The position numbers were made by a program, and so were the translations under genes. 64,000 bases of DNA. It comes from Mantamonas sphyraenae STR306. Taxonomy: Eukaryota; Protista; CRuMs. The notes below the pieces were generated by a model. The model did no database searches and was not told the DNA's origin. It was given only the letters and a program-made list of their open reading frames with translations. The stretch covers positions 36,708 through 100,707 of the forward strand of contig JAPMXV010000014.1 of NCBI GenBank assembly GCA_026936335.1, given 5' to 3'. How positions within the stretch are numbered: position 1 is the stretch's first letter; each line of letters starts with the position of its first letter. Of this stretch, positions 1 to 64,000 are shown piece by piece.

Positions 1-10
1 TCGTGTGAGG

Positions 11-1479
11 ATGCCATCCATGGACGAAGACCGTATGTCGACACAGTCGGACGACACGGTGGTGACCACGGTGCACATGTCCAGCGACGGTGAGGACGAC
101 GGGGACGAGCTTCGCTCCAATGACTCACCAGCCTCGGTGATCATTCGCGACGACTCTGTCCAGGATAGACCAGAAGCCGACATTGTCCATGTCCCCACTA
201 CGTTGCCTGACGCGAACGAAGAGCCGGAGAAGCAGGAGAGGGAGACGAGCATGGACAACGATGGGGATGGCGCCGAAAACAGGCACAGGAGGACAACAAC
301 GAGAGTGAAGAGCCATCCCAGAGTGTACAAAAGGTTGCCAACGGCGAAGCAGCGTCCATTGAAGAAGCGAACGCGAATGACGATACCAAGGAGACGCCGC
401 CTGCCACAGCAGACAAAGAAGCGCAAGAACAGCGACCCGGAGCCCCAACGACCCAGGAAGGTTCCACGGACGACATCGACAATTCTGCGGAGCAAAAGGA
501 AGCAACGAGCACACAAAAGTCACGGGAGAAACCTGTGTTGAGTGTGGATGTGCAGGTGACGAAACAGCCGACGGTTCCTCACTCACCGCCAAAAGGGACG
601 CCCAACCGTTCGCCGCGTGCTGCACGAGCAGTGCCAAAGCGACGTATCAAGTCCAAAGGCCTGCTGTTGGCGACGCCCGAAGGTCGCAGCATTCGCGTGC
701 GTACAAAGACGCCGCCTGAGAAGATGTTTGCATCAGTGTCGCCCAAGTCGGAGAAGCGCGACGTGTTTCTGAAATCGCTGGACGAACTGGACATGGAAGA
801 GAAGGAAGAGCGGGCCAAGCAAGCTCTGTTGGAGCAAGACATGCAAGTATCGCAACGGCAGCAGGAGATGCGGGAACAGATCGCCCAGCAGGACGAACGG
901 GCACTGCAGCAACGGCGCATGGAACTGTCTCTGAAGCAAGCAGATGTAGAGTCACACATGCACGTGGAAGCAAAGACCGACGTGCATCAAACACAGCAGA
1001 CGGTGGGACGAGGAGACGGGCAGGAGGAGAGGGAAGCGCAGATGCAACCGACGATTGCTGTCAGCGTGTCTGTACGTGGCAAAAAGGCACCCATGGCGCA
1101 GAGCGGAGGTGGCAGTGGCAGTGGTGGCAGCAGCAGCAGTGCGTCCGCACAGAAGCATCTGGACGAGCAACACAAGTACCGGCGCGTGATGTTGCCGGCA
1201 CAGCGCGGCCTGACGTTTCTGCAGCAGCCCCCGCCACTGAAAGACGACATGGAGGCCATGGGAGTGTCATCACAGGTGTTGGCACTGTTGGACAAGCTGA
1301 AGGAGCCTGTACGACCGCCACGGTCGCTGGAGAAGATGAAAAAGATGCAACGGGCGACAACGGAAGCCATGAACCGCAGCATGGGTGCAAAGGGCAACGA
1401 TACCAGCCCCGAGATTGACTGGGAGGCGTTGCAGGCCAAGCGTGCGGCCAAGACGACTGGAAGGCGACTTGCACTGTGA
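11..1479 (+). CDS. Hypothetical low-complexity/coiled-coil protein; probably one gene split by a 1-bp frameshift at ~276-279
   Basis: The frame-2 ORF from ATG 11 reads as acidic protein up to DGDGAE. The same composition then continues in frame 1 (KQAQEDNNESEEPS...) into ORF 535-1479. The switch falls in an A4 run. AATGAA follows the stop. Confidence 0.5.
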
Positions 1480-1532
1480 GTTGGGGTGACGGCGAAATGA
1501 AGCGTTTGCAGAGCCAACGAAACCACATCAAC

Positions 1533-3406
1533 ATGTCAGAGACTGTCGCCCAGCAGCTGGTGGACCTGCCAGCTACTGAAGATTTGGTGGCATACTACCG
1601 GTCGCACATTGGTAGGTGTTGGAAAAGTTGACGAGGTGGGAAAGAAATGACGAGGACGGAGTCGCAGCGCCGAGCGGGGATGTCCAAGGCGTACAGCACA
1701 CAGAGTGGGTGGACCTGCGCATGCTCTGTGATGTTACTTTTCCCGCACAAGCAATGGCAGAGGGCGTGGCGGTGTGACATAGGCCGGCGGAGGCAAAGGA
1801 GCAAGGGCGCCAACGTTCAAAATGTTGACACAAGGGCACACGACACACAGGCAAACTGGAGAAGGAGAGGGAAGACTTTCTGTACAAATTCGAGGCTCTG
1901 GAGATGTCACCGTCCGAGTACCATCACTTGCGGTGGCAGCTGAAGCAGACGGAGAGCGAGCTGCAGGACATCCGCAAGCAGAATGAGAAATTCAGGCTGG
2001 AGCTGCTGGAAGAGAAGGAGAAGCGTCTGGCGTTTGAAGACGAAAACAGGCGACTGAAGATTGGAGAGTTGGAAGACCGCAGGCGCATCCGGGACCTGGT
2101 GGAGATGACACAGCCTGTGCAGGAGGAGGTGACGTACTTCCGAGACGGCAAGCCCGTACACATTGGGCGAGGCCCCAACGCAAACAGCACCAACCCTGTG
2201 TCGGTGCCGGTCACACTGAATCTGCCCAGCGAAACGTTTGACGAGATGCGACGCAGCATGGGCGAGCGTACGGGCGACATTCCTGATGTCAGCTACGGAA
2301 GTGGCACGGAACACATGTCCGGGACAGATGAGGACACGGGAAACGCGTCGTCGTCGTCTTCCTCGTCGGCTTCTTCGTCGGCTTCTTCTTCGGCGGCGGG
2401 TGTTGGAGGATCGGGCGAGGACGGGATGGCTGGCGTGCACCAAAACGAGCAACTACGAGCACAGAACGAGAGCCTGCAACTGGAACTGGCAGCACTCAAA
2501 GCACAAATGGAGGAGCGAGAGGCGCTGAACATCGAAAAGGTGGCGACGCTGAGCGAAGCGCTGCGAGAGCGGGAGGAGGCGGAGGACGAAGCGCACCGAA
2601 GGGCGCACGAACGCATCCAGGAGCTGGAGGACAAAGTGGCGCAGCTGCAACTGCTGATGCGCAACAATGTGCGAGAGTACATCAGTGTGAAGCACACGGC
2701 GGGCAAGGAGAACAGGGAGATCAGTGAGCAGAACGAAAAGCTGCGCACAGAAAACATCATGCTGAAGCGTCAAAACGGCGAGTTGCAGTCGCGTCTGGAG
2801 CTGGAGGTGCGCATGGTACGAGAAAAGGTGTCGGAGGAGCTGGAGAGCTACAAAGACAAGTTCCGAGAGCAGACGCTGGCGGCGGAGGAGCAAGTGTTCT
2901 TGCTGAAGGAACGACACGAGGAAGCGGAAGCGGAAGCCACGGAGCAGGTGAAGAAGCTGACAAGCAAGATGCAGGACCTGCACACACGCACGCTGAAGCT
3001 GGAGCGACGCCGCAAGCTGGAGCGAGAGGGGTACGAGTCTGAGATTGCCATTCTGAAGGGCTATCTGGCTCGGATGGAGCAACAGATGGAAAAGATGGTG
3101 CTGATGGAGATGCAAGCAGAGATGGAACAGTACCCGGAGATTGAGCCGATGAAGCTTGCGCAGATGCCCAAAGTACGTGTGCATCTGGGCAACAGCAACG
3201 GGTCGACGCAGAACACGGGGATGCACGAGTTGCGGCGAGGCAAGTTCCACGGCGACAGCAGCAACAGTGGGAAACCCACAAAGGCAAGCAGCAGCAGCTC
3301 ACGACGAAGCAGAAAGTCAACGAGTCGCACACGGGAGACCAGCGGCGGAAAGAAGCGCCCGGCCAAACAGGCGTGGACGAGCACCACAAGCTCGTCGAGG
3401 CGGTGA
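1533..3406 (+). CDS. CCDC77: CCDC77-like coiled-coil protein (2 exons: 1533-1611, 1851-3406)
   Basis: Exon 1 (MSETVAQQLVDLPATEDLVAYYRSHI) joins ORF 1904-3406 in frame across a GTAGG...CACAG intron. Motifs HHLRWQLKQTESELQ, ENRRLKIGELEDRRRI and LERRRKLEREGY match this family from recall. Confidence 0.7.
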
Positions 3407-3479
3407 AGGGTGTGCCGAGGGATTCAGGAATGGAAACACACAGTGACGCACATTGCATTGGTTGTCAATCTTCGGTGCG

Positions 3480-4564
3480 TCAGCAAAACACCTTGACGAC
3501 ATCGGTGAGGGTGATGACACCCAGGACTTGGAGGGACTGCGGATCGTCAACGACGTAGAAGCGGTGCAGCTTGGTTACGGCAAACTTGAGAAGGATGTGC
3601 TCAAAGGTGTAGTGAGGCAGAACATATACAGGCAATTTGTCGCCAGATGGGTTCCAATAGTCGCCGCAGGAGTCCAGGAGGCTGCCGAGGGTATGGACGG
3701 TGAGGCCCCTCAAGTCGGACACAGACAAGTTGCCCACGAGCTGGCCGTCGTCGTTGCAGATGGGCACGCCGTTGACCCCTTTGGCCAACACATTGGAGAG
3801 AACCTCGTGCACGGAGTCGGACTCTGCAGAGACAGCGGCGGGCGGTGGGAGGGAGGAAAAGGAGACGGTGTCAGTGAGCCTGGCGGGTGGCTGGGCGGAG
3901 GTTCTTCGCACTGACCTTGTGCGACGACGACATCCCCCCAGAAGCCGAGCTCCAGCTCCTGGATGGTTTTCGAAGCAATGGGGTGGACGCCCAGGCGAAA
4001 GATGTTTTGAACAAGAAAGGCAATGATGGTGGACTGGGAAAGAATGCCCGAAATGGAGTTGGTGCCTGGCTCAACGACGGCGACGCGATAGACGCCCTTG
4101 GCAAAGTGCTCGCTGAGGACAGCAAACAACGATTCGCTGTTGTCCACTTGGATGTATGGGTTGCGCTTGCTGATGTCGATGAGCTTGGTGCAGGGTTGCT
4201 CCGTAAAGACAAGCCCCAGGAACTCGCTGATATCTGCATCCAGCAGCTCGTTGGGCTCGGCAATGACGGACAGGGCAAGGACAACGACATCGAGCATGTC
4301 GCAGAAGCCCAGCACGCCATCCTTGTCGTCAATCACTGGAGCAGAGAGGATTTGCATCTCGTTGAGGGTTTGCATCACCTCGCCCACCGTCTGCTCGCTT
4401 TTGAACGACACCAGTTCCTTGTTCTTTGTGTCCTGGATAATCTGGCCCACTGTGGTTGTCTGCAGGATGTTTGCCAGTGGGTCCAGATGTGGTGGCGGCG
4501 TTGTGACGCGTGACATGCTCGATGGACTTTTTGTTGGGCTCCGTGGTGTCGTCGCAGATGCCAC
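3480..4564 (-). CDS. CBS-domain protein (SDS23/AMPK-gamma-like), one intron at ~3825-3915
   Basis: Repeated CBS motifs (ILSAPVID..GFCDMLDVV, VYRVAVVE..GILSQS, GVPICNDDGQLVGNLSVSDLR, LHRFYVVD..GVITLTDVV) are spread over two ORFs joined by a GTCAG...CTGCAG intron. Confidence 0.8.
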
Positions 4565-4695
4565 GCTGGCCTCACATGTTCCTCAATGGACCCAGTTTGG
4601 GCGTGTTTCACGGTAGATGGTGAATAGGCTGCCCAAACAAAATGGAAGAGCAAGGCGAAGCGCGGCCGTCGCCAAGTCAAACCGGTGCAACTGAC

Positions 4696-6041
4696 ATGAC
4701 AAAGCGATTCGCGAGTGCAATCAAGGGATGGGTACTGTGTACATTTGTGGTCGTGTTGTGGTGCACCATGTGTGCTGAGGGAGCGAGGTGGGGCGGCGGG
4801 GAGGAACACACCAAGGTGAAGCTGCGCGACGTGCAAGCCTTGACGTTGCGCAAGGGGGAAATGACGACCCATCGACGGGTGTCTGCTGTGCCTCAGGTAC
4901 GTGGCCGTGTATGACACTGACCCTAAAGGCGGATGCGCGGAACTCGCGCTGTGCGTTTCCGCCCATTCTCCTTCTTGACGTCATTTGTGCTGGGACCCCA
5001 ACGTCCGCTGACGAACGACACATCACTCTCTTTCTCTCTCTCTCTCTCTCACAGTTGAAGCGTGTGGGAGGTAGTGCGCCACGTGGGATGGAACCGGATG
5101 TGGTGCAGTGCGTCAACGTGGGCAGCGACGGGACGACCGTGCAGTGGCGATGTGAAGCAGACCTTCCCAAGGGCATCCGCTTCGGTTTCACCAACGTCAT
5201 CTGCGAAGGGTGGAAGAACAGACACGACAAAAACATTCTGGCCGGCTCATGTGGATTGGAGTACAGCCTGGAGCGCACGAGTGCGTACGACCGCAACCAC
5301 CACAGCAGTGGCCAAACACAGCATAGCCAACACGAACACAGCTATGGCCACGAGGACGCAAGCCACCAACATCGCCAGGGAAGGCGCCACCACTTTAGCG
5401 ACGTGACGGTGGACCGAGGCGAGGACGCAGCCAGCACCACGGGTGGAAGCTGGTTCTCCACTCTCTTTGTGTTTGGCCTTGTCTTTGCCTGCTGGTCGTG
5501 CTGCTGCAAACCCTCGAGCACAGCACAGACGGCGACGACAGGAACACAGCCAGGCGCAGGGTTACAACGTGCCTCGTGGCGCCCAGGGCGACCGTATGCC
5601 TCCTCCAGGGCCGCGTCGCGACGAGCCGGCCTTTCGCAGCAGCAACAACCACGATGGAAGCTCGTTTGGAAGCCCTCCCCAAGGCAAGCAGCAGAACAGC
5701 TTTGGAAGCAGTGGAAGCAACACACAAAGCAGCGACAGTGGAGGACACTCCTGGACCACCACAGCAGGCATTGCCGCAGCCTCGGCGGCCGCCGGATACT
5801 ACGCAGGACGCAACAGTGGAGGAACCACACCCACACACAACACACCACCAGTGGCAACACATCATCATCATCATCATGGGGACAGCACGACAGCAACACC
5901 ACGTCGCAGAGGCAACGTTGGAGGGACCGTTCGCCCTCGCCACCACGAAGCTACGGCAACTACACACGCAGGGACAGCAGCAGCGGCAGTGATGACGACA
6001 CGTATCGGGCCACAACCTACGCTTCGACATCGACGCGGTGA
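4696..6041 (+). CDS. SARAF: SARAF/TMEM66-like protein (intron 4897-5054; two apparent compensating frameshifts in the 3' part)
   Basis: Signal peptide, KVKLRDVQALTLRKGEMTTHRRVSAVPQL, VVQCVNVGSDG..VQWRCEADLP, ICEGW..ILAGSCGLEYSL, a TM segment and a C-terminal TTYASTSTR. Confidence 0.85.
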
Positions 6042-6070
6042 GAAACAACCCAAACCAAAAAGGCCCTGCC

Positions 6071-9000
6071 ATGTCCTTGTCATCCGTGCGGTTGCAAACA
6101 TTGGAGCGGGAGCTGCAGGAGATGCGTGGCGAGCTGCATTCACAAAAGCAGCGGCTGCGACTCACCACCATCTTGCTCATGTTGGCTCTGTTTGTGCCCT
6201 GGCTGAGCCCCTGGTTTGCCACCACACCTGTAGTGCGCACCAAACGCCTCGAGCTTGTGGACGACAACGGAGTCATCCGTATGGAGGCAACAGTGGACGA
6301 CAAACACCGAGCGTACGTGACCCCTTCCCATGTGTCTTGTGTGCATCCTCCCGTGCCTTTCCTTTCTCCTGAGTGCCCCTGCCTCGCGCTGTGCCCCGTC
6401 TCGTGTCTGCCCGCGCGCGCTGACGTTGAAATCCTTCCGGCGCCCTTTGCGCAGCGCGTGGCGCCTGCTCTCCGAAACCGGCGTGGCGTCGATGAGCCAC
6501 GTCGGCACTGCAGACGGACGCAAGGTGAGCACAGAGATCCGCGACGCCAAGAATGTGGTGCGATTGCGGCACACTGTGGCGGACCAGAAGCTGGGTGGCG
6601 TGAACAGCGAGCTTCTCGCCAGCGACGGCTCCATCCGCGCCTCTGTCAACTTGCAGAACGACCAGTCGGGATCCATTGCGTTGGCAGATACCAATGCAGT
6701 GCCCCGCGTGCTTGCCACTGCTGCCTACTCTCGTGTGCATCTGCTGGACGGCGAGGGAGTGCCCCGTGTGCAACTCAAGGCCTCCTCCTCTGATGCAGAG
6801 GTGGGTCTCCATGTCAACACGGACAAGGGAACCACGGGTGCTTCTCTCATTGTGGAGAATGACCCCAGTCTGCCCCAGCTGCGTCTGTCGTATACAGACC
6901 CGCGCAAAATGCGACACCGCCAGCATCGTTCGCACCTGCGCCGTCTGCGCCGCCGTGGCATTCCGCATCTCACTGGCCGCGTACAGCTCAACAAGATCCT
7001 GGAGCCGTGGCGAAACCCCATCCAACTGCCTGTTGCAGCACAGCTGGGTCTGCAGGCGTTGATGCAAGCTGACTCGCAGAACCATCCCGACGAGGCACAC
7101 CCGTTCTTTACCCTTTTCAACACACGCAACAAGCCAGCCCTGGCCATGCAATTGGGCCACAACTCCAACCCCAAGATGATGGCGTGGGATCTGCTGGAAA
7201 AGGAGTACAAGGTCGTGGAGGCCTCTGTGAGCGATGAACAGGCCGCAAAGGTGACCCTTGCTCCATCACCGCCTGCTCGTCCGCCCCAAATCGAAGTATG
7301 TGACTTTGAGAGCGTCCAGGTCACGGTCAACTCGGAGTACGAGACCACAGACGGCAAGACGGCCGATTGGCTTGCTGATCGCTGGTCTCCCAAGGTGCGC
7401 AACGCCACAGGACAGCTGCCGCCGTTGGAGCCAGTGATCATTGTGCCTGGCATGTTTGCAAGTGTGCTGACGGCCAAGAAGTTGGCGACCGAAAACACTC
7501 AGTCGCCTCTGGAAAGCAAGGAGTGCTACTTTGGCGACGCCAAGGACTACGAGGTGTTCTTCATGGCACCCCGCTATGCTCTGCACACAGAAAAGTGGGA
7601 CGAGCTGTACGCCATGGCGGAGCTGACTCCCGAGTTTTACACGCACGAAGAGACGGGCGAGAAGCGCGTGCACTTTCGCGATGCCGCAGGCAACAAGGTG
7701 TGCCCGCACGACTTTGGCGGTGTCAAGGGTATCGATTACCTGGCGCGATCGTACTTGGACTGGGATGCCCATTGGCTGGAATTTCTAGTGCGTCTGTGGC
7801 CCTACCAGGACAAGCTGACGGCTGTGCAGTACGAGTACTCGGGACGGCTCATGGACGCCAACATGGACGTGAACCGCACGGCCAAGGCGGGCGGAGGCAG
7901 CGAATGGGTGGCGGGTGACAAGTATGCCCAGTTGATTGGGTACCTGGTCAAGGCGGGCTACAAGGTGGGCAAAAACCTGTTTGGAGCACCGTACGACTGG
8001 CGCAAGCCCATTTCGGACCAGGAGGACTACCGCAAGGCACTGCGGGCGTTGATTGAAAAGGCAAGCGCCCTGAACGGAGGAAGCAAGGTGCAGGTGATTG
8101 CACACTCAATGGGCAACTACCAATTCCTCAAGTTCCAGCAGTGGATGGAGGAAAAGCAGACCGGGGGCACAGAGTGGCTGGACACACACGTGAGCAAGTA
8201 TGTAAGCGTCAATGCGCCGTTTCTGGGAGCACCTCAGGCGCTGCGCACTTTGATTTCGGGCGGCCTGATGAGCAGTGCCCCGTGGCCTCGTGAAGGCCTG
8301 TACAAAATGGTGCGCTCCATGGGCGGCCTGTACTCCATGCTGCCGTCAGAAAACTACACACGGGTGGTGGAACAGCTGCCAGACCGCTCGGTGACCGACC
8401 CGACGTGGGTGAACATCACCGAGCCCAGGGCGGCGCCGTTTGTGATCTTTGATGATTGCTCAGATGTGTCGGACACGCATCCGGATTGTGTGGCGTCACA
8501 GAGCTGGGACAAACAGCTTCGAAACCGCACGTTTGACTCGTCGCAGGTCTCCGAGCTGTTCCGCTTCCTGGGACGCGATGACATGGGCGAGATTGTGGAG
8601 GCGATGCATCATGACCGAGAAATCGTCGAGGCGTACCAGCCACGCGTGCCCACGTACTGCCTTTTTGCACACGGTTCGCCCACCGAGTTTGGCATGCGCT
8701 ACCGCGGCGTGCCTGTGGAGGGGGTGTCACGCACGGGTCCTCTCGAACAGGAACCCGAATTTGGGTTTGGCTGTACGGATGGCGACGGCCTGCTGAGCAC
8801 CAACAGCATGCGCTACTGCGAAAACTGGAAGTCACTTGTGTTCAGCCTGCCCTTTGACAAGCGAGGCCACAGCAGCATGCTGAAGGATGCGGTAGCGCTG
8901 GACGAAATCCTGACGATTCTGACCAACGACACGACGCGCGCACGCGACGTACCTCGCAAGCCTTTCTTTTTCCCCACGCAGCGTACTGTGCCGCGCCATG

Positions 9001-9215
9001 CCCAGAGCATCATCCAGAAGAAGCTGTGTGTTGCCCTGCGTCAGCACGCAAACATGGGCCAGTCGTACCGCCAAGCGTGCAACGACATCGACGCAGCAGG
9101 CTCACTGCTGTCCCAATTCGACGTCAAGTTTCAGATCCAGCGCAGCGAGTTGTTGGACATGTGCATGGAGCTGGGCCGGGGCGATGGATGTGCTGGAGGC
9201 GACAAGGAGGAGTAA
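6071..9215 (+). CDS. Membrane-anchored LCAT/PLA2G15-family lipase/acyltransferase with an N-terminal beta-repeat region (intron 6313-6454)
   Basis: PVIIVPGMFASVL, NLFGAPYDWR, nucleophile VIAHSMG, DGDGLLS and GHSSML. The phase-2 GTACG...GCAG intron joins an N-terminal TM-encoding exon in frame. Confidence 0.85.
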
Positions 9216-9384
9216 ATGCGGGCAAATGCCAAATGGAGACCGATGTCCAGGTCACACACACACGCACACACACACGCACACACACGTGGGGCTGAGTGGA
9301 AGGATGGATCGGATGGTGTCCAAAGGGGCAACCCGGCCCAGCACGGTCCAAAACATCCGCAGCAAAAGGCATCTCGAGTCCACC

Positions 9385-12195
9385 ATGAGCACGGCCGATC
9401 CTGTCAGTGACGGGACCGGGTTTAACCTGGGCAGCGATGTGTTTGGGCTGGCGTGGATGTTCTGTGGCGAGGACCTGCAAACGTTTCTGGAGATGCAAAC
9501 GGAGTTTCTGGGCCAGCTGGAATTGGAGCAGGACACTGTGCAGGCAGACTTCCTGCCCATCCTGCTGGAGTGTCTGCAGAAGTTGACAGCAAGTTTGGCA
9601 CTGACCAACTTCCAACTGGGCACGAGCAAACGGGGCAGGAAGCAAGCGGTGCAGCAGCAGTCCGATTCGTGGACCCGCGGCGTAGCCGAACAGGTGGGAT
9701 CTGACCTACGCAAAAGTGTCATGCTGCACAACGCGTCGACGACATCCGGCCCCGGTGACGCAAATGGGAACCTTGCAAGCGAGAAGCTGGGCCGCACGCG
9801 GGCAGAGAGCATTCATTGGCTCAACAACGCGTTGTCCGATTTGGTGGCCAGCGGCGAACTGTCCACAGAGATGCCTGTGCGCCCTGTGGTGAGCATGGCA
9901 GACTTTGACGACGATCTGGAAGGTGTGGAGGAAACGGCAGAGGAGAGGGAGGAGAAGGATGCCGCGGACGGGGCTGAAGAAGGCGAGGAGAAGGATGAGG
10001 GCGAGGGCGACACGACGGCCTCCCGGGACGGTGGGACGAACCTGCGCCAAAACAGCCCCTACAAGGAACGGCCAGACGACGCAGAGTATGTACAGAAGCG
10101 CATGACCATGAAGAAGAACCCGCACAATGTGCCTACGATGCGCAGTCCGCTGACAAAGTTCAAGGTAAGTTTGTGGTTTTGCATCCGTTTGTGGACTCGC
10201 GCGCGTCGCGCAACCGCAGGAAAGGAAAGCAGGACAATTGGGATGCACCAAAGCGGGAGGACAGTGCTGACACAGGTGGGCACCGGGGTGTTGCACACAG
10301 TCAAAGGAAGTCAATATGCGCCTGTGGTGCGTGGAGACGTGGATCCACAAAGTTGCGTGGCGATGGGCCAGGGAGTGAACACGTCGGAGGTGCTTGTGGC
10401 CAACAAGCTGCTGCGATTCAACATTCAAGCAAAGGACAAGCAGGGGGTGCGGTTGCGCGAAGGGGGACATGCATTTCACGTGCAGATCACCCCGCTGGAA
10501 GACAAGGCGTTGTGGACACGCAACGACTTTGTGCCCAGCGAGATAGTGTCCCCACTGGACGAGGAGGACACCGGTGAGGATGTGCGCGTGAGTCATTGGA
10601 CGTCTGACGATGTGCACAACATCCATTGCTGGCTGGTGGACAGGAACACGGGCTCGTACAGGGTGATGTACTGTGTGTCGCAGATGGGACGGTACCAAGT
10701 GCACGTGAAGCTGGACGACCAGGATGTGCTGGGCTCTCCCTTTGAGGTGCGCATTGGTAGCGGCGAAGCAGCGCCAGAGAACGCAGAGATCCAGCCTTTG
10801 AGCACCAAGAACCTCTCCACGACAAATGTGGGCCACCTGACACGGCTGCTTGTGGTTGCACGTGATGGCATGGGCAACCGCATGGTCACGGGTGGGCTCA
10901 ATGTCAAGGGTGAGTTTAGTGGCCATGCACGATGCCACACGGAGGACCGGCAGGACGGAACGTACGAGGTGAGCTACACGCCGACAGCAGCAGGCGATTA
11001 CCGCCTCAAGCTGCGCATGGACAGTGTACACGTGGCAGGCAGTCCCTTCAAGGTGACGGTGTATGCAGGGCCGGCCGAGGCTGCCTTTTGCACAGCCACA
11101 GGGCCCGGGTTGACGATGGGCTCGGTCAAGTTGCGCACACGCAATCGATTCCAGATCCAGGCGAGGGACGTGTGCAACCAACGGACTTCGTTGATGCGAC
11201 ACAAGTTTGTGGTGGTGGTGAACCACGAGAATGTGGATACGGGCGAGGTGACGACGACGGAACTGGACAGCAAGAACGTGGTCAGCAAATCGGGAGGATT
11301 GATGGAAGTTAGTTGGACGCCACAATTGCCTGGCACATACAAGTTGAGCATCAAGTACGACGGCACACACATCTCGGGCTCCCCCTTTACCATTGTGCTG
11401 ATGGGTGTCACGGGGTATTACGGCATTCGGTCGGCCTCGTCGAACCGCATCGGCAGCACACGCGTGGCAAGCGTCATTGTCAGTCCCAAGAGCAAAGACA
11501 GTGGCAGCAGCAGCAGCAGCGGCGGCCGCGGCAGGGATGCAGATGGTGGACAGGGAAGCGGAGAAACACGGAAGCCCAGCGTGCTCAAGACACAGGCGCG
11601 GCAGGACAATCGCCACTCACTGCTGCGAAGCACAGCCAACGCATCGTTGAAATTGAAGAACGGCATCGAAACGAAGCGACATTCGCTGAGACCCGAAGAC
11701 TTTCTCAGTGTGACGGTCAATGGTCTCAGCGAAGACTTTGACGCCACAAAGCGGCTGTCGTTCGTGACCCAGGATCTTCTGGGACCACAGGGATCTCAGG
11801 CAGTGGAGGACGACGAGGATGACGACGAGGTCCAGCTGCAAACTCTCAACTTCATTGCCAAGAAACGCTCTGGTTTCCTGTCGCGTCGGGTGACGCGGTC
11901 GTTGGGCAAGCGCGAGTGGCGACAGTCGTTCTGGATGCTGACACGGACGACATTGTACAGCTTTGCTGGGGTGGATGACACGTTGCCACAGGCGCTGGTG
12001 TGCCTCGAACGCTGCAGCCTCAGCTACAAGGATGGCGACACGGAAAACTCCTTTGAATTGCATCTGGACAAAGGCAAAACCAAGATTCTGCTGCGTGCAG
12101 ACAAGCGCTCGGAGATGTTGGAGTGGGTGGAATGCATCCAGGAGCAGATTGACGCCCTGCGCTCGGAAGCCTTGCAAGAGCGGCTGGCCCAGTGA
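9385..12195 (+). CDS. Filamin Ig-repeat protein with C-terminal PH domain (in-frame 111-nt intron 10165-10275)
   Basis: Three filamin repeats (DRNTGSYRVMY..GSPFEV, DRQDGTYEVSYTP..GSPFKV, GLMEVSWTP..GSPFTI). PH domain KRSGFLSR..WRQSFWML..EMLEWVECIQ. Confidence 0.85.
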   Translation: MSTADPVSDGTGFNLGSDVFGLAWMFCGEDLQTFLEMQTEFLGQLELEQDTVQADFLPILLECLQKLTASLALTNFQLGTSKRGRKQAVQQQSDSWTRGVAEQVGSDLRKSVMLHNASTTSGPGDANGNLASEKLGRTRAESIHWLNNALSDLVASGELSTEMPVRPVVSMADFDDDLEGVEETAEEREEKDAADGAEEGEEKDEGEGDTTASRDGGTNLRQNSPYKERPDDAEYVQKRMTMKKNPHNVPTMRSPLTKFKVSLWFCIRLWTRARRATAGKESRTIGMHQSGRTVLTQVGTGVLHTVKGSQYAPVVRGDVDPQSCVAMGQGVNTSEVLVANKLLRFNIQAKDKQGVRLREGGHAFHVQITPLEDKALWTRNDFVPSEIVSPLDEEDTGEDVRVSHWTSDDVHNIHCWLVDRNTGSYRVMYCVSQMGRYQVHVKLDDQDVLGSPFEVRIGSGEAAPENAEIQPLSTKNLSTTNVGHLTRLLVVARDGMGNRMVTGGLNVKGEFSGHARCHTEDRQDGTYEVSYTPTAAGDYRLKLRMDSVHVAGSPFKVTVYAGPAEAAFCTATGPGLTMGSVKLRTRNRFQIQARDVCNQRTSLMRHKFVVVVNHENVDTGEVTTTELDSKNVVSKSGGLMEVSWTPQLPGTYKLSIKYDGTHISGSPFTIVLMGVTGYYGIRSASSNRIGSTRVASVIVSPKSKDSGSSSSSGGRGRDADGGQGSGETRKPSVLKTQARQDNRHSLLRSTANASLKLKNGIETKRHSLRPEDFLSVTVNGLSEDFDATKRLSFVTQDLLGPQGSQAVEDDEDDDEVQLQTLNFIAKKRSGFLSRRVTRSLGKREWRQSFWMLTRTTLYSFAGVDDTLPQALVCLERCSLSYKDGDTENSFELHLDKGKTKILLRADKRSEMLEWVECIQEQIDALRSEALQERLAQ

Positions 12196-12320
12196 GCCCA
12201 GCGAGAGCATGAAAGGCGGGCAGGCAATGAACACTCAAGAAAACAAAGCGCAGATGAGCACACATGCACACTTGTGGATTCCCATCATGTGGGCGCCATC
12301 GCAGCCACCCCGAGCAAAGA

Positions 12321-14020
12321 ATGTCCAGCCGAACAGCGACTGTGGTGGCATCTGTGCTCCTGGTGTGTCTGGCAGCGTGTGTGGTGTGTGACAACGTGGT
12401 CACCCTGACCGACGACAACTTTGACGATATGACCAAGGACGGCGCCTGGCTGGTGAAGTTGTACGTGTGCGCGATTCCGGCCGCCGCGCCCTCACGGCAA
12501 GAGGGGCAGACATCGGAATACATCCAACCCGTGCTGACACGTTTATGAACATGCTGCGCGTAAACACGTGCCATGTGTGCTGCGTGGATTGCCTCCGTTG
12601 GTGCCGTGTTGGGTCCACTTTGCGCTGACGTCAGCTACGCCCCGTGGTGTGGCCACTGCAAGCGCCTGGCTCCCATCTTTGAGGAGGCTGCAGGCAAGCT
12701 GGGTGGCAAAGTGCGCCTGGGCAAGGTCGATTGCACTGTGGAATCGGGTCTGGCCAGTCGCTTCAACGTCCGTGGCTACCCCACCGTCAACTTGTGCGTT
12801 GTTGGAAACATCCCATGCGACGGCGCCATACGCACCACGCCTCCCCAACCTCGCCCTGCCTGCAACACACAGCGCTGACACACGTTTTGGCATTAACAAC
12901 CGCCGTCGCCGTGTGCACCCTTCCACCACGCATCGATGGTCTCACAGTATCCGTGGCGAGTCTGTGAAGCAGTACACTGGCGGTCGCACAGTGGATGCCA
13001 TCACGCGTTACTGCGAGAGCATGGCTGGGTGGGTTTTCTCTGCTCCCCAGCACACGCCGATGAGGCAAATCACACACAGGCAACTGACACACATGCGCAC
13101 ACACGGTGCACCCTTTCATCCACAGCCCTGCTGCCTCGAGCATGGCCCTGAACGAGCTGGACGGCTGGCTGAAGAGCCCGAGCAACAAGTTTGTGCTGCT
13201 GAGCACGGACGAGGAAGACCAGCGCGTGTTTACTGGCGTGGCAGAGAACTACCAAGGCGGCAGTCTTGAATTTGCCATGGCCAAGGATAGCGCTGCCGGC
13301 TTTGCCAAGGCCCTGCAGGTGGAGGCAGGCACCAAGCTGGTGGCCGTCACCGACGAGGGCAACTTTGCCATGGACGACGAGTCGCTGGACAGCCAAAGCA
13401 TCGACAAGTTTGTGCGCACCTACCAATTCCCGCTGGTGAGCGAGATTGGCAGTGCCAACTTCCGCGAGTTGACCTCCCAGGGCGTGCTGACCATCATTGC
13501 CGTCGTCAACCCGGACGATGCCAAGAAGACACCTCCGTTCCTTGAGCTGACCCGTGAATTGGCCCGCAAGAACCGCGGTGGTCGTTTTGTGTTTGCCTGG
13601 ATCAACGGTGCCCAGTGGAGCGAGTATGTGGCTCGTTTCGACATCACCCCGGAGCTGTTCCCTCGCATGCTGGCCCTGGATGCGCCCGCAAACCGCTTCT
13701 TTGGCGACCTGGACATCAGTGAACAGACAGTGGCCGCGTACAGCACGTGGTTGGACACGGTGGAGCAGCAGAACGAGGATGCAAAGACCTTCTTTGGCAA
13801 CCTTCTGGACATGGGTGGCAAGGCTGTGCGTGCAGCCAAGAAGAACCTGCTGGCCACCGCGGGCTTCCTTGCCCTCTTTGTGGTTGCCATCTACCTCTGC
13901 TTCACCGCCCTCGACGAGGAGCCCCTGCCCGCCAGCAAGGCCGAGGCCAGCAAGAACGCAGCCGCCAAGGAAGCAGCTGCCACTGAGGAGAAGGGCACCG
14001 AGGCCAAGAAGGAGGACTAA
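12321..14020 (+). CDS. TMX3-like membrane protein disulfide isomerase (several introns)
   Basis: Signal peptide, [25 protein letters not shown], b/b'-like domains, a C-terminal TM segment and a KKED ER-retrieval tail. Confidence 0.9.
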
Positions 14021-14099
14021 GAGCATCATTGTATCTGCAACAGGGTATGGAGTGTGAATGAAGCCTGGTTTTGCATTCTCCTACCGCCCGTTCTCCTGC

Positions 14100-17000
14100 T
14101 CATCCACGCGCGTTGATGCCGGTGAAGCGGATGACAGGCCCCTCGTCGGTGTCATGCACCTCAAAGTTGTTGTTGAACTCTTCGGTGGAGAAAAAGTCGT
14201 TGATGCTCTCGATGTTGTAACTTGCGGCGCGGCTTTCAAACTCGCGCTGATCGAGATCGATGCTGCTTGGCAGGCTGTAGCTGTCGCCACGCTCGCGGCC
14301 AACCAGGGTCAGGTAATCGAGTTTGTCCTTGACCATGGTGTTGAGCACGTGCAGCAACAGCTGGTTCGTCTCTGTGTTGAGGTACTGGTACTTGCGGAAG
14401 CTCTGTTCCAGCGAACGCATGATGGCAAAGCGCTGCGCCTGGATGAACGAACGCACGCTGACTTTGATGGCCAGGTCCACGTCTGTCGACGCCACAAGGT
14501 CGCTGAGACGCATGCGTGCGCTGGCCTCGGCAATGCGGATGATCGACTCCACGTGGCGCACCGTCATCGGCATGCCTCCCGACTTGCTCTTTTTGCGCAG
14601 GTCTGCATACAGCTGGCTGATGCGGTCCTTGTCCACCTGGTTCAGCTTTGGGTGCACATGCCTCTTGGCGTACTGCAGGTACTTGCGCAGCGTCTCCTGG
14701 TCCAATTCGCCAGACGACGACGACGACGACGACGATGAGGAAGAAGAGGAGGACGAAGATGACGAAGATGATGACGACGACGACATCGTCATTCCTTCTT
14801 CTTCCATGCCCATGCCCGTCTGCTGGGCGCGCTCCTTGACGGCTGTCGGGTGCGATGAGCGGTGCGAGTTGACGACAAAGTCGGCCAGGCGCTCGTCGTT
14901 GGCACGGTTGACACTGTCGCGTACGACGCAGACAATGTCAAAGCGCGAGAGAATGGGTTCGGTGAGTTCGACGTTTTGGTCGAGGGACAACTGCGGGTTG
15001 TAGCGTCCTCCCTTGGGGTTTGCGGCAGCAATGACGGAACAGCGCGCCTGCAGAGTGGTCACAATGCCTGCCTTGGACACAGAAATGCTCTGCTGTTCCA
15101 TGGCTTCGTGGATACTCGTGCGGTCCTGGTCGTTCATCTTGTCAAACTCGTCAATCAGGCACACGCCACGGTCGGCAAGCACCATGGCGCCGCCCTGCAA
15201 CACCCACTCGTGCGTGATGGCGTCCTTGTTCACCGAGGCTGTGAGACCCACAGCAGAGGCACCCTGACCCGTGGCAAACACTGCACGCGGCGCCGTCTTT
15301 TCCGTAAACTTGAGGACCTGCGACTTGGCCGTTCCCGGGTCGCCCACAAGCAGCACGTTGATGTCACCACGGATGCGATGCTTGCCTGCAATGTCCTTGG
15401 GCTCGCCGCCAAAGAGGGCACACGCCACGGCGGTTTTGATGTCCTCGCTGCCATAGATGGACGGGGCAATGCTGTTGATGATGCGCGTGCGAATATCCGG
15501 CTCCTCGGCCAGAGCACGGATGGCCGCCTCGTCCTCGTTGCTCAAGGCAGACTGTGCGTACAGATCCTCGTGTCGCTCCACATGGTTGGCCTCAATGATG
15601 GTTGCAAACACGGGGAAGCCGTTGCGCGTGTTGAGCGACAGATCAAAGTTGTTGCGGTAGATGCCCGTGACGCTGACATCCTCGCCCGGACGGCAGCAGT
15701 CGATCAGATCGGCCAAAAGAATGACCTCTTTGGAGCGTGGCACACGGCCAGCTGGCACAGAGCCAGGCGACTCCTGCAACGTGATCTTCTGATAGTTGCC
15801 GTACACAGTCTGCTCGTTGTTCACTGTAAACGGTCCCCGCGACTGACACTCGGGACAAGAGCCAATCTTAATTTCCGTGGACGAGTTTTGTGCAAAGGGG
15901 ACCCAGCACATAGCCACAGCGACCGCAATCAAACTTGACTGCCTTGAGCTGCGGAAACACGCCTGTACGTCGTGTCACCACGCCCGAAACGCGGATCAGA
16001 CCTGCGAGAGAAGAAGAAGGAGGGAAGGGGCGTGTGTGTGTGTGTGTTAGAGAGAGAGAGAGAAAGAGATGGGTGGAGAGATGGCATGCACAGGCGGCAA
16101 GAGAACAAGGGGGCCACTCACTGTTCAGATGTGTCTGACGAATGTCACGCAGGGCGTCTGCAATGGGCAGGTCCGAGATGCGCACGTAGACATTGCTGTG
16201 GATGCGTGCATATTCGGGAGAGGACTGAAACACAACGGCTTCTAGGGCCTCGTCAAAGGGAGGAAGGATGAGGGCCGGATGTTCAGCCAGCCACATGCTG
16301 AGCAGCGGGTCGAACGCGCTCAGATGAAGATAGGAGACAGCGAGACTCTGTTCAAAGTTGGCAGTCATGGCATGCACTCGCTGTGCGTAGATGGCCTTGT
16401 CCTCACGGTCGCCCGGCAGGGAGAAGGTCTTGAAAAAGGTCACAAAGGCGTCGTAGATGGCCGTCTGTGTGGCGTCCTGCAGCAGCCAGTCCTTGACTGC
16501 GCCCTTGACATTGTCCATGCGGAAGCCCTGGTAGGTGCCTTCGTGTCCATCGTCGTCTGCATCTCCGTCGCCCATGTCTTCCTCGTCCATGGCGTCGCTG
16601 CCCTCCGCGGCACGTTCTGCACGCGCCCGTCGTGCTCTGCGTCCACCCATCCCTTCGTTGTCCTCGTCAAAGAACGCCGCTGGCATGCGTGGGTTGTGAA
16701 TGCGTCGCTGTGCAGACGTCTGCTCCATCGCCTCTTCTGCCGCTTGACTGTGCACGCGCAACGCCCCGTGTCCCGTGGTTGATGTTGATGCGAGACATGT
16801 GTGAGCCCTCTCTCCATCTTGCCACACACACCCTGTGCTTGCTGCACAACACTGCGTGCATGCAATCGCCTCTATTGCACCCTCTCCATCCTCTCCTTTG
16901 TCCTCATTGTCGCTCTGCCCCGTCCCCACGCGCCCGACAAGTGGGTCGAAAAATCGATGGTACCCTCCCAACTCACCGCTGTGCTGCCGTCATGGCCCCG

Positions 17001-17648
17001 TAGTCGCGGTCGTCCACACCCTCGCTCTCAAAATAGTCCAGCTCGGCACGTGCGCCATAGTCTCTGTGGGATGTCCGTGTCAAAACAGTGTCAGTTTTGT
17101 GTCCGTGTGTACAGGCGCATGTGCGCTCGAAACGCGTGTCACGGGCTGGGGCCTGATCATTGCAATTCGGCTCCTCGTTGACAGGTGCCTCGCCGTGCAC
17201 GCCACACACGCATCTCCATGTCCATGTGACGCCACCATGGCATGTGGTGTGCATGTGGCCCGTCTTGTGTCCCGTGTTTGTGTCTGTGCATCACCCGCTT
17301 CACGTACCGTTGCATGGATTCCATCAAATCCTCGCCTTCTTCCTCTTGCTCCAGCGGTTCGCCCTCGCCCAGCTGCTCCACCAGATCGTCCTCCTCGTCT
17401 CGCACAGGCATGGATGTCTCCGACGGCAAATGGCCCATCGATGACGACGATGGCGGCGACGATGTGCCCGGCCTGCGTCCTCGGCGGTTCCCACGTGGAG
17501 CACGAGCCGGCGACGACGATCCAACCGTCCTGCGTCGCTTCTCACGACGACGCCTGCCCCCCTGCGGGCTCGACGACGTTTCCAGCTCCAGGTCGTTTTC
17601 CTCCTCGTCGTCCTCTGGATTGGTTGCACGGCTTCTCTTTGCTGGCAT
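14100..17648 (-). CDS. MCM2: DNA replication licensing factor MCM2 (introns; apparent 1-bp frameshift at ~15897-15900)
   Basis: GEDLMESMQRDY-type N-terminus, VTRRTGVFPQLK, zinc finger C..C...CPECQS, Walker A GDPGTAKSQ, IDEFDKM and the SRFD arginine finger. Confidence 0.97.
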
Positions 17649-17787
17649 CTTCAAAGTGCGCTTTGGGGAAAAAGTGTTGTGTGCGAGAGCGCAGCCCGAC
17701 TCAGCCAGCTGTTCTGTTCCAACAAGCTACGTCGCACAATTCATTTCAGCATCGTTCCATTGCCTGTCTTCTTTCAACACGACACTC

Positions 17788-20181
17788 TCAATCCATCCAT
17801 CCCTTGAGGATGCGCATCAGCTTGCGGAACAGCCTTCCCTCCTTGCTGGAGGAGTGACGGCGTCGGCGGCGCTTCTCCTTCTTCTCCTCCTTCTCCTCCT
17901 CCTCGTTGTGCTCACCTGCGCTGCTGGACGAAGGACCCTGCTGCGCTGCAGGCGTGGGCACGCTGCGCGGAGGCAGAGTGGGCTCGGGCATGGGCACGCT
18001 TGTGGGCTCGGGCTGCGCCTCGGTGGGCAGCTGCACAGAAGGAACAAGCGGAGACGTAAGCATGTTGCTGGCTCGGTGCAGGTCGTTGCACGGCACAGGC
18101 GTCTTGCGGATGTACGGGTACGTGCGCATGGGACGCGGAGACCCGCTCTTCACCGAGGGTCCGTTCACGGGCGAGCGCACAAGCGACTCGCTCGCCTTGA
18201 GCTCGCCATCGTAGTGAGCAAAGCCTGCCACGTTGACACTGCCCCACGACACCGCATCCACGGTCTCGCCTGTGGGCAGCTTCAACACCACAGAGTCGCC
18301 CGAGTTCTTCAGGCTCATCGAATGCTCCACATCGGCCGCCTCGCCGTTTGCCAGGGCTGCAAACTTCTGTTGGTTGCGTGCCACTGTGAAGAAGTTGCCT
18401 GCGCCCAGCACAGTGCCTGCCTCGATGGTCACCAGGTTGTCCGGTTCGCCAATCTGCCAACCGCTCACCACAAGGTCGAAGGGCATCGTGTTGATCACCT
18501 GCACAAACTCCTGGGTGGGTGTGTCGCCCGTCACGTACACCTCGTTGAACACCACCTTGGCCTTCTCCTGCAAAAAGTTGACGTACTTCTGAGCGCTGTG
18601 CACAAGCGTTCCGTCTCGCGACTCACCCTCCACCATCAGCTCCGTCACACCCTGACAGTAGCTGCGTGTGTCCACCGTCACGTAGTACAGCTCCTTGTTG
18701 CGCACCTTGCGCATGCGCAGCTTCTCGTACTGTGCCTCTGCCTCGTTCTCCTCGCCCGTCAGACCCACAAGCAGGTACACACGGTACGGGTCATCCACAG
18801 TCGCGTAGATGGTTGTGCGTCCGCTCAGCACCGCACCGCTCTTCAGGTCAAAGAAGCCTGCGCGTGACTCGCGCTCTGCAAACGGGTTGCCCAGCGACCA
18901 GTCCCGGTTGAACACCTGCTGCGTCCACCACGCGGCGATTTCCTTGTCGTCCATCATCACACCCATCTCTCGGTTGGCTGACGACGGTGTGGACGTCGAA
19001 GAAATCGACGACCCGGCCCAGTTGCCGCTGTACACAAACGTGTACTGGCCGTCCACCACCCAGAACTTGGCGTGCGTAAAGTACAGCGCGTTGGTCGTCT
19101 TGTACACGTCAATGCCCGCGTCAAACATACGCTGCGCCTGCTCGTTCGTGTTGGCGTTCTCCGGGTACGATGCACGGTTGTACGAGATCAACACACGGAT
19201 GTCAATGCCTGCCACACGCTTCTTCAGCGCAATCATCTCGTTCACCAGGGCCGTGTGGCTGATCGAGTAGATTTCCAGGTACACACTCTTCTTGGCGTTG
19301 CGGATGTACTTCAGGATCAGGTCCTCGCTGCTATCCGGGTTGGCAAACGCTGTCAGCTTGCGCTTTCCACGCCACGTCGGGAACGCCGACTTGGGCAGCT
19401 TGTCGTAGTCCGCCACACCCATGTTCATGTCCTCCACTTCGTAGTCCTGGCCCTCCTCCACATCGCTGTCGCCCATCTCCTCCTCGTGGCTCTCCTCCCC
19501 GTCGTCCTGCTCGCTTTCGCTGCTGCTTCCCTCCGCCGCGGCGTTTTCCAACGGCGCCGCTTCAGCCTGCTCTCCGTCCACTGCCATTGCGTCCTCCACG
19601 TTCTCCGCCTTGGTCGACGCTGCCTTCCAATCGTAGTCAAAGATGCGCTGGAAGTACGCGCCCACCTCGGTGTTTGTCACCATCATACCGGCCTCGCGGT
19701 TCGAGCGCAAGCTCTTTTCCGACCAATTCACCGACGAGAGGGCCGCCGTCTTGCCGTCAACAAGCACCAGCTTGTTGTGGTTCCACTTCAGCTGCTCCAT
19801 GTAGCGCACCTCCACCCCCTGGGTCTTGAGGAACTCGCCCACGCGGTCCTTGTCCGCTCCCTTGCGGCCTTCCAGAATCACCCGGACCCGCCTTCTTTTG
19901 GACGCCGCACTAATCAGCGCCTGCACCAGCGGGTGGTCCGCGTAAGTGGCCACGTCAAACTTGCGGATGTACTGCAACTCGACGTCCACCGTCGAGCGAG
20001 CACTCTTGATCAGATCCACCTGCTCATCCTCCGAGTTGTCCGGCGAAAGAAAGGGCTTCAGCACAGACGACGAGCTGCTGCTCACCGCCGCAAAGTTGCC
20101 CGAGTACCGCTGCGCAGCCGCACAGGCCACCAGCAGCACGAGTGCCACCAACACAGTCTGTCTGAGGTTGGTTGTTTGCAT
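17788..20181 (-). CDS. Secreted phospholipase D-family protein (two HKD motifs) with lamin-tail domain
   Basis: Signal peptide, HNKLVLVD and HAKFWVVD motifs with SSVNWS/SGNW and NRE. LTD motif VVFNEVYV..EFVQVIN..VSGWQI..LKNSGDSVVL. Intronless. Confidence 0.85.
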   Translation of the reverse strand: MQTTNLRQTVLVALVLLVACAAAQRYSGNFAAVSSSSSSVLKPFLSPDNSEDEQVDLIKSARSTVDVELQYIRKFDVATYADHPLVQALISAASKRRRVRVILEGRKGADKDRVGEFLKTQGVEVRYMEQLKWNHNKLVLVDGKTAALSSVNWSEKSLRSNREAGMMVTNTEVGAYFQRIFDYDWKAASTKAENVEDAMAVDGEQAEAAPLENAAAEGSSSESEQDDGEESHEEEMGDSDVEEGQDYEVEDMNMGVADYDKLPKSAFPTWRGKRKLTAFANPDSSEDLILKYIRNAKKSVYLEIYSISHTALVNEMIALKKRVAGIDIRVLISYNRASYPENANTNEQAQRMFDAGIDVYKTTNALYFTHAKFWVVDGQYTFVYSGNWAGSSISSTSTPSSANREMGVMMDDKEIAAWWTQQVFNRDWSLGNPFAERESRAGFFDLKSGAVLSGRTTIYATVDDPYRVYLLVGLTGEENEAEAQYEKLRMRKVRNKELYYVTVDTRSYCQGVTELMVEGESRDGTLVHSAQKYVNFLQEKAKVVFNEVYVTGDTPTQEFVQVINTMPFDLVVSGWQIGEPDNLVTIEAGTVLGAGNFFTVARNQQKFAALANGEAADVEHSMSLKNSGDSVVLKLPTGETVDAVSWGSVNVAGFAHYDGELKASESLVRSPVNGPSVKSGSPRPMRTYPYIRKTPVPCNDLHRASNMLTSPLVPSVQLPTEAQPEPTSVPMPEPTLPPRSVPTPAAQQGPSSSSAGEHNEEEEKEEKKEKRRRRRHSSSKEGRLFRKLMRILKGWMD

Positions 20182-20235
20182 TCGAAAAAAAAGGTGTGGC
20201 CGAAACAGCGCTGCGTTTGTTCAGATCCAAAAAAC

Positions 20236-23200
20236 TCACACACGCACACTTCGCTCAAACTCCAGCAGCTGCTCCACACACATGCTATGGCCCAGCTCCG
20301 TGGCCACATCCGCTGCCGTCTGTCCGCGACTGTCCTGCACACCGGGACGTGCTCCAGCGCCCAGCAACTCCACCAGAACGTCCACAGACCCAGCCCGCAC
20401 AGCAAGATGCAACGCCGTCTGTTGCTCCCCGTCCTGTGCGTTGACGTCGCACAATCCTGGGCGGCGCAGCAGCTCGCGCACGCAGTCCAGCGATGGACGT
20501 GCAGCCGCAAGGTGCAGCGCCGTCCTCTCGTGACTGTCCCGCACATTTGCATCCACACCGTTGTACACAAGCACCTCCACAATCTCCACCATACCCTCTG
20601 CACATGCCACATGCAGAGCCGTGTTTCCTTCGTGGTCTGCCACGTGTGCATCACACCCGCCATCCAGAAGCAGCGACACGCTCTTTACGCTTCCGCTCTG
20701 CACGGCTTTGTGCAAGCACGTCTCGCCCAGTGCATTGCTTGCACTCGTGTCTGCCCGAGAATTGATCAGCTGCACGCACACGTTGTGGTGGCCTGCTGCT
20801 GCCGCCTTGTGCAGCGGCGTCTCCCGCTCCTCCTCCACGCAGTTCACTTCGGCGCCCTTTTGGATCAGCAGGTTGATGCACTCCAGCTGCCCTCGCGCAG
20901 CCGCAATGTGCAACGGCTGCACGCCATTCAGAGTGCGTGCATCCACGTCCGCACGGCCCCAGTTGATCAGTGTGCTGACACATCCAATGTGCGATCCTTC
21001 ACACGCTCGATGCAGCGCAGTCTGGCCCCCGTAGTTGGCTCCGTCCACAAGCACGTCTCGTTGTTCCAACAGCACCTTGACCAGTCCCTCACACCCGCTC
21101 GACGCTGCCAAATGCAGCGGATAGTTCCCATCCGCGTCCTGTTCGTGGATCGATGCCCCCTTGGCCAGCAGTGCACGCCCAATTGCCACACGTGCATCCT
21201 CCTTGCCCTGGCGAAGGGCGCAACACACGTGAAGTGCCGTTCGTTCCACCTCGTTCTTCCCATCCACCTTGACTCCCGCCTGGCGCAGCACATCCTGCAC
21301 CTCGTCCACATCCACTCTGCTCACTGCTTCCATCAACGCCTCGTTGGCCGCCTCTGCCTCGCCAAGGCCCATCCCGCTCACGCTGCTCATGTTCAGAAAG
21401 TTGTCTGTGCCAACCACGCTCGTGTTTGTGTTTGTCCTGCTGCCGTCGTCCTCTTCCTGCTCCTCGTCGCTCCATTGGTACATCGACGACACGCTGCTGC
21501 CTCCAAACGACTCGTCCAACACAGAGTCGTTGTACACACGCGAATGGTTCAACTTTTTGGCGGGTGATGCCTGTGCGCCGCGTGTGTTCACGCGCAGCGA
21601 TGGCGATGTCACCACCTCGTCTCCCATCAGGCCGATCATGTTTTGCAGGTTGCTCACGTGCGTTGCATATTCTCGTTCGCTCACGTCTGCCATCTGCCGT
21701 TGTGCACGCAGCTCACGTTCCATCTCCTGCATCTGCATCTGCATCACGCTGACCCGCGATCGGTACTCCGAGCCACTTTCGTCCTCGCCCTGCTCAAACT
21801 CCACTTGGATTTGCTGCTGCAGGTGGAGACACTGGTCCAGCACACGATCGCTTGCTCCTTCCTCCTCCAACATGGCCTTGAGTGACGCGCAACTCTTGGC
21901 CAGCATGTTTCGGTACGCCTGAAACTCTGCCACCTGCTCCCGTGCATTCTCCGCCGCTTGCACCACCTGTGCCTCTACCCTGCGCCTCGCCTGTCGCTCC
22001 TCGTCCAGTTGACCAGGCACCACTGCATCCGACACCACCTCTTGCAGAGTGTCCACCTTGCTCTGCAGCTCTAGCACCCTGCTTTCGTGGTTTCGCTGCT
22101 CCGCATCCAGCTTCTGGCTCAACGCAAGCTTCTCTCGCTCCAACTGAGCCACTTCCCTGCCCAACTGCTCCGTTTCTTGTGCAAACCGCTGCTTTGCCAA
22201 ACGCACTGCGTCCTGCTCCTTCTGCAGCAGCGCTTGGTTCGCACTCAGCGCCCCTTCCAGCCTTGCCCTTTCCTCCTCCAGCTCTCGGTTGCGTGCACTC
22301 ATCTCCTGCACCATGCGCACCTTCCCTGGCGTATCCTCTACAATCCTTTCCACCCCACTGTGCTCCTTGCTAAGCAGCATCTTGTTCACCCGATGATCCG
22401 CCTGCAGCTTTCGAAGCGTCGACGCCATTGCCCCCACTCCGCCACCGCCCACAGATCCCTCTCCCCGTTCACCCAACGCACTTTGCATCTCACGGTCCAG
22501 GCGCCGCAGCCCATCCTCGATCTGTGCACGCACCGTGCGCTCCAGTTCCAACTCTGCAAACAGTGCCTCCTGCTTCGTCTCCGCCTCCACTGCCTTGCGC
22601 TTCCAGTGTCCACTCAACTGTTGCTCGTCGTCCATGAACGACGATGACTCCTCGCTCGCCTTCTCCTCAACTATCCCCCCTCGTGCCAGTGTGCGTGCCC
22701 GTTGCTTCCACATGTCCAGCTCCTCATGCAGCTGGCTGTGTTCGCTCTCAAAGCGGCCAAAGTGCAGCATCACCTTGCCCACAGCCGCAGATTGCTCCTC
22801 TGTCGCTGCTCCACTCTCCTCCACTCCACCGCTACGTTGGCGTCGCATCAGCGCTGTCCTCAGGTTGCGCTTGCATTCTGTCAGTTCTTTCGCCGCACGC
22901 TCCACGGCCTCCCTGCTCGACTCCTTGTCCTGCAGTGTCAAACGCCGTGCCCGTTCCACCTCGTCTTCATCGTTGGCTGCATGTGATTGCAGCTCCATCA
23001 TCTGTTCCCGCGCGCTTTCCAGCTGTTCCTTTGCCTCGCGCAGTTCTGCACGAAGCCTCTGTGTGTCCTGCCTGTGCTGGCTTTCCAACACATTCATCTG
23101 CTCCTTGTGTTGCTGCTCACGTCGCTGCTGCTCCGCTTCCATCTCTCCACGGATGCTCTCGCGCTGCTTGTCCATCTGTTTGCGCAGCGACATCCGCTCC

Positions 23201-26200
23201 AAGTCCTGCTCCTCCTGCAAACTGCTGCGCTCTCGGCTGCTTTGAACACGCAACTGTTCACGCTCTGCCTCCAGCTCCCTCTCTGTGTCTCGCACCTTTT
23301 GTTCGTACCGGGAACGCTCTGCGTCCATTTGCTCCCGCAGCCTTTCCTTCTCCCCCTCCACGCTGCGGATTCGTTCCTTCAGCTCCTTCACTTCCTCCAT
23401 ACTCTCTCGCAGTTGCTTCCTTGCAAACTCCAGGTTTCGTCCCGATTGGTCCTTTTCCACACCCGCAACTTCACGTGCGCTTTCCAGTTGTTCCTCCAGC
23501 GTGCCCACACGCACTTGCAGCCGCGTGTTTTCGTTGCGCAGCTCCTCCACCTTGTTCTTTGTTCCCACGTGGCTCTGCTTCTCGCTTTCGTACAGCGAGC
23601 TCATCATGCTCAGTTCTCGGTTCTTGCGTGTCGCCTCGTCCAGCTTGAATTCCAGCTCGTCGTTCTGAAGCCTCGCTTGCGACGCTGCCCTTTCTGCAGC
23701 CTCCACCTCGGCCTTCAGATCCTCCACCTCTGCCTTCAACTTGCGCACAGCCTCTTCCTGCTGCCTGAATTCCATGTTGTTGTATCCCTGGAGCTGCTGC
23801 TGCTGCTGCTGTTGCTGGTTTGCGCGCGGCTGCTGTTCCAGCTGCTCTTGCAGACGTGCCACCTGCTCGTCTGCTGCTTCCAGCTTGGCTTCGGCCACAG
23901 CAAGCTTGTGCTTCAGATCGCTCGTTGTCGTGCGTTCGCGGTCCAGGCTCTGCAGCGCGTCGTCTCGCTCACGCATTGCACTCTCCAGCTTGCTTTGCGT
24001 CGTGCGCTGTTCCATCTTCCACAGCCTTCGCTCCTGTTCAAAGTCGGATCGCAAACGGCTCACCATGGCCTTGGTCTCGTCCGCATTGCCGCCCGCCATC
24101 GACGACGACGACTGGCCCATCATCGCCGCTTTGGAGGACGACGCCCCCGGCATCCAGCTGTCCTGGCTCATCTTGCTCATGCCCATCGAGCTCATCATGC
24201 TTCCCATGCCCATGTTCTCGCTGTTGCCCAAGTTCCCGTCGCTCGAGGCCATTTCCTGGCTCAGCGCACGGAGCGATTCCAACAGATGGTTCACCACTGC
24301 CGATTCGCCCCCCACGCTGACACCTGTGCCCACGCTTGCACGTGCCTCTGCGTCACGCAGCATCACCTCTTTGTGCTCCAGCTCGGCCACCAGTCGCTCC
24401 ACACGGCCCTTCCAGCCGTCAAACGCACGCATGAACTGATCCCTGTGTGCCACCATCTGCTTGCGCACCACGCTGTGTGCCAGCTTGTACTTTGCCGTCA
24501 CACTCTTGAACTTGGCCTTTTTGCTCGCATACGTCTTTTTGTACTCTGCCAGCTCCTGCTGTGCTGCCTCCATGCGCATGTACATGCCCTCGTTGGCCAC
24601 CTTCAGCTCACGCACTTCCAGAGTGACCCCAGACACATCTTCCACCTCCTTGCGTGCCTTGTCCTTTGCTGCTTCTGCTGCCAGCTGCTGGTCCCGTGCC
24701 AGACTCGCTTCGTTGCGTGCACGGTCCCGCTCCTCCTTTGCAGTCTTCAGCTGCTCCAGCACAAGCTCCAGGTTCGATTTGAGGCGCTGCACATCCAGTT
24801 CCAGCTCGTGCACCTTGCCACGGTACTTCATCTCTGCTCCGTTGGCCACCTCCTGCGCCTTGTGCAGTTCGCTCAGTTTCTCCTTGCCCTCCTTTCTCAG
24901 TTCAAAGTTGTCCTCACGCAGCCGTTCCACTTCCTTCTCCGACGATCGCTGCTGGCTCTGCACACTCGCCAATTCCCGTTCCGCCTGCTCCTTTTCCGCC
25001 ATGGCCCTGCGCACTTCGTGCTCCAGAGCCTCGTTCTTCTCGCGCAGTTCCTCGTTTGCCTGCTTGTGCATCTTTCCCTGCAGAAGCTGCTCCTGCATGG
25101 ACAGCTTCTGCATCATCAAATCGTCACGCTCCGCACGCAGTGCAGCCACCGCCCCCAGAGCCTCGTCGCTTGTTCCCTCTGAGCCTGTCTCTGCGCCGCA
25201 CCTACACGTGCCTGGCTGTTTGCCTTTTGCAGCGTGCGCACTTCGTTCTGAAGCACCTCCACCTGTTCCTCCTTCACACTCAGTTTGGCGTCCACTGCCG
25301 CCTTTTCCCTGCGCAGTTGGGCCAGTTCCCGCTCCAGCTCAAGCTTGCCTTCCTGCTCCTTCCTGGCCGCATGTGCCCCTTCGTTGGCACGGTCTCGTTC
25401 TGCTTGCAACAGGGAAACTTGGTCGCGCAGTCGCTGCAACTCCATACTCGTCTCTGCATCCTCTGCGCTGCGCGTGCGTTCTTCCGTGTGTGCCTCTTCC
25501 TTTGCTTTGCTCACTTCTGCCTTGGCTTCCTGCAGCGCCTGTCGTGCCTCGGTCAGCTGCGTGCTGAGCTTCTGGTTTTCGGCTTTCAGTGCCGCTTCGC
25601 GACGGCTTTGCGACGCACCAGCCTTCTGCTCTGCCTCTTCGTATGCTTGCAGGTCGTCGATCAGATCCTTCTTCTCGTCCTCCCACAGCGCCTCTCGCTC
25701 ACGCCACTCGGAAATCTGCTTGCGCAATTGTGCCACCAACTCGTCGTCTCCTGCGCTGTGTGTCGCTGCCTGTGACGCTTGGTCGTGCGCGCGGTCCAGC
25801 TTGCGTTGCAATTCTGCGTTTTGATCCCGCAGCTGTTCCACGTCGTCCCGTTGCAGTTCCACCTCATGGCTCAGTGCCTCATTGCGGCTCTTCAGCTCCG
25901 CCACTTCGTCCTCCAGCCTCCTCAACTCTGCTGCCGCCGTCCGTGCCTGTTCCCGTTCCCGTCGCAGCTGCTCCACCAGAACGCGTGTTGCTGTCTCTGA
26001 AGGAGTGCCCCCACCTCCTGCCGTCCCTCCACCGCTTCCGCCTGCCGCTGCTGCTTTGTTGCCACCCTGCGATCGTGCTCCTCCCCCACGTGCCGTAGGC
26101 TCGTGATCAAGCAGATCGTCCAAATCAAGATCATCATCGTCGTCGTCGTCGTCGTCATCATCAAGGTCGTTGCGGTGCCCAAGACCACCCCTCCCGTTGT

Positions 26201-27738
26201 TCCTTCCTGCCGAAGCCGCCTCATGGAAGTGGCTGCGACTGCGCTTGTCCGATGGCGGCGTCGCGTAGCTTTCGGATCCCGGTGTCTCTGGCGGCGACTG
26301 CACAAATGCCATCACTGCGTCCTCGTCGTCTCCGACAGAAGAAGGAGATGCCACAACTGCGCCCATGTGTGTCTTTGCTGCCCCCGGCGTGCGTCGCGTG
26401 GTGCTGTTGTCCTGCCTGCCGCTGCCACCACGCGTTGTGGAACTGTTCCCGCTGTCCCCACTGCGAGCCAGTCCCCTTCTGCTGCCCACGCCTGCATCCT
26501 GGTCATCGTCCAGGGTTTCCACTTCCAGGTCCAAGTCGTCTTCGTCAAAGTGTGTGGGTTGCCGTGCGGCACGCTCCCGCTCCGCCCGCGCTTCTTGCTC
26601 CTCCCGCTCCCGCATCGCTTGCTCCTCACGAGCACGCTCCTCTTCCTGGAGGCGCTTCTGTTCCTCACGCTTTGCCTCCTCCAGCTCCTTCATCTTCTGC
26701 TGCAGGTAGGTGCGGCATCGGCGCAGGGCGGCGACCGTTTGTTTGCGCGCGCTTTCCTCGGGCGCGTCTCGTTGGGGCTTGCTGTGATTGCGCAGGCCTT
26801 CTTCCACATACCACAGCGCGTCATTGCCTTCTGCATCCATTGTGTCCAACGCTGCACCCTGCGTGACCAGTTCTAAAAGGCAATTGAATGCGCCTTGGAA
26901 CGCTGCGTACATCACCGGCGTACGCGAACCCTTGTCCTTGCAGTCCAGATCCACATCCATTTCGCCAAACACTTTGATCAGCTCTGGATGGTTCTTGTAC
27001 ACGGCGTAGTGCACCGGTGTGCGTCCGTCCCCATCCGGCACGCCTGCGTCGGCCCCAGAGCGCATCAGCCGACGAGCAATATCCCCGTTTCCAATGTACG
27101 CTGCCAGATGCAGCGGAGTGCGAGACTCTGCGTCGGGCATCGACACGTCAGCGCGCTTGTCCAGCAACAGCTTCAAGATGTCCTGGTTCTTGATCATCAC
27201 TGCCTTGTGCAGCGCCGTGTGGCCCTCGTCGTTTGCCAGGTGCAGATTCGCGCCACGGCTCAACAGAAACATCACTGCCCCCAGGGTTAAACGAACGCCC
27301 ATGTCCGTGTCAGCACAGCCCCTCCTGCTTATTCCCTACTGAGCCACACACACACACACACACACACACGCACGAGCATCTGCCATGCGGTGATTTCAAC
27401 ATACCCACGGGGTATTGTTCGGCCCACGCCGACCAAATGAGCGCCGTAGAACCGTGTGCGTCCTGGCAGTCGATGTCCACCTTGCGGTCCTTCAGGTACT
27501 TTTCCACCTTTTGCAGGTTGCCGTTGTACGACTCGTTGTGGAACTTGGAGATCAGCTCCAGCGTCTTGTCACTCGTCACGGGTTTGCCAAAATTCCGTGC
27601 AAGGCCGCTGGCGATCTCGTCTTCAGCCATGGGCGGTGTCCCGCTGGACGACCCTGCGCCCGACGAGGATGACGATGAGGATGAAGCACCGCCTCCCTGC
27701 TCTCCTTTTTTGCCCTTGCCAAGAATCTTTCGCAGCAT
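20236..27738 (-). CDS. Very large ankyrin-repeat / long coiled-coil / ankyrin-repeat protein (one 5' intron; apparent frameshift at ~25195)
   Basis: N-terminal ANK repeats (GHTALHKAV, RTPLHLAA, GRTPVHYAV), >1500 aa of E/Q/R-rich heptads and ~9 C-terminal ANK repeats. The two large ORFs abut with a one-base frame change. Confidence 0.75.
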
Positions 27739-27809
27739 GGAGCTGTTCGTGAAAGCTGGAGAAACTTTGTTGGCGCGGGCAGGGCACACCCATCTCACTC
27801 GCCCCACTC

Positions 27810-30691
27810 TCACCCAAACAGATTGCGCAGACCTGCACTCTTGTAGTCGCTGCGGTTGGCAATGAGGGCCATGATGTCCTCGCGCTCCATGCGGTTGAGT
27901 GTCGAGTCTTCCAGAAACACCTTGAGGTTCTCCGGCTGCACAAGGAACAGGTTGGCAATGTCGCGCAGCACTTCGAATCGTTCGTCAACTTCCGCCACTC
28001 CAAACAACGCCACACTCTCCTGGTACTCTGTGGCATCGCGCAGCAAGCGCAGGCCACCGTTTGTGTTCACCTGATACTTCTTCAAATGGGCGAGCAACTG
28101 AGCATACAGCTGATGACCCCACGCCTGCAGGAATCCTTGCAGGTTGCTTCCGTCCAGGTGCTCTTCCACGGCGTGGTACTGTGCCTTGATGAACGCTGCG
28201 CTCAGATTGCACGCCACCGTTGTGCCAAAATCCAGCTCGTCGTCACGAGGCTTAAAGTCGTTCTTCTTCTGCTCCGATGCAAGTATCCTCTCTGTGTACG
28301 CGAGCATGGATCCGAGCATGCGCACGAGGCCTGCGTTCATCAGGTTCTCCAGAATGTCAATCAGGCGCACCTTGGCCGCGATGGCCTCGTCGTTGAGGCT
28401 GGAGGTGGACGCAAGGCCAGATACAACGTGTTCCTGAAAGTGCTGGTTGAACGAATGCACGATGCCGTCCATGCGTGAGACGACCTGGAAAAAGTCGGGG
28501 GCCGGTGGTGCGTTGCTGCCCTTGCTGCCTCCACTGCGGTTGCTGCTCTGGTCGTCCTGGATGAGTGTCAGGCTGGCCTCAAGCACCACCACCAGATACT
28601 TGTCGCCCAGGGCCTTGAGCAGGGTCTGGAAGAGGGTGAGCACATTCGGCGCAACCTCTGTGTCGTACGACAGCGAGCAGCAGCGGCGGATGGCCTCCTG
28701 GTGCAGCTTGAGCATGTCAAACACCAGCTCTTCGCTGAACAGGTCGACAGAACGCAGAGAGGGACCCTGTTCGGTTGTGGGGCGGCGGGAAAACGTGGCT
28801 GCCAGCATGCTCTTCTTTTCCTCGCGTTCGTTCAGGCCTTGGTAGGCCAGGAACTGGGAGACCGCACGGTTGTACAAGTCGGACAGACATTCCATTTCGT
28901 CAGCCATGTACAGGGCACGTGCCTCGCCAAAGAGGGATTCGACCTTGGTGGCCGGGTTTGTTTCGGCCAGTTCAAACTCGTTCATCTTGGTGACCCAGTC
29001 CATGGTGGCTGTGTAGGAAGCACTGAGGGCACGAAGGTAGTTGAGTTTGCCCTTGGCACGCTGGCGTTGCAGGATCTCGTGGATGTAGGTTGTGACGGGC
29101 CCTTCGATGAGCCACTCCACAAGCTGGCCCATGACGTGTTCGGCGCGGGGAAACACCTTGTGAATGGTCACGCGTTCGGACTCGCACATGGCAATGATTT
29201 GGGAAAACAGACGGTGGAGCTGGCTGAGCACAGTGCTGACCGTGTTTGTGTTCATGGCCACTGCCAGCGGCGACCTCCATGCTGTGGAGGCCGTTCCGTC
29301 GCCTTCCCCGTCCTGCTGTGCGTTGTCCTCGTCGTAAAGGTGGGAGTCGAGTTCGTTGTGCGGCTCAGCAAACATCTTGCGGCTGCCGAGGAACATGCTG
29401 ACGGCCTTTTCGCCGCCGTTGTATGCATACAGGGTGCGTGCACACTCGGCCATCTGGTCTGTGTTGCCCACGGCTGTGGCGGTGCGGAATTCGTTGAGCA
29501 GGCGCATCTCCAGGCGCTCGCAGTAGTCCTGGATGTGCTGTTTGGCAAAGCGAGTGTTGTCCAGGGTGCTCACCGAGTTGGCCAGCTCGCGCAGGCGCTG
29601 CATGAGCACCGCTGCCTTTTGTACATTGGCGTTGGCGTGGAACACCGGGTCCAGATACACCTCTTCGTCCTCCACGTCGTACTCCTGGTTGAACTGCGTA
29701 AAGTAGCGAATGAGCTCCGAGCCGTCGTTGGCTTTGGTCAGCTGCGAGTCGGCCTGTGTACGAGGAGACAAGGAGCAGGGAAGGAACGCGGGGCAAACAT
29801 GGCGTTAGGTTGGACACATGGCGTGCACGTGTTGCGCGTGGACGGCATGGCATGGGGTGCAGGATAGGTGCGGACGAAGGGCGGGCGGGGAGAGGGAAGC
29901 GGGGAGTTCGGGGACGACGCAAGCACACACCTGTTCCAAGCGGTCGCCAATGCGCACGGCACTGTTGGCCACGCTGTTGATGCGATGATCCAGCGACACA
30001 AAGTTTTCCGAGATGCCTTCCATGTAGGTGCCGAGTTGGGTCAGGTTGGCCTGGTGCAGTTCTTCTCGCTGCCTCGTCTCGGCTTCCAGCGTCTCCAGTT
30101 TCTCCTGCACACTTTGGTTGAGGTTGTGGAGTTCGGAAATGGCGTTGTTGAACAGCGTCTGGAAGTAGAGCGGGTCAAACGCACTGTCGTTTTCGGCACG
30201 GGCCCTGTACACCTGCGAACGCGTAAGGCGTTCGACAAACTCGTTTTCATCAAACGATTCCTGTGGATCGGATGTGCGGGGACGCGTGTGAGCGAGCTGA
30301 GTTGGGCTGCGCATGTGTGGAGATGCACGTGGAGACCACACACAATGGTGAGGCCATGTGGTCTGAGGGCGGGAGGGCAAAAACGTACATCAAAGTCGCG
30401 CTCTCGAAACGTGGGCTTGAGCACGTTGGGCCCACGGATGGCATTGAGGTTGAGTGAGGCTGCAATGTCCTTGACACTGCCCTGACGTTGCATGTCCTCT
30501 GCAATGACGGCCTCCTGCGAGAAGCTGCGGTCGAATTTGCCCGGCGTGAAGGAGGAACCGCTTCGCACACGTGTGCTGCCGCCGCTGCCCTGAGAGTCGT
30601 TGGAGGAGGCAGATGCGGTGCTGGCAGTGTCTCCGTCGTACTGTGCGTCGCGACTGGACACCAGTCGGGTGCGACGGTAGCGACTGCTCAT
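27810..30691 (-). CDS. EXOC5: Exocyst component Sec10/EXOC5 (introns)
   Basis: FDENEFVERL..FDPLYFQTLF, LDHRINSVANSAVRIGDRLE, EQKKNDFKP, HLKKYQVNTNGGLRLLRD..Y, LANLFLVQPENL-like motif and C-terminal RSDYK. Confidence 0.9.
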
Positions 30692-30899
30692 CGCGGGACG
30701 GAGGTTTTAGGGATATGCGGAACTGGTGGCGCCGTTTGCGCTGCCTCCGCCAAGAGGAAATGTTTCGACGTGCGACGAAATCGGCTGGCATTGCTCTGAA
30801 TCGGAGCGGGAGAGGACGTGTGCGTCGTGGAGGGGTCATGGTGAGGCGTGGGCTGGAAACAGTGGCCGGGCGGAAGAGTACGAAACCAAGGCGGCACGG

Positions 30900-32355
30900 A
30901 TGGTGGAGGAGGATCCGGACATGGATTTGACGTCGTTCCTGCAAATGCTGCCCAAGGCAGAGCTGCATGCGCATTTGGACGGGTGTGTGCGTCTGGACAC
31001 GTTGGTGGAGCTGAGCAGAGACGCCGGGGTTGAACTTCCATACGACACCGTGGACGGTCTGCGGGAGCACGTGTTCAAAGACCACTACGATTCTCTGGTT
31101 GAATACCTGCTGCCGTTTCAGTACACGACGGCAGTGCTGAACTCGCCCGAGGCGCTGGAGCGGGTGGCGTACGAGATGGCGCTGGACAACTTTGAAACGG
31201 GCGTTCGGCACCTGGAGGTGCGCTTTGCACCGCAATTGCATGCACAGCTGGATAAGGGGCTGGGCATCGTGGAGGTGTTGGACGCAGTCGACCGCGGACT
31301 GGGAGCTGCGGCTGCCAAGGTGAGGGGCGAGGCCGTTTTTTGGGGGTTGCGGGAATTGTGCGCGGGATTTTTGGGGAAGGCTCCGGAGGCGGCGGCGTTT
31401 GTTTAGGAAGAGGGCCACGGGCGGAGCCGTGGGGACAGCAGCAGCGAGTCGGAAGCACACATAGACACCAGGGATGTCGATGAGACGACTGACACAAAGG
31501 GACGTGTGTGGGCATGTGTGTTTGCAGATTAATCGGCGTATCCAGGTGCGCGAGTGGCAAGACGAACCTCGGTTCCAATACGCAATCATCGGCTGTGCGA
31601 TGAGGAACATCGTGTCACCAGCCGGACAGGGGATTTCCAAGTATTACCAAGAACATATCCTGGCAAAGGGCGGAGACGCAGCGACGGCGTCGATGGTGAT
31701 GGTGGAGCACTTGGTGAAAGCCAGGGACGAACGGGGCATTCCGGTGGTGGCGGTGGACATTGCAGGGGCTGAGGCAGGGTTTCCCGCAGACAAACACAAG
31801 CGAGCGTTCCAAAAGGCGGCGAAAAAGTATTTGTACCGGACGGTGCATGCAGGGGAGGCGTTTGGGCCAGAGTCGATCAAGCAGGCGGTGAGTCTGCTGC
31901 ACACGCAACGCATCGGGCACGGGTTCCACCTGTTCTCCAAGGATCGGGTGTTCAACCCCAATGTGGACCACGCACAGTACGTGGAAGACCTGGTGAACTA
32001 TGTGGCACACCTCGGGGTGCACTTTGAGGTGTGCTTGACCAGCAACCTGCAGACCATGCCCGAGCTCACCGATCTGCGCGACCATCCGTTTGGAGTGATG
32101 ATGCGCAAGCGACTGGACTGCAGTCTGTGCACAGACAACACCATGGTGTCACACACAAACCTGACCAAAGAGTTGGAAATGGCTGTGCGCACCTTTGACC
32201 TCAAGCCCTGGCAGTTGCGTGAGGTGGTCCTCAATGGCTTCAAGAATTGCTTCATGCCCGGGGAGTTTCGTGAGAAGAAGGCGTACATTGCGCGTGTGGC
32301 TGCGTACTTTGACAGGACGATGCTGGAACACGGGTCTGCGCTGAGAGGGCTGTGA
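30900..32355 (+). CDS. Adenosine deaminase-family metallohydrolase (one intron at ~31320-31528)
   Basis: LPKAELHAHLDG, HLEVRFAP, DIAGAE, TVHAGE, RIGHG, EVCLTSN and CTDN. Confidence 0.92.
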
Positions 32356-32437
32356 ATGAAATGCATTGCGACTTGTGTGTGTGCGTGTGTGTGTGTGTGT
32401 GTATGTGTGCGTGTTGTGCAAATCTGTGCGAGAGGGC

Positions 32438-33482
32438 TTAGCTCAGCTCGACGTCCATGACCTGCTCGGCCTCGTCAGCCTTGGAAGCTGTGTTGCTGCT
32501 TCCGCCTGCCTTCTTGCTCTTGCGGTAGGCGTCGTTGCGCTCCTTGATCTTGGTGGTGTAGTTGCTGTTGTCGGTGTCCTCTTCATCCCCATCCTCGTCC
32601 TCGTGGCCGCCGTAGGTCTCGAGGGTGCGTGCGCCGTCCTTGTCGACAATCTTGATGAGGTAGGTTGGCGAGTTGACCAGGAAGCGACGGCGCAGCTGGT
32701 CGATGGCCTTGTACATGCACTGGAGACCACTCTCGAGATCCATGTCGGGTTCCCAGTAGCGGTCGAGGACAGAGGAGGCAAAGTAGGCGCAGTAGCCCTG
32801 GCTGCCGTGGTTGATCTGCTTCAGACTGCCCAGGTAGTCCATAAAGTAGAGCGAGGCTCCACTGTCCTGGTCGTAGCCAGCCAGCAGGACGTTGACCTGC
32901 GCGAGGGCAAGGGGCACCATGGGCCAGACAGGTCAGCATGTGGCTGTGGGAAAGGATTGGGGCCCAGGCGGAAAAGAGGGCCAAATCGGATGCCGCGCCC
33001 TCCCAGCGGAAAGCGGAGGAAAACACACACGCGGACACAGGCAGAGAGCGCAGGGCAAAAGGGACGATGAGGAAGCACGCACCTGGAATGGGCTCTTGCG
33101 CAGGGCCTTGGCGACCTCCATGCGCGACCAGTTGGCAAAGCCGTGTGTGCTGAGCTCGACGTTGTTGCGATACTCGTACAGGTTGGCGTTCTTCTCCAAG
33201 TACTCCACCAGCGCCGTGCGGTCGCCCTGCTCGCCTGCAGCACCAATCAGCTTGTTCTCTGTAACCACCTTGATCTGAAGCGGGAGGCACGGGTGGGTAT
33301 GGGCGGACGGGGATACGAGGTACGGTGTGTGAGCCGCGCGTTTGGAAAGGCGGGGTTGGCCAAGGGGGATTCCGTCTTACCTTGTCCAGGTCGTTCTTCA
33401 TCTTGGCAATGCTTCGCACGAAACCCGTGTCTGCCGCAATGATGGCATAGTCCTTGCCCACAAGACCCAGCACGCTATCCAT
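32438..33482 (-). CDS. PSMB2: 20S proteasome subunit beta-4 (PSMB2/Pre1), 3 exons
   Basis: MDSVLGLVGKDYAIIAAD, GEQGDR..YLEKNANLYEYRN, ALRKSPFQVNVLLAGYD, LYFMDYLGS and LRRRFLVN. Confidence 0.95.
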
Positions 33483-33650
33483 GGTGACGAGAGGCTGTGT
33501 GTGTGTGTTGGGGTGGTTTGCCCAGCGAGGGGCGCTCTTGCCACGCCAAGACAATTAAGACAACGATCGGTGCGTGTTGGGCCACACAGAATGAGGAGTG
33601 GGGTGCGGAACAGAAAAGACTGACACAGAGGACACAGGGGCAGCCTCACG

Positions 33651-35447
33651 ATGGATCCGGTGTTCTTGGCCATGTCCAAGCTGCGCCGCAGGCATTTCGA
33701 AGACAGTGCCGAGATCTGCACAGAGATCCTGAACAGGAATCCGAAGGATGTGGTAGGTTGCACACAAGGATAGGGCAGGCTGTAGGTGTGTCGAAGGATG
33801 ACGGATGTGCACAGGCTCACGCGGAGGAGGAGGAAAACCCGACCCGCAGCAAGTGTGGATGATCAAAACCAAGAGCCTGCTGAACGAAGAGTGGATCGAC
33901 GACGCCGAACTGGAGGACGAAGGGATTGCAGAGATGCTGCTGGACGAAAACACAACGGCGCAACTGCCCAGGTAAGCAAAGGAAACGCAGGAGGGGGACG
34001 AACAACACAGAGGAAAGGCGCGCAAAAACGGGCGCGCGGCGGAGGTTTGTGGCCGCGTGTGAGACAATCGAGCTGACACAAACGGAAACACACGTGTGAA
34101 TGCCCACACTCACTTGCAAACCATGATTGCACATACAGGCCAGGGACATCGTTGGCAGCCCCGACGACGAGCAGCGGAGGGGCAAACGGAGGGAGCGGGA
34201 TCAACCAGGCGATGCGACCGGTGAGCAGCTCAGGCAGGCCCTTGACGGGCTTCTCACGGCCAGGCACAAACAGCGGACGTCCCACCACAGGGAGCGTGAG
34301 TCTGGACAAGGCGTTTGAGGGCTTCCGGCCGACGACATCGCGGCCTGTGAGCAGCTCGGGTCGGTTTGTGCGTCTGGGCACAGCGTCGCTGGTGTCGCAG
34401 GTGTCGGACAAGTTCATCGACCTGGCGCAGATGCAGCGCAAGTTTGACAAATATGCGCGACGTCCACCGCTGGGCAAGTTGCTGTGCGACTACATCCTGC
34501 ACTACGAGCAGGACCCAAAGTTGGCGCTGGAGCTTGCGTCGCTGGCCACAGAGGCCAACAACTACGAGAGCTGGTGGTGGAAGTCACGCATTGGCTCGTG
34601 CTATTACAAGCTGGGCATGCTGCGAGAGGCGGAAAAGCAGTTCAAGAGCTCGCTCAAGAGCCAGGAGATGGTGAGCACATACCTGCTGCTGGCCAAGGTG
34701 TACATCAAGCGAGACCAGCCCAACACGGCGCTGGAGTATTACTACCGTTGCCTGGAAAAGTTCCCTGGCGAAACCAGTGTGCTGGTGGGCATTGCACGTG
34801 TGTACGAGGGCTTGAACAATCAGAACCAGGCGCTGGCGTTTTACAAAAAGGTGCTGCACTTTGACTCGTCCAACGTCGAGGCCATCTCCTCCCTCGCCGC
34901 ACACAACTTTTACACAGACTTTCCCGAGTACGCTCTGCGCTACTACAGGCGCATCCTGCAGATGGGAGTGCAGACCACGGAGCTGTGGAACAACATCGGC
35001 TTGTGCTGCTTCTACTCCCAGCAACTCGACATGGCGCTCACCTGCTTCGAACGCGCCCTCGCCCTCGCCGACGACAACAGCATGCCTGACGTGTGGTACA
35101 ACATCGGCCACGTGGCCATCGGCATCGGCGACGTCAACCTGGCCTACCAGGCCTTTAAGATCGCAGTGAGCATCAACCCGCAGCTGGCCCCCGAGGCCTT
35201 CAACAACATGGGTGTCCTCGAACTGCGCAAGTCCAACTACGACCTCGCCAAGAGCAGTTTCCAGGAGTCCTTCAAGACCAACGGCTATCTGTACGAGCCG
35301 GCCTTCAACCTGGCTCTTCTCTCCTACCGCCTCGGTGACTTTCAGGGCGCCTACGAACACGTCTCCAAAGCGCTTGAGCTGTACCCGGAGCACTTTGAGA
35401 GCAAACAGCTCAAGAAAGAGCTTGAGGGCCATTTCTCCAGTGCATGA
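33651..35447 (+). CDS. TTC8: BBSome subunit BBS8/TTC8 (introns)
   Basis: MDPVFLAMSKLRRRHF, RPVSSSGRPLTGFSRPGT, GRFVRLGTAS, WWWKSRIGSCYYKLG and TPR repeats. Confidence 0.95.
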
Positions 35448-35526
35448 AGCAGTGGGATTGCCATGGAATGCAAGACATGGCGAGAGCGACGGTGTTGGAA
35501 TTCAGAAATTCATGTCGTGTCCTTCT

Positions 35527-36133
35527 TCAAGCAAACCCGCCGTCAAAGCCGCCAGCAGCCATCTGCTCCTGCTGCCACTTGGCCATCATGATCTGCTGAT
35601 AGCATCCGGCGAAGCAGCTCAGGCCCATCAGCGAGCAGCCAAGGATGAAGTAGAGGCTGCCGGCCTCGGTAGCCAGCCAGTAGTCGGTCTTGACAAAGAA
35701 CTGCATGGTGGCAGGGGAGGCGGAAGGTATACAATACACGAAGGGTGTGAGTTGCAGCGCAGGCGTGGTCATTGTCCGTGGGCGATGCTGAGCGGAGGTT
35801 TCACGAAATCTGGCAAGAGGGCTTCACGTCAGGGAATTTGGCGCGCTCGGCAAAACCGACCATTACCAGCCATGCGAGGCCACCACAGCCACACAGGGGG
35901 GTGGCAGCCATCAGCAGCGGCATGCCGCCGAGAAAGCAGGCGAAGGAGAGCGTGACGTAGCCGTGGACAATGACGTTGAGGAGGATGGTCGCAAAGGCGA
36001 CATCGTCCTTTTCCAGACTGGTGATGGACGCCAGGCCGATGATGGCGTTGACGCATCCCAGCAGGTTGACAAACAGCGCCGGAAGAAACATCTTGACGGG
36101 AAGTTTGGGCATGCCCTCTCCTTGCATCATCAT
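35527..36133 (-). CDS. Small multi-pass membrane protein, tandem paralogue A (2 exons)
   Basis: Hydrophobic exon ...GGLAWLVM is spliced to FFVKTDYWLATEAGSLYFILGCSLMG...AKWQQEQM. Homologous to the adjacent copy, with the same intron position. Confidence 0.75.
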
Positions 36134-36221
36134 CTTTGGAAGAGGGGGTTCTTTGTTGGTGCTCCTCAATCGCATCTCTCCCACACCTGCTTTTTGCTGC
36201 ACTTGTTCACCAGAAGTGTCT

Positions 36222-36884
36222 TTAAGCATCCACAGCACCATAGCCGCCAGCCGCCACGCCGAATCCACCGCCCTCCATCTGCTCCTGCTGCCACTTGGCC
36301 ATCATCATCTGCTGGACACAGCCCACGCAGCAGCCCACGCCCATCAGCGAGCAGCCAACGATGAAGTAGATCTTGCCCGCCTCGGTGGCCAGCCAGTAGT
36401 CCGTCTTGACAAAGAACTGCGTGGGTGGGAATGGGCGGGTGGGTGTCAGGGTGTCAGGTTTCAGGTTTCAGATTTCGTGTGATCTGCTTTGCATTCTCCG
36501 TTGCCGTCATCCAGCCGTGGGACTGCCGTCCACACAGCCACACAGCCACCACACACGACACATGCACATGTCTGCATGACACACAATTTGCCTCTTGCCT
36601 TGCTAGGCGAAACTCACCATGACCAGCCAGGCGATGCCGCCGCAGCCGCAGATCGGCGACACAGCCATGAGGAAGGGCACGCCTGCCACAAAGCAGCCAA
36701 ACGCCAGTGTGGTGAACCCGTACACAATCACGTTGATGATCAGCGTGGCAAACGCCACGCCATCGGCCTCGACGTCCGAGATCAACGCCAGGGCCACCAC
36801 AGCGTTCACCGTCGCCAACAGGCTCATGAAGATGCTTGGCAGGAAGAACTTGACGGGGATTTGAGGAATTCCAGCGGGATTCAT
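36222..36884 (-). CDS. Small multi-pass membrane protein, tandem paralogue B (2 exons)
   Basis: MNPAGIPQIPVKFFLP...GGIAWLVM, then a GTGAG intron, then FFVKTDYWLATEAGKIYFIVGCSLMG...AKWQQEQM. Confidence 0.75.
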
Positions 36885-36924
36885 GGTTGCTACTCTGTAT
36901 TTGCGTGGTGCTCATCGCGCCCCT

Positions 36925-39900
36925 TCAAAACGCGTCGTCATCGCTGCTGTCGTCTGCAAAATCATCCACCGCGCCATCGTCGTCAAAGTCGTCCTCATAC
37001 TCGTCATATTCGTCTTCGTTGGTGGGCGAGCTTGGCGGCGAGTTCATAGTGTCGTCAAACACAACCTCCTGCGGCTCTTGAAACTCGGCGAAAATGCTCC
37101 CGCTCGCCACACTCGCCGCATACCGTGGTCCTCCAAGCTGATGTCCTGCACTGATCCTTGACCCTCGCGACACTGCTGTGCTGGGTCGCTTCTGCGGCGG
37201 GCGTGGCTCTGGCGACGGAGCCGTCGGTGTCGCTGCCTCGACCCGGATCGAAGCCTCGGCCACGTGAACAGGTGTTGCCGTTGCAATGGTGGCCTCTGTC
37301 TCCAGCTTGGAAGGCTCTGCTGCCTGTGCTGCCTCCTCATTGTCGTCGTCGTCGTCGTCGTCGTCCTGAAAGTCGTCGTCGTAGTCATCGTCTTCAAAGT
37401 CCTCGTCGTAATCGTCTTCTTCCTCGTCAAGCGGTGCCTCTTGTGCCTGCGACAAGCGTGCCTGCTCCTCCCTCGCGGTACGCAGCGATTGCACACGTGC
37501 ACGGTCCTTGTGCCCTCGGAATCCAGCCTGGATCTTTACAGCCGCATGCTCCTGTTCCCTCTTCTCCTCCTTCACACGCTGCACGCGTGCACGGTCCTTG
37601 TGTCCCCTGAACCCGGCCTGGATCTTCACTGCCGCCTCTTCCTGCTCTTTTCGTTCCTGCTTTACGTGCTGCACCCGCGCGCGGTCCTTGTGCCCTCGGA
37701 ACCCGGCCTGAATCCTTACCGCCGCCTCCTCCTGTTCCTTCCTTTCCTCCTTGACCTTTTGCACACGTGCACGGTCCTTGTGCCCTCGGAACCCGGCCTG
37801 GATCTTTACAGCCGCCTCCTCCTGTTCCCTCCTCTCCTCCTTCACACGCTGCACGCGTGCACGGTCCTTGTGCCCTCGGAACCCGGCCTGGATCTTTACA
37901 GCTGCATGTTCCTGCTCTTGCCTCTCTTTCCTGACCCGTTGCACGCGTGCACGGTCCTTGTGTCCCCTGAATCCGGCCTGGATCTTTACAGCTGCATGTT
38001 CCTGTTCCCTCAAGTCGACCTCCTGCTCTTCCTGTGCCTCTTCCTCCTCTGCAAAGTCGTCGTCATACTCCTCTTCCTCCTCCCCATCTTCCGCCTTGGC
38101 CTCGCTCGCAGTCTTGGGCACCGTTTCCGCCTCTTCCGCAAAGTCGTCGTCGTACTCGTCCTCTTCTTCTTCGCCATTCTCGTCACTCTCCTGCCCTGCC
38201 ATGGCTGCAGGAGGCGGTGCCAGACTCATCCCCGTCGGCACTGCGTCCTGTGCACCCTCCGAGTCTTCCGAATCTTCAAAGTCTTCGTCGTAGTCGCTGC
38301 CGCTGTCGCTCTCATCATCCACCGGTCCACCGCTCGCAGCATACGCCGCTCCACCCTCTCCTCCGATCGCAGGCACGCTCGGCATTGTGACGTCCATCGC
38401 TTCCACCTGTTGCTCCAACTCCTTTGTCTGGTCCTCTTCGTTCTCCGCCTCTTCTTCCTCCTCGGCGAAATCGTCGCCATACTCGTCCTCCTCCTCCTCC
38501 TCTTCGTCCTCATCAACGGTCTCTGGTGCTGCTGCTGCCTCCGCGAGCATGGCTTGCTGCCTCTGTGCACGCTGTTCTTCCAGTTCGCGCTGCAGTTCGG
38601 CCTCGCGTTCCCGTTGCTCGCGCATCGATTGAACCCTCGCCCTGCTCCGGTGCCCGCGATAACCCGCCTGGATGCGCACTGCCGCAGACTCCTCCGCCTT
38701 GTGTTGCTCTTCCTGCGCGTGCATCTCTGCACGCAATTGCCTTGCCTCCTCCTCCGCACGCTTCCTGCGCGCCTCTTCCTTTTCCTTGCGCATCCTTTGC
38801 ACGCGCCCACGCTCCCTGTGGCCCCGGAACGCTGCCTGGATGTGCACTGCACTCTCTTCCTCCAACTCTGCCTCTGCCTGTCGCCGAGCTTCCTCCTCAC
38901 GCTCGCGTGCCAGCTGTGCCTGCCTCTTCCGCTCTTCCTCCTGCTGTTTCTGCAATTCCCTTGCCCTCTGCTCACGCAGCTGCTCACGCACAGCCTCTTC
39001 CTCCTTCCTCCTCCTTTCTTCTCGTTCCTTCCTTTCCCTCTCCTGCTCCGCACGCACGCGCTCGATCTGTTCCTGCTGCCGCTTCAGCGCTTCCTCCCGC
39101 TCCGCCTGCTCCCGTGCCGCCTCTGCTTCTGCCTCGTCCTCCTCCTCAAAGTCGTCCTCTCCATACTCGTCACCTTCGTCGTCCCCTTCCGTTTCCTCCT
39201 CAAAGTCGTCCTCTCCGTACTCGTCAGCCTCGGCCACTGCGGCTGCCTTGGGTGCTGCTGCCTGTGCATCCTCCTCCTCCTCAAAGTCATCCTCAGCATA
39301 CTCATCCTCCACGTCCTTCTCCTCCACCACAACCTGTGCTTGCACTTCCGTCGCCTTGGCTGGCTCGTACACCTGACGTGAGGTGAATCCAACGCGTGAC
39401 TGCGCGCGGTCGCCACTCGGCGGACGCGGCATGCCCGTGCGCTTGCCGTTGCTGCTGCTCTGAGCCCACTGTTCTCTCTGTTGCTGTTCCTTGCGTTTGG
39501 GCGAATTGACCACCGCCTCCTTCACGCTCTCCTCCATGGCCTGCAGCTGCGAGATCGCCTCTTGGATTTGCCTCAGTTTGCTCGCTGCCTCCTGCTCATC
39601 CTCCAGCACTGTGGGCAGCTCGCTTTGGTCGTGAGCAATGGCTTCTGTCAGCGAAAACAGCTGCGTCAGCTTCTGCTCCGTGCTCCAGTTCAGTGGATCC
39701 AGACGTCGCAGCTCTTCGGCACTGTCGTACGAACTCGACGTGCAAGTGCTGCAGCTGCTACACGTGCTGCAGTCGCTCACATTCCCATCGCTGTGCGCAT
39801 GTCCGTGTCCTCCACGTCCTCCCCTTGCGCCTCGTCCTCCACGTCCTCCTGCGTGGTGGTGTCGGTTCCCGCGCTCTGCCTTGCGCCCTCCCGTTCCGGC

Positions 39901-41015
39901 CGTTCGAGGCGCCCTGCGTCCTCCACGAGGCTCTCCTCCAGAATGTCCGGCCCCCATCCGTCGTTTGCGTCCTCCTCCTCCACTGGACGCCGCCGAACTC
40001 GACTGTGGCCTTCGCATTTTGACGCTGTAGGGCGAGTTTTGCGTCGTTCGCTCGTAATTCGACTGCGGCCTCCCAACCGGCCGCCGCTGTTTGCGTTCGC
40101 TCGATGCCGTGCTGGCAGACACTCGCCGTGTGCGTTGTGATTGAGGCGTCGTCCTTCGACTGCTTCCTGCGCTTCGCGGCGCTCGTGCCACCCCCAGTCG
40201 CGTCTTGCGTCCGTTGAACGTGCCCGTTTTGCGTCCCTTTGGCGGTTTGCTGCTACGTGTGCTGCTGCCCAATCCCTGTCCACGCCGTGTCGTCGTACGT
40301 CCGCCCGCCATAAACTTTGGCGGTGGCAGCGGTGCGTCCAGCGGACTCGGCTCCGTGGCCACGTACAGCCGGTCGTTCCACGGCGGCCGCCGCGCAAGCC
40401 AGCTGTTCTTTGCCGGTGGCCGTTTGCGGCTCCTTTGCACGTGCACAGCACATCCCACACATGCGTGCACCCGGCGTGGCACCCACCCGCCGTCGTCCCC
40501 ATTGTTTGCACAGCACCCATGTCGCGTCACACGTGTCAGCATGCTCCATTCCACGCCAAACGCTCGCCCCGATCGCGCCAACGGCCACCCCAACCTACTT
40601 TTTCCCGAATTTCTTCAGCGCACGCAGGTTTGGCTTTGTTTTCCCACTGCCTGCACCTGCCCCGCGTCCTTTCCTTTTACCTGCCCCACTTTGCTTGTGT
40701 TCCTCCGTCTCCTCCGTCTCCCCCGCCGCCTCGCCTTCGAACGACACCGCCGCGTTCTGCGTCATCCGTCCCCACCTGGCGTTAGCACAACGCCATGCTC
40801 ACAGTGACCCCCCTTTGCCCTCCAACACACACCCATCCATTACTTACCCGAGCGCCAGGGTATTCGTAGGGTGCCTCATTCTCTGTGTTTGACGACGACA
40901 AGCTCAACGGCGTGGCAGCGCCGCTGTCCTCGCCCTCCTCGTCGCCCTCCATCACCGGTGGCGATGGTGTCACCACACGTCGACTGCTCCCATGCTGCGG
41001 ACGTGAACTCTGCAT
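36925..41015 (-). CDS. Acidic coiled-coil protein with eight IQ calmodulin-binding motifs (5' exon structure approximate)
   Basis: AAVKIQAGFRGHKDRARV x6 plus two divergent IQ motifs, and many EDEYxDDFxEE acidic motifs. An upstream exon ends at a GTAAGT donor near 40847. Confidence 0.75.
37470..38010 (-). repeat. 90-bp coding tandem repeat x6 (IQ motif array)
   Basis: (A/G)CGGTCCTTG recurs at 37501, 37591, 37681, 37771, 37861 and 37951. Confidence 0.95.
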
Positions 41016-41083
41016 TTGGTTCAAGACTCGTGTGCGCACAGCTGGGATGGGGTGCTTTGTTTTGGCTGCGACTTCGTATTCAT

Positions 41084-42179
41084 TCACTGCCCCACCCACT
41101 GATTCACCACAGACATGGTGCCATTCGTAGGTGCTGGGTTCAGCTGCAAGATCTTGGCCATCATGCCGTACAGGTTGACGTTTGCCAGCCGCAAAGCCTT
41201 GGTGGGGTCCGTCGAGCTCGCCTGCTGCCGGATGTGTGGTCCGGATGCCACAAACAAGGCCTGCATCTCATCTTCCCGGTTGTCGTAGCCGTGGTTGCCG
41301 CCGTTGAACTGGCTCTGGTGGGTGTTGAAGTACGACCTCGACGTCATGCTCCAGCCCAGGTCCGCCAAACACAGCACGTGTGTGATGCGCCTGTTGTGCG
41401 AGTAGTGAAAGTGCTGCGGCACGTTGGCCTTCTTCCAGCACGTCATGTTCGGGTGTGCATTTGCCAGCTGGGCGTAAATTGTGTCCACGTTGGATGTGTT
41501 GAGGACTCGCACAGCGGCCAGCGGCGTCCAGTCCACCATTTCCACCATGGACATGTCGATATAGTCTTCAGGAAAGATCATCCTCGTCTGCGAGATGCTC
41601 GTCATGCCGTGATCCGCCCCAACCAGCAGATCCACCTGGTCCATCATTCCCCGCGTCTTGAGCCCCTGCACAAGTCGCCCAACCAACTGATCTGCCTCTG
41701 CTACTGCGCTTGCCACCTGCGACGAGTCCGGTCCGTGTGCGTGGCCCTGTGTGTCCACCATATCAAAGTAGGCGCACACAAAGCGGGGCCGCTCAGCCTT
41801 TGGCAAGTCCAGCCACGCCAACACCTGGTCCACACGTGCATTGTTGGGCACAGATGCGTCATACACCTTTGTGTACGTGGGCAGAACCCCGTCAATGGCT
41901 GCCTCTGATCCTGGCCAGAAGAAGCTTGCTGCCTTGATCTGGTTCTTTTCGGCCGTCACCCACTGAGCCCCCCTCACCGTGTCAGGCAAAGAAAGGCAAC
42001 CCCGATGGATCTCATCTCCACTTACAATCGGTTCGCCTCCCCACCACCGTGCGTCTGTCACGGCGTTCTTGTCGTGCGACGAAAAGTACGCGTTGAACAC
42101 GGGATCGTAGAAATAGTTGGCCACAATGCCATGCGACTAAACCACGTGTGCGTGAATCACCCTCGCCTTGTCAGCTTCC

Positions 42180-42210
<31 letters not shown>

Positions 42211-42909
42211 GCCTTCCTTTGGTTTCTTCTCGCCAGCCACACCTTCCACACCTACCTCTGCATACAGACCAGTCACCATGCTGTAGTGGTTTGGAAACGT
42301 TTTCGACGGAAAGATGGGCTGCATCATGCCTGCTGCGCCAGTCTGCATCAGTGCATCCATGTTCGGTGTTGCATGGTCCCTCAGATACAAATAGCGGAAC
42401 CCATCGAAACTCAGGAGCACCACAGTCCGCTCGAGCGGTTCTCCTGCGCCCCCGCCGCCCTGTGTGCCATTCGTATTGCTGTTTGCCGGCCGTGTGGCCA
42501 TCTGTGACAATGCAGCGCCTCCCAAGCCCAGCAGAAGCACAGCCATGGTCAGCACAAACAATGCCGTGCTGTTCTTGCGTGCACAACGTCGCCACCGCGG
42601 CACGGCGTGCTCTTCGTCCACGTCTATCCCGCCCAGCGTCGTCCCTTGGGACACACCACGCTGTGTACCTGCGCTGCCATCGTCGTCTTCGCCAATATTC
42701 ACAGAAACCATGCTGTCGGATTGTCCGTGTGCGGCGTAGTTGCCACGTCGCTCTTGACCCGCCAACAGCGACTGACCCACGAGTCCACCCTTGCCCTTGC
42801 CATTGCCACTCTCGTCTTCGTCTTCCTCCTCACCGTACGAGTGGTATGCATGCTCGCCCAGATGCTCCTCCAGCACCACAGGGCGCAAATCGTTGTCTGA
42901 GGACGACAT
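41084..42909 (-). CDS. Type II membrane ectonucleotide pyrophosphatase/phosphodiesterase (ENPP family), one intron
   Basis: LLSFDGFR, catalytic KTFPNHYSMVTGLY, HGIVAN, WWGGEPI, DTQGHAHGP, ADHGM and GNHGYDN. Confidence 0.95.
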
Positions 42910-42997
42910 GAAATAGGTTGGCCGCGTGTTCGCATTGGCCCCCTCCCCCCCCACACGCACTCACTCACACGTGTTCTCAAAATGAACCATTGTTCAT

Positions 42998-43741
42998 TCA
43001 TCCGTCGTTCTCCCGTTGCACCAGCACCGTCTCCTCTTGGCAGTCCGCTGCTGCATCTTCGACCAGCGGCCCATGATCTGCCACAAAGCGAGCCACCCAC
43101 CGCCCAAGGCGACGCAGCACCTCACTTGGCTGCTCCCTCCACTCGCCACCCACCATTCCCTCCGCCTCCGCCTCCCAGTTGACCACCATCATCAACTCAA
43201 TGGCCCGGTCAACGTTTTCTGGCCACCACCCGTGCTCATTCTCCTCCCAATCGCGTACAGCCACCCCCACGCCTCTCAACGCCTCCTCCAATCCCTCTTC
43301 CTTGCTGGACTCCTGAATGAACGGCTCGCCAAACATCATGCGGCGCAGCAGCAGCGCTTTGCGCGGACAGTGGGCGTAACTGGCCATCACGTGCAGCCTC
43401 TGGTGGCCAGAAACGGACATCTGGTCCACGTTGCCGCCACACATGACCACCACATACGGCAGGGCAAACCTGTCCTCCTTGGCCTTGGCTGCCAGCTGGA
43501 TCGGCCGCACCCCAGTGTCACTTTCCACCTCTGGCCACGCCCCTGCGGCCAACAGCCGCTTGACGGCATCCAAATCGCCGTTTTTGCATGCAAAGTGGAG
43601 TGCAGTCCAGCCAAATGCACTGTCCAGGCCTGTGTTGACCAGCTCAGGCTCGATCACCACCCCCTCCCCCAACACCAGGCCTTGCTGCAGCCTGTGGAGG
43701 AACATCGGTGTCTTTGAGCCAGCTGCTGATGACGATGACAT
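42998..43741 (-). CDS. Small ankyrin-repeat protein
   Basis: FGWTALHFACKNGDLDAVKRLLAAGA and GVRPIQLA; AATGAA overlaps the stop. Confidence 0.65.
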   Translation of the reverse strand: MSSSSAAGSKTPMFLHRLQQGLVLGEGVVIEPELVNTGLDSAFGWTALHFACKNGDLDAVKRLLAAGAWPEVESDTGVRPIQLAAKAKEDRFALPYVVVMCGGNVDQMSVSGHQRLHVMASYAHCPRKALLLRRMMFGEPFIQESSKEEGLEEALRGVGVAVRDWEENEHGWWPENVDRAIELMMVVNWEAEAEGMVGGEWREQPSEVLRRLGRWVARFVADHGPLVEDAAADCQEETVLVQRENDG

Positions 43742-43856
43742 GGAAAGGCACTGTGGACGACAAACCTGCTGTGCGCGGTGCCAGCAAGGGTTGCGATTTT
43801 GGTGGAGCGCCCGTCGAGCCATCCCCCCAAAACAGACTCCCCACTCGCAGCCCGCC

Positions 43857-45615
43857 ATGTCGCGCTCGTCGCTGTTTTCCAAAGCCACCAAGTGTGCCCC
43901 GCGCCACACCATGTTTGCCAACCAGGGCCTGTATGGCCTGGGGGCTCTCGAGGTGCAGACGCAGGAGGAGGTGCTTGCCGTGCACCAGCACCAGGTCCGC
44001 AACCTCGATGTCCATGAGTACCACTCCAAGCAGTTGCTCCGCAAGTATGGCGTCTCCTGCCAGCACGCAAAGGTCGGCTCCACCCCGGACGAGATCCTCG
44101 CCGGCGCCCGTGAGCTCGACGTGCCCGAATACGTCGTCAAGGCCCAAATCCTTGCTGGCGGCCGTGGCAAGGGCACCTTTTCCAACGGCTTCCAGGGCGG
44201 CGTCCACCTCTGCAACACGTAAGCTTGGGCCCTTTCGCTTCTTCCATGTTTGCCTCCCAGCTGGCGAGTGTGTGTTTTGCGCCTGCCGTCCCTCGGTTCT
44301 CTTCTCGCCTTGCTCACATTTCCAGCCTTCGCCCCCTTTTCTTCGCCTTCGAACAACAGCCCCGAAGAGGCCAGTGAGCTGGCTGCCAAGATGCTGGGCC
44401 AAACCCTGGTCACCAAGCAGACGGGCGAAGAGGGTACCCTTGTGCAAAAGGTTGGTTTGGGCCCTACTCGGCACGTATCCAGCGCCAAACGCAGCCCACG
44501 GGAGGGAAAACCCCATCTCGCTGACTCGTCTTTTCGCCACCCGGCCCCAACGGCGACCCCCACACACTCTGGCCTCACCGCACACTGCCACAGGTCATGG
44601 TCTCCGACTCGGTCAACATTGAGAAGGAGTACTACTTTGCTCTGCTGATGGACCGCACCCACCAGGGCCCCGTCATGGTCGCCAGCCCGGCCGGCGGCAT
44701 GGACATTGAAGCCGTCGCCGAAGAGACCCCGGAGAAGATCTTTACGGTACGTGAGGCACAGTGAGAGGACGAAACAAGGGAAAGAGAACGGGAACGGGGA
44801 CGGCGATGGGTGTAGGAGGAGGGGGGAGTGTGGGGGGGGTGGCCTGGCACAATGCTCACCCGAGACTCGGGGTACGTTTTCAACCACAGGATCCGATCGA
44901 CATCTTTGACGGGATGACGCAGGAGCAGGCCGACAGCATGGCAGCCAAGCTGGGCTTCCAGGGAGACCAGGCAGCACGTGCAGCTGAACAGATGCTGCGC
45001 CTGTACGACCTGTTTATTGGCACGGACGCCACGCAGGTGGAGATCAACCCGCTGGCTGAGCTGGACAACGGCGAGGTGATGTGCTGCGACGCCAAGATCA
45101 ACTTTGACGACAACGCAGCATTCCGTCAGGAGGAGATCTTTGCCATGCGCGACTTTAACGAGGAGGACCCGCGCGAGGTGGAGGCAGCCAAGAACGACCT
45201 GAACTATGTGGGTCTGGACGGCAACATCGGCTGCATGGTCAACGGCGCAGGCCTGGCCATGGCCACCATGGACATCATTCAGATGTACGGTGGCATGCCT
45301 GCCAACTTCCTGGACGTGGGAGGAGGAGCCACGGAGGGCCAGGTCACCGAGGCCTTTAAGATCCTCACCAACGACAAGCAGGTGCAGGGCATCCTCGTCA
45401 ACATCTTTGGCGGCATTGTCAAGTGCGACGTCATTGCCGAGGGCATCGTGGCCGCCGCCAAGACCGTGAACCTCAGCGTGCCCCTCACCGTGCGTCTGGA
45501 GGGCACCAACGTGGAGAAGGGCAAGGCCATCCTTGAGAGCTCGGGACTGCCCATCATCACTGCCGACAACCTCGACGAGGCTGCACGCAAGAGCGTGGAG
45601 AGCATTGGCCTGTGA
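43857..45615 (+). CDS. Mitochondrial succinyl-CoA ligase beta subunit (SUCLA2/SUCLG2 family), 4 exons
   Basis: Transit peptide, [65 protein letters not shown] and RLEGTN. Confidence 0.96.
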
Positions 45616-45664
45616 TGATGTGTTGTGGCGTTCAGCGCGCTGTGGTCAGCAACGCAAAACAAAA

Positions 45665-46684
45665 ATGACCTTCAAAACGAATGCAACGGGTGGGTCATAC
45701 ATCCACGGCAAAGCCTTTTCGGCGGACAAACGAGAATGCATTCTCTTTCACTACCAATCCAGCTTGCGTCCTTCGTGCAGAGGCACAGCGGAGGCTCTCG
45801 GTGTGTCTCCTTCCGTCGTGTCCAAGATTGTACGTCAACACCGAGCCATGGGCCATGTACGCCCTCTTGTGGCCCAACCACCGTCCAGGCGTCTCCTGGA
45901 TGCCAATGACGACCAGTTCATTGCTGAACAGGTGGCCGATGATCCGCGACTGTACCTGGACGAGTTGCAAGTAGCCGTTGCTCTTCATCGCAACAAGGTG
46001 GTATCTCTGTCCACAATTCGCCGTTCTTGTGCGCGCATGGGACTGACTCGCAAGAAGGTGAGTGCTATCGCCAAGCAACGGTTCAGGGAATCCACCGTGG
46101 CGCGCACACGCGAGTTTACTCGAGCAATGAGGATTCGCGGTGTGTTCCGAGCGCCGAACGTGGTCTTCTTGGACGAAACTGCAGTGAACAACAGAGTGTG
46201 CTACAGGAGATATGGTCGTGCGAAACGTGGGCAACCAGCGGTCGTTGTGGAGAACCATCCCAAGCAAAAGCGCATCAGCGTGCTGGCGGCCATCAGCACC
46301 GGTGGGCGCTCGCCACTGGTAGCGTACACAATGCGAGAGGGGTCATACAACCGGCAGCTGTTTATGGAGTTCCTGGAGCAAGACCTCTTGCCCCGCATGC
46401 GAGATTGCCGCCAAACAGTTCTGGTCATGGACAACTGCTCCATCCACAAAGGCGATGCTGTACGCCAGCTGTGCACCTGGTATGGGGTGGATGTCGAGTT
46501 TCTCCCGCCTTACACACCTACGCTCAACCCCATCGAGCTCATGTTTAGCAAGTTCAAGGCGGTCCTCCGCAGGGAATTTCATCGAGTGGACATTTGCACA
46601 TTCGCGGCGATTTGTACTGCATTGGGGCATGTTACGGCTGCTGATGTGAGGAACTGGGTCCATCACTGCGGGTACCGCATGTAG
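45665..46684 (+). CDS. IS630/Tc1-mariner DD34E transposase, 339 aa, intact, with paired-like HTH
   Basis: VVFLDET, LVMDNCSIHK and FLPPYTPTLNPIELMFSKFK, with 34 residues between the second D and E. N-terminal HTH plus the LYLDELQ..VSLSTIRR..GLTRKK winged-HTH-like segment. Confidence 0.93.
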   Translation: MTFKTNATGGSYIHGKAFSADKRECILFHYQSSLRPSCRGTAEALGVSPSVVSKIVRQHRAMGHVRPLVAQPPSRRLLDANDDQFIAEQVADDPRLYLDELQVAVALHRNKVVSLSTIRRSCARMGLTRKKVSAIAKQRFRESTVARTREFTRAMRIRGVFRAPNVVFLDETAVNNRVCYRRYGRAKRGQPAVVVENHPKQKRISVLAAISTGGRSPLVAYTMREGSYNRQLFMEFLEQDLLPRMRDCRQTVLVMDNCSIHKGDAVRQLCTWYGVDVEFLPPYTPTLNPIELMFSKFKAVLRREFHRVDICTFAAICTALGHVTAADVRNWVHHCGYRM

Positions 46685-48001
46685 GATCGTGGAGCGTAGC
46701 CATTCAGGGCGCACGCTGGTGCTGAAAAACCCGTACTCCCAATGCCATCTTTGTGTCGGGGGGGCTCAAAGAGAAGCAGGGAGGGCTAAGTGGGGCACCT
46801 ACAAGGCGTGGATAGTGCCCACCTCCCCTGGCAGCAGTCACCCGAGTCAGGAGCGACGGCCTTGCAACCGGGCTTTGCGAACATACCATGCGCCCCGTGC
46901 ATAAACAATCCATGGAACGCCTGCATACAGTCATCATGCCACATGGTCCTCTGGTTTTGGCTCCAACACCCGTGGGAGGAGCAGCATGCAGGTTGACGCC
47001 GTTGAGATGCACCCCTTGACACCCAGTACAATTATTGTGCACATGCGTCTCCCCTCAGCAGACCCATGTCCCAATATGTATCTACAAACACCATGAGACA
47101 GCCTGTGAAGCCCGATACCGTGGATTCACAACCTGATTTTCACGTAGCCTGACAAGGCGGTTCTTTGTGTCGTCGAGGACGGCCAAGGCCCCACGGCAAG
47201 GGGCGCTTCCTGCTGTAGTGTCTTGGTGTAGTCGCACAGCCTTTCCACTTGACTCTGTTTGGTTCCTGTGGACGTGTGCCACTTGCTGGTCACGCGACGG
47301 CAACGAAGCATCACCCTTTTGCCCGTGCGGTGCCCAGCGCTGCGTCTGCCGGTTTGGTGGGCAATCGGGCGTCGTACAGGGAGCATACTGCAAACGGGGA
47401 CAGCACATCACACCCACATTTGCATGTAGAGGCGACGACGCAGCGCGACGACGCGGCAACTTCTAGCCACTCATCAATTTTTCTTGGCGTTGTGGCCATG
47501 CCTCCTACCTTTCAACCCCTCCTCGGTGATCTATCTCCTGCTGGATTGAGTTTGCCAGGTACAAAACAGCCGAGACTCTATTGTGACGTGCAACGCCTGC
47601 GAAAGCAGCACCTATCCTTCCTCGCCCTCCTGGTCGTCCAGGTCCAGGCTCTGTTCCCTCTGTTCCTCAACATCGTTACATGGGCCACTGTGCTCCTCAG
47701 TGAGTGTGAACTGCAGGATTTCAACCCTCTGTGCCGGCAAACGGCCAACGTGCGTTTCGATGTTCTCGTCGGCAACGGCGTGCGCGGGGCCCTTCCAGAG
47801 CAGCAAGTGATGTGGGTAGGGCTGTGGAGGATGGGGCTTGTGAACTGTGTGCAAGTGCTCGGGGGCGTCGGAGAGGGCAACAAGCTTTCTGCGGCATTTG
47901 ACAGCGAGGCGCGAGGCTTGACGTTTGACAACTGACCTGCTCTGAAAAAGCGGCGGCTGGCCCAAGTGCGCGGGTGGAGTCAATAGTTTCAAGAGTGTAG
48001 A

Positions 48002-51000
48002 ATGTCGATTCTGAAGTGTCAGCACCATAGCTGCAACAACGAGACAGTGCTCATGGTGTGCTGGGTAACGTCAGCCCGATCTCACGTGTCGCTGGTGTGT
48101 CCGACCTGTGTGGCCGACAACGAGTCGATTTCCCTGTACACACCACGAACAAGACTACCTGCAAATCTGGGCGAGCCCGAAGGTGACATGCAAGGGTACG
48201 CCAACGTCAACGGTGTCAACCCCGCGAAGGTGGCATGCTGGGTGTCGTCCTATGCCACAGCCGTGCGCGCCTCTCCAACTCTGCGAACGTCCATGTGCAA
48301 GTACCTTCTCGGATGGCTGGAGGCAACGACAGGCGGGAACGACCCGACCCAGTTGGGGCCTGAGCCTGGGGAGCAAGGTAAGCTCAAACCGCACTCAATC
48401 CCGCTGACAGGAGAGTGGAGATTGCTCACCCGCCCTCTTTGCGCCGGCACACACAGACCCCAGCGTCGTCAACACGGCCCTTCTGCGGCAGACCTGGTGC
48501 ATGGCCATGTTCTGTGACGACGACATGTATGCCGTGGCCTGCAACGATCTCTTCCTTGCCGCTACAGTGCTGGCAGGCGGCGACGACCTGTGGGGTGACT
48601 CGGCAGATTTCCATCACCGCCTCGAGGTCGCATTCGACTCTGACTTCCCCATCCAGATGTTGCATGGTGGTACCCCCCCGCCAGCGGACGCCGCAGGGGT
48701 TGCAATGCTTGCGGGGCGAGGTGCTCTCCAGCAACGTGAGGGCGAGGGCCTGCCGGAGCAAGAGCAGGAAGTGCCCTTCGGGGTGCTCTGTTTCCAAGGG
48801 GAGCACTACACGGCATGGCTTCCACTGGCGGAAGGGAAATTCCGTGTGTACAATGACCTTGTGCCGCAGCTGACTGACGAGGAGTGGCCCGCGCCTGAGC
48901 GTGCGCCCACGGGTTTCAGGCTGGTCTTCCTCAAGTCTCAACCGGAAGAGGAGTGGCGGTTGCCGTCTGCCATGGGCACCGTGGCTCTCGACAACAAATC
49001 AAACGTGTTCCGCAAGCCCATGGCCATCAGGGGCCCGCGAGTTGTGATGCAGAGCAAGGAGAGCTCCACCTCAGCTGCTGGAAGGCGTTTGTACGCGCAC
49101 GCTGCACGGGCTCGAGGGACAACGCCAGCGCCTCAAGGACGGCCACCTTCGACCCGGGTGCAGGTTGCTGGGTCAACCGCATCTGTGCGTGGGCTCCGTT
49201 TCAACCGTGTGCCCGCCACGCAGACATCGGCAGCAGGGCAGCTGAAACAGCTTCCGACTTCAGCCGGCGACAAGACGCCAGTGACCGCAAAGTGTCTGGA
49301 CGTGTTGAACGACAACTGGCAACCCCCACCTTTGGCTGACTCTGCTGTCAACGAGGGCGTGGAGGGTGGTGTGCAGCGTGGCGTCGCTGGGTCGGGGGGA
49401 ACCCGCCTTGCCGCAGTGTACGTTGGCCTCAGCAGCCTCGCCGCTCGCTACTTGCACCTCTCCGACCATACCATCACGCATCCCGCCACGTTCACCTCTG
49501 CCTGGCAATGGGTCACCACGATCCTCGACACTGTGTTGCCCAGATTGAGCAAGCTGTTCTCGACTCGCACGGTTGTGGTTGTGGACGACGTCGTGTCCAC
49601 AGCCGCACTGTTTGCAGGTCGAGCCACGCCAGCCGAGCTGCAACGCTTCTACCAGCAACTGAGTGCAGCTGCGTCCCAGGACACCTTCTCCAACGCCAAG
49701 CAGCGAGCGTTCGCCGCTCGTGCCACTGTCACCACCCTGGCGCCAGTGATGCGCGACTACCTTGCTGCCCATCAAGTGGCAACGATGTCACTGGACGAGT
49801 TCGTCACAAACCAGGCCGTCAGAAATAAGGCCGTCAGAAACCAGGCCGCCAAAAACCAGGTCAAGGCCGAGGACGATATCGTTCTGTGCCACCGCGAGGG
49901 GCGTCTCATGGCTGGCCTCGCACTCCATGGGTCAGCTCCGGGGCTGCGGGTTGTCAACATCTTCAACGCCCATGTGGTGGACACGAAGAAAGTGCACGCC
50001 CAAGCGACGTCATGGAAACTGATAACCTGGGCCAAGGGAGTCAAGAAGAAGCCCAAAAAGGGGAAGACGACAAAGACCAAATCGCGAGGGAAAACATCGA
50101 TCAAGAGTGACGACGAAAAGAAGGAAGAAGAGACTAAAGCGCTGAGGCAGCAGCTGCTCACGGTGGGTCTGGAGGAGACCGAACGTGACCATGGTCCCAT
50201 GTCGGCCGTCGCCCTGGCGCAAGCAGTCTGCCAGCGGCTTGGAGGAGTGCATGGTCTCGATCATCAACGCGCGCAGACCGTGATGGAGTCGTTCAGCAGA
50301 CTGTGTACGCAGGCCAAGCCGAAACCGCGCTCAGTGGAGGAGTTGGCACAGGCCATGGGCTTGACCGAGGTCAACATCACCTACAACCACAAGCCAGAGC
50401 TGAAGAACACCGATGACACCCGTATGCATATGGAGTACAAGCTCGGGCGTGGCCACAGTGCACGGGAAGGGACGCTGCACGTGCAGGAGATGCCATTCCA
50501 TCTCGCACAGGGCATTCACAAGGATGTTGCGAAGGCCATGGTGGGCCAGGAGGACGCCACGGAGCCGGACGAGGAGGACTGTGCGGTGCCCTACCTGCTG
50601 ACGGCAACTGAAGCCGAAATCGAGCAGCTTGTGGAGGAGATTCCTGCTGGCTTTGATGCATCTGTCTTCAAAAAGAACAAGGAGGAGTCACTCGGTTCCC
50701 GTGAGGCCGTTAAAAGGTGGACATCTGTTCCACATGTGATCACAGCACGGCACGAGAAACAACTGGCAGTGCTCCTGCGGAAGGATGGCCAAGTGCTTCG
50801 CCCTCCTGCGACCCCATCATCAGCGACCCGTGCGGACCTATTCGAGGTGGCGCTCCAGACAGGGGCAACAACAGAGGGCGAGACATTGACGCCGCTCAAG
50901 GATGCTTTTTATGACAAGGATGACGTGAAGGGAAGCCAGCGGGGGCGACCCGTGTGGATCCCGCACGGTTTTGATTTCGCCACGCTGCTGCCTTCGGCCA

Positions 51001-54000
51001 CGGCGATCAGGGAGCACGATTTTGTTGAGTACCAGAGCGATCTCAAGAAGAATCTGAAGCTGGAGGCGAACGTGCGTGGGCTTGGAAAGAGCGAGGCTGA
51101 CGTTCTTGGAGCGTTGGCGGACTGTATGCTCGTGCAAACAGCCTTGCTTCGAGCATGGTTCGTCGACCAGGTGATTCCAGAGGTGAAAAAGGACCCAACT
51201 GCATGGTTCACTGCGCCCCATGGACGCCAGCAATCGGTGGATGGCAGCGACGAGCAGGAGGAGGGGGAGCTGGATGAGGCGGAGCTGGATGAGTCGGAGC
51301 TGGATGAGGCGGAGCTGGATGAGGCGGAGCTGGATGAGGCGGAGCTGCCAACAGAGGATCAGACGATGATTGACGGGATGGTGGTCGACGGGATGGTGGA
51401 AGTTCACAGCCGCGTGAAGCCCTTCTACCTGCTCGAAGCGTCCACGGCTCTGCGCACAGTGGCGACGCACAACCTCAAGGTACTCAAGGAGAACGTGGAC
51501 ACCCCAGAGGAGCTCAAGTCTGTACGATTTACCAGGAACGGGATACAGAAGGCGGGCGATGGTCAACATGGTTTCGACTTTTCCTTCATGGTCACGCGTC
51601 TGAAGGTGGATCTTTCGGAGGCGCCCGTGTCGAGCATGGCCAATGACATCGCTCGTGCCTTCAATGGCAGCCTGCAGTCGGCCATCTCCTTGTGTGCCTA
51701 CCCGATGATCGTGGCGCTGATGAGGAACGGGGCGCCCAGCGAGCTGCCCATGTCCGCCATCGTGGCCAGCGTCGCCGCGCTCATGCGTACAAGCTATGCA
51801 AAGACCAAGAAGGCGTTCCAAACCCACCAGGTGTCGACAAAGGACACACGTGACTTTGTGTTCTCTCAGCCCATCCACAAGGCCACAAAGGCTGCTGCCG
51901 CGGCTGCTGCTCACTCTTCAGTGGAGGTCCAGGGGCCCTCCATGGATGTGCAGGAGTCCTCCATGGATGTGCTGCCCTCTGTGGATGTGGAGTCATCCAT
52001 GGATGTGCAGGGGTCCTCCGTGGATGTGCTGCCCTTTGTGGATGTGGAGTCATCCATGGATGTGCAGTCCTCCGTGGATGTGCTGCCCTCTGTGGATGTG
52101 GAGTCATCCATGGATGTGCAGGAGTCCTCCGTGGATGTGCTGCCCTCTGTGGATGTGGAGTCATCCATGGATGTGCAGGAGTCCTCCGTGGATGTGCTGC
52201 CCTCTGTGGATGTGGAGTCATCCATGGATGTGCAGGAGTCCTCCGTGGATGTGCTGCCCTCTGTGGATGTGGAGTCATCCATGGATGTGCGGTCCTCCGT
52301 GGATGTGCTGCCCTTTGTGGATGTGGAGTCATCCATGGATGTGCAGGAGTCCTCCGTGGATGTGCTGCCCTCTGTGGATGTGGAGTCATCCATGGATGTG
52401 CAGGAGTCCTCCGTGGATGTGCTGCCCTCTGTGGATGTGGAGTCATCCATGGATGTGCAGGAGTCCTCCGTGGATGCGCAGCTCTCTGTGGATGCGCAGC
52501 GCTCACAAGGTGTACCTCCATGGGACCCGTACGAGGAGGTGTGCGCAAGTCTCTCGGATCAACTCGGCAAGCACGTGCGTGGCAAACGGGACGCGTTGTC
52601 TGTGCTGTTGGATGTGATGCTCAAGCCCGACCTGAAGACCAATCTCAAAAGCACACAAGCAAAGCGCGCCATTGCATCGACAGCAGCATCATTGGACTGT
52701 GTTGACGCGATGTTTCCCGGTCCGGTTGACATTGGCGGCCAGTTCGTCTTCGGCGCGTACTCCGTCAAGACGTACGCGTTTAAGATCTTTGTGAACACCA
52801 TGGAAGCAAGGTGGAAAGCCCATGGAAAGCCGAACGGGAATGCCAACCCAGATGACCCCCAAGACGCCAACCCGGACGCCAACCCGGACGCCAACCCGGA
52901 CGCCAACCCGGACGCCAACCCGGACGCCAACCCGGACGCCAACCCGGACGCCAACCCAAACGACCCCCCAGACGCAAACCCGAACGCCAAGTCGGACGCC
53001 AATCCGGGTTGGTGGAATGCACTGAAAGAACGCGAGTGGGTTTTGACGGATGAGGCCATCCCGAGTCTCCCTAAATGGCTCAAGCAGGCAGTGTATCGGT
53101 GTCGGTATGCTCGTCGCATGCCAGAAAACAACAGTGACGAGGATCTGCCCAACAAGCACTGGGCAGGGAAACGGCCGCTGCGAACAGTTCCCGTGAAGTC
53201 AATACTCATGCTCACGCGCGGCGTTGGCACGAAAAACGCAAGGTGCCTGCTGAAGAACGTCAGCGCCAGCAGCATGCGCATGCTCTCTGGTGGAATCGCC
53301 GCTCAGGGGAAGTACAGACGAGCGTTTGTGTTACAGCCACCAAGAGTTCACACTCTCCTGCCTTCACCGGCGAGCCTCGCAACATTGATCAGGCCAAGGA
53401 TGGCTCATCTCCTGCCCCTTCTGCTGGACCCCAAGAAGAACGCGCTGATTGCCCTGGCCGTGCTGAAGCCCACGGGCATGCCAGACACGTTGACGACCGA
53501 GATCCAGAAGATTGCTCCCGGTTTCCCGAAGTACCCCGTTCCGAAGCGTGGCTTGGTCGAGCAGGTCAAGGCCTTTGCCAAGAATGGATACGCAGTCCTT
53601 GAGCATGCACGCAAGGTGCTGTGGATCAGCATTGACCCTGGTCGTGGACGCGACTGGGTCGAGGCGATCTTTGTGCGGGACGGCCAGCTGTATGTGGCCA
53701 CCTTGCCCCTGGACAGCCACGATGTGCAGGCACACAAGGCAGGGCAGGACCGAGTGCTGGCGTCGTACACGGACTTCAAGGAGGAGTACAAGCAACGTGT
53801 CTTCGGAAAAGATTTGCACAAGGATGCGAAGCACATGCGTGCGCAGTACGCAACGTTTCGCAAACGAAGGATGGCAGGCGTGCGTGAGATGATCTCCGTG
53901 ATCCACAAGTTCCGCGCGCATCTGGGCCTGGAGCAGGTGATTGTGCTGCAGCCGACAAAGACGTTTGGCGGACGCGGGAAATCGCAGGAGATGCGGGAGA

Positions 54001-54503
54001 TGCTGGCCAACCACTTTGTCGTCATTGCAGCAGACGAGAGGTATACATCGCAGCAGTGCTTCTGTGGCAGCGCTGTCGACAACTTGGACGACTTTGGCGC
54101 TGAGAAGTTTGGGCGATGGCGGACGTGCAGCAGCCACTGCCTGTCGGACATCGACTCCAACATGTTTGACGCCACCAAGCAGCTCAAACGCTTTGCACAA
54201 CGGCACGCATGCAAAGAGATGGAGGGCGAGGGTGAGCACAACTTGCACCAGGCAGTTCAGAGAGACCGAGGCTCTGCACACTGCATCTTCTGGCGGCAGA
54301 TGCTCTTCTTTGTCACAGGCGTCTGGATGGAGAAGCCAACAAAGAAAATCAAGGTGCAACGCAAGGCAGCAGACAAGGCAGGCGAGAGAAGCAAGAAGAG
54401 AAGAGATGAGGAAGTGGGGGAAGAAGAGGATTCGGGTGGGTCACAACCACAACAGCATGCAACCAAGCGACAAAGGGTACCAAGCGACGAAGGAGGCAAA
54501 TGA
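48002..54503 (+). CDS. Giant Fanzor (TnpB-like RuvC nuclease) fusion protein, ~2140 aa; exons 48002-48377 and 48457-54503
   Basis: RuvC-I WISIDPG (D at 53634), shifted RuvC-II ADERYTSQQCFC (E at 54036), Cys cluster CFC...CSSHC and RuvC-III QRDRGSAHCI (D at 54264). A 79-nt GTAAG...CTCAC...CACAG intron joins the upstream ORF in frame. Confidence 0.85.
51267..51347 (+). repeat. 15-bp coding repeat x5 (ELDEA)
   Basis: GAGCTGGATGAGGCG tandem array. Confidence 0.95.
51938..52500 (+). repeat. 57-bp coding minisatellite, ~9-10 copies (SVDVLPSVDVESSMDVQES)
   Basis: Near-identical tandem units built from (A/G)TGGATGTG submotifs. Two units lack one codon, so the frame is preserved. Confidence 0.95.
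52863..52958 (+). repeat. 12-bp coding repeat x8 (DANP)
   Basis: GACGCCAACCCG tandem array. Confidence 0.95.
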
Positions 54504-54630
54504 TCGGCCTACAGATCCAAATCCACAGGCTTACCCATACTACCTTGTCGCACCATGTGGTGCATCGACTAGCCGAAGGCCATGTGCACAGCCATGTGGC
54601 CAATACAATGATGAACGAACGATCCCATTC
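54504..54630 (+). ncRNA. Candidate omega-RNA (Fanzor scaffold plus flank-derived guide)
   Basis: Lies between the Fanzor stop and the putative right end. Hairpins GTC-GCACC-ATGT-GGTGC-ATC-GAC (54547-54569) and GGCCATGTG-CACAGC-CATGTGGCC (54578-54601). Inferred by analogy to TnpB/Fanzor loci. Confidence 0.45.
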
Positions 54631-54712
54631 CCATTCCTTCTCATCGCAAACAATCCATGCATTGCACTCGTGCGCCCTCCGCAACACCCAAACCCAAACC
54701 ACACACACAAGC

Positions 54713-57030
54713 ATGACTGAGCTTGACGACACTTCTGACCTTGTCGATTACGAGGAGGACGATCTGGAGACCACTGAGGAGGCTACCACCACAAAGTATG
54801 TTTCAACCAGCACGTGAGCCAGCCTCGCGGCCGGCTCTGGCTCTCTTCTCTTCTTCTTCTTCTTCTTCCGGCTTGCTTGGGATCCAACCACCGCGCCCAC
54901 TGTTTTTCTCTCAGGGGGGAGCACATTCGCAAGCGAACACATACGCGGGGGCTCACTGTTGTGGAGTTGCTTGGCGTGTAGCGCTGGTTTTTTGTGTCTC
55001 CCGCCAATTTGGCGCCAGCCACATTTTCTTCCCTCTCGCGGGGGTTGAAGCCACGCCTCGCACTCCACGCGCTGCCCCCGCTCGCGCGCACATCGTCTCC
55101 ATCTGGGATGCCTGCGCATGCAAGGCGCACCCCACCCACCTGCCTCCTGTGCTGCATACCGGCTGCGATTCGCACACCAAAGTGCGCCAGACGTCGCCGG
55201 AGAAAAAAATGCAACGCAGGAGTGACGGCCGAGGTGGAATGTGCGCCTTTTCGCCTCGTCTGCTCGCATCCCAGTGGACACCAGTACCAGGCCACCGCAA
55301 GGCGGCCCAGCGATCAAAATTCAGAGGAGCCAAGGAATTCACGATGCGTCCCTCCCCTTTGTCCACGCGCGTGGTGTGCGCAAGAAAAAGAGGCGCCAGA
55401 TGCTGGGATTTCCATGTCTGGCTCGATGCGCCCAAAACGCAGAAACACGCTCGTGGCGGAGGAGGGACGAGGTTCAGGCCACGCGTATCCTAGTATCCGA
55501 TGACAAACGCATGTGCGGCCCCGGCTGCAAGGAACAGATTGGACGGTTATGTCGCGAAAAGAGGCAAAACCAATCCTGGGCGAGAGGCCATCTCTCTCTG
55601 CCCGCTGCCCGGTGTCGCACTCGCACACTTGCACACTTGCACACTTGCACGCACGCACACACATACACACACACACACACACTCCATGCCACGATTTTTG
55701 CCCAGTTGTCGTCTCTCTCGTACAAAAAACCACTTGTCTCTCACACTCAAGCTCGCGGCCTCGCAACAACAACAACAACAACAACAACAACAACCTTGGA
55801 TATTTATCCAACCATCCAAACTGTTACAGGGTGGCCACCGACAGCTCCACGTACTCGAGCTCCTTCAAGGACTTTCTGCTGAAGCCCGAGCTGCTGCGCT
55901 CGGTGGTGGACCAGGGCTTTGAGCACCCGTCCAAGGTGCAGCACGAGGCCATCCCGCAGGCCATCCTGGGTGGTGACATCCTGTGCCAGGCCAAGTCGGG
56001 CATGGGCAAGACGGCCGTGTTTGTGCTGACCACGCTGCACCAGCTGGAAACGGACGACAACAACGTGCAGGTCGTCGTCATGGCCCACACGCGCGAGCTG
56101 GCCTTCCAGATCGCTCACGAGTACGAGCGCTTCACCAAGTACATGCCCGAGGCCAAGGTGGCTGTGTTCTACGGCGGCATCCCGGTCAAGCAGCACAAGG
56201 ACATCCTCAAGGACGACCCGCCCCACATCCTGGTCGGCACCCCGGGCCGCATCAAGGGCCTGCTCAAGGACGGCAGCCTCGACCTGAAGAACGTCAAGCA
56301 CTTTGTGCTGGATGAGTGCGATTCCCTGCTGGACTCTCTGGACATGCGCGCCGACGTCCAGTACATCTACCAGCAGACGCCGCCCATGAAGCAGACCATG
56401 ATGTTCACCGCCACCCTGCCCCAGGAGGTCAAGAGCATCTGCCGCCTCTTCCTCAACAACCCCATGGAGATCCTCGTCGACGACGACAGCAAGCTCACCC
56501 TGCACGGTCTCCAGCAGTACTACATCAAGCTCACCGAGGAGGAAAAGACCCAGAAGCTCACCGATCTGCTCGACGCCCTCGAGTTCAACCAGGTGGTCAT
56601 CTTTGTGCGCAGCGTCAACCGCGCCAAGGCCCTCAACAGCCTGCTGCGCGAGTGCAACTTCCCGTCCATCTGCATCCACTCGGGTCTCAAGCAGCCCGAG
56701 CGCATTTCCCGCTACAACCAGTTCAAGAACTTTGATGCCCGCATCATGGTTGCCACGGACATCTTTGGCCGCGGTATCGACATTGAGCGCGTCAACATCG
56801 TCATCAACTACGACATGCCCGTCGCCGAGGAGAGCAAGGAGGGCCGTGGCGCCGATGCCTACCTGCACCGCGTCGGCCGTGCTGGCCGCTTCGGCACCAA
56901 GGGTCTTGCCCTCTCCATGGTGTCCTCTGCCGAGGACTCGGAGGTCCTCAACGCCGTCCAGGAGCGCTTCGAGATCAACATCGAGAGCATCCCGGATACC
57001 ATCGACGTGTCCACCTACATGAACGCCTAA
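54713..57030 (+). CDS. DDX39: DECD-box RNA helicase UAP56/SUB2 (exons 54713-54795 and 55830-57030)
   Basis: [46 protein letters not shown] and [12 protein letters not shown]. Confidence 0.97.
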
Positions 57031-57117
57031 TTCCGCCCTCAACGCAACACTGCGTGCAATGAACCAGGGGACCTTTGGCTTTTGAACCAACCATCTTGTT
57101 TTGTTCCATCACCTCCT

Positions 57118-57406
57118 CTATCGTCCGTCTCGTCTGTCCAGCCCGGCCTTGCCACCAAGACCAATCTTTTCCGTGTTTTGCGCAGAGGCAAAGCGCATGT
57201 TGCGGTTGCCGCCCTGACGCAAGGCCTCTGGGTCCGTTGTAGCACCGCCGGCGGTGGCTGCCATGGTGCCGCCCTTGCCCACGTCGCCGAGAATGCCATC
57301 CGCACCCCTTCCCGCTGTGCCCGACGTGGCTGCCTCCAGAATGTTGTCCAATCCAAACGGATCCTGTTCCTTGGGCTCCTCGCGACGGAACTGCACAGGC
57401 CCGCTG

Positions 57407-57438
<32 letters not shown>

Positions 57439-59085
57439 TCCGCCGCCTTCTGTGCCTGCAAAGCCACGGTCTGGCTTGAAGCGGCTTGTGTCCAGAATGC
57501 GATCGAGCTCTTCCTGGCTGTTGTAGGCGCCTGCTCCTCCGTCGGCTTTGGGCTTGTAATTCACATTGGCACTGCTGCCGTTGAACAGAGGCTTGTCGTA
57601 CACGTCATACGAGTCATCGTGGCCGAAACCGCTGTCCATGCCAGCACTCTGGTTGAACAGACGCTGATCATACAACACACCCGCACTGGCCCCGCCACCC
57701 GACGCCTGACCCAGGGCAATCTTTTCACTAATGTCCCTGTCGTCGTCGCGAGCCAGCCGACTGCGCTTCTCCGGCGCTGCGTTCTCCCACCGCTTTTCCC
57801 TCTCGCGCGCTCGCTTGCGATCATTGCGCACCTGGTCACGCGCCCTCTTGGCTTCCAACTCTTCCACATCCATGCCCGCCTCCTCCTCGGCCGCCAGCTG
57901 GCTGCGTTCCATGCGCGCACGCATGGCCAGCTCACGCAGCTCTGCATCCTTCCGCTCCTGCTCCTTCTGTGCCAGCATCTTCTGCACGTTGGCCCGCTTC
58001 TCGATTTCCTCCCGAGCCATGCGTTCCGCCACATACAGCGACTCGGACAGTTTGGCAAAGTTGTCGTTGACGGACACCTCCTGCAGGCCTCGGCCGTCCG
58101 CCGCCAGACGCTTGTCCAAGGCAATGGTGAATCCGTGTGGGTTCTTCCAATTGCTCACACTCGGTGGGATCTTCCACTTGGCCGCCTCCTCCTTGCTCAG
58201 CTTGCGTGGCGGCGAATGCAACACAGGCACCGGTGGCGACCCGGGTCCACGCGGCGCCTTTTTCATCTTGAACTTGGGCGGCTCCAACGGATCCACCACC
58301 TCGTCCACCAAGCGGATGATGCGCTCCTGCCCTGTGACTCCTCCCTGGGCGGATTTGTACTTGACAAACCGCTCCTGCCGCTGCTGGCTGTTCTTGACGT
58401 GTGCCGCGTTGCTCGAGGCCAACTGACCGGTCACACGCTGCTCCAACAGCTTACGTGTCTCCTCCAACTCCGCCTCGGTTTCTTCAGCCTCGGGCCGGGC
58501 CAGCTCTTCCACTTCCATGGCCGCACGGTTCACCGGCACCAACGCACGCGCTGTGGAATGCACCGTGGCGCCTTCCGAGTGACCCTGCTTCACCACCGCG
58601 TCGAAACGCACCTTGCCCTCTGCATCCGTCGTCAATGCCACCGTTGCGGTGCGGTCGCCCATCGGGTTGCCAACAGACAATGCCTTTTTGGCGCTCTGTG
58701 TCCATGCGTGCGTCGCGGGAGGGGCGGGGGAGGTGGGGTCAGCGAGTCGGTTCAAACCATGCGCACTTTCCTCCTTCGCGTCCGTTTGTGCCTGTGATCC
58801 GCCACACACACACACACAGTCCATCCTGTCACCTACGTTGTCTCGGCCCATGTCCAGTGGATACTGTTTGATGTGGATCTCGGGATAGGCGCCGCCGTCG
58901 CCATAGTCGGCTGCCTCGCGAGGCCGCCACCCGGCGCGCGCTCCGTACGGCGGGATCTTCTTGGCCCGCTTCTTCTTGCGCTTGCCACTCTTGGCCACAG
59001 CGCGGCTGTCCGACCCACTGCTGCCCTCGCCGTCCCCCTTGGCCGAATGTTTCGGTGCCGGCAAGATGCTGGTGAGCGACGACAT
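57118..59085 (-). CDS. SNW1: SNW1/SKIP/Prp45 splicing factor (in-frame intron at ~58694-58837)
   Basis: DYGDGGAYPEIH..QYPLDMG, DPLEPPKF, SPPRKL, IPPSVSNWKNPHGFTIALDKRLAADGRGL and YDQRLFNQ. Confidence 0.97.
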
Positions 59086-59172
59086 GGGGCTCGGTGTTGT
59101 GTTGGTTTTGGGTTGACGCTGCTGGAGTGGTGAGTGATTCACTCTTCATTCACATGTCATCCAACTTGATGC

Positions 59173-60600
59173 TTACTTTTCTGTGTCGTTGTTGCTGCTG
59201 TCTGTCCAATCGCCGAGACGTTTGCGCACGAGGAGCTGTGCGTTGGTGGAGGCGTTGGCTGGAAGGTCCAACTCCATGCCCAGGGCTTTGTGCATGGCCA
59301 TGGCCATGAGCGTGGCAAACGTGACTGTGTGCGCCACCTCCCTTCCCTCCTCCTGGATCTGACTCAAGAATTGCAGCGCCTCCTCTGCACGTTCCCTGTC
59401 CAGCAGATACAGCGCCACCAACGTGGTCGCCGTGGTCGTTGCCTGTGACCCCTCATCCAATGCCAACAGTTGCAACTGTTCCACACACGCCTCTGCTGCC
59501 TCTTCGTCCATCAACGGGGACGAGTGATTGTCATACCCACCCCCGCTGCTGCCGCTGCTGCTGCTGCTCGTTTCCTCGCTCCCGCTGCTGCTCCCTTCCT
59601 TGCCACCGTGCACCATGCACATCAGCCGAGAGAACATAACCATGGCCAACACCTCTTCGTCCCCTTCTCCTGCCGTCATGTTGTCCAAGGTTCGGTTTGT
59701 GTGGTCGCTACCCACAGACGCGGCCGTCGACGATGCCAGCTCCAACCCGCCCAATCCCGTCCCATTGAGCTCCAGCTGTGCCCCATCCAAGCCGTCTCCG
59801 ATCTCAGTCTCTCCCACGTCCCCTCCACCACTGCTGCTGCTGCTTCCCATCATGCCTCCTGCTTCGTCGCTCCCAAACTGGTAGCCTGCGGCGAGCATCA
59901 ACGCCAGCTCCTCGTCCGTCAGGGCATCTCCGTGCGCTCCCATGTCCATGTCCAGCATGTCCGACAACAAAAAGCCGTCTGTGCCAGGAATGCCGCCCAT
60001 TCCATCGTCTCCCACGTCCTCGTCCACAGCAACGTATGACTGCGCCAGCTGGGCTGCGTTGGAAGACACCTCGACCAACCCGAATTCGGCTGCCACAACC
60101 GCCGTCGTCGCCAGCAGCTGGTTGAGCGAGTAGAATGGCTGTCCCGCATACGGAACCACATACTCTGTGAATGAAGTCACCTGTGACGCCGCATGTTCCA
60201 CTGCATCGGCCTGCTTGCTCAGATAGGCCGCGTGCAAGAGCATCGACAGCGGCTTTGGCTGCTGGCCACACGTTTTGACCCACAGCGACGCAGCCTCATA
60301 CGTCTCTGCATGCTTGCCCTGGCTATACAGCGCTTGCGTCTGCACAAAACGGACGATGTGTGTGGATGGAGCATGGGCAAAGGGGTGAGGGCGGGCACCA
60401 GTGGTGGACAAAAAGGAACAAGGGTGTGAGTGGACGGGAGGCTCTTGATGCGCCGAAGCCAAACAACTCACCAACAACTCCAGTGCCCCTTCGTCCTGAC
60501 CATCAACCTCCAACGCAGCACGGCAGCAATCCACAGCTGCGTCCAAATCGCCAGCAAAATAGTGGTCCTGTGCCTCGGTGACAAGCTGTGCAGCGGACAT
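59173..60600 (-). CDS. Hypothetical TPR-like protein (in-frame intron likely)
   Basis: AQDHYFAGDLDAAVDCCRAALEVD and ALYSQGKHAE are TPR-like helices. AATGAA lies downstream of the stop. Confidence 0.6.
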   Translation of the reverse strand: MSAAQLVTEAQDHYFAGDLDAAVDCCRAALEVDGQDEGALELLVSCLASAHQEPPVHSHPCSFLSTTGARPHPFAHAPSTHIVRFVQTQALYSQGKHAETYEAASLWVKTCGQQPKPLSMLLHAAYLSKQADAVEHAASQVTSFTEYVVPYAGQPFYSLNQLLATTAVVAAEFGLVEVSSNAAQLAQSYVAVDEDVGDDGMGGIPGTDGFLLSDMLDMDMGAHGDALTDEELALMLAAGYQFGSDEAGGMMGSSSSSGGGDVGETEIGDGLDGAQLELNGTGLGGLELASSTAASVGSDHTNRTLDNMTAGEGDEEVLAMVMFSRLMCMVHGGKEGSSSGSEETSSSSSGSSGGGYDNHSSPLMDEEAAEACVEQLQLLALDEGSQATTTATTLVALYLLDRERAEEALQFLSQIQEEGREVAHTVTFATLMAMAMHKALGMELDLPANASTNAQLLVRKRLGDWTDSSNNDTEK

Positions 60601-60652
60601 TGAAGGGTGGGGGAGTTGGTTCGCGCACCGCATCGATTCGCCCACCACAACC

Positions 60653-62462
60653 ATGAGTGACTATTCGGACGAGGACGACTATTTTGACCCGTCGGATTAC
60701 GACTCGGAGTCGGAGGACTTTGACGATGACGAGGCCCAGGTGGAGAACGAGTACTACAGCAGCAAGGGTCAGTTGTGCGAGAGGGTTGGGACACAGGAAC
60801 AAAACCCGCTGGCTACAGGGCCAAAACACACTCGCACAGTGGTGTGCTCCCAGTGCCCATGTGTCCACATGGCATTCCATACCCGTGGTCGCTGGTGGAC
60901 CTGCGTAGGGCTATGCACACACGGCTGGGACGCAGCGGGCAAACCCGGAATTGAGCGCAAGCAGGGACGCTTTTCCGACGCTGCTGCTGACCCGATACAC
61001 ACCGCACACACGCGCAGATCTCATGGAGGACGATGTTGACGAGGCCATTGAGGGATTCCGCAAGGTCATCGAGCTGGAAAAAGGCACAGAGGAGGGCAAG
61101 GGCGAATGGTAGGCAGGAAGAGGGTTTTGCCACACCAGCCGGTTCACTCCCCGCCACGTTTGCACACACTCACACTCACCACACACATCAACACACACAC
61201 ACACACAGGGGCTTCCGCTCGTGCAAGCGCATCATCAAACTGCTGTGCAACAAGGGCGAGTACCAGGCCACCATCCCTGTGTACGAAGAGATGCTTGTAC
61301 GTTTGCGACAGCTGCGCCGCCGTCGACGTTGTGGGCTCACCAACCCCATCCTGACACCTTCCCCCTTCCCTCCCTGCCTCCTGTCCCCCCCTTTTTCTCC
61401 CTACACCCCATTCGTGCACAGACGTACATCAAGCTGGTGACACGCAACAAGGCAGAAAAGGCCACAGGCCGTCTGCTGGACTTTGTGGCGGCCACAAACC
61501 AGATGGACATCCTGATGCAGTTCTACAAGATCACCTTGGACGTGCTGGGCGACCTGAAGATGGATCGGCTGTGGTTCAACACCAAACTGAAGCAGGCCAA
61601 GCTCTGTTTCCAGCTGGGGGAATACCGTCAGCAAGCCGAGATCCTCAAGGACCTGGTCGAGTCGTGCAAACTGGAAAACGGCGAGGACGACCCCAAGAAG
61701 GGCACGCAGTTGACAGAGATCTACGCCCTGCAGATTCAGATGTACACAGAGACCAAGGACAACAAGAAGCTGAAGGACCTGTACGAAAAGTGTCAGCAGA
61801 TCCAGAGTGCCATCAACCACCCGGCCACCCTGGGTGTCATTTCCGAGTGCGGTGGCAAGATGCACATGCGCGAACAGAACTGGAACGACGCCAAAACCGA
61901 CTTTTTCGAGGCTTTCAAGAGCTACACCGACTGCGGCCACTCGCGTCGCTTCAATTGCCTGCGCTACCTGGTTCTGGCCAACATGCTCATGGACGCCGAA
62001 GTGGACCCTTTTGACGCCCAAGAGACCAAACCGTACAAGAACGACGCCCAGATTGTCTCCATGGTGGCGCTGGTCAACGCGTACCAGAACAACCAGATCT
62101 CCGACTTTGAGCGCATCCTGCAGGACAACCAGAAGGACATCATGGAAGACAACTTTATTGCCGACTACATCGAGGATCTTCTCAACAACTTGCGCAAGAA
62201 CGTGCTCCTCAAGCTCATCAAGCCGTACAAAACCATTCGCCTGGCATACATTGCCGACGCGCTGAACATCCCTGTGGACCAGGTGGAATCCCTGTGTGTC
62301 AGCCTCATCCTGGACGGCCAGCTCAACGCTCTCATTGACCAGGTCAACAATCTGCTGCAGGTCAAGAGCCAGCAGAGCCAGAACGAGATGTACTCCAGCG
62401 TCGACCAGTGGGCCCAGGCGTTGCTGAATCTGCAGACCGGTGTGCACGGCCGTCTGGGATGA
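60653..62462 (+). CDS. COPS2: COP9 signalosome subunit 2 (4 exons)
   Basis: VENEYYSSK, KGEWGFRS, RLWFNTKLK, KKGTQLTEIYALQIQMY, ISECGGKMH, DFFEAFKSY and PCI domain LIKPY..LILDG. Confidence 0.96.
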
Positions 62463-62525
62463 TGTCACCGTCGAAATGAAACATGGTTGATGCTGTGTGG
62501 GATGTCAGTGGATGGGGAGAGTTGG

Positions 62526-62681
62526 AACGCAGAATTCACATCAACACAAACCGAGGGACGTGATTGCTGAAGTTGATCTTCTTTTCAGCTTCGTCAGCCC
62601 AGATCTTGCCCACAGCCATGCCAACAGAACCAATCGGGTGTTTATCTTCTTTTCTTGTGTTTGGGGGTTGTTTTCCTCTTT
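62526..62681. repeat. ~155-bp direct repeat, copy 1
   Basis: AACGCAGAATTCACATCAACACAAACCG...CAGCTTCGTCAGCCCAGATCTTGCCCACAGCCATGCCAACAGAACCAA...TTTTCCTCTTT is repeated with a few differences at 63460-63614. Confidence 0.92.
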
Positions 62682-62726
62682 CCTGTGTGGGATGGGATGC
62701 CCAGCGGCAGCCAAACAAACAAAAAA

Positions 62727-63248
62727 ATGTCCAACACACCAGCACGTAAGGAGCTCAACCGTGGTTCGCAGCACTTCTTGGCAAAGGAGTACGAGGAAGC
62801 CGTGGAGTGTTATGACAGGGTGCTGGAGATGGATGCCACAAACAGGACTGCAGCCTACACCAAAGGGTTTGCGCTCCACAATCTGGGCAGGTACGAAGAG
62901 GCGCTTGAGAGCTTGGACAGGGCGCTGGAAATTGATCCTGATTTCGCGGTGGCGTGGAAACGAAAAGGAAACACACTGGCCGAGATGGGCAAGTACGAAG
63001 AGGCGATCGAGTGCTTCGACAGGGTGCTGGAAGTTGACCCAGAATTTCTGAAGGGTTATAGCGACCAAGGGGACGCCCTGTGTTCTCTCTACTGCGACAA
63101 AGGGCGCGCCCTGTGTGCTCTCGACAACTACGAAGACGCCCTTGCATGCTTCGACCGTGGCCTGGAGGTGGATGCAGACAACATCGAAGCAAAGGAAGAG
63201 AGGTCAAAGTGCGCGCAGCTTATGAAAGACGCAACAGCATCGCAGTAA
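62727..63248 (+). CDS. Small intronless TPR-repeat protein
   Basis: Canonical TPRs: YEEAVECYDRVLEMD, YEEALESLDRALEIDP, YEEAIECFDRVLEVDP and YEDALACFDRGLEVD. Confidence 0.85.
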   Translation: MSNTPARKELNRGSQHFLAKEYEEAVECYDRVLEMDATNRTAAYTKGFALHNLGRYEEALESLDRALEIDPDFAVAWKRKGNTLAEMGKYEEAIECFDRVLEVDPEFLKGYSDQGDALCSLYCDKGRALCALDNYEDALACFDRGLEVDADNIEAKEERSKCAQLMKDATASQ

Positions 63249-63459
63249 GCAAGAGCATGTTGGCGAGTGGAAGTGTGAATGCCGTTGTGGAGAAGAAGGG
63301 ATGGACTGCACAAGGCGACTACGGGACTAGCCTGCTCTCGAAAAAAACACAAACGCGTCGGCAAACGCGTCGGCCAATGCGCTCAAAAGCCTTGCTGGCG
63401 TCGTGTCGACACTGGAGAACTGAGAAAAGGCAAGCCGTGGGTGGCAGAGATGGAATGGA

Positions 63460-63614
63460 AACGCAGAATTCACATCAACACAAACCGGGGGACGTGTTTG
63501 CTTGAAGTTGATCTTCTTCATCAGCTTCGTCAGCCCAGATCTTGCCCACAGCCATGCCAACAGAACCAAACGGGTGTTTATCTTCTTTTTGTGTTTGTGG
63601 TTGTTTTCCTCTTT
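63460..63614. repeat. ~155-bp direct repeat, copy 2
   Basis: Close match to 62526-62681. Confidence 0.92.
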
Positions 63615-63799
63615 AGAAAAGAATGGTTGTGGCATTATTTGTTTTTGAATGCCAGGTTGTTTGTAGTTTGTTTGTCGAGGGTGCGGCTCCGACGTGCGTG
63701 ACTGGGTGGACGACTGCAGGGCTTTGCCCTCGTCCTTCCACACCATCCACCACACCGCCGTCACCAAAATGCACACACTCGAGAGGCCAGGCCGGGCGC

Positions 63800-64000
<201 letters not shown>

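Follow-up and report, generated by a model that had tools for sequence, protein, structure and literature searches.

Fanzors are eukaryotic RNA-guided DNA-cutting proteins, derived from TnpB and related to CRISPR-Cas12. They have a mean length of 620 amino acids (PMC10530073) and a published signature that combines a DPG motif with a shifted glutamate (10.1101/2023.08.09.552727); their role in hosts is still open (PMC10432273). The Fanzor1 proteins of Tc1/mariner elements, such as PGv-1, PUl-1, ROr-1 and SpuFz1 (PMC3627910, PMC10432273), have a DPG in RuvC-I, a non-acidic residue at the canonical RuvC-II site, a glutamate seven residues before the first zinc cysteine, a short lid and an RD helix, and come with an adjoining DDE transposase and a short 3′ spacer. 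The protein described here is like them in all of these respects, but is about three times longer and only 15–21% identical to them in the RuvC region, with an atypical zinc finger, unrecognizable REC/WED domains, a protease-like domain at the N terminus and no terminal inverted repeat (TIR) or TA duplication found. Closer in size are the giant, intron-rich Fanzor1 proteins known from slime moulds and from Mucorales (PPa-4, 1827 amino acids; PPa-7, 1756; PPa-1, 1699; MCi-2, 1375; PMC3627910, supplement 1). Ubiquitin and SUMO proteases also have precedents on transposon proteins: OTU or Ulp1 in Ginger1, Ulp1 in Mutator, OTU in Helitron and a transposase–peptidase C19 combination in Trichomonas (PMC2836005).

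The window, by which we mean the whole 64-kb stretch of DNA that was analysed, is gene-dense, intron-poor sequence of a unicellular eukaryotic host, has ~59% GC and also encodes filamin, MCM2, Sec10, SKIP, SARAF, ankyrin and TPR proteins, and DDX39/UAP56. Only one Fanzor and one transposase were identified within it, and their genes share one gap flanked by housekeeping genes. This gap runs from 45615, the end of a gene that we take to encode succinyl-CoA ligase beta, to the start of DDX39 at 54714, and holds the transposase, a 1.3-kb spacer and the Fanzor gene:

45665–46684, + strand: intact Tc1/IS630 transposase of 339 amino acids with D170-D256-E291 (DD34E) and an N-terminal HTH (Pfam DDE_3, E 7e-27; NCBIfam NF033545, 128.5 bits, above the cut-off)
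46685–48001, no strand assigned: spacer of 1.3 kb, largely non-coding apart from a patch of coding-like signal around 47640–47880; no family match
48002–48377, + strand: exon 1, 125 codons plus 1 nt, coding by the codon model, with an N-terminal Cys/His cluster and a candidate USP-type Cys79 at 48236–48238; no profile match
48378–48456, + strand: GT-AG spliceosomal intron of 79 nt, phase 1, which splits the protease-like domain
48457–54503, + strand: exon 2, open for ~2014 codons, GC3 ~0.70 (host genes, 0.72–0.92)
50043–50066, + strand: lysine-rich internal stretch in the sequence, NLS-like in its presumed function
51939–52494, + strand: tandem repeat of 57 nt in ~10 copies, an acidic Ser/Val/Asp linker
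49802–49860, 51252–51347 and 52863–53007, + strand: other in-frame repeat arrays
54393–54476, + strand: basic tail (KKRR, KRQR), putatively a nuclear localization signal
54504–54713, + strand: spacer of 210 nt up to the DDX39/UAP56 start, with two hairpins at 54546–54601 as a positional omega-RNA candidate

The original prediction, made from the letters of this stretch, had proposed a spliced gene for a protein of ~2140 amino acids with D1852, E1986 and D2062 as its RuvC triad, and the gene structure bears this out. The intron has a GTAAGC donor, a branch-like CTCAC and a CAG acceptor, and its removal puts the ATG at 48002 in frame to give 2140 amino acids with this triad. The host codon model gives exon 1 a coding score of 0.02 in its own frame, against about −0.55 for the remaining frames, and reads the intron as non-coding in both frames (−0.49/−0.55); together, the splice signals and codon scores disfavour a frameshift in place of the intron. 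An alternative in-frame acceptor at 48420 might conceivably be used. In the 48501–54503 open reading frame (ORF), every motif quoted in that prediction was found at its place (WISIDPG at residue 1708, VIVLQP at 1813, ADERYTSQQCFC at 1844, RTCSSHC at 1874, QRDRGSAHCI at 1920, KKRR at 1965 and KRQR at 1989). For searches and folding, the spliced protein was analysed exon by exon.

The claim that the protein is unusually large was overstated. Fanzor1 proteins of 1000–1827 amino acids, from genes with many introns, have been published (PMC3627910, supplement 1), and ~285 residues of the present protein are contributed by four tandem arrays with periods of 15, 15, 57 and 12 nt, without which it would measure ~1855 residues. 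The protein is at the top of the known Fanzor1 size range, not beyond it. It resembles the giant slime-mould and Mucorales proteins in size class, the presence of introns, a long and variable N terminus and a degenerate zinc finger, but it has a single intron and is ~300 amino acids longer, approximately its tandem-repeat length; the giant proteins are carried by Sola2, MuDR or Crypton elements whose ends are defined, and the literature consulted mentions no protease domain in them. All array periods are divisible by three, suggesting that selection has kept the frame open, and frame-preserving repeats combined with host-like codons imply selection on the ORF.

Two further regions of the protein caught our attention. 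A Cys/His cluster in exon 1 (48017–48109, + strand) may be a zinc finger and weakly matches UPF0167 (E 0.067). The segment at 49389–50015 (+ strand; ORF residues ~297–505) resembles, on visual inspection, a degenerate alpha/beta domain of the PIN/FEN or PRTase kind, and a profile test of it was not significant; a FEN/PIN-like domain at ORF residues 290–510 was matched by 25 of 1000 shuffles after the region had been picked and is therefore unsupported.

The case for a Fanzor is carried by the C terminus, in which four elements lie in order:

53622–53642, + strand: RuvC-I, DPG motif with D1852 (53634); rank 1 of 1991 with Fanzor1 and Fanzor2-like matrices, aligned to the Fanzor1 DPG
53937–54065, + strand: RuvC-II strand with proline at the canonical glutamate site, a short lid and Fanzor1-type helix, the shifted E1986 (54036), TS and the first zinc ligands
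54057–54140, + strand: atypical TNB zinc finger, C1993-x-C1995 ... C2016-xxx-C2020 (Pfam Cas12f1-like_TNB, E 3.6e-4, below the cut-off)
54258–54287, + strand: RuvC-III, R-D2062 (54264) followed by a predicted helix; rank 3 (Fanzor1) and rank 1 (Fanzor2-like) of 1987, both conserved asparagines replaced

With matrices from giant-virus Fanzor1 proteins, RuvC-I, the helix before the glutamate, the E motif and RuvC-III ranked 1, 1, 2 and 3 of ~1990 positions and were colinear, a constellation of motifs that is beyond chance. P1958 occupies the canonical RuvC-II glutamate site, and E1986 is followed by six residues and then a cysteine. The pre-glutamate helix fits Fanzor1 only (rank 1, versus 700–1150 with Fanzor2-like and rearranged-TnpB sets), and the distance from the RuvC-II strand to the shifted glutamate is 28–29 residues (33–35 in Fanzor1); together, these two features make the protein Fanzor1-like. 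The aspartate lies 136 residues from TS and the last cysteine 40 residues from RD, as in the motif D-X(125,275)-[TS][TS]-XX-C4 finger-X(5,50)-RD once cysteine spacing is relaxed, and the glutamate lies 76 residues from RD (Fanzor1 median, 51). The Pfam TNB score, although below the cut-off, exceeded that of a true Fanzor1 control, and the invariant Fanzor1 arginine aligns three residues before the third zinc cysteine. The original prediction of a Fanzor-type RuvC with a shifted glutamate was thus sustained by the DPG, the colinear block ranks and the TNB match, and was narrowed to Fanzor1. Its zinc finger and RDxxAAxNI-like RuvC-III fared less evenly: four cysteines and the RD are at the site, but the cysteines are spaced CxC...CxxxC, departing from the strict published Fanzor1 CxxC spacing (as do some accepted Fanzor1 proteins), and the two RuvC-III asparagines, invariant in 34 Fanzor1 proteins, are both replaced.

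These ranks depend on reference sets that were built because direct searches with the query were blank. No homologue was detected among 1.84 billion representatives (word search and full phmmer) or in viral and metagenome contigs, and there was no match among PDB sequences, phages, plasmids, NCBIfam, PHROGs or PADLOC. Giant-virus seeds fetched by a generic motif pattern gave 120 homologues, and this family is true Fanzor1, matching PpFz1, SpuFz1 and GtFz1 at E 5e-41 to 1e-19. As only the E motif was used in fetching references, the ranks of RuvC-I, the pre-glutamate helix and RuvC-III are independent. By contrast, the pattern that retrieved the TnpB and Fanzor2-like sets had been modelled on the query; E-motif scores against these sets are therefore circular and carried no weight in the assignment. 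The C terminus beat 2000 of 2000 shuffles on the viral Fanzor1 profile, weakly (6.1 bits), with the signal mapping to ORF residues 1827–1877; profile scores were low overall (6–14 bits). The original prediction had proposed AlphaFold with Foldseek as a check. The single-sequence model of the C terminus has three strands, long helices, a strand, a helix, a strand and a helix, which is the RuvC order, but at low confidence (pLDDT 35; 39 for the other model), and Foldseek returned nothing significant, the top three matches of the C-terminal model including Cas005 (8iew), a small protein of the Cas12 type, and a phage RuvC at E ~0.2. The RuvC is very probably that of a Fanzor. Computationally, it resolves as a predicted, highly diverged Fanzor1-type RuvC with all three acidic residues kept, an assignment based on motif blocks, spacing and alignment.

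The N-terminal part of the protein carries a candidate ubiquitin-pathway domain, which, like the adjacent Tc1/IS630 transposase, was absent from the original prediction:

48771–48935, + strand: USP/peptidase-C19-type His box with H242 (48804) and N258/D259 (48852–48857), on predicted consecutive beta strands

We used a profile of viral USPs, a reference set confirmed as USP against PDB. It scored the first 170 amino acids of exon 2 above 2000 of 2000 shuffles of that piece, and the whole of exon 2 above 1993 of 2000; hhalign matched the His box to USP at E 0.002. Among 3778 fetched ORFs, 3% of which are USPs, 12 of the top 20 matches were USPs (0–1 for 25 shuffles and 11 other sequence segments), an enrichment that is not a probability given that these USPs are mutually related. 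The pre-His strand, His and N-D blocks occur in order, the W/F-x-x-x-N-D strand is present downstream of the His box, and the predicted strands of the exon-2 half fit USP; Foldseek was uninformative. In exon 1, Cys79 is the best Cys-box position (p ~0.5, not significant) and a QQD-like site came second in its scan, also not significant; Pfam UCH was not matched. Cys79 and H242 are 163 residues apart, leaving no room for a full fingers subdomain. Judged by eye from the published description of USP53 and USP54 rather than from their sequences (PMC12037411), the query is like them in having an elongated Asn-containing loop before the cysteine and in having lost the usual residues before the catalytic histidine, but unlike them in its short Cys-to-His distance. 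From these comparisons, the USP-type domain is probably real; that it is enzymatically active is a more doubtful prediction.

The protein shares with the transposon proteins described in PMC2836005 the fusion of a ubiquitin-system cysteine-protease module to a transposon protein, but the partner there is a transposase and here an RNA-guided nuclease, and the present domain is only partly supported. Our literature search returned no report of a Fanzor–protease fusion. What is new at the locus is a very divergent Fanzor1 variant with a probable protease fusion; giant spliced Fanzors were already known.

On balance, we lean towards a nuclear, omega-RNA-guided Fanzor1 nuclease, N-terminally expanded and associated with a Tc1/IS630 DD34E transposase, which would promote its element by cutting empty donor sites and would carry an accessory ubiquitin-pathway protease. 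By analogy with known Fanzors, the protein would enter the nucleus and bind an omega-RNA encoded in the 210-nt spacer that follows its gene, with the final ~15 bases of this RNA serving as the guide. It would then cut where a TAM adjoins a guide match, for example in an empty donor allele, and homologous repair would restore or spread the element. More tentatively, the domain with C79, H242 and N258-D259 might be a cysteine protease that removes ubiquitin or SUMO, like the domains known from Ginger, Mutator and Helitron proteins; it might stabilize the protein or tune repair at the break; the tandem repeats would act as flexible linkers. A more ambitious version, in which an active deubiquitinase or deSUMOylase fused to the RNA-guided Fanzor1 removes ubiquitin at a guide-chosen nuclear DNA site, either steering repair of its own cut or acting as a domesticated programmable chromatin modifier, appears unlikely. 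If true, a fused ubiquitin-pathway protease would link Fanzor cutting to the control of DNA repair, a role proposed for Ulp1 and OTU on transposases. At its size, the protein is not an obvious candidate for an editing tool, and its lack of a detectable homologue among so many representatives indicates that Fanzor diversity is undersampled.

The main competing explanation, to which we give considerably less credence, is a domesticated single-copy Fanzor1 that has kept RNA-guided DNA binding or cutting for the host, for example to deliver a deubiquitinase to chosen chromatin or to target viruses or transposons, with the transposase as an unrelated neighbour. No inverted repeat above chance was found, nor a TA in 45560–45665 at the left junction, a target-site duplication or a second element copy within the window. 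Only 49 nt separate the transposase start from the stop codon of the preceding host gene, and they contain neither a TA nor a TIR. Host-like GC3, the intron, the NLS-like tails and extreme divergence in an intact ORF point the same way, and some Fanzors are known without ends and transposases (PMC10432273). Moreover, the transposase has its best homologues in fungi (30–36%), lies outside the viral Fanzor-linked clade, and has no Fanzor beside it at four loci of its relatives. Against domestication, an intact transposase, the only one identified in the window, ends 1.3 kb upstream of the only Fanzor and shares a gap between housekeeping genes with it, and sequence searches found no orthologue in any other genome. 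Fanzor1 also often travels with IS630-type transposases, which were present beside 11 of the 26 viral Fanzor1 loci retrieved, some of them redundant. Linkage between the transposase and the Fanzor is thus likely but unproven and, as the ends are undetectable, this copy has probably lost the ability to move in cis.

An improbable alternative is a Fanzor1 relic that has lost its nuclease: the triad would survive amid a degenerate zinc finger, RuvC-III and REC/WED, the ORF would have been lengthened by repeats, and the USP-like motif would be a coincidence or a non-functional leftover. The CxC/CxxxC spacing, the two lost asparagines and the unmatched Cys box fit such decay, as does the absence of a REC/WED signal, no viral Fanzor1 profile block outside RuvC-II/TNB having scored above shuffles. 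So does the RNA: by analogy, an omega-RNA is expected within the 210 nt downstream of the Fanzor stop codon, and the two hairpins there have z scores of −1.4 to −1.8, which are not significant (sixth percentile of the window), with no Rfam match and no viral right-end match in the spacer. Against decay stand the 6-kb ORF without stops, its four repeat arrays, all in frame, and the retention of all three acidic residues and four cysteines; the zinc fingers of published giant slime-mould Fanzor1 proteins are likewise degenerate. That the protein is no Fanzor, but an unrelated RNase-H-fold or low-complexity host protein with short motifs by chance, is very improbable: there was no significant database or structure match and the E-motif scores of the TnpB sets are circular, yet RuvC-I, the pre-glutamate helix and RuvC-III, outside any selecting pattern, rank 1, 1 and 3 in order, and the Pfam TNB match is independent.

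Several minor observations concern the surroundings of the gene. Metagenome matches to an 18-nt hairpin pattern were due to chance. In the upstream spacer, 27 codons at 46703–46783 (+ strand) are similar to the RuvC-II region of the large ORF (11 of 27 identical), a likeness reached by 0 of 100 sequences in one control and ~2% in another and not significant as DNA, and 46871–46941 aligns weakly, not significantly, with the hairpins proposed as omega-RNA. At the DNA level, there was no support for reading 46700–46950 as a decayed second Fanzor or as the ghost of an element end. Two antiparallel overlapping ORFs, 47498–47935 (+, 145 amino acids) and 47612–48028 (−, 138 amino acids), have no family match, and the coding-like codon signal at 47640–47880 falls inside this pair. 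They could be a small gene or an extra upstream exon, and an AG stands just ahead of the ATG at 48002.

In giant viruses, Fanzor1 genes at at least six loci are divergent to adjacent IS630-type transposases, and those loci have a conserved right end of ~100 nt ending in GGTGTAA, clearly an omega-RNA/TIR family. Next to the closest fungal Tc1 transposases (two loci, 11463–13406 and 11419–13275) lies a convergent unannotated gene of 540–560 amino acids, unrelated to the window. Elsewhere in the window, a single ORF at 17788–20181 (− strand) encodes a phospholipase D-like protein with a lamin-tail domain. This architecture is common among bacteria, and horizontal transfer of the gene is possible.

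Follow-up and report, generated by a model that had tools for sequence, protein, structure and literature searches.

A Fanzor1-like gene with a candidate reduced USP-fold protease domain at its N-terminus in Mantamonas sphyraenae

The locus and the neighbouring transposase

The window analysed, meaning the whole stretch of 64,000 nucleotides, is gene-dense, intron-poor host DNA of about 59% GC, with housekeeping genes for MCM, Sec10, filamin, SKIP and a DEAD-box helicase. A transposase gene and a long, single-copy Fanzor-type gene lie between two host genes. The following features were located, all protein positions being given in spliced numbering.

Stop codon at 45615, left flank: succinyl-CoA ligase beta-like gene, named from its translation
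45665-46684, plus strand: IS630/Tc1-mariner transposase gene, 339 aa (NCBIfam transpos_IS630, Pfam DDE_3, DD34E spacing)
48002-48377, plus strand: exon 1 of the Fanzor-type gene, 125 codons plus 1 nt (376 nt, phase 1), from ATG 48002 (codon model)
48017-48109, plus strand: putative C4 zinc finger, Cys6/Cys11/Cys33/Cys36 (sequence)
48194-48268, plus strand: putative USP Cys box, Gly65-x-x-Asn68, a 6-residue insertion, Cys79 (codon 48236) and helix (chained profile)
48378-48456, plus strand: predicted phase-1 GT-AG intron, 79 nt (donor and acceptor signals, frame kept, coding signal)
48457-54503, plus strand: exon 2, a single open frame to the stop (ORF)
48768-48938, plus strand: USP-like His box with pre-His strand, His242 (48804), Asn258/Asp259 (48852/48855) and box-6-like strand (profile, hhalign, tblastn)
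51252-53007, plus strand: three tandem repeat arrays, all in frame, within the long middle region (15 nt x6.4, 57 nt x9.9, 12 nt x12.1)
53619-54266, plus strand: Fanzor/TnpB-type RuvC and zinc finger (published motif)
54504-54712, plus strand: 209-nt spacer up to the adjoining host gene, where a guide RNA would be expected
ATG at 54713, right flank of the Fanzor-type gene: DDX39/UAP56-like helicase gene

The transposase scored 128.5 bits against NCBIfam transpos_IS630, above the cut-off, and matched Pfam DDE_3 with an E-value of 5e-27. Its DD34E residues are intact (D170, D256, E291). It is positioned upstream of the Fanzor-type gene across a spacer of 1.3 kb, the neighbourhood expected for a mariner-Fanzor pair, and from this adjacency we infer that the two are linked. 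Its two closest relatives are fungal (30-36% identity), and by inspection no Fanzor motifs were observed in the genes downstream of either.

The ATG of the transposase is located just 50 nt past the host stop codon (45615-45665), with no TA or inverted repeat in between. Terminal inverted repeats with a TA target duplication were also sought, and neither a convincing repeat pair nor element ends were found. The transposase may have been domesticated, or the left end may have been lost. For the 209-nt downstream spacer a folding z-score of -1.8 was obtained; the Rfam search returned no match, and no guide RNA was found. Elsewhere in the window, at 62519-63605, two direct repeats of 50 and 85 nt, about 90% identical and some 935 nt apart, flank TPR-like repeats and represent a local duplication.

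Gene structure and the Fanzor-type C-terminus

The spliced model encodes about 2,140 aa. Its donor at 48378 (AAG/GTAAGC) is the sole plus-strand GTAAG within 45600-54720, and the donor hexamer is identical to that of a host intron at 44219. The acceptor, CACAG ending at 48456, is in frame, is preceded by a branch-point-like CTCAC and a pyrimidine tract, and resembles a host acceptor at 44593. Another AG that keeps the frame, at 48419-20, would shorten the intron to 43 nt.

A codon-position Markov model, trained away from the Fanzor-type gene region, was applied to each segment. Exon 1 scored -2.4 bits in its own frame versus -44 to -97 in the other five, the intron scored -9 to -23 across all frames, and for 48457-48517 the exon-2 frame yielded -1.3 versus -14.9 for the exon-1 frame. 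The coding signal therefore switches frame at the splice sites. With a lone strong donor, an in-frame acceptor and this switch, the splice predicted in the earlier note is borne out at the level of signals, and removal of the intron 48378-48456 from the mRNA is considered highly probable.

Translation without splicing can hardly be entertained: exon 1 would be a separate 171-aa ORF, the long ORF would start at ATG 48501, and the Cys and His boxes would belong to different proteins unless an exon-2 Cys (102, 97 or 88 residues before the His) were the nucleophile, and although both ORFs exist mechanically and the intron is shorter than three measured host introns (141-143 nt), this is opposed by the unique strong donor, the host-like acceptor, the kept frame, and the loss of coding character of the exon-1 frame at the donor and its gain by the exon-2 frame at the acceptor, before ATG 48501.

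The exon-2 frame is blocked on its upstream side by a TGA at 48405, and only splicing can therefore place Cys79 in one protein with the His box. The earlier note had described the whole fusion as visible only after splicing; this holds for the Cys half, whereas the His box already lies with the RuvC motifs in one uninterrupted frame of 2,031 codons (48408-54500).

Just upstream of exon 1, the stretch 47499-48000 looks coding. Its plus-strand frame, with a stop at 47933, is that of exon 1, and the two could be joined in frame by removal of a weak GT-AG intron of 78 nt (47923-48000). The mirror minus-strand frame 47615-47990, which is acidic, scores nearly as well. No Pfam match was found for the stretch, which represents an additional 5' exon or else a small gene in divergent orientation.

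The C-terminal region was compared with the Fanzor/TnpB signature of Bao and Jurka (PMC3627910), D-X(125-275)-[TS][TS]-XX-C4 zinc finger-X(5-50)-RD. All elements are present, at Asp 53634, Glu 54036, TS 54045, Cys 54057-54140 and RD 54261-54266, with spacings of 136 and 40, and none of 3000 shuffles reproduced the motif. By motif position the D-E-D residues are Asp 53634, Glu 54036 and Asp 54264, the Glu being rearranged to before the zinc finger as in the catalytic layout of Fanzor (PMC11423790). The nuclease C-terminus claimed earlier thus stands, and a Fanzor-type assignment of this region is very likely from its sequence.

Profile evidence for the RuvC region was limited to a match to Pfam Cas12f1-like_TNB below the cut-off (E 0.012). 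With the selection motif masked, no score was obtained on a Fanzor2-rich, mostly viral profile. A motif scan revealed a D-E-x-x-T-S-Q-x-C-x-C-G core common to this region and metagenomic Fanzor1-like ORFs, which had been picked on the C-x-C knuckle motif itself. As the loci were picked on a motif, and the RuvC region gave no score once it was masked, the Fanzor assignment rests on the motif constellation and the adjacent transposase.

No relatives of the RuvC region were found by phmmer in 1.84 billion representatives. The long ORF, searched by region, had no homologues in any protein library; exact sequence look-ups gave no match, and the viral, genome, phage and plasmid scans contained no homologues. 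In the middle region, where the guide-binding WED/REC lobes were looked for, no family match was obtained with Pfam and other libraries. A single-sequence structure model reached a pLDDT of just 35, and fold searches with such low-confidence models were uninformative. The motif style is, by eye, like that of PPa-2/PPa-3 and of the metagenomic L133-type ORFs, with too little alignable sequence for a tree.

The L133-type ORFs (L133:7029-9602, minus strand; also L134, L137, L140-L142 and L144) form a multi-copy Fanzor1-like family on metagenome contigs, reaching about 860 aa at 70% GC, with sub-threshold matches to Pfam TNB; some copies are intact and others frameshifted. The closest match to the zinc-finger motif of the window was a 69-codon Fanzor-like fragment, L131:5664-5870, situated between metabolic genes on a 49% GC metagenome contig.

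The Fanzor ORF contains four in-frame tandem arrays between 49802 and 53007, with units of 15, 15, 57 and 12 nt; their copies match at 84-95%, and the arrays are therefore recent expansions. A Lys-rich stretch at 50034-50130 is a possible nuclear localisation signal.

Fanzors usually have about 600 aa (PMC10530073), about a third of the length of the spliced protein. Giant Fanzor1 proteins are already known in slime moulds (PMC3627910), among them PPa-4, of about 1,800 aa by line count and with an unannotated N-terminus (PMC3627910 file 3), and large size by itself is not new among Fanzor1. The gene resembles the Fanzor1 genes of Tc1/mariner elements (PMC3627910, PMC10530073) in its C-terminal D-TS-C4-RD with rearranged Glu, its intron and its adjoining DD34E transposase. 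In contrast to them, no inverted repeats or TA target site were found here, and the protein of about 2,140 aa has no detectable homologue and carries an N-terminal protease-like domain of a kind on which the papers searched are silent.

The candidate protease domain

By coordinate arithmetic, Cys79, His242, Asn258 and Asp259 fall where the earlier note had placed them. The two exons were tested separately, with 91 viral USPs as reference set; these had been gathered by a Cys-box DNA pattern, and all are Pfam UCH.

Exon 2 gave the clearer result. On a chained four-segment profile its His box scored 17.9 bits, with all four segments in order and register; this was the best of 699 window tiles and was attained by 4 of 10,000 shuffles, while true USPs score 34 bits or more. 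By hhalign, the His strand, the N-D strand and the last strand were in register (P 0.0019, probability 14%). A His-box HMM ranked exon 2 first of 796 window tiles (1 of 2,000 shuffles) at just 5.4 bits, a nominal window-wide E-value of about 0.7. A tblastn search of 1.86 Mb of fetched loci gave His boxes of viral USPs as six of its eight top matches (E 0.3-1), from loci chosen on the Cys box only and not on the His box.

The USP His-box motif G-x-H-Y...[ND]-D is present with a weak absolute score, and its His-to-Asn spacing, 16, is the one seen most often among the 91 viral USPs. A single-sequence model of exon 2 placed strands on the His-box segments, with a pLDDT of 55-62 there and 43 overall. 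The fold search with this low-confidence model was blank; a USP2 chain, ranked 33rd (E 2.8), was not counted. A DNA scan for the His motif returned chance matches only.

The Cys box in exon 1 was marginal. On the chained profile, allowing the 6-residue insertion, P was about 0.046 (462 of 10,000 shuffles), and at least six unrelated window tiles scored higher; the best trace fell on Gly65/Cys79 unforced. Neither the HMM nor hhalign matched exon 1 to the viral USP profile. Between Asn68, the presumed oxyanion residue, and Cys79 there are 10 residues versus 4 in the Cys box of canonical USPs (G-L-x-N-x-G-N-T-C), and with the helix profile by itself Cys20 scored slightly above Cys79. Two alike C-W-V-[TS]-S motifs occur in this exon, at 48059-48073 (Cys20) and 48236-48250 (Cys79), either by chance or through internal duplication. 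A run of residues resembling the USP Q-D box straddles the splice junction.

Of the zinc finger described earlier at the N-terminus, the four Cys residues were found in place, whereas the Pfam matches were all sub-threshold (E 0.03-0.3). A ZnF-UBP identity was rejected, the region being too short.

For either exon, scanned separately, no match above threshold was obtained in Pfam, NCBIfam, PHROG or PDB, and Pfam UCH gave none at E-values up to 10. The boxes occur in USP order, and the Fisher-combined P of the exons was 2e-4 before correction for post-hoc choice. If about 10 positions in the protein or 100 in the window are allowed, we estimate a combined P of about 0.002-0.02, which is suggestive and not decisive.

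Cys79 and His242 lie 163 residues apart, about 35 of these being low-complexity, as against 195-402 in the 91 viral USPs, and no finger CxxC pairs occur between the two residues. With a span below the minimum of 195, there is no room for a C19 domain complete with fingers. The fingers are the defining insertion of USP, UCH_1 and C98 (PMC10318531); since they are absent, the domain is not fileable as C19 and is at best a reduced USP-fold domain. The likeness to USP/peptidase C19 (Pfam UCH PF00443) consists in the order Cys before His, the G-x-H-Y strand, the Asn/Asp 16-17 residues after the His and the box-6-like strand. It differs in the six extra Cys-loop residues, the short span, the missing fingers, the very short pre-His loop and a score below all Pfam thresholds.

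The C-W Cys motif and the strands near the His presumably also resemble those of USPL1, of peptidase family C98, for which Pfam gave no match on either exon. USPL1, a SUMO protease, is similar in its His-to-acid spacing of 16 (His456-Asp472), in its very short loop ahead of the His and in having no blocking loops; unlike the present domain, it has zinc-bound fingers and a Cys-His span of 220 (PMC8983731).

Other papain-like families were rejected. For Ulp1/clan CE, a His-Asp followed by Gln...Cys 35-60 residues later would be expected; the next Cys lies 163 residues after the His, and no Ulp1 motif is present. OTU proteases carry a His-x-Asp/Asn motif. The context of His242, G-E-H-Y-T, has neither this nor the Asp-x-His motif of VTD (PMC9741609).

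The earlier claim of a USP-like protease is thus retained for the His box, which shares the reading frame of RuvC, and weakened by the marginal Cys box, the short span and the lack of a library match. An origin of the N-terminus from the USP fold is judged probable. That the domain is an active enzyme appears possible, at a little short of even confidence.

An N-terminus of USP-fold descent that is inactive or decayed, acting as a scaffold or having no role, is an unlikely alternative. It would account for the degenerate Cys box, the missing fingers and the low-complexity insert, and it is in keeping with the repeat expansions elsewhere in the protein and the lack of element ends. Inactive transposon-derived DUB domains do exist (PMC9741609), but they are without catalytic residues, whereas the present protein has all three candidate residues, and its frame is unbroken for 2,031 codons.

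Somewhat less likely still is a chance look-alike, in which a giant Fanzor1 would merely carry a long, variable N-terminus of unrelated fold. The lack of library matches, the nominal HMM E-value near 0.7, motifs chosen after the fact and the precedent of PPa-4 with its unannotated N-terminus (PMC3627910) agree with it. It fits poorly with four His-box segments in order and register that give the best tile of the window, and with top tblastn matches to USP His boxes even though those loci had been chosen on the Cys box only.

Proposed function and relation to known systems

With slightly better than even confidence, the gene is interpreted as encoding a Fanzor1-like nuclease that has captured an isopeptidase domain of reduced USP fold. 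Spliced once, it would yield a protein of about 2,140 aa with the RuvC nuclease at its C-terminus. The N-terminal 290 residues would comprise a small zinc finger and the captured cysteine protease domain, cut down to thumb and palm without fingers, with a putative triad Cys79-His242-Asn258/Asp259. Carrying an element-encoded guide RNA, the nuclease would bind and cut its DNA target. As the likeliest mechanism, the tethered protease would remove ubiquitin or SUMO in cis or nearby. Acting on the fusion protein itself, it might spare it from degradation; acting on the transposase or on proteins at the cut site, it might favour element-copying repair. In this scheme we infer splicing of the mRNA, the fold, the triad, the activity, the substrate, the guide RNA and the partnership with the upstream transposase.

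Precedent exists for such an arrangement. A C19-transposase fusion is known in Trichomonas, and OTU and Ulp1 domains occur on Ginger, Mutator and Helitron proteins (PMC2836005). The VTD domains of Helitrons have DUB activity, for which a role in averting degradation is proposed (PMC9741609), and one Fanzor1 is degraded via Keap1, an E3 ligase route, in human cells (PMC11514467). The present protein would share with the transposon-borne deubiquitinases a papain-like isopeptidase on a protein of a eukaryotic DNA transposon. Theirs are fused to transposases or Rep-helicases, whereas here the partner is a nuclease of RNA-guided type.

A more ambitious version, which we regard as unlikely, is an active, natural RNA-guided deubiquitinase or deSUMOylase, in which the Fanzor lobe would bring a minimal fingerless USP to a guide-chosen site and edit the marks there. 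Such a gene would possibly be domesticated, its transposon ends having been lost.

Ubiquitin or SUMO removal fits precedent better than self-processing, in which the protease would act in cis, in the manner of viral papain-like proteases, and cut the polyprotein to release a smaller Fanzor. The earlier note had raised such processing as a way to release the nuclease, for which no positive evidence was obtained, and we consider it very unlikely. In its favour, ubiquitin may not be gripped by a fingerless domain, the protein is about three times as long as the usual Fanzor of about 600 aa (PMC10530073), and three L-x-G-G sites occur versus 0.55 expected. Two of the three nevertheless lie within the protease domain, and a cut at the third (53283), about 115 residues before RuvC-I, would presumably remove the expected guide-binding lobes. 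No L-x-G-G site is placed to free an intact Fanzor plausibly, and the transposon proteases so far tested are DUBs.

No fusion of a Fanzor to a protease or deubiquitinase was reported in the literature searched, of which coverage was incomplete, and to that extent the remark in the earlier note that no such fusion was recognised as described is upheld. Two short word searches revealed no USP motifs in the Bao and Jurka Fanzor sequences. Other USP-plus-RuvC architectures, which the earlier note had proposed to seek, did not turn up: none of 80 loci carrying Fanzor/TnpB motifs, 16 metagenomic and 64 viral, contained a fusion. One giant-virus contig (L184) has a DNA motif of TnpB/Fanzor2 type and, about 6 kb away in an ORF of its own, an ordinary USP gene.

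Both parts are of known kinds, and their combination appears undescribed; it is represented by one orphan sequence, at motif level. Fanzors have so far been described as nuclease-only transposon passengers, and transposon proteases have been reported on transposases or helicases. If the reading is true, an isopeptidase-Fanzor fusion would tie RNA-guided cutting to ubiquitin or SUMO control, and a fingerless USP would be structurally unusual. Such a fusion would also make it possible to test directly the long-standing suggestion that deubiquitinases serve transposons in avoiding degradation or in steering repair.
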